In this document: piece after piece, positions 1-64,000 of the stretch
Position numbering within the stretch: the stretch's first letter is position 1
Layout: each line of letters opens with the position of its first letter
Assembly: GCA_951406725.2 (NCBI GenBank)
Contig: OX597830.1
Location: 558,001-622,000 of the forward strand
Origin: Octopus vulgaris
Taxonomy: Eukaryota
DNA: 64,000 bases
Reading direction: 5' to 3'
Position numbers and translations under genes: made by a program
The notes under the pieces: generated by a model
Seen by the model: the letters and a program-made list of their open reading frames with translations, nothing else
Database searches by the model: none
What the model was told of the DNA's origin: nothing

Positions 1-304
1 TTGGTTGAAATTACCCAAATACGACAACTTTAACACGAAATAACTTCTAAAATACGAAATTTTGCCAAAACCGTTCAGAGTAAATCGTGTTCTACGTGAG
101 AAAGTCTACCAGTAATCGAAGTTTCAAATTGTATATTAAAAAAAATTAAATAAAAAATCTGTGACTGAGATGGAAGAGATCCGGTTTGAGGCCAAGAGTA
201 AAGTTTAAAGTTATTGATACTCAATTCATCAACACTAAAATGGAAAAAGATGCATTTAAGTAGCTGTTATTTGAAGTTGAAACAAAATTTGGGAAATATC
301 GATG

Positions 305-709
305 GTAGAATACATCGACCCCAGTGGGGAAGAGCGTACTTAACTTATGAACTGGCGAATTCACTCGACCCCAATACTCAACCAGTGCTTATTTTATCGA
401 CGCCGAAACGATGCAACGCAAAGTCAACCACGGTTGAATTTGAACTCAGGAGGTATATGTAGAAGTGCCGCCAAAGCACGTTTGTCCGAAGTCCTAACCA
501 TTCTACCACTCGCTGCTTTCGTTAAACTAAATCCTTTCCACTATAGATACAAAGTCCCAAGTTTTGGGAGAGAGTACAAGTCGATTACTTAATTTATCAA
601 CTCCCGAAAGGATGACAGGCAAAGTTGACCTCAGCAGAATTTGAACTCAGAAGGTATAGGTAGAAGAAATACCCCCAAAGCATTTTTGTCCGAAATGCTA
701 ACGATTCTC
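305..709 (-). mobile_element. Tandem degenerate fragments of tRNA-derived SINE family A
   Basis: Repeated ATCGACCCCA...AAAGTCAACC/AAAGTTGACC...AATTTGAACTCAG blocks, homologous to the better copy at 710-945. Confidence 0.7.
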
Positions 710-945
710 ATTTCTTTATTGCCCGCAAGGGGCCAAACATAGAGGGGGGTCAAACATGGATTGAGACAAAGGGATTAAGTCAATTACATCGACCTCAGTG
801 TGTAACTGGTACTTAATTAATCGACCCCGAAAGGATGAAAGGCAAAGTCGACCTCGGCTGAATTTGAACTCAGAACGCAGCGGCAGACGAGATACCACGA
901 AGCAGTTCACCCTGTGTGCTAACGATTCTGCCTGCTCGCTGCCTT
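710..945 (-). mobile_element. SINE family A, near full length (tRNA head, CTTTCATCCTTTCGGGGTCGAT central domain, GCCCCTTG..GG.AATAAAGAAAT tail)
   Basis: Minus strand reads AGGCAGAATCGTTAGC (A-box-like) ... GAGTTCAAATTC (B-box-like) ... GCCTTTCATCCTTTCGGGGTCGAT ... GGCCCCTTGCGGGCAATAAAGAAAT; many copies elsewhere in the window. Confidence 0.85.
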
Positions 946-2194
946 CGATAGACTAATTAATGACAATAACTTATCTATTTAGTCCTAATACGTTTTCAGA
1001 GATTCGAGCGTGAATACCTGAATGCTGTTCTTTGTTAAGAAGACATATCTTTAAAAAAAAAACCCAGAAAAAAGGAGGTGTTTGTCGATGAAAAAAATAA
1101 CTACGATCAGACACTCACGTTTGAATTGGCCAGAACGAATAAAGACGGAATAAATACATTATTGTTTGAACTACCACTGTTTTTTATGCATCTCATGTAT
1201 TATTATTTGAATAATGTAATGTTAAAGAGAAAATATCTATAAAATTCTAAACTGGTAAAACTAGCGATAGTCGGTGTCGATGACAAACAAAGACAATATA
1301 TTCCCTGAAATTTATTGGTTCAAGTTTTGAGTAGAAAAACGGATTCTCACTATAAACAAATATTTTGTTCAATAATTTTCTTTTTAACAACCACCACTAA
1401 ATTTTTAATGTTTTTCAAGAATCTCACAAAACTGCAACAATTGTGAAACTGGCTGTCTCCATTTTTTAACAATCTTGAAATAGATTAATCCTAATCTATA
1501 ATAAACATTTGTGGACAATCACTAGATTTTAACAAACATTTTCACAGGTAATAGACAGAGTAACAGTCTTTTTATACGACACTAGTTTTTGATAATTATG
1601 TTACAAATGATAGCGAGATTTTAACGATCTATTTTGTAGACCACCTCTTGAATTTGACACACGCGTATGCAATCACCTGTTTCATCAATATTTTTCACAG
1701 GTTATAGCCAGATTCTGGGCCATCAGTAATTTTTAAGAAATTTTTCTATAAACCATTATTATTTTCTAACATTTTTGTTACTACTCCTTTTACAAATCAT
1801 GGCTCGTTTTTAATAATCTTTTTACAGACCATAACTTTCACACTTCAACCAACATATTTCCACTATCATATTTCTGTCTTTTATCATTTCTGCTCTCCGT
1901 TATCCTGTCTCGTTTCTCCTTATTCACACTAAATTCTAGAATTATCTTTGTATGGCATTTTTTTGATTTCACATGATTCCATAACATTTAGTGTTTTTTG
2001 AGGTTTCATCAACGCATTTCATAGGATTTATAAACATTAGAAAGAAATTCAATTTTATTAGTTTTCGCTATCAGCAAATTGAATAACATTTTGAAAATTT
2101 CAATTTTTTAATAAATAATTTTATTCACTCACCAGCTTTCTACTCCATGAGTTCATTATATTTGTTGATGATGCAGCTGCTGCTAATATTCTTC

Positions 2195-2197
<3 letters not shown>

Positions 2198-2241
<44 letters not shown>
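2198..2241. repeat. (TTA)n microsatellite
   Basis: Direct reading. Confidence 0.95.
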
Positions 2242-2490
2242 GTTCAATACTCTTATTTTTATCACGTGCTTTCACTCCACTGCCGAGCGCAGCTCTGTGA
2301 GCCTTGGGTACATGCTGTAGTTTGTTTGATGATTCTCTTATTTTCACTCTATGGAAAGTGCTTTACGTGGGATGTGTGCAGTACCTAGTAGTGCTATTTT
2401 CTGTATCTTATATATATATATTCGTAAGCCCTGGCGTTTTGGTTATGTGTTTGTCTGAATGCTTTTTAATCATGCCTAATACACCCTTGG
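2242..2490 (-). mobile_element. 3' end of a Dong/R4-type (restriction-like endonuclease) non-LTR retrotransposon
   Basis: Minus strand translates LGMIKKHSDKHITKTPGLTNIY..KIQKIALLGTAHIPRKALSIE*, the typical R4/Dong C-terminal LLGTAHILRK motif; the 3' end runs into (AAT)n. Confidence 0.75.
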
Positions 2491-2511
2491 GCTCCACGTT
2501 TGGGTGCTTTT

Positions 2512-2528
2512 TTCTTCTTCTTCTTCTT

Positions 2529-2618
<90 letters not shown>
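2512..2618. repeat. Compound (CTT)n(ATT)n microsatellite
   Basis: Direct reading. Confidence 0.95.
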
Positions 2619-2622
<4 letters not shown>

Positions 2623-2823
2623 CAGCGAACTGGCAGAATCGTTAGCCTGTTGGCCGAAATGCACACACTCAGCAAATATTGGATGTAAATGTCACTTTTC
2701 ATACGAGGATAAAATTAATTCACAAATTACATCGATCCCATTACTAGTAGTAGTAGTAATAATAATAATAATATATATATATATATGTATGTATATATAT
2801 ATTTCTTTTTTTCTTTTTTTCTT

Positions 2824-3116
2824 ACCAGGCCATCAGATGTTGTTACACATCGCTGGTCACAATGCGCTTCGCATTGTTTTTTAGCCTTCAAATGACGCCA
2901 CCCCGCTGGCTAAGCGAGCAGGCCAACAGAAGAAAGAGTGAGAGAAAGTTGTGGCGAAAGAGTACAGCAGGGATCGCCACCACCCCCTGCTGGAGCCTCG
3001 TGGAGCTTTAGATGTTTTCGCTCAATAAACACTCACAACGCACGGTCTGGGAATCGAAACCGCGATCCTACGACCGCGAGTCCGCTGCCCTAACCACTAG
3101 GCCATTGCGCCTCCAC
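2824..3116 (-). mobile_element. tRNA-derived SINE family B
   Basis: Minus strand GGAGGCGCAATGGCCTAGTGGTTAGGGCAGCGGACTCGCGGTCGTAGGATCGCGGTTTCGATTCCC has clear A and B boxes; second copy at 44432-44720. Confidence 0.85.
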
Positions 3117-3117
3117 A

Positions 3118-3183
3118 TGTATATATATATATATATATATATAACAATGATAAATCTCAGAGCGAGTTATATATGCATCACGT

Positions 3184-3234
<51 letters not shown>

Positions 3235-3392
3235 TTATATATATATGTATATATATATATGTTTGTATATATATATATGTATATATATATGTATATATAT
3301 GTATGTATGTATATATATATGTATATATATATGTATATATATACATATATACATATATATACATATATATATACATACATACATATATATAC

Positions 3393-3478
<86 letters not shown>
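3118..3478. repeat. (TA)n/(TATG)n-rich microsatellite tract
   Basis: Direct reading; the long IYIY ORFs here are artefacts. Confidence 0.95.
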
Positions 3479-3480
<2 letters not shown>

Positions 3481-4296
3481 CGACTGCTCAACCACTCAAA
3501 TGTGGAAGTCATATATCTCGACTTTGCAAAGGCTTTTGATAAAGTCGACCATGGAATGATATGTCACAAACTGCGTGATCTTGGCATAGTTGGAAAATTG
3601 GGAGAATGGCTTCATGACTTTCTGAAGGATAGAAGTCAGGTGGTAGTAGCCACTTCCATTAACACGCAAATAGCCACTTTTACTATTGCTCTCAGCTATG
3701 GTCATCATCCAGTGTCAAGTTAATCACAGAACTTGAGGCGATCCAACGAAGCTACACGAAGAAGATAGCCTCTGTGCAGTATATAAGCTATTGGGAAAGA
3801 CTCAAAAGATTGAAACTCTATTCCTTAGAGCGTAGGCGAGAAAGATATGCCATAATATACATCTGGAAGATTCTGGAAGGACTTGTCCCAAACTTTGGCA
3901 TCGAGAGTTACGCAAATGCCAGAACTGGGCGCCACTGCACAGTGCCAAGGGCTCCAAATATGCCATCAAGATGTAGGACAAGATACTGTGATAGCCTGGG
4001 CTTCCGAGGCCCACAGCTCTTCAATATCCTCCCGAAGAACCTGAGAGACCTGCACGGGGTGGATGCAGATGTCTTTAAAATAAAACTGGATCTCTTCTTG
4101 TCAGGTGTCCCAGATGAACCAACTTCACCACAGGAGGTTCAGATGAGGGCAGCTGCATCGAACTCTCTCATGCACCAAATGGCAATTGCTAAAAAGCATT
4201 CGTGAAGTAAAATCATGTAGCAACACCAAATGGCGGTGCCCCAGCATGGCCACAACTTGTGAGCTGAAACTAGATAAAAATAAATAAAAAATAAAT
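3479..4296 (+). mobile_element. 5'-truncated, internally deleted copy of the CR1-group LINE at 5101-8402
   Basis: Close match to about 7099-7300 and 7778-8380; encodes [15 protein letters not shown] and YWERLKRLKLYSLERRRER; lacks the segment with GVPQG and YADD. Confidence 0.92.
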
Positions 4297-4299
4297 ATG

Positions 4300-4376
<77 letters not shown>

Positions 4377-4380
<4 letters not shown>

Positions 4381-4571
4381 GGAAAGTTTACGAAAATAAA
4401 CAAAAGACGAAGGCAGGTGGTGTACAAACAAACATAATTTTTAGTATAGCGCTCAGGAATAGAAAAAGTCTTTTACGTTTCGAGCCTACGCTCTACCACA
4501 GAAAGATACACAGAAAAAACAAGGAGCGAAAAAATGCGTGTAGTAGCTAACGACCTATCATGGCGTCTGAC
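4377..4571 (-). mobile_element. Penelope-like pLTR fragment with a degenerate minimal hammerhead (about 4468-4505)
   Basis: Minus strand ...GAGC-GTAG-GCTC-GAAACGTA...; stem II and GAAA are intact, but the CUGANGA box is mutated; bounded by (TA)n. Confidence 0.45.
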
Positions 4572-4612
<41 letters not shown>

Positions 4613-4687
4613 ATGTATGTATATATGTACATATATATGTGTATGTATGTATATATGTACATATATTTATGTATGTATGTATGTATG

Positions 4688-4720
<33 letters not shown>

Positions 4721-4819
4721 TTATATGTATGTATATGTATGTATGTATATATATATATATGTATGTATTTATATATATATATGAATTAATCAAAATAAAA
4801 ACATGATGCCAAGGATTCA

Positions 4820-4897
4820 GCGGTACATATGTTTCGGGCCTTTATTAGACGGATTTATAACAATGCATAATGTGCGTATGTGGCCTTCTTCAGCCGC
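4820..4897 (-). ncRNA. Minimal type I hammerhead ribozyme (Penelope-like)
   Basis: Minus strand GCGG-CTGAAGA-AGGCC...GGCCC-GAAA-CATATG-TA-CCGC: stem I GCGG/CCGC, palindromic stem III ACATATGT, GUA cleavage triplet; A-C mismatch at the base of stem II. Confidence 0.7.
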
Positions 4898-5062
4898 GCA
4901 CAACTACTTCTTCAAGGACATGTATTACATCAAAAATTCTTGGTTGGGGATGCAAATCCTCTCATTCGCGTACGACGTAATGCGGCAACAGCATAAAAAT
5001 GAAGCGTCCATCTCGTTCTTCTCTCAATGTAGAATACATTTATCAAGTACTCACCCCGAATT

Positions 5063-5101
<39 letters not shown>

Positions 5102-5362
5102 GGGGCACCACCTGCCCCAAAGCGGAGGTACGCAGATGTTGTGCGCGTCACAAACAGCCAACATGATGTTGTCGAAAGAGCAGCTGCTGAGCAACAAACT
5201 TTTTTGTGCATGGCACAAAAGATTGTACAGCAGCTGACCTGGCTTCATCAAACCCAAGCCCGCAGGTGGGACTACCCACTATATACCAGACCACCACAGC
5301 AAACAGACACAGGATGGACACCGCCGGCAACAACGTACACCTCACCTCGATACTCCTACTGA
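5102..5362 (+). pseudogene. C-terminal remnant of LINE ORF1, overlapping ORF2
   Basis: Open frame from the microsatellite junction, GAPPAPKRRYADVVRV...QQTFLC...; YAxVV-type motif is common in non-LTR ORF1; no start codon. Confidence 0.6.
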
Positions 5363-8310
5363 ACATCAGAGGACTGCAAACACTCAGTAACAGGACAAAG
5401 ATCCCATTCCTGAGAGACTTTGTTGCATGCAATCAAGCCATATGCATAGCACTTACAGAAACGCACCTGAAACCGGACATAGCAGATGCGGAGTTACACA
5501 TACCACAGTATGCCGTACTACGGACCGGCAGGAAAGAAAGGAGTCATGGAGGTGTTGCTATGTACATCCGTGAGGACCTCACACCCCAGGTCCTCTTGTC
5601 ATACTCAAACTCGGTGTGTGACACACTAATTGTACATATTAGGCAACTTGATGTAGTTGTGTGTGCTACATATCGCCCTCCAGATGCCCCAAGCCATGTG
5701 GGCAAGTTTGAAGACTGCCTTATAAAAATAGAAGAAATTCTAACCACATTAGAACAACACATAGGTGTGCTTCTTATGGGAGACTTCAATCTGCCCAATG
5801 TCAGATGGCCCGAGGGCCTTTCTCTCCCAGGAATGACAAGATGTGAACGAGGACAGGCGAGGTCCCTCCTGAACCTCACCAACACCCTGTACATGGAGCA
5901 GGTAATACTCCAACCAACCAGGGCAGGTAACACACTGGATCTCTGCTTCACAAATGACATGGATCTCATCCATAATGTGAAAGTGACACCGACACTACTC
6001 TCGGATCACAACATGATAGAGCTGACCATGTACGGGCCAAAAGAGAGCACGGACATGCAGCCTACAAGAAACCCTCAAAATCTTTCCAGCTTGAACTACC
6101 ATAAGGCAAACTGGAAACAAATTGAGAAAGAGATCCTCAAACAAAACTGGCCTAAATGTCTCTCCTCGCCAGACATCGACGTGAAACTTCAACAATTCAT
6201 GTCTGTAATGCAAGCCATATGCTACAAATGTGTCCCAGAGAGAAAGGCCACTGTACACAAGAACAAAATCCCCAGAGAGAGGAAAATTTTAATGAGACGG
6301 CGTACGAAATTTTCAAATCGCCTAAACAAACAGATTGAAAGCAGTGAAAAGTCCCGCCTAAAAATAAAACTGTTGGAAATCGAAAAATGTCTGCAACTCT
6401 CCCATGAAAAAGAAAGAGCAGACAAAGAAGCCTGGGCTATAGAAAACATAAAATCTAACCCCAGAGCTTTCTACAGGTATGCCAAAGAAACAGCTACAGT
6501 GCACTGTAGAATAGGGCCACTCCTCGAAAAGGATGGCACACTTACAGGAAAACCAATGAGGGTAAGTGAAATACTGAATGAGCAATTCAAGAGTGTTTTC
6601 ACTCCACCCCTTGGGCATCTCCAAATCACCAATCCAACTGACTTTTTTACCACTGCAGATATAAAATCAGAGGCGGCGACGATAGATTACATCGATATAA
6701 AGGAAGACGATGTAACCAAGGCTATAGATGAAATGAAAACAGACTCAGCTACTGGCCCCGATGGATTCCCGGCAATCCTCCTAAAAGCATGTAAGAGAGT
6801 CCTAGCAAGACCACTGCAGTTCCTCTTTCAGAGCTTCCTTGCAGCTGGCAAACTTCCAGGAAAACTGAAGGAAGGTAAAATATGCCCCATTCATAAAGGA
6901 GGTAGCAGAGCGGAAGCCAAGAACTATAGACCTATCTCTCTGACCTCACACATCAGCAAGGTCATGGAACGAATAGTCAGAAGGAAGCTGATCACCTTCC
7001 TTGAAGAGAATGACTTGCTGCCCGACACCCAACATAGTTTCCGACCAGGGAGAAGCTGTTTAACTCAGCTCCTACAACACTATGACTGGGTGCTGAAACG
7101 GCTGCTCAACCACTCAAATGTGGAAGTGATATATCTCGACTTTGCAAAGGCCTTTGATAAAGTCGATCATGGAATGATATGTCACAAACTGCGTGATCTC
7201 AACATAGTTGGAAAACTGGGAGAATGGCTTCATGACTTTCTGAAGGATAGAAGTCAGGTGGTGGTAGCCAATGGGGCCACCTCCATTAACACACAAATAG
7301 TGAGCGGTGTTCCGCAGGGCACTGTTCTGGGACCACTACTGTTCATAATGGCCCTCTCAGACATGCCCTCAGCCACGCAGAGAGCCACGATCACAAGTTA
7401 TGCAGATGATACAAAAGTTTCACAGGCAATACAGAACCCTGAGGACACTAAACACCTGCAATGTGAGCTGGACGAAATATACAAGTGGGCTGAAAAGAAT
7501 AGCATGCAGTTCAATGCTGGAAAGTTTCAAGCTTTATACTATCAGCATGCAAAACTGAATGCAATACCCAATGAATACACTGGACCCGGAGGGATTGCAA
7601 TCCCAGAGGCACAATCAGTGCGTGACCTGGGTATTCACATGAGTGATGACGCGACCTTTCATGTACATGTTGCTAAACTGACAATGAAATGTAGACGGCT
7701 GGCTGGCTGGATTCTTAGAACCTTTAGAACAAGAGAACAAGAAACCATGATGGTCCTCTGGAAGACACTTGTCCTAAGCCACTTTGACTATTGCTCTCAG
7801 CTATGGTCACCATCCAGTGTCAAGTTGATCACAGAACTTGAGGCGATCCAACGAAGCTACACAAAGAAGATAGCCTCTATGCAGAATGTAAGCTACTGGG
7901 AAAGACTCAAGAGATTAAAATTATATTCCCTGGAGCGTAGGCGGGAAAGATATGCCATAATATACATCTGGAAGATCCTGGAGGGAAGTGTCCTGAACTT
8001 TGGCATCGAGAGTTACGCAAATGCCAGAACTGGGCGCCACTGCGTGGTGCCTAGGACTCCAAACCTGCCATCAAGATGTAGGACAAGATACTGTGATAGC
8101 CTGGGCTTCCGAGGCCCACAGCTCTTCAATATCCTCCCGAAGAACCTGAGAGACCTGCATGGGGTGGATACAGATGTCTTTAAAATGAAGCTGGATCTCT
8201 TCCTGTCAGGTGTCCCAGATGAACCAACTTCACGGCAGGAGGGGCAGATGAGGGCAGCTGCATCGAACTCTCTCATGCACCAAATAGCAGCTGCTAGAAA
8301 GCCTCCATGA
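5206..8310 (+). CDS. LINE ORF2: apurinic-like endonuclease plus reverse transcriptase (first ATG at 5314)
   Basis: Uninterrupted 1034 aa. APE motifs LLNIRGL, LTETHL, GGVAMY, YRPP, GDFNLP, LDL, SDH; RT motifs [41 protein letters not shown]; CR1-type C-terminus YWERLK.L.LYSLERRR. Confidence 0.96.
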   Translation: MHGTKDCTAADLASSNPSPQVGLPTIYQTTTANRHRMDTAGNNVHLTSILLLNIRGLQTLSNRTKIPFLRDFVACNQAICIALTETHLKPDIADAELHIPQYAVLRTGRKERSHGGVAMYIREDLTPQVLLSYSNSVCDTLIVHIRQLDVVVCATYRPPDAPSHVGKFEDCLIKIEEILTTLEQHIGVLLMGDFNLPNVRWPEGLSLPGMTRCERGQARSLLNLTNTLYMEQVILQPTRAGNTLDLCFTNDMDLIHNVKVTPTLLSDHNMIELTMYGPKESTDMQPTRNPQNLSSLNYHKANWKQIEKEILKQNWPKCLSSPDIDVKLQQFMSVMQAICYKCVPERKATVHKNKIPRERKILMRRRTKFSNRLNKQIESSEKSRLKIKLLEIEKCLQLSHEKERADKEAWAIENIKSNPRAFYRYAKETATVHCRIGPLLEKDGTLTGKPMRVSEILNEQFKSVFTPPLGHLQITNPTDFFTTADIKSEAATIDYIDIKEDDVTKAIDEMKTDSATGPDGFPAILLKACKRVLARPLQFLFQSFLAAGKLPGKLKEGKICPIHKGGSRAEAKNYRPISLTSHISKVMERIVRRKLITFLEENDLLPDTQHSFRPGRSCLTQLLQHYDWVLKRLLNHSNVEVIYLDFAKAFDKVDHGMICHKLRDLNIVGKLGEWLHDFLKDRSQVVVANGATSINTQIVSGVPQGTVLGPLLFIMALSDMPSATQRATITSYADDTKVSQAIQNPEDTKHLQCELDEIYKWAEKNSMQFNAGKFQALYYQHAKLNAIPNEYTGPGGIAIPEAQSVRDLGIHMSDDATFHVHVAKLTMKCRRLAGWILRTFRTREQETMMVLWKTLVLSHFDYCSQLWSPSSVKLITELEAIQRSYTKKIASMQNVSYWERLKRLKLYSLERRRERYAIIYIWKILEGSVLNFGIESYANARTGRHCVVPRTPNLPSRCRTRYCDSLGFRGPQLFNILPKNLRDLHGVDTDVFKMKLDLFLSGVPDEPTSRQEGQMRAAASNSLMHQIAAARKPP

Positions 8311-8499
8311 AGTGAAACCAAGTAGCAACACAAAATGGCGGTGCCCCAGCATGGCCACAGCTCATAAGCTGAAACTAGAATCAATCAATCAATCAATCAA
8401 TCATATATATATATATGTATGTATGCATATATATATATGTATGTATGCATATATATATATATGTATGTATGTACATATATATATGTATGTATATCTATA

Positions 8500-8757
8500 T
8501 AATAACAAATAAAAAATAAAACATATCCATATATACATACATATATGTACGTACCTACATCTACATGTATATATACATGCATATATGGGTACAGGACACC
8601 AAAAAAACTTCGAACACAATGAGAAACGAAAACATAAATACAAAACCAAGTAAATGGTCATTTTTCTTAAGCAACGAAAAATAGAATAAAGGACATATAA
8701 CACAAGGAAAATTCCCCTTCTTCAGTCGCCTCTGTTTCATTTACTCCGCGTTTCACG
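8500..8757. repeat. Dispersed repeat R, copy 1 (unclassified)
   Basis: Colinear with 12830-13070 (ACAGGACACC...GAGAAACGAAAACATAAA...CCCCTTCTTCAG...CTGTTTC). Confidence 0.75.
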
Positions 8758-9060
8758 ACTTCGGTGAAACATTCCTTCCCGCAAAAAGCAAATTAAATAA
8801 AATTTGAGATTTTTTTGTGTAGGGGTAAAATGGTAACAAAAACAGGACAGTAAAGACAGTATAAACAGTAAAAGACAGGGCAAGGAGAATAACAGTAACA
8901 CAGACAATGAGGGCTGTTAAGCCAAACGAAAGAAAATATTACGAACGCTTTTTGAGAACGGCAGACTGACCTGTTTTTGTTACCATTTTTACCCCTGCGC
9001 AAAAAAAATCTCAAATTTTATTTAATTTGCTTTTTGTGGGAAGGAATGTTTCACCGAAGT
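8758..9060. repeat. Inverted repeat with arms of about 90 bp (8758-8846 / 8970-9060)
   Basis: ACTTCGGTGAAACATTCCTTCCC...GGTAACAAAAACAGG versus CCTGTTTTTGTTACC...GGGAAGGAATGTTTCACCGAAGT, with few mismatches. Confidence 0.92.
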
Positions 9061-9225
9061 TAAAGACAGATTGTCCTAGAATTGCACGACAATCGTTAAA
9101 TCTTCCCGATATTGGTGTGAGTTGAATTTTTGCGTTAAAGGTTGTATTTGTAATTGTTTGGATTTTTGCTGTTCGCAACGGCTGTTGATGGTGGTGCTGT
9201 TTCTCCAAGTATAGGAGAATCAGCA

Positions 9226-9486
9226 ATGGCTAAAAATAAGTTTTATTCCGACCTCAGCGGGTTGGAACTGCCTTCGTCGGAGGAAGAGCTTGTTAGAGCG
9301 GTTGGAAGGATGGATAAGGAACTGGAAAGAAGAAAAAGTTATGCAAAGGTAGCAGAGAGACAAAATAACGAGGTAGACCTAACAAAGATGACATACTACA
9401 AAAAAATGGCTCAAAAGAAATGTCAATCTATTACCACCACAGAAACTTATGAACGAAATGGTTGGATCAAGGCAAGTGTGCATTGA
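9226..9486 (+). pseudogene. Truncated N-terminus of an ORF1-like protein homologous to 61714
   Basis: LPSSEEELVRAVGRMDKEL...SYAKVAERQNNEVDLTKMTYYKK aligns by eye with LPMSEKELEMAARKLEDKL..TYAGVTKKAEEKGVDMAKLPSYQK. Confidence 0.65.
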
Positions 9487-12117
9487 ACTGAATTTAAATA
9501 AGCAAGAAATATATTATCAAAGAAAAGGCCATAGCACCATCTTTAGTATCTGTTATTATTATTATTTTTATTATTATTATGGAGTTGTGCGTGTATGTTT
9601 TTGATAATCGTTTAGAACAAGTAGTTTTACACCAATTACACTATTTTCTTCTTTTTTTCTGGCCCGGGTCAAACAGTATAGTTTAAAGGCCATGGACTGA
9701 AGATGTGAATTTTCCAAGGCGCGAGCGCGCATTTTTTGTCATATTTGTTTAGAGCAAGTTGTTTTACACCTATTACACTATTTTATTTTTTGTTTTTATG
9801 ACCGGGTCAAACGCTTTAGTTTAACCCTATTTTCACATGACGAAAATAACGAATTCCGTTACTGTGTCTTAGTTTGCCCTACATTCATACAAGAAATGTA
9901 CAGTACAGTAAGTAAGTACCCCCTCGTAGAAGCGAGTGAGTGCTTTCTTGCGGTTTAATTCTTATGAGTCTGAAATGACTTGTTACATTTTTTAGGTGAT
10001 TATATTTTAACTTGTGTCTCATGTATTCCTGTTTGAATTACCTCTTGAATTTGCTTTGGAATGCTGTAAACCCATCTCATTACACCACTGTCCCTGTACT
10101 ATAACTACAAGTTCTACATCGATATGATCACTAACACCAACACCAACTCGACCATTATAAGATATATTATTTCGAATTGTTGTCTTAAACGGAATTGATT
10201 CACCCTATAGCAGTTTAATAACATCTTACCAATAAAAAGAAATATTATATCTCCTTCAGCCTCTAGAATTTTGGCAATGCTAATGTTCTGGCAGAGGTCC
10301 ATTCAACTTTAATTCATCACTGTTACTGTGGACTATGACCTTATCTCTAGCAATTAGTAATTAAACATGATACATTACAAATCTCTTGTGTAACTAATAT
10401 ACCCGAAATCGAATTCGTTTTAATATCACAAAAACATCTTTGCACCACGCCAAGACATCGAATTAAGAATTACAAAGAAAAAATAACTAAAAAGAATTTA
10501 ATACATTTTTTATTTATTTTAGTGTTATTTATTTTGTGGGTGCAGTAGTGTGGAGATAGGTATATTTGGTAAATGTTATTGTCTTTTTATTTTATTTTTA
10601 GTTTTTTTGTAGAGATTTCTTAATTCTTGTTCTTGTTTGCAGTACAACAATATCGTCTCGAATATTCTTTAAGCAAATGACAGATTCATTTCCTTAATGT
10701 TTGGTTTATGTCTGATCTGCTATAATACAAATTGAAACCAAAACAGTAAAAACATTACAAAAAGAAAGGGAAAAGGAATGAAAAAGAAGTAAAACACAGA
10801 AGCATAATAAAAAAAAGTAAAATGGCTGCCGGGCGTCTCGAAGGAAGGAAATGTTTTATAGCAAATCAGTAAAATCTACAAGTAAACAATGTAGTGGTTC
10901 TTTCTACTAATTGTGGAAGCGTGCTTAATGTCAAGAGAATTTCAGAGTTGTTGCAATTTCTTACAAGTATTTTAAGGTTGTGACAAGAATGAAACATTGG
11001 ATAATATTGAATCCATTACAGGATTATTTAACATGTGAGAAACGACAGTCAAATCTGCTGCCAGATAAAAGGAAGAATATATTATAGTCCATAGTTGCAC
11101 ATTCACTGCGCGTGTCAAAAAAAGACAAGGTGTTTACGGTTGAAACACCTTTGATTTCACTTCTGCTTGATTTGCTTCGAAGATCATCTGCTCCCAGATC
11201 AGGATAAGAAAAAAGATGCCACAGTTGATCTGTTAAAAATAGTAACCATATTCTCCTAAAATTAAACCTCACAGTCTTAAAGATAATGGATACATTGGAT
11301 AAAATAGTCCGAGATATACTGTGTATGAGGGGATCAATATGGATTACTTACAGTTCGAACACCATATATAACAATCCATTTGATCAGAATTAGGCGACAT
11401 CAAAAACATAGGAATGTTCATCTTGTAAAATACATTTCAAATATTTCCCCATTCTGTCATCTCTTTGCATGAGACGGCAAAACGTTTATCCCTAAAACAT
11501 AATGAAACACATTTTAAGGCGACCAAGTTATGCGATATGTGGAGGTTTGTAGTTTTATACTTGCCAATTAGTTTCGTACAACTCTTCTCGATTGTTGACG
11601 GTTGGATTTAGCTTCCTTTTTTTGTTTTAAAATAAGTGTTCTCCATATTCCACAAATTCCCGACTTTGTAATGTGTGACTGCGATGGTGACTAAGGTATC
11701 CTGTTTATAACATCCTCCCAAATGTTTTTATTCGAAGAAACTTTTCTATAAATGCGTATTTTAACACGACCCAGTTGTTAAGACTCTTAACAGAATGCTT
11801 TTTCTACATCGTCGATCTGTAACACACGCTGATAAAGCAATGCAACAATTAAGGAAGAGTTAATGAGGATGCCCTAATTGACAGAGAGGCAGTCCTTCCA
11901 GTCCTTTCACCTCTCTATGAGAACAGATTCCATTAAAGATAGTACCCGACGTCTGCATTACTTGCTACTTATATTGTAGTAAGCCTGACTCCTTTTCACT
12001 GTTTGTGCAGTCATTAAACCAACTTAGGGTCATCAGTTATCATCTCAACCGCCAAGAAACAATTTTCCATAACTTTACTCAGGTTTCCGCCTTCCTTTAT
12101 TCTCACTCTCTTTCGTA

Positions 12118-12189
<72 letters not shown>

Positions 12190-12676
12190 AACAGAGACAG
12201 AGAGATAGGTACATAAACAGACAGATATGCATACATAAATATAACATCGATACATATGTGTATATACGGATAAATATTGAGAGAATTTACCTGCTGCAAT
12301 GTTTTTAATAATCTTTTAGCGAATAGGCGCGATGAAGGAGGCAGCTATTGAATGAAATATTAAATAAGTCACAATTTCCCGTTGCTTATTTATAGATATT
12401 TTAGGTTTATTTCTGCTAGGTTTGATTTTAATATTTTGGTATTGACACAAAAATATTTTTAGTCTCGATTTAAACCAGAAATATGATTTAATTGGAATTT
12501 GACAAATATTCATTGAGAGGAAAAAAAGTTAACAAAAGTAAATATTGAAAGGAAAAAAATCAAATGTAGAAAGGAAGTTTTGAACATAATTAAAACAACT
12601 ATGTGAATGATAATATTCAAGAAAATTTACAATGAATAAATGCAGACGAATATGTTCACGTATATATACATACACG

Positions 12677-12718
<42 letters not shown>

Positions 12719-12791
12719 AAATAAATATATATATATATACAAAAATAAGCTTACATATATAAATGTATATATACATGTGTGTGTGTATGTA

Positions 12792-12829
<38 letters not shown>

Positions 12830-12834
<5 letters not shown>

Positions 12835-13070
12835 CAATTTAATAAATAAAACATATGCACACATACATACATATATGTACATACCTACATCTATATGTAT
12901 ATATACATGCATATATGAGTACAGGACACCACAAATAAACGTAGAACACAACGAGAAACGAAAACATAAAATCAAACAAGGAAACGGACTTTTTTTAACA
13001 ACGAATAAACAGAGTACAAATAAACAATACAAGGAACATCCCCCTTCTTCAGCTGCCCCTGTTTCGACTC
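12830..13070. repeat. Dispersed repeat R, copy 2
   Basis: Same orientation as, and homologous to, 8500-8757. Confidence 0.75.
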
Positions 13071-13905
13071 AATAATATATGCGTGTGTACTTGTATCAAT
13101 CAAATTTATAATTAAAGAATTTAGGTTTAGAACGTGGGCATTAAATGCAGTATCCAATCCTTGTTTCAAGGTAAGTCCCAGGTACTGTGCCTGCACAGCA
13201 CGTTAACCACTTATGGCTACCAGGCATCATCAGCGATACGATGCGTTCGTCGTTGGACCTATGTCCGGAATTCCGAGGTGCCCGTTGGGTATATTTTAAT
13301 TGATTGATGCGGAAGACGGAGTTTAAGTAGAAGTTGTATTTAGCCCAACAGTCGTTTCGGCTACCTTCTGCACTGCTCCCTAGTTGATGGGGAACGATGT
13401 AATGACATCGGACGCATGGCACAGTTCAGGGAACCACATCAGACAACATGATATCCTTCAAAATGTATAAGATTTACATTTTGTCCCAAGTTAGATGCTG
13501 GTGGTATTATGTAGTTGCTAGTAAATTACACCCATTGGTGAAGTGAGGATACTTGTAGTCAGGAAGTGGTTGATAACAACAGGAAATACAAAGAATCTAA
13601 TGTAAATGGGTGTGTGTGCTTATACTCGGGGTCAGGACATTTGATGGTTGGCTTTGACAGTCAAGCATGACGGCGTGGTGAAGAATTTGGTGGGAATGTG
13701 ATGTCCACCTTTAGACTTGATGGCTGCTTACAGCTACATACACACAGGCACACGCTCATACACATATATACATACATATTTGCGTGTGTGCATGTATATA
13801 TACACACACACATACGTGCACTCACCCCACCCCCACACACATTTATATACATACATACATACATACATACATACACACGCGTACATACACGCAAGTATAT
13901 ATCTG

Positions 13906-14050
13906 TTTCTTTATTACCTACAAGGGGCTAAACATAGAGGGGACAGATAAGGACAGACAGACGGATTAAGTCGATTACATCGCCCCAAGTGCGTAATTGT
14001 TACTTGATTTATCGACCCCGAAAGGATGAAAGGCAAAGTCGACCTCGGCC
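13906..14050 (-). mobile_element. SINE family A, 3' half
   Basis: Minus strand central domain plus tail AGCCCCTTGTAGGTAATAAAGAAA. Confidence 0.85.
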
Positions 14051-14149
14051 GACTCGACCACGCATATATATATATATATTCTTCAGACATTTAGGCATGC
14101 ATCGTATGTGGTTGCATGTTGATCACTAAAAGAGCATATAAAAATGTAT

Positions 14150-14720
14150 TTCGTTGTGTGGGCTACATCCTAGGTATGGCTTTGAGGGTACTGGAATGTT
14201 TGTACTGTAGTAAGTGAAGATAGATTTCTTAGCGTGTATGCAGCTTGTAATTCTTTCAGTCAATTTGTTAATAACTATTTCTCTAGTTAGTAAAATGGAC
14301 AAATATTCTTCCGAGCATAACCCATACCTCCTAGAAATGGTTTTGTATATTGTCTGTGGAGCATAATTTCCACAGAAAATCCACCAGTGATGTTGTATGC
14401 CTCTTAGTTATATTATAAAGCTTGAGCTGTGGTTGCGGTATCGATTCTTGAATGAATCGGCCATGGCACCTATGTACACGTACGGACCTCATCGTGTGTG
14501 CACTGTGCATTTATATACTAGATTGCGAGTGGTGCAGAGGTTACCGAGTGGGCACCTTGATTTGTCCCTACAGCATCTATTGCTGGCTATTGTTAGTGAC
14601 CGGCGGTTGTTTACAGTTGGTCTCCTAGTTCTCTTTGCATGTCAGTTCGTGTTCACTTTATTATTGTTATGCGGGATCTCGGGGTTACTTAGGATTTGGC
14701 TGTTGTTATATATATATAGT
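14150..14720 (-). mobile_element. Penelope-like element relic (GIY-YIG endonuclease region)
   Basis: Minus strand CCRDKSRCPLGNLCTTRNLVYKCTVHTR*GPYVYIGAMADSFKNRYRNHSSSF...KRHTTSLVDFLWKL: Cys-rich linker, VYK..YIG and R..NH motifs, with stops and frameshifts. Confidence 0.8.
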
Positions 14721-15451
14721 TACTTCAGTTTCTTGGCTTTAGAAAAATACGAAATTCCTTGTAAAAGAACGACTGGATTGTAAAAATTAATTCAAATGTC
14801 TGTGTTATGAGCGTGAGCGTTCACTATTCAAACATACAACAATTGCAATAAAAAAAAAACACACTTCAACTGATGATACGATCAATTAAGTGCAATCCAC
14901 AACCATCAAAATTCACTTCATTACACCTCACAAACATCCAATTGAAACCCTTTCATGTCCCAGATAGTCGCTTGTCACCACAACATACAACAATAAAATA
15001 ATGAGGTATATAAATGTATTTAAGTATCTAAGTCTTCTCCTATGTATATATATATATATAGTATTTAATGTTATATTTAAATTATTGGATTGACAATTGA
15101 ATATCTCTATATTTAATTTATATATTTATATGTATGTGTTTGTACGTGTTTGTGTGTGTGTGAATGTGTGTATATGTGTATGTGTGAGCAGATATTTATA
15201 TGTGTACGTATATGTACACACGTGTATATGTACAGAGAACTTTATAATTTAATTCATTTCTATAATTTCGGCATTAAATCTTATTACAGCTAGTTTTTGT
15301 GACTCAAGACTTTTTATGAACTTCTTCCTCAATTCAACCTCTCATAGGATTTAATTATACGGCTCTTCTCAGTTTGTATGCAGTGTATATGAAGGAACAT
15401 TATGAGAGTTGTTCTCTCTATATATACGAGCAAATCTATTCAGGTTTTCTT

Positions 15452-15503
<52 letters not shown>

Positions 15504-16697
15504 AGCAGCTCTATTAATGTGAACATTATCGGCCGTGTATGTGTTTTGAGCACACACGCTTTGAATTCTTAATTTAATGTTCTTTGCTGTGTGACACGCC
15601 GTAGCACATCAGCAAATAAACTTCTCCGTATTGCGTACCAGACAAATGATCCATTTTATTTCTAGCTAATCTGAATACGTGGTATTGATAAGGGTCAATA
15701 ATGGTGAGATATCGGTATCTACCACTCTCGATCACTTTGGCGGGAGTTTTCTCACCTTGTCTGGGACAATCACTGTTCCTTAACACTCAGCATCGCGTAG
15801 GAAGGTTTCTTAGGGCGCTTTCCGGCTGCAAGCGGGTGTTAAAACAAAACAAATACACACATGTGTTACCGATAACACGCACACATATATATAAGTAACA
15901 ATGGAGGTCAGTCAATTCATTACAACCGTTTCTAACGAATTTTTAATTGATCAATAAGTACATTATATCATTACAAAAAACTGTTTTCCTCTGATGAATA
16001 GATAAATTTTACAATTGAGGAAATTTAGAAAAATCTTTAAATCCACGACACATACATATTTGGTGATTCCACAGTCGACGCTTACCGATTAAAAAATGTT
16101 CCTTAATGTCCTTGATCGGAATAAGTTATGTGTTCATGTGATGCAAACCGTTTTTACAATGATATATTGTACTCATTGATACATTAAAATAATCCTTAGA
16201 AACAGCTGTAGCGAATAGATACTTATCTATCAATTTATCTATTTACCATTCATCTCTCTCGGATTCAGCCCCTCCCGTGTTCCGAAGTATATTAAAATTG
16301 TATATTTATAAAATGTAGGCTTCTGAATATCGCAAGTGCTGAGTATATTACTCAGATGGTTTCAATTAATTGCATCCATTACCCGATACCTTATCATTTT
16401 GCCAATACTACTATACCCAGGTTGGCATTTGTCTATAATTCTATGATTGTTGTGTATGCCTTTTAGCCATTCTTATCGATCCTGGTCATTCTGAGTGAAG
16501 GCATTCGTTTCCATTTTCAAATATCCCTAAGGATTTCACAAACTTTCCAGTATACATACATGTGTGTGTGTGTGTATGCAGGGAGCGAGGGAGATTTTTG
16601 AAGTCTTGTACAGATATTGCATATTTAGAATAAGGTAGTCAGAATGTTGGGTGATTTATGTATATATATATATATTTATAAAATTGAATAAGGGTAG

Positions 16698-16772
<75 letters not shown>

Positions 16773-17559
16773 TTTTAGCGCTTAGTTCCGTTATCGAATT
16801 GATCTAAAAGTGGTTTAAAGTTGGATTTCCTGGCCTTTTTATATATAAAAAATTTATGAGGTTTGCTAAGCAAGGGAGAAGAAAGAAGAAACCATTTTTT
16901 GAGAAGGAGCGGGAGGTAAAGAGGAGGGGCTTTTGCATTGGTATGGTCAGACTTGTTCGTTTAGTACTTAGTGAACTTTTAGCGCGGGGAAGTAAATATT
17001 TTTTTGTATTTGAATTGGTCAAGGTTTTAATTGAAAAACCAGATGTTGTTTTTAATTTTCTTCATTAAAAGTTATAATTGCATTTCCATGTATTGTTTCT
17101 TTATTCCTTTGTATTTATTAATGTGGGGGTGGTAAAGGGGCGTGGTCTTCGTATTAGTGTGGTCAAATATTTGCAGTGGTCAAGGTTCTTAATTGAAAAA
17201 CCAGATGTTGCTCTTGACCTTACCCAGGAAAAATTATAATAGCATATTCAGGTCTTTTTTTTTTTATTCTTTTGCATAATTTCTATACAAGAACGTTTAA
17301 ATAAAGAAAATTTGTTCATCGAATAGTAAAATATATAAAAAATATATTAAAACTAAGTAGTGTGTGCATTTACCTTTTCTTAATTTATATATATATATTT
17401 TGCATTACAACTCACCACATGGCGATAATCCAAATTCCTCCTTATGTGTGTATACGAACATACATTTTTAATACACTATACATATCTACATTTGTATTTG
17501 TGTGCGTATAATGCCAAATTTTACTCGCGTGTGTGTATATTTTCATCCAGCGCGTCTTT

Positions 17560-18154
17560 TTCATGTTTGGAGTCAACTTATGTGTACGAGTGTTTCAGAC
17601 GTTTTCAAGATGGCGGGAAAATGTCGATATTGACGAACGTTTTGGGAGACCCGCAAGCAGCAGAACTGAGAAAAACATCGCAGACGTCCGTGTAATTGTG
17701 ATGAGAAACCGTCGAATCACCATCTGTGAATTATTAGAGGATATGCAGATTAGTTATGGTTCAGTTCAGTGCCTTATCACCGAAGATTTGGGAATGAGAC
17801 ACGAGTATGCTAAGTTTGTGCGCGAACTGCTTTCAGCTGACCCAAAAGACACTCAGATTTGAGTTGCACAAGATTTCTTTGATACTGTCGAGAACGATGA
17901 AAGCATTTTGAGCAAGTATCGCCAAGCTTTTGGAAAAAATTTGATGCTGATTTTATGCTCAACTTTTCCTGTCATGATCAATGCGACGAACACATGCTGC
18001 ACACCTTCCTTCCAAGCGCTGCTGTGAACAACGTTTAAACTTAGTGCGCATGCACAGCACAGGTCAAATCAATCTGTGTCAAGCTACTTTACTTTGTGTA
18101 ATTTAGCTTCGTTATTATAACAACAATCCGGATACTTATTGATCAGCCCACGTA
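17560..18154 (+). mobile_element. Rearranged mariner relic (HTH region on +, inverted 5' end and TIR at about 17908-18154)
   Basis: + strand VYECFRRFQDG..DERFGRP...NRRITICEL...EDLGMR..AKFVREL; minus strand EHKISIKFF..LGDTC; ends CCGGATACTTATTGATCAGCCCACG-TA. Confidence 0.8.
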
Positions 18155-19399
18155 TTCATACCGTAAGTCATTAGCAATATTAATTTTCTTTTTCATTTAT
18201 GAAAATGACATTACCATTTTAATTCTTTCTTTAACGGATTGTCCAAGGCAAGTTATCAACTTAATAAATCTAAGTCTACCTTTCCGGCTTCTCTGCAGTA
18301 AAGCCAACAACATTTTTGGAATTTGTAGCAAAGATTCTCCTTTTGAGAAGATGCCAATAACGATACTTGTGAACACTTGAACCATACTTCATCTCTCTAA
18401 GTCTATTCTTGTACTTTGAAATGATTAAGTTAACATTCAACAAGTAATTCACTTATAATTGACGATTATTTAACAGAAATATGATTAAAAATATTTAATT
18501 TATAACAATCGCAGACAGGAAGATGTTAAGAATGTGAATTGAATTGTTTTATTTCTTGTAATGACAGATTTTATCGCTGTTTAGGCGCTGCTCTCGGTTT
18601 ATTCTTCTTTTCTTTATTTCCTGCTTGTCTGTCAGCGAATGTTGAGTATCGTGGGCCCAGCTAGCTATACAGGATATTATATGTCTATCAATTTATTACA
18701 CGATGGTTCCTTATCCCATCGACCTCCAGGAAGATCAAAGGCAAATTTAACCACCAGATTCGTCCTCAGAGCATAAAGTGTTGTAACTAACATGCTGAGA
18801 CTATTCAGCATTCCACCAAACCAAATTTTTTACCTAAAAATAATTGTCGGAAAACGTTGAAAATCGATAACTTATGGCATTCAGCTTTAACGGTTTATTC
18901 CTCTTTGTTTTGTGTAGATTTTTAGCCCAAACTCCTGATTGCAGTTGATATTTTATCTATTTCAAATTAAGATAGAAAATACAAAATCGAATTTAAAATG
19001 TGTATTAAAATAAAATAAAAAAAAAGTAAAGTATATGTTTGTTTCCGAAGACAAAATAATTATAAGTATCACAGTTTATAATCAATGAAGTCAACTGGTT
19101 TCAATATTATTTAGCCGCCAGCATCTGTCTGTGTTTCTAATCAGCTTGTGCATGTGAACATGTACACATACATCCATGCAGGCATACAAACATACATGTG
19201 TGTGTTTATTGTGTGTGTGTTTCGTTCGTGCGTGTCAATAACTATATGGAAGGATGTAATTTAACATTATTCAACTTTAATTATAAGCGTGTATTAATAT
19301 CTTTTATTTCAGCATAACATGCCATGTATTCCATGAGCCGATAATTGTATAATTATTTCTGAATTTACCTTCATCATATGGCATTACTATATAAGCAGC

Positions 19400-19850
<451 letters not shown>

Positions 19851-22029
19851 TAAGTATTTTTTATATTCTAGTTGACTACAAAGTGAAAGCGATATCGTTT
19901 TTCTTGCATTCTGAAAAGTATTCTTTGGAATTATGAATTTAAAAAACTTAAAAAATATGATGATATTTCTTTGGTGCCAATTTTCTAATGATGGTGATAT
20001 GCAGTTGAAAGATTTTAAATTCCTTTTTGTAGTAATTCTTTTGTTCTCCTCCAGTTTTTGTGGTCCAAACTTGATCTTTGTCTGGTCCTCCTCATCCATA
20101 CTCTTATAGTTTGTGCAAGTTTGTAAACTCTGTTGATGCTTGAGACTCAAATAAATGTTTGAGCTTCAACAACTAAGCTTCAGCAACCAACAATTATATT
20201 AAGTCTCTACTCTCCGAAGCAGATTAATAATGTTGTTGCTATATTGAGAGATGTTTTGATTCTTTATTTTTATGAGTTGCCGAATCTAGAAATGATAGCT
20301 GTCAATTTAGAAGCTTATGTGGTTTATCTAGTTGGTAGAAATACTAACCGAAATAGCCTTCTTGTAAAGTCATATCCTACTGTCTGTAAAATGATTATAT
20401 AGTTACAATTAATTGTTTCTGGACCAAATGAACAGAATGACAGTTAGAACGGTGTGAGCGTAGGTGAATCAACCATCACATCAATTATGAATCAATGATT
20501 TCCTATCAATGTTTTTTCACGAAGATGGGGCAAACATTTTCAAGTAGGGCAAGATGGGGCAAACATTTTCATTGAGATGTGCGTACAATACGTGCGTAGA
20601 TTTGTTTGCACGGAGTATGATCATACAAATACGACTTTGTTGGTTTCTGTATTAGTAAAAATGTGAGAATGCTTTGTTATATTAGGTTATTAAAATAGAT
20701 ATAGCTGCAGTTAGAAGAGATAGTTACTTTTTTTAAAAAAATGGTTTTTAATACAGAGGCAACGAAACAAAACTTGCAAGAAGTAGATCGTGGATTAAAT
20801 CAATCAAACAACTTCATTGGTTATTATTCTATTAAACTTAAGAGACGAAAACTATTCCTGCCCGCAGAAATGCGCTTAATAAGTACAGGTTAGAAACTAA
20901 ATACTGAGTGCTCTGGACACTGCTAAAGAAAAAAGGTACTTAACGTCACATTTATATTGGAAGCAGAAGCATGAAAAAATAAGATTCAGAGAGAAATATT
21001 GAGGGCAAGAGAGATAACGGATTGAGAAAGATTAAAATTCTCGATTCCCTTGATGATTAATCAGGAAAAATGTTTACACACAACACCCTAAGCTGACAGA
21101 ATTTCAGCTGAAAATGACGGCAAACCGTATTAAGATAAAACATGTCTGCACATTGATTTATGGGACGTAGCGATTCAAGTAGGGACCGTTGAAGCAAACG
21201 TTTAGGTAATAATATGGTATAGAACTGAAAAACAAGGAACGGTCCAGTACGGGCAAGATTTGGTCAAGTGGTACATATATATATAGGTCTAAATATCTGT
21301 CTCTGTCTGAGTCAGTATGTTTGTCTATTGATTGTCTATAAATATGTAGATGTATATACACACACGCGCATATATATATATCATCAAACAGGCTAGTTCT
21401 AAAATCCTTGTAAGTGATAAACGCCAGTAACTTGTTCGAACGGACGTTAATGCGATATTTTAACGAGATTGTTTTCTTGTAGTAAAATCAACGACTGAAC
21501 GTTACTCAAATTTATATATCTTGCGAAGGGAAGCGAACTACTGCCATCTCCCAGAAAATAGCTTGAAACTGGCTCATCTACTGATCCCGTCACTAGAAGT
21601 GGGTAGGGGTTCGCTCCCCAGCTTGCAATACGTCGAATGAAGGTGTGCATTGTTAACCAGCTCGATGAAATATCCTCTTGGGGTTAAAAAATCGCAGTAA
21701 GGTCCGTTCGAAGGGAAGAGCCAGGTTGAAGTGACGACAAACATTATTAATGTATGTATTTTTTCCGGTATTAGGGGAAATAAACTATATTGATTAATAC
21801 CCGGAAATTTATGATTTGCAATACCAACTAATATCACAGGTATTAATATAAACTCAAACCCACCTATTGTGTATAATTGTTTTAATTATATAAAAAGATT
21901 ATACGAACTGCTGTAATAATACTCCCTTCTCAACACATGTAATACATACGTACTTATGGATATGTTTGTACGTAATGTATATGTATGCATATATATGGTT
22001 GTGTATGTATATGTGTATACATATATAGC

Positions 22030-22850
22030 AATAAAAACATAGTTTTGATCTCTGAGGACAACCCCAACAGAATTAAATTTTTGTCTAATAATTCTAAGAT
22101 CAAGAATTCTATATACCAGTGTAAAATTTCTTGCTTCTACATAGGCGCATCCTCTTCCCAGTTATCTAAGAGAATTTCCAATCATTACTCATCATTTAGG
22201 GATAGCAGTAAACGTCATAGCACAGGGCTAAGTAAATTGGTTTGGCATCGTAAAGACAACAATAAAGATTTTAAGTTAGATTGGTTCATCCTGGGCATAT
22301 CATTTCCTAACGATAAGGGCAAGGGATTTTGTAACATTTGCAACTCTGAACTCTTCCATATTCTCTAAGAATTACCTTGTTAACACACTTATAGAGCGAT
22401 CTTACAAATGTAAACACTGGCAGAAACATACCTTTAGCTCATATAAGTGATTTCGCCAGTCTTTATAGTTTGAACATTTAGTTTAACTTGCACTTTACTT
22501 CAATAGAGAAATCTACTTCTAAGCCTTTGAACTTTTTTCAGTCAACGTATCCCTCTTTATTTGTTCTCTATTTATTATTTCTTTAACCCTTCTCTTCCTA
22601 GTATCTGCATTTGACGTCGAATCTACTAACGGTTTTTTTATAATACTTAATAACGTTCTGTTTATCATTTAGGCAGTCATCGTAATTGCTATAATGTATT
22701 GTTGTTGAGATAGGCTCTCTTTCTTTCCTGATGAGAAGATTGCATTTTACACCGTTTATTCCTTTGGAATAAAACCAATGTTGTCTTCGAAACATATGTC
22801 GAAATTAAAAGAATTTTAATAACATCTTCGTTCAATTCCATTTATTTACT
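22030..22850 (+). mobile_element. Penelope-like element 3' part: GIY-YIG endonuclease remnant plus pLTR with hammerhead
   Basis: NSIYQCKISCFYIGASSSQLSKRISNHYSSFRDSSKRHSTGLSKLVW...W.IL...CNICNSE, then LN...CKH; hammerhead downstream; TA-rich tracts at both ends. Confidence 0.85.
22724..22804 (+). ncRNA. Minimal type I hammerhead ribozyme, intact core
   Basis: TTTC-CTGATGA-GAAGAT...GTCTTC-GAAA-CATATG-TC-GAAA: stem I TTTC/GAAA, stem II GAAGAT/GTCTTC, palindromic stem III ACATATGT, GUC cleavage triplet. Confidence 0.85.
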
Positions 22851-23389
22851 TATATATATATATATATATATATAAATAGAACAAAAAACACAATAGAGGA
22901 CATTAAAACGTTCGGACAGATGGATGATACAATTGTTGTTTCTCAGACAGCCACCCCCCCCCAAAAAAAAAGCCGGTTATTCGTGGCTTTCTTTCCTCAA
23001 TCAAGTTCCAGAAGTCATGACCATTTCGGGCTGTTACACTTTAGTTGGTTCGATCTGGTTGCCCCCCCCCAAAAAAAAAGATAAATGAATGGGAAATAGT
23101 GGGAGTTAAAGAAAGTGAAGGCTAAGATATGTGAAAGAAGGGAAGCGAGAAAAGGGAAGAAAAATGAGAAGGGGAATAAAAGATAGAATAAAAGATATAT
23201 ATATACAACGTTCCGACACAGACATTGAACAAATAGAAAAAAATATTAAAAATGGCAAATGGATGCTGTTGAAATGTTTGCTTCGTATGAAGTTAATAGT
23301 GAAGTACAAAGAGTTAATAAATTTCTATACGGGCCTCATTCGCTGCACGAAGGATATCTAAGCAATATTCAACTTTTGTCCAGGTCTGC

Positions 23390-23950
23390 CTTAATACACC
23401 TTCACCTATTGTCGCCATGGCGGTAGTTTTCCTTTGTTTAACGTCATCGAAATCCTTTACGTCAGTGCGGTGCACGATATCTTTCATATAGACTCTCGAA
23501 AAACAAAATGTCCATGGGTGTTGTATCTTGAGAGCGGCTAAGGAAATTGGTTCACATATTCTTATTTATCTAAAAGTCGGCGGACGTTTATTCCCCAATC
23601 AGGCGAGGGGGATCATCTCGCTGTGTTATAACGTATTCTTTTATAATATCAAGGTAAGTGTCAGCTGTTATTGTCTTTTCCAAAAGAAAATGAAATAGAC
23701 CAATAACTTCCTTCAACAAAAGCACGCGCCATACATTGGCCTCCGGATTATCATGTTCGATTCCCTCAGTAATGTGGGGCTGTTTTGATCTCCAAATTGT
23801 TAAACTTTTCAGCCACACTGAAGGTTACCTCATCCGTGTTGCAAATACAATTAAGGAAGTTATCATCGATTTTTTTGCAGAATTGAAGATTTTTGAGCAT
23901 TGGCAAAGTTATTGATCAGTTCGAAACAAATAACTGTAACACTGGCTTCT
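23390..23950 (-). mobile_element. Tc1/mariner-superfamily transposase relic
   Basis: Minus strand ..NTDEVTF..IWRSKQPH..E..DNPEANVW..VIGLFHF..EKTITADTYLDII.. and RSQDTTPMD (decayed RSPDLTPxD). Confidence 0.7.
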
Positions 23951-24384
23951 ACGAAATGCGATATAACATTTAAACTAGTCACATGAATATCTGTATATAC
24001 ATTTATGTTATGGATGAAGAAAAAGCAATCAGCTATAATCAAATGTCCTACAACTTATTTGCAGATATTCACAGATATAGCACAATTTTTAATTCTCTCA
24101 ACTTCATATCCTTTTCTAACCTCTGTTCTACTTATTCATCTTCATCTTCGATTTTCACAAATTTAATCTGCAGAATCACCTCCGTTTTCTTTTTCACTGA
24201 TCTAAATAGTTTTATCGCACTCATCTTCCTTCCTCTATCTTTTTCCTTCAATCTCTAATCATTTTGTCCATCTCCACTTTTCTTTATCACTGTCCATATT
24301 TTTAATAGTTTTCGTCGTTATTTCTAGTGCGATTATTTTTTGTCATCGCCCAATCTTATTTTCTCAACTTTTTAGTCGTTAAAA

Positions 24385-24429
<45 letters not shown>

Positions 24430-24519
24430 TACTACTATCAAATTTTGGCACTCAACCAGCAATTTCGAGGAGAGGCAACTCGTTTAAGTGAACCCCATTA
24501 CTCAACTGACACGTATTTC

Positions 24520-24560
<41 letters not shown>

Positions 24561-24566
<6 letters not shown>

Positions 24567-24964
24567 GTAAGTAGCTTGCTAACCAGCCACATGGTTCCGG
24601 GTTCAGTCCCACTGCGTGGCATCTTGGGCAAGTGTCTTCTGCTATAGCCCCGGGCCAACCAATGCCTTGTGAGTGGATTTGGTAGACGGAAACTGAAAGA
24701 AGCCTGTCGTATATATGTATATATATATATATGTATGTGTGTGTATGTTTGTGTGTCAGTGTTTGTCCCCCTAGCATTGCTTGACAACCGATGCTGGTGT
24801 TTTTACGTCCCCGTCAACTAGCGGTTCGGCAAAAGAGACCGATAGAATAAGTACTGGGCTTACAAAGAATAGGTTCCGGGGTTGATTTGCTCGACTAAAG
24901 GCGGTGCTCCAGCATGGCCGCAGTCAAATGACTGAAACAAATAAAAGAGTAAAGAGTAAAAGAG
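24561..24964 (+). mobile_element. SINE family C (tRNA head, CORE-like CTTGGGCAAGT block, internal microsatellite, CR1-LINE-derived tail)
   Basis: TGTGTGGTAAG (A box), GGTTCAGTCCC (B box), CTTGGGCAAGTG, tail GGCGGTGCTCCAGCATGGCCGCAG...CTGAAAC. Confidence 0.87.
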
Positions 24965-25250
24965 TATATATATATGTAATATGTATATATATATATATAT
25001 AAGAGTAGAAGAGATAAATGTAATATGTATATGTATACATATATATATACACACACATACACAGACACCCAGATATATGAACGTATGTATATATGGACAT
25101 CTTCATTCAGTTTGTAATTACCTTTCTAACATTTCTAACACGATCTGCATTGAATGCATACGCTTTGGTGAAAAATAAAGAACAAATATAACGATAATAA
25201 TATTAATAATAATAACAACTACAAAACAAATAATAATAATAATAATAATA

Positions 25251-25281
<31 letters not shown>

Positions 25282-25787
25282 GTAGTAGTAGTAGTAGTAA
25301 CAGTGGTAGTAATAGTAATATTATTGTTACTATTACTATCATTATAATCATCAACAGAATCGTCATGATGACCATTAATATTATTGCTACATTGGTTAAA
25401 TTTGATATTTAACAAATTATCCTATGACTAAATTCCAAATATTCTCCTATCTTCTTCAAATCATTGTCTGCCAAAGAACACATTGGCAACAGTTTCATAA
25501 AATTTATTCTGTTTTGAATAAATGCGATTAATATGTTTTCAGACACTGAACGCGATGTAATCAAGCACTTGAGACAAACATAAACACACATCATGAGCGT
25601 GTGTGCGTGTGCAAGCGTGTACACACATGTGAATGTGTATTCACACACTAACACACATATATCCTTTAGAAAGTTTATAAACTCAATGTTAGTGAAATGT
25701 CATATATGAGCGTAATTTTAAAACCGAGCGCGTAATCAGATAAAATGTGTAATAGTAGTAGTAGTAGTAGTAATAAGAAGAAGAACA

Positions 25788-25862
<75 letters not shown>

Positions 25863-26250
25863 GTAGAGATATTGCCGTTTTGGAAACTGAATATTAAAAT
25901 TGCAATTTTGACTGAGGTTCTTCAATTGTCTGATGTGTTTACATGGTGAGAAAATAGGGTATTAAACAGTTGAGAGTTTTATATGAGTGTGTTTGCGTGT
26001 GTGTGTGTTTTGATTTATGCACACATACATGTGTACACACATTTATATGCATATGTGTATATATATATACACATACATGCATTCATTTACACACCCACAC
26101 ACACATTTATACAATGGTTTTGGTGCAATATCTTAGCATGGTACTTTATTACTTGTGAAACGTGCTTTACTTTAATTTTTGCAATAATTTATAAAAACGT
26201 ATCCCCTTTCAAACTTTTATCTCTGTCTGAAAATCTTTTAATTTCTAACT

Positions 26251-26350
26251 TTCTCTCCGCTTATCTCTCATTCTCCCTCTTTCTCTCTGCTTATCTCTCA
26301 TTCTCCCTCTTTCTCTACGCTTATCTCTCATTCTCTCTCTTTCTCTCTGC
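26251..26350. repeat. 30-bp minisatellite, about 3 copies
   Basis: TTCTCT.(C/T)GCTTATCTCTCATTCTC.CTCT repeated with period 30. Confidence 0.85.
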
Positions 26351-27103
26351 GTAAACCATGCTAGAAGGCCGCACCCCTGCAGTGGATATCTGTGCAGAAT
26401 AAAATTAGTGTAGAATAGATTTTGCATGAGCAAGCAATCAGAGTAAAGCGATCTAGGGTCATGAAATTGGTAGAACAAGTAGAAAACCCTGTGATGGCGA
26501 TGTGCAACTTTTTATCAGCTCAGATTTGTCTAGGCACAAACCTATTTAGGGATACTCTTCAACCAACTAGAATGCATAACACGTCTCATGTGAACTAACC
26601 ATCTCTAATACCCGATTCTAGTTGTCAATTTTTATTGTATTATTATATTTTCGTCATAGGATGGTAATGATCATCTCATCTCCCCGCAAACTGATTCATG
26701 AGGGAGGCAGACTCTTTTATACATCGGGTATAGTTTATCTAGGATAACATTCTATAAAGTATAATTCTTTTTATAACCTAATAGCTGATGATTTGAGAAA
26801 ATATGGTTGTTATTTCTAGCAGCTTTCGTCGTAGTTGGTGGGATGTAACATTTCTGCACACACATGTACATATGTATGTATAGATGGATGATCACGGATA
26901 TATATATATAAAGGAATGTGAGTACTGTGCAAGTACTTAATGGTTTGTCGGCGACTCCTAAGAGAATATGCACCCAGGTTCCTGCCCCAGTATACAGCAT
27001 AGGTCAACAGCTATATAAAGCAGCCATAAATAGTCGGAGTACCTAATCTGCATATTTTTGTATTTGATGGCTCGTCATTGTGCTTAAAGAATTACTATTT
27101 GAT

Positions 27104-27496
27104 AGACGCAGCTGTGGCTGGGTAGTAAGAAGCTTGCTTCCAAACGACATGGTTCATGCTTCAGTCCCACTGCGTGGCACCTTGGGCAAGTGTCTTCTAC
27201 TATAGCCTCGGGACGACCAAAGCAGTGTTAGTAGATTTGTGGTAGACGGAAACGAAAAGAAGCCTGTCGTATATATATCTATATATATACTCTTACTCTT
27301 TACTCTTTTACTTGTTTCAGTCATTTGACTGCGGCCATGCTGGAGCATCGCCTTTAGTCGAGCAAATCGACCCCGGAACTTATTCTTTGTAAGCCTATTC
27401 TATCGGTCTCTTTTGCCGAACCGCTAAGTGACGGGGACGTAAACACACCAGCATCGGTTATCAAGCAATGCTAGGGGGACAAACACAGACACACAA

Positions 27497-27543
<47 letters not shown>

Positions 27544-27911
27544 TACGACAGGCTTCTTTCAGTTTCCGTCCACCAAATCCACTCACAAGGCATTGGTCGG
27601 CCCGGGGCTATAGCAGAAGACACTTGCCCAAGATGCCACGCAGTGGGACTGAACCCGGAACCATGTGGTTGGTTAGCAAGCTACTTACCACACAGCCACT
27701 CCTGCGCCTATATATATATATATATATATATATAATCTGTGTGTCTGTCTGTGTGTGTATTTGTCCCCACCACCACTTGAAACCAATGTTGGTTTGTTTA
27801 CGTCCCCATAACCTACTTATTCTATCAAGAGACTGATAGAATAAATACCAGGCTTAAAACATACAACCTGGGGTCGATTTATTCAACTAAAAATTCTAAG
27901 CGGTGCCCCAG
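27104..27911 (+). mobile_element. Older SINE C copy split into 27104-27288 and about 27736-27911 by a nested insertion
   Basis: 5' half up to the internal (TA)n; 3' half (TACGTCCCC...GATAGAATAAATACC...GGGGTCGATTT...GCGGTGCCCCAG) resumes after the nested copy. Confidence 0.75.
27289..27709 (-). mobile_element. Full-length SINE C, inverted, nested in the older copy
   Basis: Minus strand GGCGCAGGAGTGGCTGTGTGGTAAG...tail GTAAAAGAGTAAAGAGTAAGAG; very similar to 24561-24964. Confidence 0.88.
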
Positions 27912-30900
27912 AGTGTGTGTATGCGTGTGTGTGTGTGTGTGTGTGTGCGTGTGTGTGTGCGTGTGCGTGTGATGAAGGCAGATTTTTGTCTCAACTAACA
28001 ACACAGTCGTGTTCGGTCCTGGAGAAGGGCAGCAACACCGATTATTAGCGTTCTAACACATTGATTGAAGTGTGTTAAAGCTGACAACAACTGACTGTGA
28101 GACAGGCATGTCTGTAATAACGCCGGCCTGGCATTGTTTAGATACGCATTGCAAGCGCTCTCATAGTTAATATAATACAGGGTGCTTTGAAAATAACGTG
28201 AAAACGCAGAGGGGAGAGAGAGAGGGAGTGAACGAGAGTGAGAGAGAGAGAGAGGTGTCTATTTAATTTTAGGGCGCGTGTTTGGCTATATTTTCCTGTA
28301 GGTGTCTATAAAATATGATTATGCCTGCCTTTCTTTTTTCGATTCAATAATGTCTATGAATGTTTGTTTACCTATCGACATTTTGAGGTTTTGTAGTGCG
28401 GTCAGGTCACCTAGTTTGATTTACATGTTTATAAATTTGTCATTCTCGCACAACTTTCGCGTATATTATGCTATAACCAAATTCAGTATTAATGGCAAGC
28501 ATTCTTTCGGTTACTATAATGGAGTTGGCAGTGTGTCTATGTGTAGGGGTGGGGTGTAAACCTTTGTTCTTGTACCTGTTGCATCGCATAACTTCGAGAA
28601 ATACGATTGAATAAGAACATCTTTCAATTACACTTGACATGCTTAAAGCTAGATATGTTGAACATCACCTGTATGAAACCATGAGATTGGTTATCAATAT
28701 TTATCAAAGGATGGTAAGAATTTTGTTGAATCTCGATTCAAAGAAGCAGAGATGAAGGCATACATGTTCTGTTATTGCTGATGTTTGAATACATCAATCA
28801 TGCTAAGCACCCGGAGATCAACAAGAAAGCTAGTTCAATATCTTGGGGCAAATAAGGAAACGAGTAAGCTTTGTCAATATATACATACTTTGAAATTTAT
28901 GTCACAGCGTGTGTGGAAGGAAAACGCTGGTAAGAAGCACTTTGAAAAAGCTACTGAGCCGATTCCATGGAAACCTTTATATATCATAAATAGAATTTTT
29001 AATATTTCTAATCAGTATAGAAGCAATGAACGACGATATGAAATGGAAGAATGAATCCATAAATGATTGGGAGTAGCACCGTCATACAAGTGTTCCGAGT
29101 TTCCATTCTTTATGCAATGTTTCAAACGAATTTAGTGAGAACGATTCCTCCACAGGTTCCCGTGTGACTTTCACCTGATCTTAGAGTAAAGTAAGAAATC
29201 ATACCTTTTGTCATATCAAGAAAAAATGACTTTTAATAAACGTATTTTTGGACATAGTAATGAAACGCCCATGGATGGAAATGCTAGATAATTGGTCTGC
29301 TTCATCAAAGCCACATTGAGGCATACAACACTAACATTTTTGTACAATCACATTCCCCTTGTAACACAGCATTTTATGTTTAATGAAATTTAATTTGTTT
29401 TGAAATTACACCCACTAAATATTCTAACCAGAATTAGTCTTTTAGCTAATGATTTGTCGCATCAATGATACTGCGATAACTACAATATTTTGCATTACTA
29501 CATAAATTATGGGATCAGTTCCTAGCTTTATTTATTGAAAGGTTTGGTCAAGAATAATGGACGGTTCTCAGTGCTGCGGTTGATGTTCCTGTTGAATACC
29601 TTCACGTTGGGGTAAATCACAGACAGGGAAAGAGTTTTAGGAGGACTACTTTCTGAAGGAGTTTAGCGATGGTAAGATCTAAAGATGTAAGGGTGATAAC
29701 ATTAGCAACAGTAACAGATAGAAAGCAAAATTAAATACTTGAGAATATTTTATTGAAATTTTTTGGTACAATTGTCAGAAGATGAAGGACGGCATCTGCG
29801 ATCTTGTTTAAGGAAACACCGAGACTGATGACGAGGAAGAGAGGAAGAATAGACGGAAGGGGTTGTCTTTAGACTTACAAAACCAAAAAATAAGCGAAAA
29901 ATACGCATGGACTACCTCGGGTGTGGAAGTTAAATCAGACGACGAATTAAGCTTACTGCTGAGAAATGTCTGAATGTCCATTCATTGGGCTTCCTCACAG
30001 TTTCTGAGTATGGATTTAACTCACAAATATTGCGTCATCTGAAAGATATTATTGAATAGATTTGTCCAGTGAGATTGAAACCGAACCCTTATAGCTATGA
30101 AGCAAATCTCTTAACCACACAACCATACCTGGGTATTACTCTCAGCTGCACTGACCAGGGAACAATTTGAATATTGCTTTGTTATGTATTGTTTCTCGAA
30201 ATTTCAGAAACTATAAATTGTTCTCGTTTTTTTTTTCCGTTTTCTTTGTCTCATAATGTTTAAAGGTAGACGTCACTTAAAAGAAAAAAAATCAGGGACT
30301 TTCTCTTTAACACCGAGTGACTTCTCTGTGTTCTGTTCCGTGTTCTGTCGAGCTGAAAGAAGGAAAGCAATTATTTTCTGGTAGAAATGAAACATTAAAA
30401 GTTCCTGTAATTTTGTTTTAATAACCAAGATATTTGATCTTAACATTAAGATCTCCCTCCTCCCTCTCTCTATCAGTCGGTCTGTCTCTCTTCCTGTCCA
30501 CTTCCAAAAGATATTTCATTCATATGTTACATCAATAGATAAATAACTGACAAACGAAAATTATTCTTTTCCCTTATTTTCTTTCTGTTCGTCTATTACT
30601 TTATACCATCTTCTCTCTCTTCATCTACCGTTTTTTTTTCTTTTCTTTCTTTGTCATTTTATATTTTCTTATCTTCATTTTATAATTATTTTGCTTTTGA
30701 CTTCTTATTTCTTTGGTTTACTTTTCTGCTTTCTATAATTCTGTTGTCTTCTTACCCACTTGTATTCCTTTCTCTATATCTATTTACTTCCTAGACGTCT
30801 ACTTCACCCACCTCTTACATTATCTTACACTCCGTGTATTTATATTTCCTCTCTACAAACACAAACAATTAGTTACACATCTTTATCCACCACTGTGTCT

Positions 30901-31170
30901 TTTAATTAGAATTTCGCTAAATGCTTAATATATAACAGCGGGTTCTTTGTTTTGTTATTCTGAAGAAAACAAGATTTTAGTTACAACTTTTTAGATTGTA
31001 ACGTAGTTAAATATTGAAATTAAAAACCAAAATATCGTGTAAAATGCGGATAATGTTATACATATTTTGGTATCTCGACCAGTTCCATGAAAAAGTGGTG
31101 CCATTTCAGACAGCAATTAGTGTAGACAGAGTGACCCTCTGAACAATATATATATATGTGTGTGTGTGTA

Positions 31171-31201
<31 letters not shown>

Positions 31202-31236
31202 CAGTATATGTGTGCGTATGTATATATGCATGCGTG

Positions 31237-31279
<43 letters not shown>

Positions 31280-31736
31280 TAAGGAGCGTATGTATATATA
31301 TATATGCGTATGTATATATACATGTATATATGTATATATATATACATACATACATGCATATATATATATATGTATATATATATATGTATACACATACATA
31401 GAAAATACACAAACACGGACATGCAAGCACATAAATATGCAGGATACATACCTACAGATGCACACACATACATATATACATATGCATATACACACATATA
31501 TACATACATACACATGCATACATACATACACACATACATACGTACATGCATGCATACAGAGGTACATACACACACACGCAGACCCACACACACGAGCACA
31601 AACAAACAAAAGGGAACGCAGTGTAAATATCGGGCAGAGTCAAGACTTGAAAAGGTTGCAAGACGCAACGAAAAGTTTAGGAAAATAAAAATATGAAATA
31701 AGTGGAAATTTTGCCAGGCACAAAAAGAAAATGACT

Positions 31737-31781
<45 letters not shown>

Positions 31782-31949
31782 CTATATCTATTTCAATATA
31801 CATATTGAAATAAATTAGGAATTAGCATATTTAATGAAACGAGTATTAAGCATCTAATTGGAAAGTAAACGTGTGGTGAGGAAATGAAATATTAGTTTAA
31901 TAACTTGATAGCAGTGTCATTACAAACAGACACTAAAATCTAGAGTTAC

Positions 31950-32110
31950 ATCATTGATACATTATTTACACTATTTATATTTGAGTGATAATTGTGCTCA
32001 CCTTGTTTGTTGTTAAAACAACTTTTCGGTTGATATACCCTCCAGACTTCATCAGGTGTCTTGGGGAAATTTCGACCTGGGTTCTCATTCCTAAGGTATA
32101 CTTCGATGAT
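31950..32110 (-). mobile_element. Penelope-like fragment with a degenerate hammerhead (about 32014-32060)
   Basis: Minus strand ACAC-CTGATGA-AGTCTGG...TCAACC-GAAAAGTTG; core boxes present, stems decayed. Confidence 0.45.
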
Positions 32111-32814
32111 TTTATTATTATTAACCACTCTTAACCACTACGCCATATGCCCGTCAAATATCCGTGAAATGTAAATAGTGTAACTAAAGTACATAATTCC
32201 TCATCCCTTAAATATAGAACTGTAGTACATCATTGATATTCACCGCATTCTTCTCCACGTTGATGGCGTATCTCAGCAATTATCTAAAATGTTTCTCTAA
32301 ATACAGTAAAACGTGCGACCTGCCGTATAATTGTTTTCATTTAAGAATTAGTTCTATCATCACTCCTTTTGCAGTTACGGGAATGTCTAAGAAACGTGGC
32401 CTATCCGTGACAAAGACAGAAACACGTCGACAGGCACTTCTCATTTTTGCCGTAATAATATTAATTGAGTTAATGAATCTTTTTCTGTTCGATTAATTAG
32501 TTCTAATTATAATATTACTCCTCAGTACATTGGGTTTTTAAATACTGATTTTAATATATTTAGTTAACATTATTAGTTAACCTCTGGTTAGAGGCAAAGA
32601 ATTACAGCAAGTAGCAGAGGAAAACAATGGTGTAGAGAGACCGCAGACAAATGAGGGGAAGCTGGAATGAATTCGAGAGAAATTTTAGATAATCATAAGA
32701 AAGGAACAAGCATGGTGAATTATTGAGATTGGTTACCGCACCAACACTATTAATTTCATTGGATTCTTCAAGTAATGATATGAGCCTCTTGGAAATTGCC
32801 ATCTCGTCATATCA

Positions 32815-32905
<91 letters not shown>

Positions 32906-34259
32906 ATAACAAATTAGTACGTTAAACGGAGTTTGCTAGCTATGGTAGACTTGGCTAGTTGCCATATTGTGATCTCCAGCCACAGTCATTCCGTCTGACA
33001 CAGAAACACTGGCCAGAAGAGATAAATCAAAGTGATTTAATTGCGTCATGTTTTCCGCCAAGTATTGAAAAGGAAATATAACTCAATTAACTGAAAGGAA
33101 ATAACTTAGTTATTGCTTATTATTTTAATTAAATAGTCAACGGTGATTTGGAAGATTATCTGCCAAATATCTGGAAAGTTTGCTCCAAAAGATTATGTCT
33201 AGCGACAGATGTTGTCTCCTTACACCTCAGGTCCATACATTAGTTGTTAGGTCGTGATAGGTAATACAGCGTTAAAATGGAAGATTTGTCATCACAAACG
33301 AAGAAAACAGCTTAACAGTTTTCTAAACGAATATTCTGAAGAAGAATTGCAAGGATTGTATCAAGCAAGCAACACGTACATTAAGAATAATAATAGAAAA
33401 ATCCACACATGTATGTATGTAAGGTTATATATGCATGCATATATGAGGGTATACATACAAATATACACACGTACATGCATACATTTATGTATATAAAATG
33501 TATAACGGAAAGGGCAAGAAATAAGAAAACAGATACGAATTGAAATCTGTGAACAGGGGTCACCATGACGTGATCACAATACTAGCACCATTGACAGGAA
33601 CTAAAACGCTTCAAATATATTGGACTGGCACCTCCACATTAGGGCAAACTAACGCCTAAAACTTATATTGATTACTAACATCTACTATTAATTAAATGAC
33701 TTCTTAGGTTGTGAGGACGTGGGATAGTCCGTGTTAAGTGTATCAGGAAGCTTTCGTCCAGGAATGAAAACTGGCTGTTGTGTACCTCTGATCCTGCGCC
33801 AAATTACTTACACAGCTGAGCACCGCCTTAAGATACCATGATTTACCTAACAACATGTAAGCTAATGCCTGACCCCTGTCAAATACCATCTTCTCTGTAA
33901 TGGCGGCCAAGTGCCTCTTTTCTTGCTTGAAGTTTCGCTCACTCCGGCACCTTGCTCTCTCTCCGCCCAGTCGACCATCAAGCACCAAACTGATTCGGTG
34001 ATTTCAGGTATGATTGGGAGTGTTATGAAATTTTTCATTGTGTGCCCGTGTATTCGGTACTTGTCATGCATTTAACAATACATATGTTGGCTATGCCTGC
34101 ATATTTAGATATCTCCATATGATTTATACATCGCGTTATATAATTATACCCAGACACACCCACGTGCATATATATGTGTATGTATACATACATATATATA
34201 AATAGACAGATAGATAGCTAGCTAGATAGATAGATAAAGAGATAGATAGATAGATAAAG

Positions 34260-34332
<73 letters not shown>

Positions 34333-35559
34333 GATAAATAGGACGATCGAGGGATAGAGTGACAGGTCGATCTGTTGGTAGATAGGAAGCTACCTTTTAC
34401 AGAACGTAAGAATCTACTCACGTAAATTTACTGCCGTAAACTGAGTTTAGTTGCGAGTAAATCTTGAAGATCTGGCAGTAAATATAGGAACACGAGAGTT
34501 CAAGACCTCTGGATGTTTTTCTCTTCAATTTTGTTTAATTTGTCGCAAGTGAAAATATATAATATTTGCTATTGCCACAAAAGTCGATATATCTAATTTA
34601 ATAAATTCCAATAATATTTTCCAATAAATATGAGAGGAAAAAAGTGTTTTGTTATAGAATATTTCTATGATAATATTTCATTTTATATTGCCTTTTCAAA
34701 GTAGAAATTTCCTGCAGTATAAGTTTTGTTCCCAACTTAAATAGTAATGGCAAATGAGACGATTTAGATACCGAAGTAGCATGAATGGGGAGTCTGCGAT
34801 AGACTGTGGTTACTAAAACAAATAATGAGCTAAATATATTATAAAGTTGAACTTTAACCTACATATAGAAGCGGAGCAAGTGAAAATATTCCGTGACAAT
34901 CACAATTATTAAACTATTGCTACAATATCGTCTCTTAGTCTTTATAAATAGATTTGTTTTTCTCCGGTTAGAAATTATACTTCATGAAGAAATTATACTA
35001 AATAAGAATATAAGTATAATGGTGGAGGTTTCGTGGGCACATCTTTTCTTTAATGCATTTTAAGTGTCCAAATGGTTAGGAAGTTATCTCCTTTGGGAAT
35101 CAAACATTGCAACACATGAACTCATTGATACTTGCCGGGGATACTGATACCCACAGGAGACTTGATGAAGACGTGATCTAAATTAATTCAAGATTAATAA
35201 TGAATGATGTAAATGAAGTGCAATAGCCTTTGCTTAGAAATCGTAATCATGTCATTTTTTACTTTCGGCAAACGTTGATAAATTTCAGATAAATATTGAT
35301 CTGTTTGTCTCAGAAATATGCTTAGATTTCGTGAAGAGAATTCTACCCAAGATGATTAAATCAACCGGAATGTGTTGCAAGGTGAAAAAGCTGAATTTAA
35401 ATCAATAAGTAAAAGAAGAAAAATAAAGAAAAAGAATTTACGTTTAGTGACCACATTTCTGCCAAATTTTTGACTTAGTAATAAAAAGTTCATAATATTT
35501 AATATAAAATCATATTTCAAGCTGAAATTATACTCAACGGCTGAAACAAAACAAAATAC

Positions 35560-36035
35560 TGATTTCAAGATTTGGGCACAAGGTATTTCGGGGCAGGGGC
35601 AAGTCATTTATATCGACCCCATTGCTCAACTGCTACTAATTTTATTGACCCCGAAAGCTTGAAAGACAAAACCGAGACCGGTTTTGGGAGAAGGTCAGCA
35701 ATTCAATAATGGTGGTCAGTCGATTATATAGACACCACTACTCAAGTGGTGCCTATTTTATCAAGCCCGAAAGGATGAACGGCCAAATCGACCTTGGCGG
35801 AATTTGAACCAAGAAAGTGAAGACATGCTACTAAGCATTTTGTCCTATGTGCTAAGGGTTCTTTTCTACTTTTGGGCACAAGGCCCGAAATTTTGGGAGA
35901 GTGGGCCAGAGGATTAGCTCGACCCCAATATGCAATTGGTACTTAATTTATGGACCCCAAAAGGATGAAAGGCAAAGTCGACCTGGGCGGAATTAGAACT
36001 CAGAACGTAGCGACAGATGAAATACCGCTAAGCTT
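35560..36035 (-). mobile_element. Cluster of three tandem SINE A fragments
   Basis: Three ATCGACCCC/CCCGAAAG(G)ATGAA blocks, the last with GGCAAAGTCGACCTGGGCGGAATTAGAACTCAGAACG. Confidence 0.75.
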
Positions 36036-36094
36036 TTTACTTTGGACGATATATGATAAAACCAGTGAAAATATGGAAATTGCAAGAACTGTTG

Positions 36095-36181
<87 letters not shown>

Positions 36182-36433
36182 GTCTATCTGTCTGTCTGTC
36201 TGTCTGTCTATCTATGCGTGTCTGTCTGTCTGTCTCTCTCTGTCTCTCTCTATCTCTCACACACTCTCTCTCTCCTGTCTGTCCCTCTTTCAGCAAATAC
36301 CTGAGGACGTCACTGTTACTTTTCTACAGTTGAAGGCAGAGGTAGAAAGAAAAATAAAAGGTGTTTAGTAGACGAGGCATGCTTGAAGAGAGCGGTAAAG
36401 CGAGAGAGAGGAGGGACAGTGAGGGAGTGAGTT

Positions 36434-36465
<32 letters not shown>

Positions 36466-36984
36466 GACAGAAAGAAAGGTGGCGTTTGTTTTGTGATTTT
36501 TAAATGTTTCTTAGTTTGTTCAGAGTCGACAGCAAATATTGGATGTTACTTTTACTTTCCTACAATTATATATTTATGTGTGCGTGTGTTTGTGTCTGTA
36601 TTTTGGTTGGATTATATAGTTATCGGTTTTACACTTCTCTCTATATTCTGTAAGTGTCACAATTTACTGATGCTTACATTTTTAATTATCTCACACTGAG
36701 GACGGGTAACCACCCAGAAACCATGGTGTATAGGTATCACGTAAAGTTGGCGATGTGAGCGATGTCCTCCCTTGCAAACACTGTGTGTCGATAGCCAGCT
36801 CGAAAGGATGTTTTCCTGGGTCTTAAGGAGCAGTAACATCGTCCTTTTTAGGACCGCCACATTCTGATGGCAAATAAACTTCACATTTTTAATATTTTCC
36901 CTACACACAACAGATTAGATTGTTGGAAAAGACAAAAATTATAATATCAGATTACAACAATTTACCTTAGCTGACAAGAACCCT

Positions 36985-38030
36985 CCCTAGTATCCTAGCT
37001 GTCCCTAATAACACTGTTTTCTGGGCCTGTACTAAACTGGGTTTTATGCCTATTTCCTCTATCTATCTGTTCAGGTCTTTACGAATAGTCCCCAGTACAC
37101 CTATAATTCCTGGGATACATTTTACCCGCACTTTCCCTAGTCTCTATAATGCAATGGCTAGGTACTGGTACTTTGCTATTTTTTCTATACCTCTCATGGA
37201 TTTTTTCATCATTTGAGACTGTAAAGTCAATTATTTGGCACTTTCTATTCTATTTATTTACTACTACTAAATCAGGCCTTCTAGCTTCTATTACTTTGTC
37301 AGTCTGAACATTAATGTCACAGAACATCTTGTATTTCTTATTTTCCAGTACTTTACTAGGTTCATGTTCATACCATTCCTTAGTATCTTTAAATCCAAGC
37401 TTTGTACATTACTCCCAGTGAATTACTTTCCCTAGGTTGTCATGTATTTTCTTGTACTCTTTCTGTGCCAGAATGCTAATATTCACTTATTATATGAATA
37501 ACGCTTTCCTCTTTTGATTTGCATAACCTACATTGGGAATATATTTGTTGTTTATCTATCTTGGCTTTTATCCAATTAGCCCTTAATGCTTGATCTTATG
37601 CAATTTCTAACAAATTTTCTATCTTCCCTTTCAGCTTTCCTTCCTGCAAACATAGCCATGTGTCACTACTTACTATTTGCTGAAACTCTGTTTGGCAGGC
37701 AATCTACCATGAAACGCATTCTCCTGCCAGTCACATAACTTCTGCTCGTTTTTCTGGTTTTTAACTTTGAAGTTTTGGCCTTCGCTGTAACTCTAGCAGC
37801 TCTACCTGCTTAGATCAATAAGTTAGTGTCTCCTATATTTTTAGAATCTATCCTACTGATAACGGAATCGACTCTCCTAATCATTTCTAGCCGCTTCCTT
37901 TTGTTGGTGCCTTTTAACGCTAGCAAGCTTTTTCTCACACCTTTACTCATTACTTCCTGCAACTCATCTAAAATCTTATGATGTTCCTCACTTAAGTCGC
38001 TGGTACTCATCATTGTTTATCATCTTGCTG
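36985..38030 (-). mobile_element. Dong/R4-type retrotransposon relic with the RT domain deleted
   Basis: Minus strand N-terminal ...VDSVISRIDSKNIGDTNLLI*AG followed closely by DQALRANW..CRLCKSKEESVIHIISE (CCHC), AQKEYKK.HDN, WYEHEPSKVLEN, QTDKVIEARRPD (restriction-like endonuclease). Confidence 0.82.
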
Positions 38031-38717
38031 AAAGAAATATTACTCTCCTATATATCACCTTAGAGCCTCAGAGTTCACGTAAACTATCAGGACAAAGCAG
38101 CAACTCAGTAGTCTGTCCTCAGATAGCACCAGTCACTTATAGTTCTTTTCTTTTTACTAATTACTCATTACCCGCATTCATTTTACCAAAGTGAACTGTG
38201 ATAGCATTTGTGAGCACTCCCGGTTCACTTTAGATATCAAACACATAATTTAATAGCGACGAGTAAATTTATGAATTTGTTATTCAACTGCACACATACA
38301 TCGAATAGACATCGCTGCTAACAGCTAATTAAATCAGTCAACATCTCCCAACACACAACTTTCAAACAATAAGCTACGCAATTGCAGGCAGACGAAACAT
38401 TAAATACAAAATCAAATATTCTAGGAATTTAATTTGAATATTTCGTGTGTATTATTTTAGTTCAACATCTTTATTGGACTTTAATAGTTATCCCCTCTTC
38501 CCTTCTTAATATTTGTCATATATTTCAGTTATTATATTTTAAGCATTTCAAAAAGTGAGAGATATTGAAAGACTAGATGCTGAATAGAAAAGATGAATAT
38601 AAATAAGAGGAGAGAGAGTGAGAGCGAGAGAAATAAAGATAGGTTGTAGTGAAATGCGAAGTGTTATAAAGTTAGAGGATAAATGTCGAGTTAAGTCGGA
38701 AGTAATAGCGGAGAGAG

Positions 38718-38774
<57 letters not shown>

Positions 38775-38775
<1 letters not shown>

Positions 38776-39624
38776 CAGTAGCGTGTGCAGTGAGAACTGG
38801 CTGTGACTTTCATGAGGCAAGTGTGCCGAGTTCCATTGCTATGTTTACTTCGCAAGTTGTGAAATTTGTATTTTCTTTATCACGTGTATGCTGTGGTCTG
38901 CGATTTTGTCCGGGACAAGAAGCTGGAACAAAAGGCCATGCTTTGGTAATTTTACGGCAATGAAACAATGGGTCGTACGGAATGTTCCGAGTGGCACAGG
39001 CGCTTCAAAAGAGGAAGAACGTCCCTGGAAGATGATGCACAATCTGGAAGATCTGTCAGGAGCGTTACCTCGGAAATGCGGGGAAAATTCCTAAGCTGGT
39101 GCATGAGGATCATCGGAGGACACCTGTGGCGTTGGGCATCGAGAATTCGGTCCTTCAGGGCTAGGCCGACAATCCAGAGTTCTACTGTGATGTTTTGAAG
39201 CGTTTGAGACGAGAAATTCGGCGAAAGCGACCAGATCTCGGGAGACCGAAGGATTGAATTTTTATGACGACAATGCACCCTGTCACCGTGTGTTTCTCGC
39301 CCAAAAAACAACTTTATCTCTCTTCCGCGATCGCCCTATTCACCGGATTAAGCATCAGCGGACTTCCGTGTCTTCACCATAATGAAAATGCAGCTCAAAG
39401 GTGGCTGTTTTCACACCGTTCTCGAGATCAAGAGCGAATCGCTGATGGTCCTCGACTCGCTTATGAAAAATGACTGTCAGGCCGGATTCCGAAAGTGGCA
39501 GGAACGCTGAAGCAGGTGTAATACTGTGGACCGTGACTAATTCGAAGGAGGTAATGTTAAAAATATGTTATTTTTTTTTTTATTAAAGATAACTAGTCCG
39601 GAAACTATTTGATACCACCTCGTA
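38775..39624 (+). mobile_element. Internally deleted mariner relic with right TIR
   Basis: MGRTECSEWHRRFKRGRTSLEDDAQSGR; YCDVLKRLRREIRRKRPDL; DNAPCH; SPYSPD*ASADF; LKGGCF; ends CCGGAAACTATTTGATACCACCTCG-TA. Confidence 0.88.
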
Positions 39625-39744
39625 TATAATCTTATTTGATTATAAATTGAAATTATTAGGTAGAAAAATTAGCAACCCATTTATATTTACCGTTTTAATA
39701 ATTTGAAGAATATTTCACTCTTGGAATTGGTAATATGGTGCGCC

Positions 39745-39930
39745 AGGGGAAGGCGGTGAGTTGGCAGATACACAAGCTCTTCCAACAAAATGGTTCGCGG
39801 CATTTCGTTCGTCTTTTCGTTCTGAGTTCAAATCCCGCCGAGGTCGACTTTGCCTTTCAGCTTCCCGTCGTCGATAAAGTTGATTACTGCGGACGACAGA
39901 CGAAATTCCTAGCTTTGTGACAAAATTTGA
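39745..39930 (+). mobile_element. SINE family A, degenerate
   Basis: GGCGGTGAGTTGGCAGA...GAGTTCAAATCCCGCCGAGGTCGACTTTGCCTTTCA. Confidence 0.75.
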
Positions 39931-42345
39931 AACCAGTGCTGTTTACCAGGGCTAAAAGTTTCTGTCTTTGTTTTATACCAGACTTGGTGAAGCACAGCGT
40001 TGTTAACTTCCAACAGTTTAATCACAGTTCAAACTGTGACCAGCGCTTCTTTTATTTTTTTCGGGTGTAGTCCATGTAAAATTACATTTTCAAATTCCGC
40101 TTTGACTGTTTCAAATATGTTTGATGTGATCAAATAGAGACTCAATCGTCTATCTCTAGCAGGTCGAGCGACCACGACCAGGCTCTCTTTTTGTCTTGAT
40201 AACCTACAAAGTAATCAATAATGTATGTTTCTTCTTTTTCAATAAATTTACTGGGTTGAGGTTACATCGATAAATTTCCTAAGTAATTACTCTTGTCTTA
40301 GTAAATGCTGACAAGACGTATTAATGTCACTGAAATAACTACGCAATAACTACGACGTAAATGGTGAAAAGATGTTGTAAGTCGTTCTCCTGTGACAACC
40401 ACCTCATGACTTGCTGACGTCATCGACATAATTATGGAGTAACCATCCCATGAAAGTTGACAAGTTACCGAGGTCGATGTCTCATCAGGAAATGTGAAAA
40501 ACTTCCAAAATAAGTATGAAGATATTATAATGTAAATGGTGTTTAACATAAACTTAAACATTCGGAAAGTTGTGTGTGTCCAGTCGGTGAAAGCCATGAG
40601 GATGGGTGAAAGAAGGATGTATCAATTTGCTCGTGCTTTCTTATAGAAATTGGTAGCGTAAAGAGCTTTTTTGATACAAGCATCTGTCGCAAAAATAGAA
40701 GCATAAGTGTGAAAAGAAAAGAAAAGGAACAGGGGCTAAGAAATAAATGCTGGATACAAATAACCTGCGATAGGGTTACACCACAAACAGGAATCATATT
40801 GCACCTATATTGTCTTTTGTAATCAAAGCTATGACTGTGAGTCGTAAGTTAAAAATGATAAATGGAGGGAAGCGGTAGACTCAATCCACCGTCAGGTTTG
40901 ACTGTACTTTACGAATTCGTTTGTTGCACACGTTCAGGTTTTTGTCCCAAGTCTAAAAGTAAATTCCTCCATTCGTCAGAGATGTCTTTCAGAAATAACA
41001 AAGATGATGCCACAAGTACTGCCCTATCTTCTAAGCCATCAAAAATGTCAGTCCTAATAATGAAAGACATTAGAGCATAATTAAACCATATTTTCCAATA
41101 TCTACGATTAGATGCTCCGTACAAAACAAAATGTTCGGAATGTGTCTAAGGGTTAACGTTTGAAACAAACAAATATATTAAGGTGCAAAGGCAGATCTAG
41201 CAGGTGACACAAATAAAACTATTTCAGTATTTGTGTATTGTAAACTTTAACAAAAATGAGTTCTAATAATGCCTGGAGTGTATTCCTAAGAGCCGAGAAA
41301 GGATAACGGATCAAGAATGGGAGAAATAGATGAGCAAATAAATTTCTGGTCAGCGAATTGAAATATGTCCAAGTTAGTTGAATTTAATTGGAATAGTTGA
41401 TTGGAAATTTGAGACAATAATAGATTGAAGAAATATTTTAGAAAGAAATAGTTTAATACATTCAGGTTAGAGTCATTTATTTCCACTAGTGTTGTACAGA
41501 TGATATGATTAAATCGCATTACAATCGTTTGATCAATAACCCTAGATGTCACGGTAGTTGTGATGGCAAAAACCAATATTGATTGGAATTTTGAAATTCA
41601 TAGTTTAACATCATTACATCGTCACTGGCTCTCTTTAGCGGTGTCCACTACGCTGGAAGGGTTTCGACCATCTTTTCCAGTCTCAGGAATACTTTTCTGT
41701 TTTGACTGTTTTCGAAAAGAAATATTCAGCTGCTATGAACCATGATGAAAACTATGAGTATTGATAATTAAGTAAAATCTCCAGAGTTACCTGTAGCGTG
41801 TGTGAGAGTTGGTATCTGTAAGGAATCACCTGGATTTCTACACGAATATATAAAGAATAGAAGCAAGCACGTGTACTTTAGAATAACGAAAGCAATGTGA
41901 TGGAGAATTCTCGTCAAAGTATTCCAAGTGAAAACTTGCTGAGATTTAAACGTTATTTCGATCAGTTTGTGTTGTTTCTTTTAATCTTTCGATATTATTA
42001 ACTGACGCTGGCTACGACTATAATCCAAATCCTAATTATATCAGGGAGTTTGGGTCACCCTGTTGACACCATTGAATCCATTCTTTTTCTCGCGATTAGA
42101 AAATCAAGAAACTTCACTTTAAGAATAATCTTGATCGCTAATTCATGTTTACCTTAGTTTCTTTTGGCAATTTCAACATCTTGGAGAGTTGTAATCCACG
42201 AATTAACAACTTCGCTAAAGCGATATATGAATCACTATATTTACGTGTACAGATATGTAAGCAAACACGCAAATATACATACACACAAATATATATATAT
42301 ACACACATGTAGGAAATTTAATGGATTAATGTTTGTTCAGTGTTT

Positions 42346-42385
<40 letters not shown>

Positions 42386-42724
42386 TTCCCGTTCTTACAC
42401 AATATCACTTGTTTCGACGTCATCCGAATGTTCAAGAATAAGGCTCGTTAAAGACGTTTTGGTTTAAGCTATCTTGACTCGTGATACCGGCATATTATAG
42501 TATTAATGCCAATGGCAGATAACATTACATCAGAAGGGCGCCATAGGTCAAGCATAAACAGAAGATTCAAATACAAGTACAACTTAAATGAAGTTAGCTG
42601 TCGATTTACTTCATTTGAAATCTTAGTTGCGGGAGAATAAATTAGGTGCAGCAAAGTGATGTGTGTCCAGCTACAGCTAACAGAAGTGCCTGGAGTGCAG
42701 TGGAAATACAAAACATTAACGATA

Positions 42725-42942
42725 CTGGCAGAAACGTTAACACGCCGGGCGAAATGATTTGCGATATTTCGTCTGCCGCTACGTTCTGAGTTCAAATTCC
42801 GCCGAGGTCGATTTTGCCTTTCATCCTTTCGGGGTCGATCAAATAAGTACCAGTTACGCACTGGGGTCGATGTAATCGACTTAATCCATTTGTCTGTCCT
42901 TGTTTGTCCCTTCTGTGTTTAGCCCCTTGTGTGTAGTAAAGA

Positions 42943-42945
<3 letters not shown>
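42725..42945 (+). mobile_element. SINE family A, near full length, followed by (AAT)n
   Basis: CTGGCAGAAACGTTAAC...GAGTTCAAATTCC...CTTTCATCCTTTCGGGGTCGAT...AGCCCCTTGTGTGTAGTAAAGAAAT. Confidence 0.87.
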
Positions 42946-42992
<47 letters not shown>

Positions 42993-43254
42993 TAATAATA
43001 ATAATTATTATTATTATTATTATTAGTAGTAGTAGTAGTAGTAGTAGGTGTAGTAGTAGTGATAATGATAGTAACAACGACACCAACAACAATAATAATA
43101 GTTTCAAATTTTAACACAAGGCCAGCAATTTTAAGGGTGGGGATAAGACGATTACATCGATCCAAATGTTCAACTGGTACCCATTTCATTTACACTACGT
43201 GCCATTAATGTGAACGGAAACAACAACAACAACAATAATACTTATAATAATAAT

Positions 43255-43880
43255 GGCTACTGTGCCGTAAGTATGGATATGAGGTTGCGGTACCAACATA
43301 CACCGGAAAAAGTAATGGACGAAAATGCGAAGGCAAAAATCCTCTGGGAGTTTCACATCCAGACAGACAAGGTATTAGATCTCCGAACCGGATATAGCAA
43401 CGTTTTGGAGGGACAAACAGGCGGGCCTAATAATTGACGTGGCAGTGCTAGGGGATCATGAAAGAAAGAGAAAAGGTTGATAAATGTGGAGACCTGAGAA
43501 TTGATATTGCAGTTACGAGAAGGAGGGGGGAACATAACAGCCATGTGTTGGGAGGAATTCTTTGTGGTTTGGATAATTCGCTTTTGGAAAGGTGGGGTGT
43601 TTAGTTGAGCATCCTCAAAAAAAATCTTATTCAGGGACCTTTTGAGCGGGATAGGCTACTCGACCTGAAGAAAATTTTAACTAGGCCCCGCCACCCCACC
43701 TGCAAGGTCACGCGCTGTTTATCTTGATATGAGATCATCATGTCGTGCACATATGGTTGTGATGCATGTGCTTGGTGTACTCTTATCAGACGTGTAGTCA
43801 TGATGGGTATACTGGACTTCCTATATTTTACCCCAGTGTCACTTAGATGGTATGCACTGCTCTCTGACTACATAATAAAA
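43255..43880 (+). mobile_element. Dong/R4-type fragment (endonuclease region) joined to a 3'-UTR-like repeat ending in an AAT-rich tract
   Basis: CRKYGY..YQHTPEKVMDENAKAKILWEFHIQTDKVLD; 43550-43870 is homologous to 58445-58756. Confidence 0.75.
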
Positions 43881-43890
43881 ATAATAATTT

Positions 43891-43953
<63 letters not shown>

Positions 43954-43965
43954 GTAATAATAATA

Positions 43966-44170
43966 ACTGCTCATATCCTACATAGAATACTCTCTATGTA
44001 ATCCCAAGGTTTAAAACAAACTTTTTTTTTTTTTTTTAATTTATGTATTAGACATTCAGTAGTACAACACAAAAAAAAACCCCCCAAATATATGACACAC
44101 TAGGCATAACAACAACGTGAACTTCCAACCTGGTGTCTCTTGAGGTCTCTGGGTGAGACTTGGAGCAAAA
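43966..44170 (+). mobile_element. Extreme 3' end of another Dong/R4-type element
   Basis: TAHILHRILSM* directly after (AAT)n, then a 3' UTR ending near AATAAT repeats. Confidence 0.6.
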
Positions 44171-44431
44171 GTCAAACATAGAATAATAATAATAATGATA
44201 ATGTGCGTATCGAACCCGAGAGCTTAATGAGATACCTAGCGCAAAGTAAGGAAAACTTGTGACAATTAGGAACGAGGAACAGAGAAAAAAATGTTAAAAC
44301 AAAGGAAGAAGTGCAAAGAATATATGAAGAAGAATTGCGCCAGAAGAGAGTCAATAATCAATTTTATGTATCCAAAATAGAACTTGCTGGAAAAACTATA
44401 TTGATCTTTTAGTCATTTTATTTATTTATTT

Positions 44432-44720
44432 ATGTGCCCTTTTGAAGCCTAGCCAGGCTCATGGGCCCGGTTTCCCGGTTTCTATGGCGTATGTGTTCCC
44501 CCTAGCTGGACGGGACACCAGTCCATCGCAGCGTTACTCAAGAAACAGGAAGAAAGAGTGAAAGTTGGGGCGAAAGAGTACAACAGGGGTCGCCACCACC
44601 CCCTGCCGGAGTCTTATGGAACTTTTAGATGTTTTCGCTCAATACCCGGTCTGGGAATCGAAACCGCGATCCTCCGACCGTGAGTCCGCTGCCCTAACCA
44701 CTTGGCCATTGAGCCTCCAC
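44432..44720 (-). mobile_element. SINE family B, variant with a different 3' tail
   Basis: 44550-44720 matches 2930-3116; 44432-44549 is unrelated to 2824-2929. Confidence 0.83.
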
Positions 44721-45042
44721 AGTCTTTTTATCTTTTATCAATGAAATTTCTCAAATACTTATCCTTATACCCTTTTAAAATTTATCGTATTCTAATTCAT
44801 GGGGTTTCCTTGGCAATCTTCTGAAATTCTTTACCTACACATGTGAATGCGTTTTCAATGGTAATGCTTCTCTATGTATTTCTGTAAATGTTTACCCAAA
44901 TGTTTACCACTTCATGTTTGAAGCTCCGATGAAGCTATTGGGTGTTACTCAAATAGCGCACAACTATATGTGCATCGTAGTTTATAGTAGAAACAGTTGT
45001 AAGTTAATGAAGTTTATAACAATTATTTCTTTCTTTTCTTAT

Positions 45043-45098
<56 letters not shown>

Positions 45099-45121
45099 AC
45101 AAACACACACACATATCCCAA

Positions 45122-45691
45122 GGGCACACAAGGCGCCTACTTGCTCGAAAGATGAGTTAAAAACCTCAGGTAAACCACCAATAACACTGAAAAAGTCAAT
45201 AGAAAAACAACAATAGGTGGGCGAGCGGGTTAAAGAATTTTGACATACCACCAAAGACAGATCAATGCTAAATATTTTGGTATTTAGATACTCTGGAATA
45301 ATGATTTCTAGTTCTGCTGAGAACCCTCAACCTTCTTCAGCAAGTTTTCAATCTTTTAACTCGTCACGATGAACTCTGAAGGCATTCTGAATTGTTTTGC
45401 ATCAAAATCAGAATAGCTTCAATAAAGAGAAAAAAATATTCAGAAGTGAATATTTATAAAGATATGGTCAAAGTTGCAGATGAAGGTTGAGGCTTTTCGC
45501 CAGAACTAAAAATCATGATTCAAGTGTATCCAAATACCAAAATATCTCGCATTCAACTATCTTTGGTATGTCAAAATTATTTAACCCGTTCGCTCGCCAA
45601 TTGTTGTTTTTCTGTTGAAATTTTCAGTTATTGGTGGTTCGACTGAGGCTTTTAACTCTGCTTTCTAGCAGGTAGGTTCCTTGTCTGTCTT
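45122..45691. mobile_element. Foldback/MITE-like element with imperfect arms of about 225 bp
   Basis: 45122-45348 is the diverged reverse complement of about 45470-45691 (e.g. CCACCAATAAC/GTTATTGGTGG, CCTCAACCTTC/GAAGGTTGAGG); central hairpin ATTCTGA...TCAGAAT. Confidence 0.85.
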
Positions 45692-48600
45692 TATGACGAA
45701 TATAAATTTTAATTCTGTAGCTATTTGATGCTATTTAAGGCCTGAAAATACCTATATTAGTGGTGTTATTGCCAACTATTTATATTTACCGAAGATAAAA
45801 ATAACAATAATTAATATCTATATAAATATTCACTTCTGAAAACTTACTCCTTACACACACACATACACACACAAATACCCAAATACACACACATACACAC
45901 ACACTCTTATATTTGTCCAATTTATGTACATCTAAAGCTGCTGCAGCAAATGCATGTAGCTGTAATCCAACTTTTTTTGTTCCATGTAAGCCATTAATGA
46001 TTATTTCATTCCAGTTAATATAAAATTTTCTCGTGAGAAAACTTACCCCTCTATCTCCTCTTCTCAGCCTTACTCCGATTCCAGAACTGAATTGTCTTTC
46101 TTTCGGAAATCGTAGGATAATAAAAGTAGGTGGAGTTGACAATTCGATCAGTTTCATATTCGTTTGACGCAGAGCTAAATTTTCATTGAAGGAGAAGTTG
46201 TTCACAGAAACTATTTCTCCTCACATCTCTGACAGATCAGACTTACAACAACCTTTGTGCAATTGTAGTATTTGCTGGAAATAGCGACCAAATCAACATA
46301 AAATCATATCCAAAGCTGTATGAATATATATATAAACACACGGTCTCAGATCAAATTAGTTGATAGGTAAATGTATCACCGAAACATGTGCCCCCCTCTC
46401 TCTGTGCATGTGTGTATATTCGTCTGTGTGTGTATGCGTGTGTGTCAGCGTGTGTGTGCATATGCGTACAGCTCTATGACGTCAGTTCAGTCATACACTA
46501 CTGACTGAGGTCTTCCTCAGCAAAACACTTCGTCAATAACTGTGGATGCGTTCAAATCTTGTGGAAGCTTCTAAGCACGGCTGTAGAACAGAAAGTATTT
46601 ATAGATGCTCAATCCTATACCGTCAATGTTTCGTTACATCAACACACAATACCAGCGCTTTTCCCAGAGTTATTAAATAATTACAATTTGGAACATATAC
46701 AGGGATGAGACTTAGAACCGTTAATCGAATTTTTGTGCGATTATATTTAAACAGAGCTTCGACATGTATTTCATGGGGTCACTCTTTTACCATAACTAAA
46801 TTAAGATGTTCAGATATTTTACTGAGCGTTGAAAGAATGGAGCAGGTAAAGTCCAGCCAGGTAAAACCCTGGCACGCGTTCACACCTATAGGGTACTATA
46901 GAGACACTCTGTGTGCCTATCGTGTCGTACATGCGTGCGCACGCGTCTAGATTTTACCTTCTCCATTCCCTAAATTTTGATTTTTATTCGCATTCATAAC
47001 AATCCTAGTTGCTAAGCGTGAACTATAACAAAAATGTTTTCCAACTTATCGAACTTCGGTGTAGGAAACGTCCGCAACCTTTTACGCCAATAAACTATAT
47101 AATTAATGTAGACAGCAGTGTGCAATGTTCTACCAAAAACGAAAATTATAACTGTCACTAAATGCGACTTGGATGTTAGAGACACCTACATTGCTAGAAA
47201 TAAGAGCTAAATTGCTATTATGCTGTAGTCAAAGCACATAATTGTAAGCATACATTCTGACAGGGACTACAATCACATATTTTTCTTAATTACTACCTGT
47301 CTGTATCAATAACTGCGCAACGAAATCTGTCCCTCACCATTCCTCACCCAAAGACTTAAACCTACGGTCTCTAACAACATGATGTTTTAAATCCGAGTAA
47401 AATAGTTTGTTTACCGAGATAGCCGTTATCACATCGCCTGACGAAATGCTTCCGCACCGAGGGATACACTAGAATTAGTCGTATAGCTTCCCACCTGCGA
47501 CAATACCTAAAGTAGATTCATTACATACTCCTCGCATTCCATATAACACAATTTATTGTAAGTTCAAAATTCTACATCTCAACAGGTGGTTCCTGGTTCA
47601 CGACACACATACAGAATAGAAAACTAATATAAGAGACGTATTTCTCTTTCATTGTCTGAACTTTCTGAAAAGGGGCATTTTGCCTAAAATATGAGCAGTA
47701 ATTATATGCTCCTAGGGTGAAATTATGTTCTGATTATTGCTATTAATGATATTTTCATGTTCAATAAGCATTTCTATTGCCTTCTATAGCACATTGATTC
47801 TCTGTACGTACATTGACATATACACACATATACACACATGCACATATACACGCACACAAACAAACTCCGAATCACTTTAAATAGAGTTGTCATACATATT
47901 AGCAAGAAGGCAGATTTCTACAATCACACGTAGCGATTAATAAGCGTGAATGTAATGTCTGAAATACATTATCACTACTCATACGTATTTGTATATATTT
48001 ATACATACACACCAAACAATTACACACATACACACACTCAAACACTCATACATATATACATATTTATATATTTGTATGTGCATTACGTGTTTTGTAATCG
48101 TGTGTAGAAAATAAAATATCATTAAGAAAACACAAACAATATAATACGATTGGAAATATATTACAATTTTATTCAATGAATATTTTATTTCCTAGCAATT
48201 ATTTTCCGTTAATTTCTTGCAAATATCAAATATATTTCCTCCATCTTCTTTAAGATTGCTCTAGTTTGAATATTTCTGTCGAATTAATGCGCTAATTATG
48301 AATTTATATATTCCTATATCAGCACAGTTTCATTATGCATACAATACGTTCATAATAACGATTCATTTGCATCCCTTCCGTAATTTCAACTCGAGCAACA
48401 TCACCCCCCGCCGTTTCTTACTCAAAACTATGTATCTGATTGTGTAGCGTAGGAGCGGTGGTTTGTATTAGTTGGAAAATTGACAGATTTCCTTGTAGGC
48501 ATTAATTCTGTTATCTTTCGTACTTATGGAAAACAGTTGATTTGTTTCACGTGTTTGATGCCATGATTTGTGTCACATATTCTTTAAGATATTTACTAAA

Positions 48601-49411
48601 TAACGGGTAGAAATAGTCTGCTCTATTTTACAGAACGTGAAAACATGTTTGAATAGATAATCTATAGTTTGGGCAGCAAGCGATCTGGTTCGATAGTCAG
48701 TATCATAAAGATGTAAAGTAAACGATGTGTAGATCACCGTTACAGCCCGTAATAAACCGTATTGCAAGCAAATTTATCTTCGTTCTGCTTTTCACTGTCC
48801 ATGAATGACTGTAACAGCTTCTGGAATCCATTGTCTATAAATGAACATGATTTTTCAACATAACCGTAGAAAAACTAAGCAACACGTATAAACACTCACG
48901 TGTTGTTGTTTATCCCTATCTAGGTACTGAAGAAGAAAACATCTCAGCAAAGTATTCCAAGCAGAAACAATATCAGATACTTTCTGAGTACAGTTACATT
49001 CACAATGGCACATCATAAGTGTACAATTACAGTCAGTGAAGTGATTTTACTTCAATAAAGTGCCGTGTGCTAATGTAACGAATTCTGCTGGAAAATTCAT
49101 GTTGCTTGAACGAGAATAATCTTCAAAGATTCAATGTAGTTAAAAGCAAGCCATACACGCACGCACACACGCACACACACACGCACACACACACACACAC
49201 ACACACATATGTATGTGTGTGTATATATATATATATATAGATAGATAGATAATTTAAGATGATCTCTTATGGTAATATATGATAAATGCGAAAGCTAATT
49301 TCTGTATGTCAGTGTGTCACACTTCGACCTCTGTCTCACTATTCATTGACACTTCTGCTATTGCTCATGATAGGGTGCGAGTAGACATAAAGTCGGTAAG
49401 GGCGGTGGCGA

Positions 49412-49469
<58 letters not shown>

Positions 49470-49694
49470 AGAGAAAGAAAGAGAAAGAAAAAGACAAGAA
49501 GAGAATAAGAAAAAGAAATTTAGGGAGAGTTCATGATGTTTTTGTTAAAAGTAGTATTGTTGATGGTGACAGTGGGAGTAATAATAAGAGAGAGCGAGAG
49601 AAAGAAAGAGTGGGTATGTGTGAGAAAGAGGGGCTGAACGAACAGAACGGCTTTTAAGCTACTATATATAAATGTGTTTGTGTATATATGTATA

Positions 49695-49972
<278 letters not shown>

Positions 49973-50052
49973 TATGAGTGAGTCAGTGGACAAAAGAAAG
50001 AAAGAGCGCTCAGCATGTTTATTGGGCGGTATATGTATTGTTGAAATAAGTC

Positions 50053-50147
50053 TGATTCGGATTCCGTGCTACTTGAAGTTTTGAAACCCCTAATGGATCC
50101 TGTCCGTTAGTCGCTTAGAAACTTGCAGTAGCACGGAATCCGATTCA
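50053..50147. other. Long unbranched hairpin of about 95 nt (pre-miRNA-like or tiny palindromic element)
   Basis: TCGGATTCCGTGCTACT/AGTAGCACGGAATCCGA (17 bp perfect), AAGTTTT/GAAACTT, CTAATGGA/TCCGTTAG, 5-nt loop. Confidence 0.6.
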
Positions 50148-52573
50148 AATTGTTTTGAACAATATATTTATATATACCCTCACACACATCAATATATGAT
50201 AATAGACTACCCGTGACCCGTTGGGGTACCTGGAAAGTTTGAGTTTCCCAGCAACAGAGTTTTGTTTCGTGTGTGTGTTTGTTTTCCTTTTCCCGGTTAT
50301 TTCGCTTCTTTCAACGAATGTGACATGGAAATCACGCGTAAGCGGCTCCTTTCCGCGGTAAAAAACGATTTGACTGCTATTTCTTGCTATCACTTAACAG
50401 GTATTTCGAGTCCTTTACTGCAAATGGCAGCAAAATCTGTAGAGCTCAGGTACGTTAAATGAACTCGAAAAATATTTTCTAATGGTATTCCATTGAAAAT
50501 AATTTAAAAAAATCATTGAAATATTGTCTGTTTAAAGAAAGCTAAAATATAAATGCTTACCGTACAAACAACATTTTTGAAATCACATTCACTTACAAAT
50601 ATTTCTAAATGAATAAAATATTGTATATGTCAAGAGGTAAAAGTTTTTTTCTTGGTAATAATAGACTGAGAGCTTGTAGATTATGTGTGTGTATATGTCA
50701 CAGATAGCATACGTGTGTTTGTTTTGCCTCTGCCATGACATTCATTATATGTGCATTTTGAATGTGTGTACGTAAGTTAACGTCACGGAAGCCATGTTTT
50801 ATTTTCGTCAAGAAATAACAAATTGTGTTTTATCATTTTCTATAATAGAGGTCCAAATATCACGAACATTTGTACTACTGCATTAAGTAAATATCAAAGT
50901 AAATATGTAAAAGAAATTAAGATAAAATATACTATTTCTGAGATATTTCGGGTACAAATAAGCATCTTCTAGAGTTTTAGTATTATTAAGATGATTAGCG
51001 AACATGCACATGTATAAATGTCGATTTCAGTATTGGCACAGGATCGCAGAATTTATTGGCAGTAATTTTCGATGACATACACCTTTTACACCAGACTGTA
51101 AAAATATCTTCGTTGATCTCGGCGGTATTTGTAATCAGAACGCTAATTACCGTAGCTTAATAACGCAGCAATTCTGCCAAGACAGCAGCGTAGTTAACGG
51201 TCGTATGCAATATAGGAAAACTTTCAAATACTATTAAAAGACACTTTTGAATTTATGTATTCGTTTATCGACAAAAAAGGACTTTTTTGTCGTGTTGGAT
51301 CATTAAATCTCATAATTTAAATGCCATCAATAAATATCAAAACGGAAATATTAGTGTGTCGGCCACACATAGTAATTTGAACATTAAATTCTATCAATAT
51401 ATAAAAAATATATATTTTGAAATATCACACAACATATAATTATATAAAATATTGAAATTTAATATTCAATTTCAGATAAATAAAATCAAGTGTCCATAAT
51501 GAGAAAGGATTTTAAGTGGGTTCGATTTTGTTATAAAGGGAAATAGATGATAAGCAAAGTCGGATTTCGTAATTTTATTCTCGTATGGCTTCTACCCTTA
51601 CATACGACTTCTCCGTTATTTATGACTTCTCTCATATATAAAACTAGAAATAATTACATCATGGAAGAATAAGTCTAACAACTTACGCTTCTATGAAGAA
51701 TGTTGTCATCACTTTTCATTTATTTCTGTTATGGTGTATAAAATATTTTATCGCAATTCTCCAGTCAGGAAATTTTCACAATTCTGTTATATTCTATATA
51801 GAATAGAGTTGTGAACTATATCAGGCACCAGCTCACAAAAGTGCTAGAAAGAGTTCTATAATGAAAAGAACCTAAACTAAATATATCATATTTTTTGTAT
51901 CTTTTTAAAAGACAATTCCATGAAAGATTACTTAATTCTCAGCACACCTTCACAGACACAAATAACGTTTCTTGCCACAAAAACACATTTCAAAAATACA
52001 TAATCCTGAAACAAATATTTTCCCTATAAAATCTGTTCACTCAATCAGTTTTGTTCATGCTGTTACTTGTAAACTTTGTTTTCCATTCGTAGCGCCAAAT
52101 TTTTACTCGTTATTCTTCAGTGGCATCTTTTAATAGTTGAATAGTTGGGACAAATAAATCATAAGATGGTAACGCAACACCAAGTTCTATAGTGTCTCAT
52201 CGATGTTGGAGATACCCTTAAAAAGAACCATATCTGATGAATACATTAATATATTTTCAACATATTATATTTTGACTTTATCGAGTTCAGGAACTTCTGT
52301 GTGTTCTTTAAATTGCAATACAGCAACTTTTAACTTTTGTCCATGAATCTTGTGGCAAAAGAAAGTGAGATAGGAAACTATAACGGCTTAAATTTGAATG
52401 GGACATGGTATAAATGGTATGTGAGGAACGAAGACGGTGCCACGTTTACCAGAGCCAGTGAGAATATTTGTTTCAATGCAGCTCCTCATGAGTTTGTGCA
52501 CAATTAGTGTTGTCTCCCTTGAACCATTTACTTTTATTTTATGAGACAAACAAACGCTCAAACGGACAGAATG

Positions 52574-52629
<56 letters not shown>

Positions 52630-52775
52630 GAGAAGAAAAACAAAATGGAGATTGGAAAGCTAATAATTGTCTATTATTAACACCAAATTAATCATCTTCA
52701 CTTACAGCTGTTTCAATTAAAACTAAGTAAATATTAAGTAAATATATATGTATACAGAGAGAGAAACAGAGAGAA

Positions 52776-52846
<71 letters not shown>

Positions 52847-54064
52847 GTGAATGGAAATGGATATACACCGTGTATATATTGCAATATTACTATGGAACGT
52901 AAGGAGTAATTTGTTGGTCAATGAATGGATTCTGTTACTACATGTACTAAGAATAAATATTCCACCTGCTCGCTGCTGTTCCTAATAACCTGCCACGCTA
53001 TATTTAAATAAACATCTGATATTAGATTAAACTCGATTAAAACCAACACGAACGATTATCTTAACGAACTAATCTGAAAATCTAATTATCATTGTAATAT
53101 ATTTGGTTTCTTTCTTAATTCATGCCTTAAATCAATATGTTGAACAGACAATCAGTTTCTTAATTTATAACCATTTAATCATTTAATTATAATCAAACAA
53201 CGCCGCCTGCCAAATCAACAAAACGAAAACACCGAAGAAGTATAAAAACAACAACAATAATAATTACTGCAACAACAACCGCATCTCCAAAGTGAAAGTA
53301 AGAGCAATAAATCTAATCCCAGCTACAGTCCACTGATCACATCTTGCTGGAGTATAATCAATATAAATCAGTTAAATCACTCTTAAACAAAGAAGATCAA
53401 TGGCAGGGGAGTTATGTTTTCCTGCAACACACACACGCGCACACACACCTAACCCCACACACACGCTCTCACTCACACATACATGCGCCCTCACGCTTAT
53501 ACAAACACAAACATATCCTATGAATAATGCGTTGATGAGATACACTTGGTCGATTAGGGAGAGAAATAACCAAATATTGTTTTAGTTGTTGCTGTCGTTT
53601 AGGCGGACATATGACAGAAAGACTAACGAATTTATGGTTAAAAGTTAAAAGTTGTGCTTCTAAACAGTCTATACGTGCCTAGATAGACATAGGCAGTACA
53701 GCGGATATCTAGAGAGACTAGACTGTAAAGCAGATATTCGACTGGATAAATGCGATAGCTGTTGGCAGGAGAGATGTTGTCTGTAACTAAGAATTGCTGT
53801 TAGTTTATTATAAACTAACATTCCTTTTATAGGAAATTGGTGCTAAAGGTTTTGCTTGGAAACTTCTTTTTCTTGGTGCAACTATGAAGAACACACCAAG
53901 TGACTAAATTCCATTTATGTATGAACTAAATTCGTTGTTGATAAACCAGCTCCTTTGTCGGCATTGTATGTCTTTGTGTATAACTTTATTGGTTGTTATG
54001 TATTTATAGACAAATATGTTAATACATTACATAATTGTGTGTGTGTGTGCGCGCGCGCGCCTCA

Positions 54065-54900
54065 AAAATTAACAACGGAGAAGACCGAACTGAATTGCAA
54101 TGTCTGGACAGAAACAAAATGCAGTTGAATGAGGAAAATTTGAACTCATGTACTATGGAAGAAAGACTGCTCGCAGATAACCATATTCTCTCCTTCTGAG
54201 GAATAACTTACAGAATCCATTAATATCAGGTATTTAGGAGGAGTGATTGTCGTCAACAATCTCAGCTGAAGTGCTCACATCAACAATAAAATCGATATAG
54301 TTCGATATAGTTCCGGGATCTTACCTTTCCAGAGAGAAAAATGTTTTCATTCCTATCTTGTTCTTCTCTGCACGGCTCCACCTATAATACTACTGCCCCA
54401 CACCAAATAAAGCATTACAAGAATTAAGTAACACAAGAGAGTATTGACTAAAACAGAAAGAGCATGACTGATCTTCATTATTGAGATTATCGATTATTAA
54501 AATCTAAAAACGTCTTCGACGCCAACGTGAGCGCAACATCACTTTCACAATGTGGAGAATATACCACCAGCATTGCCCAAGTGACCTTAACATTAGATTT
54601 AGAACTTATCTAAGACTCGGGCCACATGCCATACGTGCCCTGCACAATTCACGCTCGCAACACATAAATTCACTGCAACACAATTTCTCTTCCGCAATAG
54701 ACCCTGCTCTAATGAATATTACCCTAAAACAAAGCAAAGCAAAAAATACCCCATCACTTTCAAACGAAACCTGGGCAAATTCCTTCTAGCGATACCAGAT
54801 AGGCCACCTATACCGGGATATATTTCAGTCAACAACTCTCAGCTTGAATGATACCGCCAAACCTGACTTTAAAATGACTTAATAGATCCTATCACATGTT
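54065..54900 (+). mobile_element. Old, decayed CR1-group LINE 3' region
   Basis: RNKMQLNE..FELMYYG, IRYLG..IV.NNLS*SAHI, RRQRER...MWRIY, RLGPHA, PDRPPIPGY: same C-terminal layout as ORF2 at 7480-8310. Confidence 0.72.
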
Positions 54901-55004
54901 TTATCAAGTTAGACATAAACTGGGCCAATCTTTGGGCGAAACATATCTTATTTATCGTGGTTATATATGTACACGCACACACACACACATACACATAAAC
55001 ATTT

Positions 55005-55043
<39 letters not shown>

Positions 55044-55250
55044 GAAGCTGCTAATGAAATACTTCAATACAAATACCTCTTATAAATGATTTCTTATCAA
55101 AATACCCGCTGATAGTCGGTAGCAATCCGCTAACCACTTCCGAATTGAACACCGGGAAGTTTCGATGATATATCGTGGAGAAAACCTTTGATGGATTGCG
55201 TGCCATTGTCGTTTGAAAGGAATTTCCAAAAGCATAGAATGAATAGTGTG

Positions 55251-55284
<34 letters not shown>

Positions 55285-56157
55285 CGTGCGTTGTGTGTGA
55301 GAATGTACGTTGTGTGTGTGTGTGAAACTGCAGTGTGTGTGCGTGTTGTGTTATGTGTGTGACTGTGCGTTGCGAGTGTGTATGTGTGTGTGGGGGGATG
55401 TACGTTTAGCGTGTTTGTCTGTGACTGTTCGTTATGCATTCCTGTGTGTGTGAATGCGTTGTGTGTACGTATGTTTGTGAAAGATGTTATGTGAGTGTGT
55501 GTAAATGTGTGTTGCCAATGTGTATGTGTGTATCAATGTACGTTGTGTGTGTGTGTGCATTTGTATGAATGACATAAATCATTCGCTATTGCTGACGACG
55601 TAAAGCCAATCGCTCTAATTGGCGACGAATCTCAAAGTTTAGCTGATGAGATGAGATTATGTTCGGAGATGTTGTGTTGCGCGGTTGCTGTGATATCCTG
55701 CACAGAAATAAAGTAACAAGATTGCATTTAGAGAGCAACATTACAAAAGCTTCCGTAAAGGATTTGGTAGAATCCTTAAAGTGTGTGAATTGTGATATTT
55801 AGTCACAGTTAGTTACGTTTCAAGTTCAAATCCGGTCCACATCATCTTCGAAAAGCATTATTCACATATCGATTAATTAAAGTAGCACTCAAATATTGGA
55901 TTCGATTTTCATCGACTAACTTACCCGTCAACTAAAATGTCGATGTAGTAATGTTGGAAATACAAATCAGTTGGAAAACTGGTCTAATAGGTAACAATGA
56001 AACATTGATGAATTCTTTTGTCAACCAATAAGCCTTGCCTGGGGCCAATGACAATAATATTTTTTGTTGAGTTATAAGTTTTGAATAATATAAATTAGTA
56101 TTGTAAAAATAACTAAAAGGAAATTGTATTTCACCATTTAATGATATTATTATCTTC

Positions 56158-56327
56158 TTAGAGGCATTTCGCCGGTCTTTACGTTCTGAGTTCAAATTCC
56201 ACCGAGGTCTAATTTCCCTTTTCATCATTTCGGGGTCGATGAAATGAGTACCAGTTACGCACTGGGGTTGTTATAATCGACTAGCCCCTCCTACAAAATT
56301 TCAGGCCTTGTGCCTTTAGTAGAAAGG

Positions 56328-56328
<1 letters not shown>
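56158..56328 (+). mobile_element. SINE family A with the alternative tail (AAAATTTCAGGCCTTGTGCCTTTAGTAGAAAGG)
   Basis: Central domain followed by a different tail, then (ATT)n. Confidence 0.8.
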
Positions 56329-56389
<61 letters not shown>

Positions 56390-58109
56390 CGCCACAGCAG
56401 GAGGTTCGTTTTTGGAGCGCTGTAAGTTTATGTTAATTCACTCGTTTTAAAAGGTTCTATACTGTATTTTATTGGTTAAATCGTTTTGCAAGCCAGCTGC
56501 TCCCCTGGGTGGGGCTGGCATTTGTTAACAAAAGCCCTATTTTGTGGGGAGATACAAACATTTTTTTTCAAATTTCTTGAAGATGGCGACGAAATGCGAG
56601 AAAGAAGAAAGAAGGTGGTACGGCAATTTGCCCGAAGACTTCCCATTCCACCCCACCATGATTGGCATTAGACAGCAGGAAGATGAAGAAGAAGTGAAGA
56701 GTCAAGAAAACCATGGATAACTTCCAGAAACCCCTAGCCTGGTAGTGCTATATGGGGCTGCCGGTTCGATATAAGCTCTACAAGCTCGGGTGTGCAGTCA
56801 GTCGGGCTTGTCCGAGCTACACACAGCTATGAAACCGTTCTGCATGCTCTCGTACAGTGAACTAAGGTGACACGCTTGGTTCCAACCTTATTGCAGCCCC
56901 TATTTGTTCAATGTAATTCTTAAGATTTTTTACTCACTGTTCCCAGGGCTCCGACAATTATTGGTACTACTACCACCTTTTCCAGCGACCACAAGTGACC
57001 GAGTGACAACATACTCTGCAAGGTTCTTCGTGCAAATCCCGCCGTGCGATCGAACACAAGTCATCCTCCCAAGAGTGGATAAAATTATTTTCAATTCCAT
57101 ATTAGGTAGCTTGTAATCTGTAATCTCCCCAAAACGTTAAGTTTCGTACATATGGCAGAAATCATTCCAAGTATATACATCATATATAGTTTCAATTACA
57201 TATGATGGTTGAGGGCTTTCTATACAGTTATATGACTATATATTTTACAGACTCTTCTATTTCTCTACAAGAATAACGCACAGGATGGCCAATCCAGGCT
57301 AATATCTTTAGTGTTTCTATTTGTCTCATTCTGTGGTAATCATAGTTCCCACACTTTGTAGTCCGACTTTCAGGGATATTTTCTGTATAAATTGTATACA
57401 ACTACATATCGGCATCTTTCCTTTACGGCATCCTATTGAAGAAAAAAAAACTATTGTTTTGCAATTAATGATACCATCAAATCATTTGCTTAATATTTTT
57501 TCAGAATCTTATATTTTCTAAAACGTCTTCTATTCAGGGTTAAAGACTATAGAATAAATGAAATAAAGAATAATAAATAAAATAAAATGAAAATACATAT
57601 ATTTTAAAATTATATACCAATTTCTCGGGAAAAGATTCATATAACTAAAGATATATAAAATGATTCACCTCGAAATTTAGGTTTCGAAATGTCAAAATTT
57701 ATTTTGGTGACATTTTTATTCCAATTTGTTCTCAATTTGGAAATGTTTGGAATGTCATATTTAATGACATTACTCTCTCTAGTTACATCCATATTTAACT
57801 GTGTTTGATTTCAGTGAAAAAAAAAAAATTGTTGGAAACAATACACGAAATTAAATAACCCTAGAACGAAGAAGAAGCAGAATTTAAGTTTACTGCGCTG
57901 TTGATCACTGTGCTATGAGTTCAAATTTTAAGATAACCGTTCTCTTTTCTTTCATGAACAGAGTTGTTTGTTTTAGTCGCCATGACAAACCAAAACCACT
58001 AACAACAAAAACGAATACGCTCTGCTGCACGCACTCCAGCAACAGGAAGGAGTTCCAGATGATGTAGTACAAATTTGTCTGAAACTAGCAAATTTTGAAA
58101 AATTATTAT

Positions 58110-58290
58110 AATCCTTTCTACTAAAGGCACAAGGCCTGAAATTTGTGGGGAGGGGATTAGTCAATTATATCAACCCCTGTGTTTCACTGGTACTTAATCT
58201 ATCGACCCAAAAAGGATGAAAGGCAAAGTCGACTTCAGCGGAATTTGAGCTCAGTACGTAGCGACGGGCGAAATACCGCTAAGCATTTTT
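58110..58290 (-). mobile_element. SINE family A with the alternative tail
   Basis: CCTTTCTACTAAAGGCACAAGGCCTGAAATT...AAAGGATGAAAGGCAAAGTCGAC. Confidence 0.8.
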
Positions 58291-58292
58291 GT

Positions 58293-58756
58293 CTTGGTAT
58301 AAAAAGATGGGCTACAGCAAATATTCTGCTCAATACCACAAATTGTTTGACCTTCAACAGTTGACTATATCCCTTAGTGGCTGGCGATATGTGTATCTCT
58401 TATGACGAGTAGAATTAGTTGGGGAGCATCATAAGTATGTGTTAAGAGGAATTATTTGGGGTTTGAATAATTCACCTCTGGAAACATGGATGTTTCGTTC
58501 ATCATCCTTCAGCAATCCTTATTTTGGGACCTTTTGAGCGGGACGGGCTACTCGATCTGAAGCAAATTTTGACAGGGCCCCACTTCTAAGGTCATGCATT
58601 GTTTACCTTGAGATGAGATCACCATGTCGCGCACATATGGTTGTGAGGTGTGTGCCTGGTGTACACTTATCAGACGAGTAGTCATGAAGTGTATATTGGG
58701 ATGTGTATATTAGTACCCCAGTGTCACTTTGATGGCATGCACTGCTCTTTCACTCG
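58293..58756 (+). repeat. Dispersed repeat, probably a Dong/R4-type 3' UTR
   Basis: Homologous to 43550-43870 (GGGACCTTTTGAGCGGGA, GCACATATGGTTGTGA, CCCCAGTGTCACTT). Confidence 0.65.
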
Positions 58757-60608
58757 ATGATTAACAGCAAGGATTATAAAGAAGACTGCTGAAAACTTGT
58801 AGATATCTATTGCTACAGGTAGTAACGCGCTGCCCACATAATCCCTGCCAAGAAAAAGACTGAAGCTGAGACAAACCAAAATAATAAAATTCATTTGAAA
58901 ATTTCAGCACAAGACTAGCCACTTTGTGTTGTTATTGGCTCACATTGCCCTCAATGGGTAACTGATACATTTTTTATTGATCCTAAAATGATGAAAGACA
59001 ACGTTGCCGTCTTTGGGATTTGAATTAGGAACAGAAACAATGGGAACAGCTCCTGCCTAATAATCAAACAATCTGCCATCTCCGACCAACCAATGAAAAT
59101 AATAAGAATATTAAGAATGGAAAGGTGGAGGGAAGGAGAGAAATGTCAAAAAAAAAAAGAAATGTAAAAGAGGGTGAACAAGAAAGTGTGAAAAAAGATG
59201 GAAAAAAAGAGTATTGAAGATGAAAAACATGAAAGACAAAGAAAAGACGTGAATGAAATTGATGTAATCAATGAAGAATGACGAACAAAAGCCGTAAATA
59301 CACGAAAAATAAGAATGAAGACAACGAAGACAATGAGTAGCAATGTAAGAAGATTGTTCGTTCAGTCACCTCTTGTTGCACTTTATACAACATCACTGAT
59401 CTAGTTTCCTTTTTAACAATATGACATAAATAAACGGCATTTTACTTAGTTCTGATGAATTAACAGGGAAAAATGTGATTCATTAACTGTGTATGTGTTT
59501 GTGACGGTCCAACCGAGGTCATCCGTATGTCTTGACACCGTCTCGGAAATCTAATATCTCTTTCTTTACTTATGGCATATGTTAATGGCACATTAACAAT
59601 GTAAACATCGTCTCTCTTTCAATGGCCATAACCATTTCATCTCAATATTGATATGGCCAAACGTTTTTGTTCTCAAGTTTACTACTGGCGAACACATTGA
59701 TCGACATTTATAGAATCTTTGCCAATAGCTGCCCTGAAAATAATTTTTATTTTCGAAATTTTCATAATACACTTTCAGAATACAGCGTCTACATTAGTTT
59801 TGAAATATTTCTGTTATAAACAATGGGAATGATTAGATTGAATGTATAAATAAATATATTAATTAAATAAATCATTAATGTTGTAAATATAAATACGCTA
59901 CTATTTCTATGAGTTCCTTTCCGGAAATATTTCAAAATGAAATTTCCGGCTTTCTGTTCTTAGCTTGGACAGTCGATTTGTTAAAGGTATGAGAAAGTTT
60001 GATAGCTTTTTTTTTCTTTTTTACTCAACTCTGATTTAGCTGCTCGATGACCAAACGTATATCATTTAAAAAAGTAACCTACTGCCTGCTGCTGTCCTCC
60101 ATTTACACTTTTTAACACTTTCAACAACATTTCCACGACCATCATCATTATTATCATCATTGTAGTAACTAACGTTACCACCATCATCATCATCGGCAGC
60201 GGTAGATTTAACTCTGTAAGATCTTGAAAACACACACATGGGGCATGAATGGTTTTAGGGGTGCCAACTCTGTTGCAAATTTATGCGGAATAAGGATAAT
60301 CTTATCCTTTGATCCTCGCAAAACTTGGAGACTGAAAAAGGGATCCTGCTCGCTGCCATTTCCTCTGATTGAGGAAATAAATCGCAAACAAAGCATTTTC
60401 AGTGATGTTACCTTTGCAAATATTTCAGGGAAACGAAAATAAAATATAAGTAGAATATAAAGACATTAAGTTCTTTATTTGGTGTCAATAATAAATATGA
60501 AGATGGTCGTAAATAAAACGTACTTCTCGCTGGCTCTTAAATACTTCGCGGATAAGCGAAATGTTGGCGTATATACGAGTATATGTTTGTACGTGTATAA
60601 GCATACAT

Positions 60609-60680
<72 letters not shown>

Positions 60681-60785
60681 GTCTATGTATGTATACCTAT
60701 ATATCTGTATATCTATCTATATATTTATATATATATATATATATACGAAAAAACCCTCCAGGCTACATCCCGAAAATTCATTTCT

Positions 60786-61531
60786 TTGCCGAATTTCTAC
60801 AATGTTTACGGCGATTCGTTTTTATATCTTGATTTTTTATTTTTCATGCAATTTACGCATGCTTGCACGCTTGGTGAACACAGTTCACGTCAAACAGCTG
60901 ACTGAGTAAAGTTCACTATTCAATGCATGGGATAAGGCCTCAACAAACACATTATCGATTTTTGCACTTGCAAGATGAATTTCGGAACAGAAATATATCA
61001 TTCTCATTTTCCATATTTCTCCCCCTATTTGTCTCTGATGACGGAATATTCCATACTTGGGGATATCCCAGAAACAGTTGTAAGATTTTGAATTTCTTCC
61101 TATAATAATATTATATATGTTCCCCTTCCCTCAATGTTTGATGCCCTGTTTCACAATTATATATATATATATATATATAAAACTCAACTTGCATGTCTGT
61201 ATTGTATCTGTGTGTGTGTCGGTGTGTTTAACTTCCCGGCACATCTCTTCCTAGCCAACAAATCGTAGAACCACCAAAAATGGGTCACTTAAAGTTTAGG
61301 CGAATGAAAATTGAACTGCGCTATTTCTGTTCCGAAATTCATCTTGCAAGTGCAAAAATCGATAATGTGTTTGTTTAGGCCTTATCCCATGCATTGAATA
61401 GTGAACTTTACTCAGTCAGCTGTTTGACGTGAACTGTGTTCACCACGAGTGCAAGCATGCGTAAATTGCACGAAAAATAAAAAATCAAGAAATAAAAACG
61501 AATCGCCGTAAACATTGTAGAAATTCGGCAA
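60786..61531. repeat. Inverted repeat with 210-bp arms (60786-60995 / 61322-61531), about 6 mismatches by eye
   Basis: TTGCCGAATTTCTACAATGTTTACGGCGATTCG...TTCGGAACAGAAATA versus TATTTCTGTTCCGAA...CGAATCGCCGTAAACATTGTAGAAATTCGGCAA. Confidence 0.95.
61031..61087 (+). ncRNA. Minimal type I hammerhead-like motif inside the inverted-repeat spacer
   Basis: GTCT-CTGATGA-c-GGAATATTCC-atactt-GGGGATATCC-ca-GAAA-CAGTTG-TA-AGAT; near-palindromic stem III ACAGTTGT, GUA triplet; base of stem II imperfect. Confidence 0.62.
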
Positions 61532-63281
61532 CGAATTTTGAAGGAGTCGGTCGTGTTTTTTTACGCTCGTAAAATTCGGTAAAAAAGAACAAAAGGCGTT
61601 GTTGTTGTTGTGGAAATTCTGAACGGCGTTGACGCGGTTTCGCGTTTCGCTCGTTCAGCGCGTTACACTTTTTCTGTTTTGGCGGCCGTTTTCGGTCTGT
61701 CAGACAGAAGGAAATGGACTATGAGTCTCTAACAGACTTGTCCACGACGGATGAGGAACTGGAACAGGCAATTGCAGTGAAGCTGATGGAGGAAAAGGCT
61801 GGAGTTTTTGAGTCTTTATCAGACTTGCCTATGTCTGAGAAGGAGCTAGAAATGGCAGCAAGGAAATTGGAAGACAAGCTGAGTTATACCTATGCCGGTG
61901 TAACCAAGAAGGCGGAAGAGAAAGGGGTCGACATGGCCAAGTTGCCAAGTTACCAGAAATACATGAAAAAGGAAAGCGGTGAGGTGGAACTATCACCGAC
62001 ACCCAGGAGAAAGGAATGGTATGATAAGAGGACCATTATTTACAGGGTGTTCGCAAACGAAAGGAAGAGGGTAGAAGTTGTAACCATGGAATGGATAGAG
62101 GAAGCCCTGCGAAGAACTGAGGAGGAAATAAATTTTCTGACTCGAGGATCCAAGTACGGGACCGTAGTTGTGCACTTTAAAACTGAATCGGCAGCGAGGA
62201 AGATGGCAGCGAAGGCGGTGAAGTCGGAAAAGGTAACACTGTTACCTACGTATTTAAACAGGAGGATTACACGAATAAGGGTGGAGGGAGTGCCACCAAA
62301 CGTGGAGGCAGAATGGATTGTGGCGGCTGTGATCAGCGGCCACGAGGACGAAGTGGATATTCTCCATGCCTCGGTTAAGTCCGAGGGCTGGAGAGGCGTA
62401 ACAGTGGAGCTGAACGTACAGGCAGAGACCGAGGTACTGGTGGACCTGACGGAAAGCATCAGACTGGGAGAAGTGATCATGAGAGTGTGGGTGGAGGGCA
62501 GGGCTCCACGCTGTTACAAGTGTGGCCTGAGGGGTCACATAAGAGCCTTCTGCCCTCCCCCAGGGAAAGAAATGGATTCCGAACCAGAGAGAGAAGCAGA
62601 AACCAGAGGAGAAGGAAACAGAGGAAGAGAATACACAGAAATGGAAGGAAGCTGGAAGTAAGAGGAAGAGAAGAATATGTGGAAAAAAAGAAAATAATAT
62701 GGAACTCCAATCTACCCCAAAACCTCCCACACCCTCTGAGTCCCACCCTATCCATGCAGACATTGAACCCACCCGCTCCCCACCACCAACAAAACAAAAA
62801 AAAAAAAAGAATACACACACACAAGATATTGAAATCGAACCCAGGCCGTACATTTGTACTATGACTGAACAGAGGGAAGTTAAAAGTCTAATGGAAGAGT
62901 ATAAACGGTATGATGTTGGAGAGACTAGGTATGCTGTGATTGAAAAGAAGAACATAGGTGAGTTTATGGGGAGGTGTGAAAGGGAGAATTGGGAGGTGAA
63001 AGATATAAGAATGAGCGATGAATTCGTGGAAAATATGAATGAGTATTTCGGAGTAAGAATGGATATGGAATTTATTCGTATTGGCAAAGAACATTCAAGT
63101 GACTATGAAAAACAAAGGACAGGTAAGTGATGCTGACGGACGGGGCCGTTGGTATCGCTTTCATTTTATCATTTTTCGTTTAACAATACATGTTCATAAA
63201 GTTTAATTATAATGTTCTATGTCCCCATGTTTTGTTATGTCCGCCATTCTTCGTAGCCCCTTAGTGGGTAATAAAGAAATC
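61512..63281 (+). mobile_element. 1770-bp unit 1 of a tandem ORF1-only non-LTR-like element (first 20 bp are a candidate target duplication)
   Basis: Repeats from 63282; about 200-nt leader, one ORF1-like coding region, 150-nt 3' UTR ending AGCCCCTTAGTGGGTAATAAAGAAATC; no RT or endonuclease motifs. Confidence 0.85.
61714..63130 (+). CDS. Tx1/L1-type ORF1 (gag-like) protein of about 470 aa, split by one frameshift into 61714-62661 and a frame ending at 63130
   Basis: RRM-like RITRIRVEGVPPNVEAEWIV and zinc knuckle CYKCGLRGHIRAFC (CX2CX4HX4C); the +1 frame is open from about 62543 and reads QKPEEKETEEENTQKWKEAGSKRKRR...MELQSTPKPP... to TGA at 63130. Confidence 0.8.
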
Positions 63282-64000
63282 ACATTGTAGAAATTCGGCA
63301 ACGAATTTTGAAGGAGTCGGTCGTGTTTTTTTACGCTCGTAAAATTCGGTAAAAAAGAACAAAAGGCGTTGTTGTTGTTGTGGAAATTCTGAACGGCGTT
63401 GACGCGGTTTCGCGTTTCGCTCGTTCAGCGCGTTACACTTTTTCTGTTTTGGCGGCCGTTTTCGGTCTGTCAGACAGAAGGAAATGGACTATGAGTCTCT
63501 AACAGACTTGTCCACGACAGATGAGGAACTGGAACAGGCAATTGCAGTGAAGCTGATGGAGAAAAGGCTGGAGTTTTCGAGTCTTTATCAGACTTGCCTA
63601 TGTCTGAGAAGGAGCTAGAAATGGCAGCAAGGAAATTGGAAGACAAGCTGAGTTATACCTATGCCGGTGTAACCAAGAAGGCGGAAGAGAAAGGGGTCGA
63701 CATGGCCAAGTTGCCAAGTTACCAGAAATACATGAAAAAGGAAAGCGGTGAGGTGGAACTATCACCGACACCCAGGAGAAAAGAATGGTATGATAAGAGG
63801 ACCATTGTTTACAGGGTGTTCGCAAACGAAAGGAAGAGGGTAGAAGTTGTAACCATGGAATGGATAGAGGAAGCCCTGCGAAGAACTGAGGAGGAAATAA
63901 ATTTTCTGACTCGAGGATCCAAGTACGGGACCGTAGTTGTGCACTTTAAAAGTGAATCTGCAGCGAGGAAGATGGCAGCGAAGGCGGTGAAGTCGGAAAA
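63282..64000 (+). mobile_element. Unit 2 of the tandem ORF1-only element (runs off the window)
   Basis: Leader identical to unit 1; coding part from ATG 63484 has 6 substitutions and a 1-nt deletion near 63560. Confidence 0.9.

Follow-up and report, generated by a model that had tools for sequence, protein, structure and literature searches.

An ORF1-only retrotransposon family of Octopus vulgaris that shares its tail and insertion sites with L1/Tx1-group LINEs and likely uses their ORF2 in trans

How does an element that encodes only the ORF1 of a LINE come to stand in head-to-tail copies inside another transposon? The question is raised by the right edge of a 64,000-nucleotide stretch of the Octopus vulgaris genome (contig C17, positions 558001-622000; hereafter the window), where an initial annotation made from the sequence alone proposed a young, HAL1-like family that borrows ORF2 in trans. 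Our reading, which we hold to be likely, is that an ORF1-only family shares its tail and sites with LINEs of the L1/Tx1 group, uses their ORF2 in trans, and forms arrays by successive insertion at the 5' edge. Below, families A, B, C, D and E are ORF1-only, and F, G, H and J are autonomous, with ORF1 and ORF2.

The features of the window array are collected in Table 1. The head-to-tail copies first recognised there, starting at 61512 and 63282, are genuine and differ at 6 of 718 aligned bases; 1770 bp stands as the repeat period and not as the length of the element, which is about 1733 bp, the remaining 37 bp being duplicated target and 5' tag. Reading of the neighbouring stretch shows three units, with the array ending about 2.75 kb past the window edge and unit 3 followed by the remainder of the inverted repeat of a MITE, the arms of which (60782-61011 against 61306-61535) are 94% complementary. 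The leader is CpG-rich as described (CpG observed/expected 2.19 vs 0.82 for the whole window), the CX2CX4HX4C knuckle is present, and the unit indeed holds neither RT nor endonuclease. The single open frame of about 470 aa attributed to unit 1 was a misreading: the frame runs for 315 aa to a stop, and by comparison with an intact 472-aa copy 2, 1 and 2 bases are missing in simple runs at ~62586, ~62778 and ~62813, with 1 base missing from unit 2 at 63560. At the 3' end, the AATAAA (at 63270) and a 3' UTR of 151 nt agree with the initial annotation; the stem-loop reported there is weak (z of -1.93 for the last 82 nt and -0.22 for the last 147 nt), and a conserved 3' hairpin was rejected on these values and on the different folding of the families. 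The 5' tag has six matches in the genome at up to one mismatch, at three loci. Elsewhere in the window, at 5191-8307 (+ strand), lies the ORF2 of an unrelated LINE, about 1000 aa long, open throughout and carrying endonuclease and RT domains, together with a fragment at 3663-4202.

Table 1 Features of the array and its host MITE in the window (window coordinates)
Feature	Position	Strand	Remarks
Host MITE, left arm	60746..61011	+	Begins after TA; long inverted repeat
Host MITE, right arm to insertion site	61306..61531	+	Arm continues after unit 3, outside the window
13-bp target sequence	61519..61531	+	Second copy after unit 3 is the array's target-site duplication; empty sites compared
5' tag	61519..61548	+	Matches the 5' end of autonomous element J, found on C19 at the same MITE site
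Unit 1, full-length ORF1-only family A element, ~1733 bp	61549..63281	+	
Unit 1, CpG-rich 5' UTR	61549..61713	+	Starts with a motif common to families A-D and autonomous H
Unit 1, ORF1	61714..63130	+	472 aa in intact copies, frameshifted here; two RRM-like domains, CCHC, charged C-terminal part
CX2CX4HX4C zinc knuckle	62512..62553	+	Invariant in 14/14 aligned cores
Unit 1, 3' UTR	63131..63281	+	No poly(A); last 30 nt include AATAAA
37-bp junction, second copy of MITE flank and tag	63282..63318	+	Long duplication from the arrival of unit 1
Unit 2, 5' part	63319..64000	+	Runs past the window; 3' haplotype differs from unit 1; unit 3 next

The RRM-like character first noted for the protein stands, with two domains predicted in place of one; intact A copies elsewhere encode both, with a CCHC, in an ORF1 of 472 aa. 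The predicted structure of the ORF1 core (pLDDT 87.5) has ten PDB matches at E<=0.001, all of them RRM proteins, and the model fits a type I ORF1, that is tandem RRM plus CCHC, as the available part of PMC5203782 defines it. Sequence searches of ORF1 against Pfam and PDB detected the knuckle alone, and gave no Pfam match to the type II ORF1 of L1 (Transposase_22), the predicted fold being tandem RRM instead. A word-based protein search with the window ORF passed none of 2039 candidates, and a profile search with ORF1 found 1818 proteins at E<=0.001; the named relatives among the top matches (6 of 10) come from three Octopus species and Argonauta. L088 (1895-2518 and 6507-7130, - strand) and L123 (485-1108, - strand) hold further, divergent ORF1s of this build, with 24-38% identity to A, and another such ORF1, in L328, is 68% identical to C at the DNA level.

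Dispersal of the unit in the genome, on which the initial annotation depended, is evident: a 561-bp query returned 592 first-screen candidates, all 40 of those scored matching at 99-100%, and the 173 exact matches of a 32-mer put family A at no fewer than, that is at least, 173 near-identical copies. In 35 regions, picked by similarity search rather than at random, 208 units were delimited by the shared tail (112 A, 27 C, 16 B, 11 D, 9 E, 17 F, 9 H-like, 4 G and 3 unclassified). Units of families A-E are all ORF1-only, at 1.65-1.93 kb, and the autonomous type (F, H-like and G) consists of 5.2-kb elements; no ORF2 occurs in any copy of the ORF1-only element examined. A one-off deletion of ORF2 at the window locus was rejected, all 95 A units bounded by two tails (206-2851 bp) being too short for a 3.4-kb ORF2. 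Separately, rearrangement is seen in units of 2.7-2.9 kb in two arrays (L115+L156 and L111; C1 and C17), one of them with part of ORF1 inverted.

The families are young, as had been claimed for the window element, with median distances between units of different arrays of 2.3% for A, 1.3% for B, 1.9% for C, 0.2% for D and 1.0% for F1. An open frame of at least 450 aa is found in 34 of 102 full-length A units, and the other 68 are frameshifted in the assembly. Contigs of eight presumed RNA runs cover the unit and some junctions and show no poly(A) site; two of these runs have ends that we take to be adapter-like, and we do not count the contigs as evidence. At two run-length sites, four of four presumed RNA runs have an extra base relative to the assembly copy, which hints, without being used as evidence either, that some frameshifts of A units are assembly errors. 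ORF1 is under purifying selection both between and within families: dN/dS of the core is 0.096 for A-B and 0.107 for E1-E2 (autonomous pairs 0.05-0.18), and variants found in at least three arrays have replacement:silent counts of 14:16 in A (p 4e-4) and 6:13 in C (p 2e-5), where the ratio of sites exceeds 3. Selection of this strength could also be read as that on a domesticated, RNA-binding host gene family of ZCCHC3-like build, kept in tandem by the host, and a ZCCHC3-type cluster at 0.90 in an Atlas search offers a lead, and only a lead, in that direction. We regard such a family as highly improbable, however, given copies that are young, sit in transposon targets, have tails in common with LINEs and a SINE, include truncations and are mostly frameshifted in the assembly.

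The autonomous partners that the initial annotation had envisaged, LINEs whose ORF1 is related and whose last 30 nt are shared, are present and intact in the same arrays: F, G, H and J encode ORF1 and an ORF2 of 1128-1131 aa with endonuclease, RT and zinc finger. These last 30 nt, with their AATAAA, are common to all ORF1-only and autonomous families and to a SINE. Among solved structures the partner ORF2 is nearest to L1 ORF2p (E 4e-66, vs 4e-26 for R2), and by this nearness and their ORF2 domains the partners belong to the L1/Tx1 group; the Tx1 label would follow from the type I ORF1 and the sequence-specific target. H has the 5' motif of A-D, and F and E have in common a 5' end of duplicated Helitron target. 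On the ORF1 tree, which omits J and is weak at the deep forks, A/B/C, D and E each stand on a long branch of their own outside the F/G/H group, and the best identity of an ORF1-only ORF1 to an autonomous one is 36-46% among the 30 of 150 listed autonomous loci examined. At least three deep ORF1-only lineages share tail and arrays with autonomous LINEs and, because of their long branches and low identity, these families look like old dependent lineages rather than recent deletion products of any partner seen. The label HAL1-like is apt for the structure, and not for a recent deletion of any partner seen or for HAL1 proper; of the proposed borrowing of ORF2, dispersal, shared tail and intact partners are established, and the supply in trans is itself likely. 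Site-specific targeting, mixed and ordered arrays and additional ORF1-only families had escaped the initial annotation.

Family G also builds arrays of its own, in which only 5.3-kb G elements follow one another head-to-tail and the duplications at the junctions are identical (L149+L099+L042 on C22, L224 on C27 and L225 on C30). An abundant SINE, about 185 bp long and bearing a B-box-like motif, lies in the window at 42765-42944 (+), 711-896 (-) and 13906-14052 (-), with eight shorter matches, and is found head-to-tail as well, in a tandem run at L221 9020-9758 (reverse strand); since it has the 3' tail of these LINEs, it is likely mobilised by this group.

Most arrays sit at one site inside a non-autonomous Helitron of 1.05 kb, splitting it into two halves; the Helitron has no coding capacity, 5' TC and 3' CTAG ends, a hairpin just upstream of the latter, and a position between A and T. 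A Helitron 24-mer has 1341 copies in the genome, and exact junctions of tail to Helitron 3' half number 128; among the first 30 Helitron copies along C1, the site is filled in 2, empty in 24 and absent from 4. This Helitron holds 17 of the 20 A loci behind the 40 scored matches, and 16 of 19 F elements lie directly against its 3' half. The target site is itself inside a decayed ORF1 fragment of this LINE group, about 350 bp long (tblastn E 6e-9 to 5e-3; L056). On trees, filled Helitrons are interspersed among empty ones, at distances of 5-7% as against mostly 0.2-2.3% for the units, and the cargo therefore arrived after the Helitron had spread. A second Helitron variant with another 5' interior carries the same decayed ORF1 piece, and about 7 kb downstream of the window array there is a Helitron occupied by one B unit (C17:631000-633700; L032).

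The host MITE of the window has TA ends and 1239 first-screen candidates in the genome. At the window's insertion site, 19 of 20 MITE copies examined are empty and the filled one is that of the window; seven of eight matches are elements ending at one MITE base (five J-type, one other and the window's). Targeting is thus sequence-specific, two transposon targets being entered at a fixed base. A third repeated target was found on C22 and C6, six further A loci, chosen for lacking a Helitron junction, occupy other sites, and H copies lie at many unrelated sites. Rfam gave no match on five loci, so the targets there are not known RNA genes. A telomeric location was not found: the arrays are interstitial and flanked on either side, as on C14 at 37.7 of 84.7 Mb.

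Arrays contain 1-21 units of mixed families. In mixed Helitron arrays the order is (A/C/D/H), B, E, F in 20 of 20, a rule derived from the first arrays examined, its permutation value being therefore overstated; further mixed arrays kept it in four of five, the exception having A after B-like units, and one F is exceptional in having A after it. The nearest relative of an A unit lies in another array in 71 of 102 cases, all three window units among them, and in its own array in 31. Where two units are closely related, the units next downstream of them are as distant from each other as random ones (0.0181 vs 0.0178, n=75), so that neighbours are not co-inherited. On these two observations simple local duplication was rejected as the source of the arrays, which arose for the most part through separate insertions. 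Growth by successive insertion at the 5' edge has precedents in R1 and telomeric elements (10.1101/158386) and in SINEU-3 (PMC4494074), as far as the accessible parts of these papers describe them.

A quite different account would make these arrays satellite-like: unequal exchange would have amplified one early tandem, which then spread through gene conversion, through circles that integrate via short homology or as cargo of the moving Helitron. It has support in that A units of one array are nearer to each other than those of different arrays (1.3% vs 2.3%), in pure C runs of up to 14 units, which like the C2 array look locally amplified, and in mosaic units; a unit-length circle integrating via the 13-bp match would yield exactly the outer junctions of the window, some filled Helitrons that carry a rare variant differ by just 1.7-2%, and dimers that expand by unequal exchange are described in the part of McGurk and Barbash available to us (10.1101/158386). 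However, filled Helitrons are not a clade and are older than the units, neighbours lack co-inheritance, and the 5'-truncated units, the varied duplications and the local target variants repeated up an array fit separate insertions; moreover, selection on ORF1 needs RNA passage or a host role. We therefore consider satellite-like amplification improbable as the full explanation, which the data contradict, and retain it as a second process, with unequal exchange probably adding to array growth. Because units with the same 3' haplotype lie dispersed over the tree built from their bodies, recombination is common, and it could carry junctions between arrays.

What directs successive insertions to their sites? 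Across arrays, the bases following a unit are predicted by its tail type and, more weakly, by its body lineage. Of the two 3' haplotypes compared, one has a GCTC-type site next in 12 arrays and a CG-type site in none, the other a GCTC-type site in 3 and a CG-type site in 20 (Fisher 5e-7), and tails a single base apart go to different sites; nearest relatives in other arrays have the same site class in 51.4 of 107 cases, vs 28.2+-5.0 when shuffled, and about half differ. Elements end about six bases after AATAAA without poly(A), D and C sometimes with an A-run. Given the established distance of normal polyadenylation cleavage past AATAAA, this ending means that normal cleavage would fall in the next unit. 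The 5' motif common to A-D and H is itself where the next insertion preferentially goes. Of 13 arrays with both an outer and an inner Helitron junction, 11 show a difference between the two, many of the differences lying in A-runs, where they may be slippage or assembly error, and Helitrons with a rare variant 15 nt upstream show the junction type in 7 of 14, vs roughly at least 71 of 1341 overall; both observations speak for a 5' end joined by homology.

The 5' tags link particular arrays, and for the choice of site the window is the plainest example. On C19, A units in front of an intact J in the MITE carry the first 30 bases of J as a 5' tag, and A units on C7 carry the J tag at their junctions. 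Unit 3 of the window, which is 0.4-0.5% from a C7 unit with the J tag on both sides, has an ordinary A tail, not a J tail, and is inserted into another MITE copy exactly where the first 13 bases of the tag match; the direction of transfer would be from C19 to C7 to the window. The tail type of unit 1 has the Helitron site next in eight arrays, and in the window it stands at a similar 6-mer just upstream. Elsewhere, A-related units with another 5' tag end at ACCA-type sites at four loci (L308/L321 on C4, L311 on C5, L309 on C3 and L310 on C5), possibly a further inherited address; the relatedness of these units is partly resolved.

With the same elements and the same mobilisation in trans, the target might instead be set solely by the borrowed endonuclease (the Helitron by that of F, the MITE by that of J, the 5' motif by that of H), each tail variant being recognised by the ORF2 of another partner, with no pairing of RNA. 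For the window, the endonuclease of J on its own would yield a similar product. Each of the autonomous F, J and G does have its own fixed sites, and the part of Kojima 2015 available to us (PMC4494074) has target choice set mainly by the endonuclease. Three observations nevertheless make this somewhat unlikely, though it deserves to be taken seriously: window unit 3, with the tail of A and not of J, sits on the 13 bases that follow its C7 relative, one-base differences in the tail go with different sites, and H copies occur at many unrelated sites.

The scheme we favour for trans-mobilisation and array growth would run as follows. ORF1 would package its own RNA in cis, with ORF2 supplied by a partner F, H, J or G; a site would be opened by an autonomous element or by a B/A unit, and rebuilt by the duplicated target or by the element's own 5' motif, such that newcomers would join upstream and the oldest unit would be the 3'-most, some arrays then being lengthened by unequal exchange. 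Taken together, we consider these steps very likely. With less assurance, though still on the side of probability, we propose jointly that the transcript extends a few bases past AATAAA into the sequence after the source copy, that these read-through bases pair with the nicked target and prime reverse transcription, that a lineage would in this way inherit an 'address' from the bases following its source copy, and that transcripts may also begin upstream of the unit, their 5' end being joined by homology. The window array would then be a lineage that gained the MITE address while in front of J. Whether the insertion address is in general a heritable, swappable RNA trait, with long-lived ORF1-only lineages taking the target of the partner that they precede, carrying it as 5' tag and 3' read-through and so moving between safe havens (the Helitron site, itself a fossil ORF1 piece, the MITE and other repeats) and ordered arrays recording insertions like a tape, we regard as evenly balanced.

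Several known systems resemble this one in part. The HAL1 (half-L1) elements of mammals are non-autonomous, encode ORF1p only and arose more than once, according to the accessible part of PMC5753468, and are alike in all three respects, whereas the octopus families have a type I ORF1 with just 36-46% identity to the nearest autonomous ORF1 examined, lack poly(A), and are young, site-specific and set in ordered tandem arrays with their partners. Kojima 2015 (PMC4494074), in the part available, describes a LINE and its dependant in a non-autonomous DNA transposon (Tx1L in Tx1D of Xenopus; Tx1-Mar and SINEU-3 in Mariner-N4_AMi), and SINEU-3 tandems in which sequential insertions enclose a duplicated target, with flank transcription proposed. 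DNA-transposon havens and sequential tandems around a duplicated target thus recur, but here a Helitron and a MITE serve as hosts, the dependants encode protein, up to about 20 units of several families stand in set order in an array, and tags pass between targets.

HeT-A is ORF1-only. With TART and TAHRE it forms head-to-tail arrays in Drosophila (10.1101/158386, as far as accessible). Mixed head-to-tail arrays of ORF1-only and autonomous elements grown by successive insertion are therefore common to both, but the octopus arrays are interstitial, with endonuclease-type insertion and duplications, belong to the L1/Tx1 group, and show no telomere role. As described in the available parts of the sources, R1 of the rDNA forms tandems separated by duplicated target (10.1101/158386), R1Bm requires downstream target bases in its RNA (PMC7265360), and R1/R2 are co-transcribed with their target (PMC4494074). 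Tandems with duplicated target are shared, and in R1/R2 flanking target bases in the RNA guide insertion; their target is one fixed gene, however, whereas here the flank varies by lineage and is apparently handed on and swapped. The accessible part of PMC13282606 lists 80 L1-Tx1 families, 13 of them recently active, without description. A literature search to which Repbase, Dfam and most subscription papers were outside found no description of the system: each ingredient is known (HAL1, Tx1L in Tx1D, SINEU-3 tandems, HeT-A and R1), and we did not find the combination described.

ORF1-only derivatives of LINEs are known mainly as the old HAL1 of mammals and the telomeric HeT-A. In the octopus, ORF1-only elements are young, plentiful and partly intact, beside intact partners, which makes two open questions testable, namely why a parasite keeps ORF1 yet drops ORF2, and how RNA-DNA pairing and the endonuclease share in the site choice of LINEs. 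Automatic repeat libraries would likely split or mislabel such arrays. If it is true that 10-20 bases of RNA can redirect an APE-type LINE, this would bear on tools for RNA-guided gene insertion, and the arrays themselves show a possible start of interstitial satellites from retrotransposons.

Follow-up and report, generated by a model that had tools for sequence, protein, structure and literature searches.

Non-autonomous LINEs that code for ORF1 only are represented by HAL1 (derived from L1), HeT-A (Jockey) and Ag-Sponge (CR1), as summarized in passages of PMC5753468 and PMC5786205. Residence of retroelements inside DNA transposons is also described. Tx1L occupies a fixed site in the DNA transposon Tx1D of Xenopus laevis (PMC1950540 and PMC4494074, both in excerpt). 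SINEU-3 and Tx1-Mar of crocodilians sit in Mariner-N4_AMi; their tandems sandwich a 16-bp target-site duplication (TSD) and are read as sequential insertions. For SINEU-3, 313 of 347 copies are located at the target, and transposon targeting is assigned where more than 20% of genomic copies are flanked by the target (excerpts of PMC4494074).

The locus considered here belongs to a stretch of 64,000 nucleotides of Octopus vulgaris DNA (the window) and contains a small DNA transposon with an element lodged close to one of its ends, as two copies arranged head-to-tail. This arrangement is already known from frogs and crocodilians. Its ingredients are all known as well: ORF1-only LINE derivatives, retroelements within DNA transposons, and tandems around a duplication.

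As far as the excerpts of the cited papers go, the octopus unit shares with HAL1, HeT-A and Ag-Sponge a single ORF1 protein, the lack of ORF2 and a LINE-type 3' end; it differs from them in its mollusc host, in its type I ORF1 (two RRMs, one knuckle) and in being nested in the arm of a miniature inverted-repeat transposable element (MITE). The likeness to SINEU-3 consists in a non-autonomous retroelement residing in a non-autonomous DNA transposon, with tandems around a TSD. SINEU-3, however, is snRNA-derived and non-coding and its targeting has been counted, whereas the octopus element codes for ORF1 and is known as an arm insertion from one locus. Tx1L likewise is a LINE-type element inside a DNA transposon, but it is autonomous, with a tested sequence-specific endonuclease, and the octopus unit carries no endonuclease.

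Anatomy of the Repeat Unit

The repeat unit spans 1770 bp and is repeated head-to-tail; one full copy and 719 bp of the next lie in the window (Table 1). The initial annotation, made from the letters alone, spoke of an array; the tandem stands, with two units observed and the second of them incomplete. It also placed the element at 61532-63281. The start is retained, and the 3' end is corrected to 63280, because three junction contigs break there and two of three SINE tails stop on the same T (the third has C).

Table 1. Features of the octopus locus (positions in the window)
Feature	Positions	Strand	Basis
(TA)n tract, adjoins left tip of host inverted-repeat element	60603..60745	.	sequence
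MITE-like left arm, uninterrupted (empty form)	60746..61011	-	inverted-repeat match and deep contig cover in two runs
40-bp arm tip, absent from right arm within the window; predicted downstream of last unit	60746..60785	-	sequence and contig depth
20-mer of empty arm	60786..60805	-	exact match
Non-coding interior of MITE-like element; differs in other copies	61012..61305	.	multi-contig loose ends at 61023 and 61119
Right arm, broken 40 bp short of tip	61306..61531	+	inverted-repeat match
Upstream 20-mer copy, target side of 5' junction	61512..61531	+	exact match
Unit 1 (1749 bp), non-autonomous element of LINE type coding for ORF1 only	61532..63280	+	sequence, junction contigs, tail
ORF1 N-terminal part, 315 aa: two RRM-like domains and one CCHC knuckle	61714..62661	+	homologues, predicted fold
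Second open frame, probably C-terminal ORF1	62543..63130	+	profile match E 0.0016
27-nt 3' tail containing AATAAA	63254..63280	+	common to three SINE copies
Single extra C, particular to this junction	63281	+	absent from junction contigs breaking at 63280
Downstream 20-mer copy between units, candidate TSD	63282..63301	+	exact match
Unit 2, matching unit 1 at 99%, with one base deleted in the early part of ORF1; ends at window edge	63302..64000	+	sequence comparison

Judging from its sequence, the unit resembles HAL1, HeT-A and Ag-Sponge in being non-autonomous: it codes for ORF1 only and depends on the enzyme of a partner. This assignment follows from two RRM folds with a CCHC knuckle, from the absence of any reverse transcriptase (RT) or endonuclease family match for either frame, and from the distance of 150 bp between the last stop and the tail. 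The ORF1-only build and the dependence on a partner had been passed over in the initial annotation. Terminal repeats were not found in the unit. Its 3' end is of the retroposon type: the tail with AATAAA is common to three SINE copies, and the end lies at 63280 in all three junction contigs listed.

An ORF2 with endonuclease and RT, as expected of Tx1, is lacking in the element, which could be at most a non-autonomous derivative. Tx1 identity is not established, because the unit has no ORF2 and ORF1 proteins of type I occur in several clades. A Tx1 partner is plausible, since O. vulgaris has 80 L1-Tx1 families, 13 of them recently active, according to a part of PMC13282606. A search of its supplement finds no mention of HAL1, and the excerpts of PMC4758252, PMC11203168 and PMC9115989 hold nothing on the octopus element.

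Rfam and tRNA scans gave no matches. Searches by exact DNA patterns returned nothing from metagenome contigs or prokaryote genomes; among viruses one locus was returned, over about 22 bases only, and it is taken as chance.

ORF1 Protein

The 315-aa ORF1 has 362 relatives at E<=0.001. Twenty relatives were looked up, and all 12 with species names are Octopus or Argonauta proteins. A model built from a 24-sequence alignment (pLDDT 82.8) contains two folds resembling RRMs, spanning approximately aa 96-181 and 182-264, with middling Z of 6-8, and all 15 Foldseek matches at E<=0.001 are RRM proteins (tandem RRM). The CCHC knuckle lies at aa 267-280, and zf-CCHC is present in 19 of the 24 alignment members at E<=5. 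On this predicted structure, the layout is that of a type I LINE ORF1 (two RRMs and a knuckle). Passages in PMC4120745 report this layout from several clades (I, Jockey, R1, L2 and others), and a part of PMC5203782 describes it as consistent with Tx1 in non-mammalian animals.

Identity as an LTR element with a gag protein was considered and rejected: the protein has RRM folds, the unit has no terminal repeats, and the sequence matches to solved structures cover the knuckle only. Locus searches with the ORF1 alignment returned three and four loci, which match the zinc knuckle only. Atlas neighbours of ORF1 include ZCCHC3-domain clusters at 0.88-0.90 (a lead only), and RBD_ZCCHC3 is absent among the 25 of 33 Pfam families listed for the 24 members.

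The second frame probably continues ORF1 beyond a break of the reading frame located within about 62545-62660. Its profile match supports this weakly, and a C-terminal profile built from five relatives gave no match to it. Longer fused ORF1-ORF2 proteins were not met among 7996 candidates, in a search of low power, and a single-protein word search found none among 2039.

In public gene models (P0030, P0067, P0090 and P0135; three of the four are named Octopus) a protein of this ORF1 family is fused to segments of integrase, LDL-receptor, C2H2 or WD40 type. These are probably chimeric predictions over nested elements. Proteins P0128-P0269 form a large group of ORF1 proteins related to this one, encoded on long eukaryotic contigs from ENA.

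Host Inverted-Repeat Element

The 20-mer ACATTGTAGAAATTCGGCAA occurs exactly at 61512-61531 (+), 63282-63301 (+) and 60786-60805 (-) and nowhere else in the 64-kb window, as had been noted from the start; the expected number of one extra exact copy by chance in 64 kb is 3e-7. The inverted-repeat arms extend over 60782-61011 and 61306-61535, with five mismatches in 210 positions across 61322-61531. On the right, exact complementarity stops at 61531, which is the end of the 20-mer. On the left, the arm continues for 40 bp past the 20-mer (AGAAATGAATTTTCGGG...TTTTTTCG) into the (TA)n tract. The initial reading of a LINE-type element inserted in one arm of an inverted-repeat element, with the left arm as its empty form, is therefore supported, the interrupted arm breaking off 40 bp from the tip. 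Its reservation about the exact boundary is also real: GAATTTT follows one base after the 20-mer in the element and six bases (AGAAAT) after it in the left arm.

The host has long terminal inverted repeats, is non-coding and occurs in many copies, and is thus MITE-like; location of the octopus unit inside a multi-copy DNA transposon is observed for this one locus. The left tip of the host abuts (TA)n, and the right tip falls outside the window. Twelve contigs of one public run (X8, introduced below) carry a common flank before 60743 that the window lacks, so that in the organism of that run the true end of the host may lie further out, or the host may itself be nested.

GAATTTT could pair with GAAATTC within the 20-mer, with a folding z of -1.4, which is not significant; folding of the tail and of the junction is not significant either. 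Similarity between the 5' UTR of the element and the arm tip reaches no significance (7.8% of 500 shuffles). A near copy of part of the target is present in the 5' UTR at 61569-61582 (TAAAATTCGGTAA vs TAGAAATTCGGCAA); it is equalled in 45% of 300 shuffles and is likewise not significant.

Abundance in Public Sequencing Runs

Part of the stretch is contained in 20 of 24 listed public runs, under six organism labels; the comparison of 60742-63301 took in four of the 24. Two of these are raw-read runs (X21 and X22), with 2 and 9 matching reads of 12.9 million each, too few to be informative. The other two consist of contigs: 8627 of 40.6 million match in X1, and 1934 of 36.2 million in X8, which bears another organism label; both runs cover all 30 bins. 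Summed depth over the element is 170,000-568,000 in X1 and 4,800-41,000 in X8 (last bin 1,800), figures that are not a copy number, and the depth of four long divergent X1 contigs is 52-68. Host and element are plainly both repeated families.

The bin of the arm tip (60742-60827) has a summed depth of 407,581 in X1 and 166,148 in X8. Because it is deep in both runs, the continuation of the left arm is a family feature rather than a local flank, which supports the empty-site reading. Cover of the element without a rise towards its 3' end hints that most copies are full length. Cover stays deep across the stop codon, and the 12 of 465 loose ends listed include no divergent flank in its vicinity.

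Shared 3' Tail

The 27-nt tail of the unit is shared with repeat copies at 42920-42945 (+), 13905-13930 (-) and 710-735 (-), which we take to be SINEs from their build and from the familiar repeats of octopus. A search for the tail with at most five edits gives four matches in the window and none in each of 20 shuffles. Possession of one tail by a SINE subfamily and an ORF1-only element points to a common partner LINE, as far as can be read from sequence.

Downstream, one of the three SINEs runs into (AAT)n, one into AGATAT and one into the head of a further SINE; none of the three copies is in the MITE arm. Clear flanking duplications were not seen at these three copies. Several downstream flanks, over about five junctions, start with AGA(A/T), which suggests that the enzyme may have a loose preference for sites starting in this way.

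Junctions and Candidate Target Duplication

In three X1 contigs the 3' end of the element (63280) runs on into another copy. In the first, the end is followed by the last 13-14 bases of the 20-mer (from 61519) and then by the element start. The second passes from 63280 to 61560 with A between and the third from 63280 to 62998 with AGAAATA between, both with 0 target bases. Head-to-tail junctions thus contain 20 (in the window), 13, 0 and 0 target bases. The X1 junctions listed are rare (depth 54 and 32 in the two that have a value), and only joints inside 60742-63301 could be listed; the common junction falls in very short contigs. No listed contig leads from the 3' end into the arm tip, but such a joint could not appear, since the compared stretch ends at 63301 and high-copy contigs are short, and its absence carries no weight. 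Because all three break at 63280, the C at 63281 is specific to the window junction. The junction with 13-14 target bases shows that arm sequence precedes the 5' end of the element at a second, distinct junction.

Long target duplications have precedent in Tx1L, where the duplication is about 23 bp. A TSD of 20 bp, proposed initially, is plausible and gives the best reading of this locus, the 20-mer standing before unit 1 and between the units, with the far junction beyond the window. Spacers of 13, 0 and 0 and the absence of the three SINEs from the arm speak against it as a fixed rule of the family.

The junctions bear on whether the family is strongly or strictly site-specific, as Tx1L is, with the array produced by successive independent insertions at a regenerated target. 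This could be so, and we consider it doubtful. The window junction has the form that such insertions predict, the second junction again puts arm sequence at the 5' end, and none of the 12 of 465 loose ends listed is a different flank, shared by several contigs, at 61532 or 63280. Recently active L1-Tx1 families are reported in O. vulgaris (13 in the part of PMC13282606 cited above), and by analogy the SINEU-3 tandems around a TSD in Mariner-N4_AMi could serve as precedent (PMC4494074, in excerpt). Against it, the spacers of 20, 13, 0 and 0 indicate no fixed duplication, none of the three tail-sharing SINEs is at the arm site, and the alleles shared by the units (C at 61875 and two more X1-minor alleles, below) are not what random draws from the pool would give.

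The copy of the 20-mer at 63282 could instead be a 5' leader, if transcription started inside the arm and the RT, on reaching the 5' end of one RNA, switched to the 3' end of another, giving head-to-tail copies with leaders of variable length. This reading is rather unlikely. Joining of the 3' end to 61519, 61560 and 62998 resembles template jumps in which the point of truncation varies and one or several bases are added, the tail-sharing SINE at about 710 likewise forms a head-to-tail dimer with one extra base, and transcription from the flanking Mariner together with template jumps is discussed for SINEU in passages of PMC4494074. However, the three X1 junctions are rare and of the only kind that could be listed, they may have arisen afterwards by deletion or by insertion into a different copy, and the first unit would still require insertion into the arm.

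Relationship of the Two Units

Unit 2 differs from unit 1 at 7 of 720 positions. Comparison with the family is based on the 40 of 98 variant rows listed, 14 of which fall in the overlap of the units. At 62013, 62038 and 62190 the base of unit 2 accounts for 95-100% of the depth of each run, and that of unit 1 is rare; the four further differences are not among the family variants listed. Because unit 2 carries the family-majority base at the three sites where unit 1 is rare, the units are two real copies. A false duplicate created in assembly would account for the 99% identity and for frame breaks within purine runs, where long-read errors are common. It is very improbable in view of the three sites and of head-to-tail joints in independent contigs.

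At 61875 both units have C, and G makes up 100% of depth in both runs; at three listed sites, this one included, both units differ from the X1 majority. A recent source common to both units is thereby suggested, on one clean site and with contigs that drop rare variants. Either duplication in place or two insertions derived from a single source copy would agree with this, and better than copies drawn independently from the pool.

A single insertion with a 20-bp duplication could have been followed by tandem duplication at the DNA level (unequal crossover or repair between the 20-mers), a reading that can be held only tentatively. It predicts the same junction, and it explains the rare 61875 allele in both units with later divergence (three rare alleles in unit 1 and four differences outside the listed variants). 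On the other side, 20 bp is short homology for a first unequal crossover, the family also makes head-to-tail joints by other routes, and the shared allele could stem from one source copy (40 of 98 variant rows being listed). The initial annotation had favoured successive insertion over unequal crossover; this choice is not established, because crossover yields an identical junction and a rare allele is common to the units. If one insertion with its 20-bp duplication were then duplicated at the DNA level, the sequence after the array would also be the same, so that sequence cannot separate the two routes.

Proposed Origin of the Locus

The preferred explanation, which as a whole we regard as fairly probable, would lead from the observed anatomy, protein fold, multi-copy state and shared tail to the present locus through the following inferred steps. 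The unit would be a non-LTR retroelement present in many copies in octopus, non-autonomous, coding for ORF1 only and built like HAL1. Its RNA would be copied in trans by the enzyme of a partner LINE that recognises the 27-nt tail and also moves the SINE family. One copy would have entered the MITE arm through target-primed reverse transcription, at a distance of 40 bp from its tip. Staggered nicks 20 bp apart could produce the duplicated 20-mer, the far copy of which would lie beyond the window, and one extra C would be left at the 3' joint. The enzyme probably prefers sites starting with AGA(A/T), as the few junctions suggest, and the arm would then be a hot spot and not the sole target.

Unit 2 would come from the same source lineage as unit 1. 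Its formation by re-insertion at the regenerated site is a real possibility. DNA-level duplication is a somewhat slighter one, and a template jump or 5' leader is about equally questionable; an artefact is highly unlikely.

If targeting is real, transposon targeting would extend to molluscs and to a protein-coding non-autonomous element, and the tail shared with a dispersed SINE would offer a natural comparison of target choice among passengers of one enzyme. If it is not, the locus would be an ordinary nested insertion with tandem duplication. A bolder proposal, which we rate as rather unlikely, is an octopus family of ORF1-only "half-Tx1" elements that target one site 40 bp from the MITE arm tip, form arrays there, are transcribed from the arm and share their partner enzyme with an abundant untargeted SINE. 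Such a family, if it exists, would combine in a single mollusc lineage the targeting of transposons with a coding capacity reduced to ORF1, and it would allow one to test whether its own ORF1 protein or its RNA leader gives the targeting that the SINE lacks. The literature searched contains no description of an octopus family of this kind; Repbase, Dfam and the O. vulgaris Zenodo repeat library, which were outside the search, may hold an entry.

Other Repeats in the Window

An intact endonuclease-RT ORF of 1034 aa is located at 5206-8310 (+) and belongs to a LINE of another kind with a (CAAT)n tail. It was considered as the partner enzyme and rejected, as it does not end in the shared 27-nt tail.

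The SINE body that carries this tail is also found elsewhere (e.g., near 56154-56330) with a different tail. A SINE dimer at 586-960 (-) is arranged head-to-tail, the tail being followed by one extra G and the head of the next SINE, with 13 bases shared exactly upstream and downstream; it parallels the tandem of the ORF1-only element. A further inverted pair of 247 bp (24521-24767 and 27488-27734, 90% complementary, 2.7 kb apart) looks like two opposite copies of another short repeat.

Follow-up and report, generated by a model that had tools for sequence, protein, structure and literature searches.

A short 3′ tail shared by an ORF1-only LINE derivative and a SINE in octopus suggests that both borrow one copying enzyme

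HAL1 (half-L1) of mammals provides the precedent for a LINE derivative that carries ORF1 only, as outlined in PMC5753468. Tails common to SINEs and LINEs are described for L1-clade pairs in maize and sorghum and in Chlamydomonas (passages of PMC3747384) and for bivalve SINEs, which carry CR1, CR1-Zenon, L2 or Nimb tails with tail homologies of 35–61 bp (passages of PMC11481361). Insertion of LINE-related elements into DNA transposons has precedents in Tx1, which is found in Tx1D, and in Tx1-Mar/SINEU-3, which is found in Mariner-N4 with tandem copies that sandwich the TSD (as presented in PMC4494074). The CORE-SINEs OR1 and OR2 of octopus were described by Ohshima and Okada in 1994 (cited through PMC4824008 and PMC4758252), and the passages on them in these two papers name no partner LINE. 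SINEs constitute an octopus-specific expansion, according to the part of PMC8967140 that deals with them.

The analysed window is a 64,000-nt stretch of the Octopus vulgaris genome (contig OX597830.1, positions 558,001–622,000, forward strand), and all coordinates below are window positions. An ORF1-only non-LTR retroelement lies at the end of the window. Its first unit consists of a ~180-nt 5′ UTR, ORF1 and a 150-nt 3′ UTR, with the following features:

61532..63280, + strand, unit 1 of the ORF1-only non-LTR retroelement (5′ border approximate, 61532–61570)
61714..62661, + strand, N-terminal frame of ORF1 (315 aa), with an acidic N-terminus, two RRM-fold domains and one CCHC knuckle
62543..63130, + strand, C-terminal frame of ORF1, with a charged, proline-rich linker and a small α/β domain
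63254..63280, + strand, shared 3′ tail of the element, comprising a hairpin, then AATAAA, then GAAAT, without poly(A)

The preliminary description had called the element ORF1-only, and this holds, although in the window copy a 2-nt indel at 62585, which sets it apart from most other copies, splits ORF1. To compare copies, contigs of four public runs (X1, X6, X3 and X11) were set against positions 61190–63325, and the figures given here refer to the matches listed. The 2-nt difference from the window copy is found in nearly all the depth of X6, X3 and X11 and in about 40% of that of X1. In copies with the indel, the two frames fuse into a single ORF of ~470 codons. The RRM-fold domains of the N-terminal frame span residues ~96–183 and ~184–264, and the CCHC knuckle spans residues 266–281. 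The sole Pfam match in either frame was a weak CCHC knuckle, and a PDB sequence search with ORF1 matched mainly zinc knuckles and low-complexity stretches. The structural model of the 315-aa protein (pLDDT 83.7) displays two RRM-like domains and the CCHC knuckle. Tandem-RRM proteins top its Foldseek list, and a La RRM is matched with a Z score of 9.4–9.5 and an rmsd of 2.5 (80–81 aligned). As modelled, ORF1 is of type I in the definition given in PMC4120745 (two RRMs followed by a CCHC knuckle).

The downstream frame aligns with the post-knuckle part of the closest relative at a phmmer E value of 2.5e-11, over a low-complexity stretch, and at a BLAST E value of 3e-4. The C-terminal domain itself was linked to the C-termini of relatives neither by profile nor by BLAST to P0009, and its single-sequence model (pLDDT 61.6) finds its best fold match at a Z score of only 3.3. 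ORF1 contains 29 of the 40 variants listed (164 more exist), and 13 of these 29 are synonymous. In the N-terminal frame, 9 of 19 variants are synonymous compared with an expected share of 0.23–0.29 (p 0.02–0.07), a weak sign of what may be purifying selection on this frame.

Both the ORF1-only state and the tail are properties of a ~1.75 kb multi-copy family. At least half of the words of the stretch are present in 20 of the 24 listed runs, which come from 8 studies (one run may be the source of the window); no RNA run is on record among the runs with the stretch. Contig depth is even up to 63277 in all four compared runs, and the ratio of the depth of the last tail bin to the body median is 0.72 in X1, 1.35 in X6, 1.04 in X3 and 1.02 in X11, where contig depth along the unit does not equal copy number. 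Moreover, an X11 contig (1793 nt) contains the whole unit of ~1.76 kb in circularly permuted form, including the tail, and leaves no room for an ORF2. The preliminary description had named local capture of a SINE tail as one finding that would speak against it. Because the tail is carried across the family in the four runs and in the whole-unit contig, that objection fails. The family encodes a LINE ORF1 protein without endonuclease or RT and was amplified in that form, as expected of a HAL1-like element.

Relatives of ORF1 are numerous. HMMER retrieved 362 at E ≤ 0.001, and the named relatives (11 of 20 checked by cluster) all belong to Octopus sinensis, O. vulgaris, O. bimaculoides or Argonauta hians. 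A profile search added 266 further relatives among 7999 candidates, mostly on long contigs; a single-sequence word search found none among 2039 candidates. ORF1 fused to a longer protein (1508–4305 aa) was not observed among 7995 candidates, which is weak evidence. Endonuclease and RT families were absent from the Pfam scan of 24 relatives (E ≤ 0.01) and from the best five hits listed in each of the scans of 90 relatives (1e-4) and 40 relatives (0.5), as expected if ORF2 is a separate frame. In metagenome contigs, 166 pattern matches to the ORF1 protein were obtained and none was confirmed. The analysis shows a young, multi-copy, non-autonomous LINE derivative of an octopod that retains a type I ORF1 between a 5′ UTR and the end of a LINE 3′ UTR and has lost the endonuclease and RT.

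The tail of this half-LINE recurs on a SINE. The window contains about a dozen SINE fragments, and one SINE body, which has a conserved middle and motifs resembling A and B boxes, bears tail A in three copies and an unrelated tail B in at least three. ARAGORN and Rfam did not recognize the SINE head. We take this SINE to be probably of the OR1/OR2 CORE-SINE type of Octopus. The occurrence of a second tail on the same SINE body is as expected under tail swapping. The tail-A copies are as follows:

710..945, − strand, tail-A SINE copy with an intact hairpin, bordered on both sides by a 13-bp direct repeat, with an older SINE copy directly behind it
13905..14052, − strand, 5′-truncated tail-A SINE copy with the innermost stem pair broken
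42727..42945, + strand, tail-A SINE copy followed by (AAT)n, with one stem pair broken and AGTAAA replacing AATAAA

The 3′ end of the element (63254–63280) reads TAGCCCCTTAGTGGGTAATAAAGAAAT. The preliminary description had claimed that the element and SINE A end in the same tail; all four strings that it quoted were located in the window, at 63254–63280 (+) for the element and at the SINE ends at 710 (−), 13905/6 (−) and 42945 (+), and the claim is borne out. Every one of the three tail-A SINE copies ends in a sequence that matches the terminal 27 nt of the element. Alignment of the 150-nt 3′ UTR with these ends gave scores of 44, 44 and 48, which none of 2000 dinucleotide shuffles reached. 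The match is specific to the tail-A SINEs: three tail-B SINE ends and the end of a CR1-like LINE scored against the 3′ UTR at the shuffle level (429 to 1882 of 2000), and tail B was rejected as a match to the element tail. Because AATAAA is common, the 249 A[AG]TAAA sites of the window were ranked by the likeness of their preceding 16 nt to the hairpin segment of the element. The nearest sites are exactly the three tail-A SINEs, with edit distances of 2, 2 and 4, and every other site, apart from the element's own, lies at a distance of at least 6. Tail sharing exceeds chance and what the AATAAA signal explains. Both the alignment and the site ranking reveal a 3′ terminal sequence common to a SINE and a LINE-type element.

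The shared stretch is short, because the sequence before the terminal 27 nt shows no significant likeness (328, 927 and 133 of 2000 shuffles). It comprises ~27 nt, 6 nt of which are the poly(A) signal. Unanchored alignment to the three SINE ends becomes marginal (195, 180 and 35 of 2000) when the last 11 nt are removed. The structural elements of the tail are as follows:

63256–63259 with 63266–63269, + strand, 4-bp hairpin stem with a 6-nt loop
63270–63275, + strand, AATAAA of the tail, directly after the hairpin
63247–63251 with 63274–63278, + strand, predicted longer stem (folding prediction)

Two of the four sequences, those of the element and the 710 copy, have an intact GCCC/GGGY stem; the longer stem predicted there includes the AAUAAAGAA end with pair probabilities of 0.5–0.9. 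The earlier statement that most copies can form the stem-loop proves generous, as it applies to the element and the 710 copy, and the remaining two copies each have a broken pair. Folding z-scores of the tails lie between −1.4 and +0.5, and the folding energies are no better than those of shuffles. The covariation expected for the stem did not appear, with none of the four pairs compensatory in the only four sequences compared; the changes consist of a single one-sided G-U/G-C change, and two of the three SINE copies break a pair. We infer that tail recognition is probably stringent from the shared sequence and the missing poly(A), not from covariation. Stringent recognition had been considered notable for an L1/Tx1-like partner, but it is less unusual than thought, since certain L1-clade elements, found in plants and in a green alga, already have stringent tails according to PMC3747384. 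As a search pattern, the tail can be written GCCCCT-N(1,5)-GGGY-AATAAAGAAA. In its short form, the tail is the hairpin plus AATAAAGAAAT.

The element is arranged in a tandem array that begins inside a foldback element. The features of the array and its insertion site are as follows:

60746..60995, − strand, left arm of the foldback element, bordered by (TA)n, with an uninterrupted arm end
61322..61535, + strand, right arm of the foldback element, into which the ORF1-only element is inserted close to the outer end
61512..61531, + strand, 20-bp stretch of the foldback arm directly before unit 1, TSD-like
63282..63301, + strand, second copy of the 20-bp stretch, between the unit 1 tail and the unit 2 head
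63302..64000, + strand, unit 2 of the element, incomplete because the window stops within it

Positions 61512–62231 are repeated at 63282–64000 with 99% identity and a period of 1770 nt. Unit 2 differs from unit 1 by six substitutions and one 1-nt gap over 720 nt. At five of the six substitutions (61809, 62013, 62038, 62183 and 62190), the unit-2 letter is a listed family variant, and unit 2 is therefore not a fresh copy of unit 1. Five more tail-to-head junctions were listed, with starts at 61555, 61560 and 62998 (X1), 61649 (X3) and 61571 (X3 and X11); each junction represents one contig, or one contig in each of two runs for 61571. The 3′ ends at five junctions all fall within 63275–63280. 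The junction letters number 1–7 nt and are not poly(A) among those listed, and the 61571 junction has 55 letters in between. Poly(A) follows the tail at none of the junctions whose letters are listed, the window's own included. Repeated retrotransposition is expected to produce such a combination of varied 5′ starts and one fixed 3′ end.

The two foldback arms (60782–60995 and 61322–61535) are 97% identical over 214 nt, and the left end lies at a (TA)n run. The 20-bp repeat resembles a TSD sandwiched by tandem copies, with the far end of the array beyond the window. The empty arm end also occurs in other contigs (21 of X1, one of X3 and one of X11), which have a loose end at 61535. In one X1 contig, tail letters from the element or the SINE are joined to arm sequence at another offset (61518). 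A target preference for the foldback arm is suggested by these joints. The SINE copies of the window do not use the insertion site of the element. Upstream of the array is an ordinary repeat-rich region.

The RT partner is most likely of the Tx1/L1 clade. The preliminary description had spoken of an L1/Tx1-like partner. The ORF1 type and the insertion pattern agree with this without being diagnostic, as the type I ORF1 also occurs in the I, Jockey, R1, Tad1, plant L1 and L2 clades (passages of PMC4120745). RRM/CCHC variants of ORF1 in non-mammalian animals fit Tx1 (passages of PMC5203782), and the ORF1 of the element is of this Tx1-compatible RRM/CCHC type. Pfam contains no family that links ORF1 to Tx1. 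ZCCHC3-like Atlas clusters were matched by ORF1 at 0.88–0.89 and serve as leads only; ZCCHC3 is related to the ORF1 of Tx1. The AATAAA in the tail was counted as pointing to Tx1. Missing poly(A) is more usual in clades other than Tx1. A partner from the I superfamily is considerably less likely, and otherwise another clade would be involved. The recently active LINEs of O. vulgaris include L1-Tx1 (13 families, 421 insertions), CR1, RTE and Dong-R4 (part of PMC13282606), and 16 unclassified I-superfamily elements are given for O. sinensis in part of PMC10294476. The one intact RT frame of the window, a 998-aa EN+RT frame (5314–8310), was rejected as the partner; it ends in (ATCA)n and scores at the shuffle level against the tail. 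The tail patterns had no match in JGI metagenome, IMG/VR or GTDB contigs, and these scans say little because the collections are mostly prokaryotic or viral and not animal.

The shared tail suggests that the half-LINE and the SINE both borrow one copying enzyme of a partner element. In the best reading, to which we assign a probability of about 0.68, the half-LINE and the OR-type SINE use the RT of one unseen LINE through the common tail, consistent with the three-member system that the preliminary description proposed from the sequence. The RNA of the element would be translated into its own ORF1 protein, which would package that RNA, and the ORF2 protein would be borrowed from an autonomous LINE outside the window. 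The SINE may have gained the ~27-nt tail from that LINE or from the half-LINE by a template switch. Because the ends are fixed and poly(A) is missing, the partner RT would bind the hairpin plus AAUAAAGAAAU and start copying at or just behind it without a long poly(A). Integration would often occur in a foldback arm or else at, or immediately behind, an earlier copy, producing head-to-tail arrays, which may grow by adjacent insertion or template jumping, perhaps with later DNA-level amplification.

Other readings were weighed as well. An ORF1 transcript may have read into, or switched template with, a tail-A SINE, so that the founder borrowed its tail from the SINE and the chimera was amplified; in that case, ORF1 may stem from a LINE other than the source of the mobilizing RT. 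SINEs are abundant enough for such an event, at 11.6% of the O. vulgaris assembly (part of PMC13282606) and about a dozen fragments in the window, the likeness ends ~27–40 nt from the 3′ end, and ORF1s shift between LINE lineages (passages of PMC4120745). However, the element contains no SINE core or head sequence, and the SINE must itself have acquired tail A elsewhere, because the same body also bears tail B. One tail-reading RT would still be required. We regard this origin as unlikely. Slightly less probable still is a split LINE, of which the element would be the ORF1 half and an ORF1-less RT element with the same tail, dependent on its ORF1 protein, the other; the element would then act as a helper rather than purely as a parasite. 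In its full form, at the same low probability for the whole, an old octopod ORF1-only lineage would act in trans as RNA chaperone for the ORF1-less, same-tail RT element, and the pair would jointly drive the tail-A form of the tRNA SINE and give rise to tandem arrays at targeted sites. Among the matches listed, no joint or loose end indicates a longer parent that shares ORF1 at ≥ 82%, but 393 loose ends lie outside those matches. Four relatives reside on contigs merely 0.3–1.5 kb longer than the ORF (597 aa on 2090 bp, 603 on 2209, 861 on 3483 and 740 on 3761), but short contigs are common anyway, and a cluster-mate of the 861-aa protein is on a 6159-bp contig with space for ORF2. LINEs of the RTE, Dong-R4 and CR1 types often lack ORF1. 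Active families of all three types are present in octopus (part of PMC13282606), but the RT element in the window has a different tail. We know of no split LINE in animals.

Two further explanations were considered. The tail could be an inherited 3′-end processing signal, with the hairpin plus AATAAA retained, copying by a relaxed RT and arrays built by satellite-like unequal exchange of DNA. The AATAAA does lie within the match, structure is weak, and covariation is absent among the four sequences. The depths of the 5′ and 3′ halves are near-equal in X1, X6 and X11, and the ratio of element depth to foldback depth differs about tenfold between runs, as array expansion gives. However, poly(A) is missing behind the tail at the junctions seen, and AATAAA serves no poly(A)-signal function in a SINE transcribed by polymerase III. 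The varied 5′ starts at the junctions are given by repeated retrotransposition and not by simple duplication, and unit 2, with family variants at five of six positions, is not a fresh copy of unit 1. On balance, a processing signal is improbable. The last explanation, in whose favour the shortness of the match speaks, is a chance resemblance or the single, local capture of an end from a SINE; it is scarcely credible given that 0 of 2000 shuffles reached the scores, that the three nearest of 249 sites are the SINEs and that the tail is family-wide in four runs. Borrowing of one partner RT by both the half-LINE and the SINE remains the preferred reading.

ORF1-only LINE derivatives, tails shared between SINEs and LINEs and Tx1-type targeting of DNA transposons are individually known. 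Relative to the literature found, the combination of an ORF1-only family with a SINE-shared tail in octopus appears to be new. Neither this octopus family nor any ORF1-only element with a non-poly(A) tail in common with a SINE was found in a literature search whose scope ends short of Repbase, Dfam and subscription papers, and the tail strings themselves occur in no paper found. The tail had no match in the visible part of a supplement file of PMC9115989, which is apparently not a sequence library and whose 3′ ends lie mostly outside view, and no tail-like match was observed in two supplement files of PMC10294476, one of them with bivalve LINE consensus sequences, with 3′ ends again mostly outside view. 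The literature found, in the parts that treat octopus CORE-type SINEs, names no partner LINE for them, and a tail common to a LINE-derived ORF1 family offers a direct handle on the RT of the octopus SINE through one pattern search of the assembly. Should the partner RT belong to the Tx1 clade, an animal enzyme of the L1/Tx1 type would be recognizing a sequence tail that lacks poly(A); the stringent L1-clade examples in the relevant part of PMC3747384 come from plants and a green alga. The family also constitutes a natural test of the purpose of an ORF1 that is retained without its RT.

Among known systems, the OR1/OR2 CORE-SINEs, as far as they are described, resemble the octopod SINE of the window in a putative tRNA-like head with A- and B-box-like motifs, a conserved middle and two alternative tails. 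Stringent SINE–LINE pairs likewise have a common 3′ end with a small stem-loop, and tail swaps on one SINE body are described for them; in octopus, however, the element that shares the tail has no RT, the stem shows no compensatory changes, and the shared ~27 nt are shorter than the 35–61 bp tail homologies given for bivalves in part of PMC11481361. Crocodilian Tx1-Mar/SINEU and Xenopus Tx1 in Tx1D, in the passages that describe them, are likewise inserted into a non-autonomous DNA transposon, with tandem copies that sandwich the TSD, and a Tx1-type LINE is thought to mobilize the non-autonomous partner in the Tx1-Mar/SINEU case. SINEU differs in its snRNA head, poly(A) tail and lack of coding capacity, with a SINEU-1 tail unlike that of any known LINE in the passages seen, and Tx1-Mar and SINEU are linked by target preference, whereas the octopus partners are linked by the shared tail. 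HeT-A of Drosophila is a telomeric element with a kilobase-scale 3′ UTR and poly(A), in contrast to the 150-nt 3′ UTR without poly(A) and the array that begins inside an interspersed repeat in octopus. HeT-A resembles the octopus element in being ORF1-only and non-autonomous and in forming head-to-tail arrays with 5′-truncated copies (passages of PMC9659126). The closest likeness in kind is to HAL1, a non-autonomous LINE derivative that encodes the ORF1 protein only and forms its own family. Mammalian HAL1 proper was ruled out by the two RRM-like domains and the CCHC knuckle: the octopus ORF1 is of type I (RRM-RRM-CCHC) in its predicted fold, whereas that of mammalian L1 is of type II (coiled-coil/RRM/CTD). 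Unlike HAL1, the octopus element ends without poly(A) in a sequence tail that it shares with a SINE, and it is arranged in tandem arrays.

The ORF1-only element, a half-LINE with a single type I ORF1 and no RT, is accompanied by internal variants and by signs of more distant relatives in the contigs of four public sequencing runs (X1, X3, X6 and X11) that were compared with positions 61190-63325. Two variants with internal deletions in the acidic N-terminus of ORF1 are found in contigs of run X6:

61719-61783, internal deletion
61770-61876, internal deletion

The 61719-61783 variant is present at high depth in X6 (1217) and may constitute a subfamily. Loose contig ends are observed at the zinc knuckle (62479-62562) and at position 63202, 80 nt upstream of the tail. 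These ends point to diverged sister families that have only the knuckle or pre-tail parts in common with the ORF1-only element, and one such family could be the autonomous partner, the RT-encoding LINE proposed to mobilise the element. The 3′ terminus of the element varies from 63275 to 63285 among the contigs of the runs, and several contigs suggest that the end may extend to GAAATCA (63282).

Protein relatives of the ORF1 from the HMMER or profile searches include a large expansion (P0152-P0269) of 600-800 aa proteins, which form clusters of up to 159 members and are encoded on long ENA contigs. In four gene models (P0067, P0081, P0090 and P0135), fragments of the half-LINE family's ORF1 are fused to other sequence, which in three of the four comprises LDL-receptor repeats, C2H2 fingers or WD40; these models are probably annotation chimeras.

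The ORF1-only array displaces the right end of a foldback element, which is very abundant in each of the four runs and could be a non-autonomous DNA transposon that targets TA:

60746-61535, foldback element (arms of 214 nt, 97% alike; (TA)n at the left end of the element)

SINE copies in the window include some with tail A, the 3′ end shared with the ORF1-only element, and others with the alternative tail B; the tail-B copies have the same body as tail-A copies and end in (ATT)n:

305-945, minus strand, row of three SINEs arranged head to tail
35860-36037, minus strand, tail-B SINE
56150-56335, plus strand, tail-B SINE
58105-58288, minus strand, tail-B SINE

The 13-bp direct repeat on both sides of the youngest SINE of the row, a tail-A copy, belongs to the SINE head, so this copy could have landed in an older SINE.

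The window contains another repeat, of 460 nt, whose inverted copies (90%) show internal palindromic matches, and an endonuclease and RT element in two copies:

24521-24974 and 27102-27891, inverted repeat
5314-8310, plus strand, intact 998-aa endonuclease and RT frame (Pfam RVT_1 and Exo_endo_phos_2)
3479-4300, second copy of this element, internally deleted and about 90% alike

No ORF1 was seen in the 400 nt inspected upstream of the 998-aa frame. The element ends in (ATCA)n at its 3′ side, and the frame, judged by eye, is of a CR1-like type.
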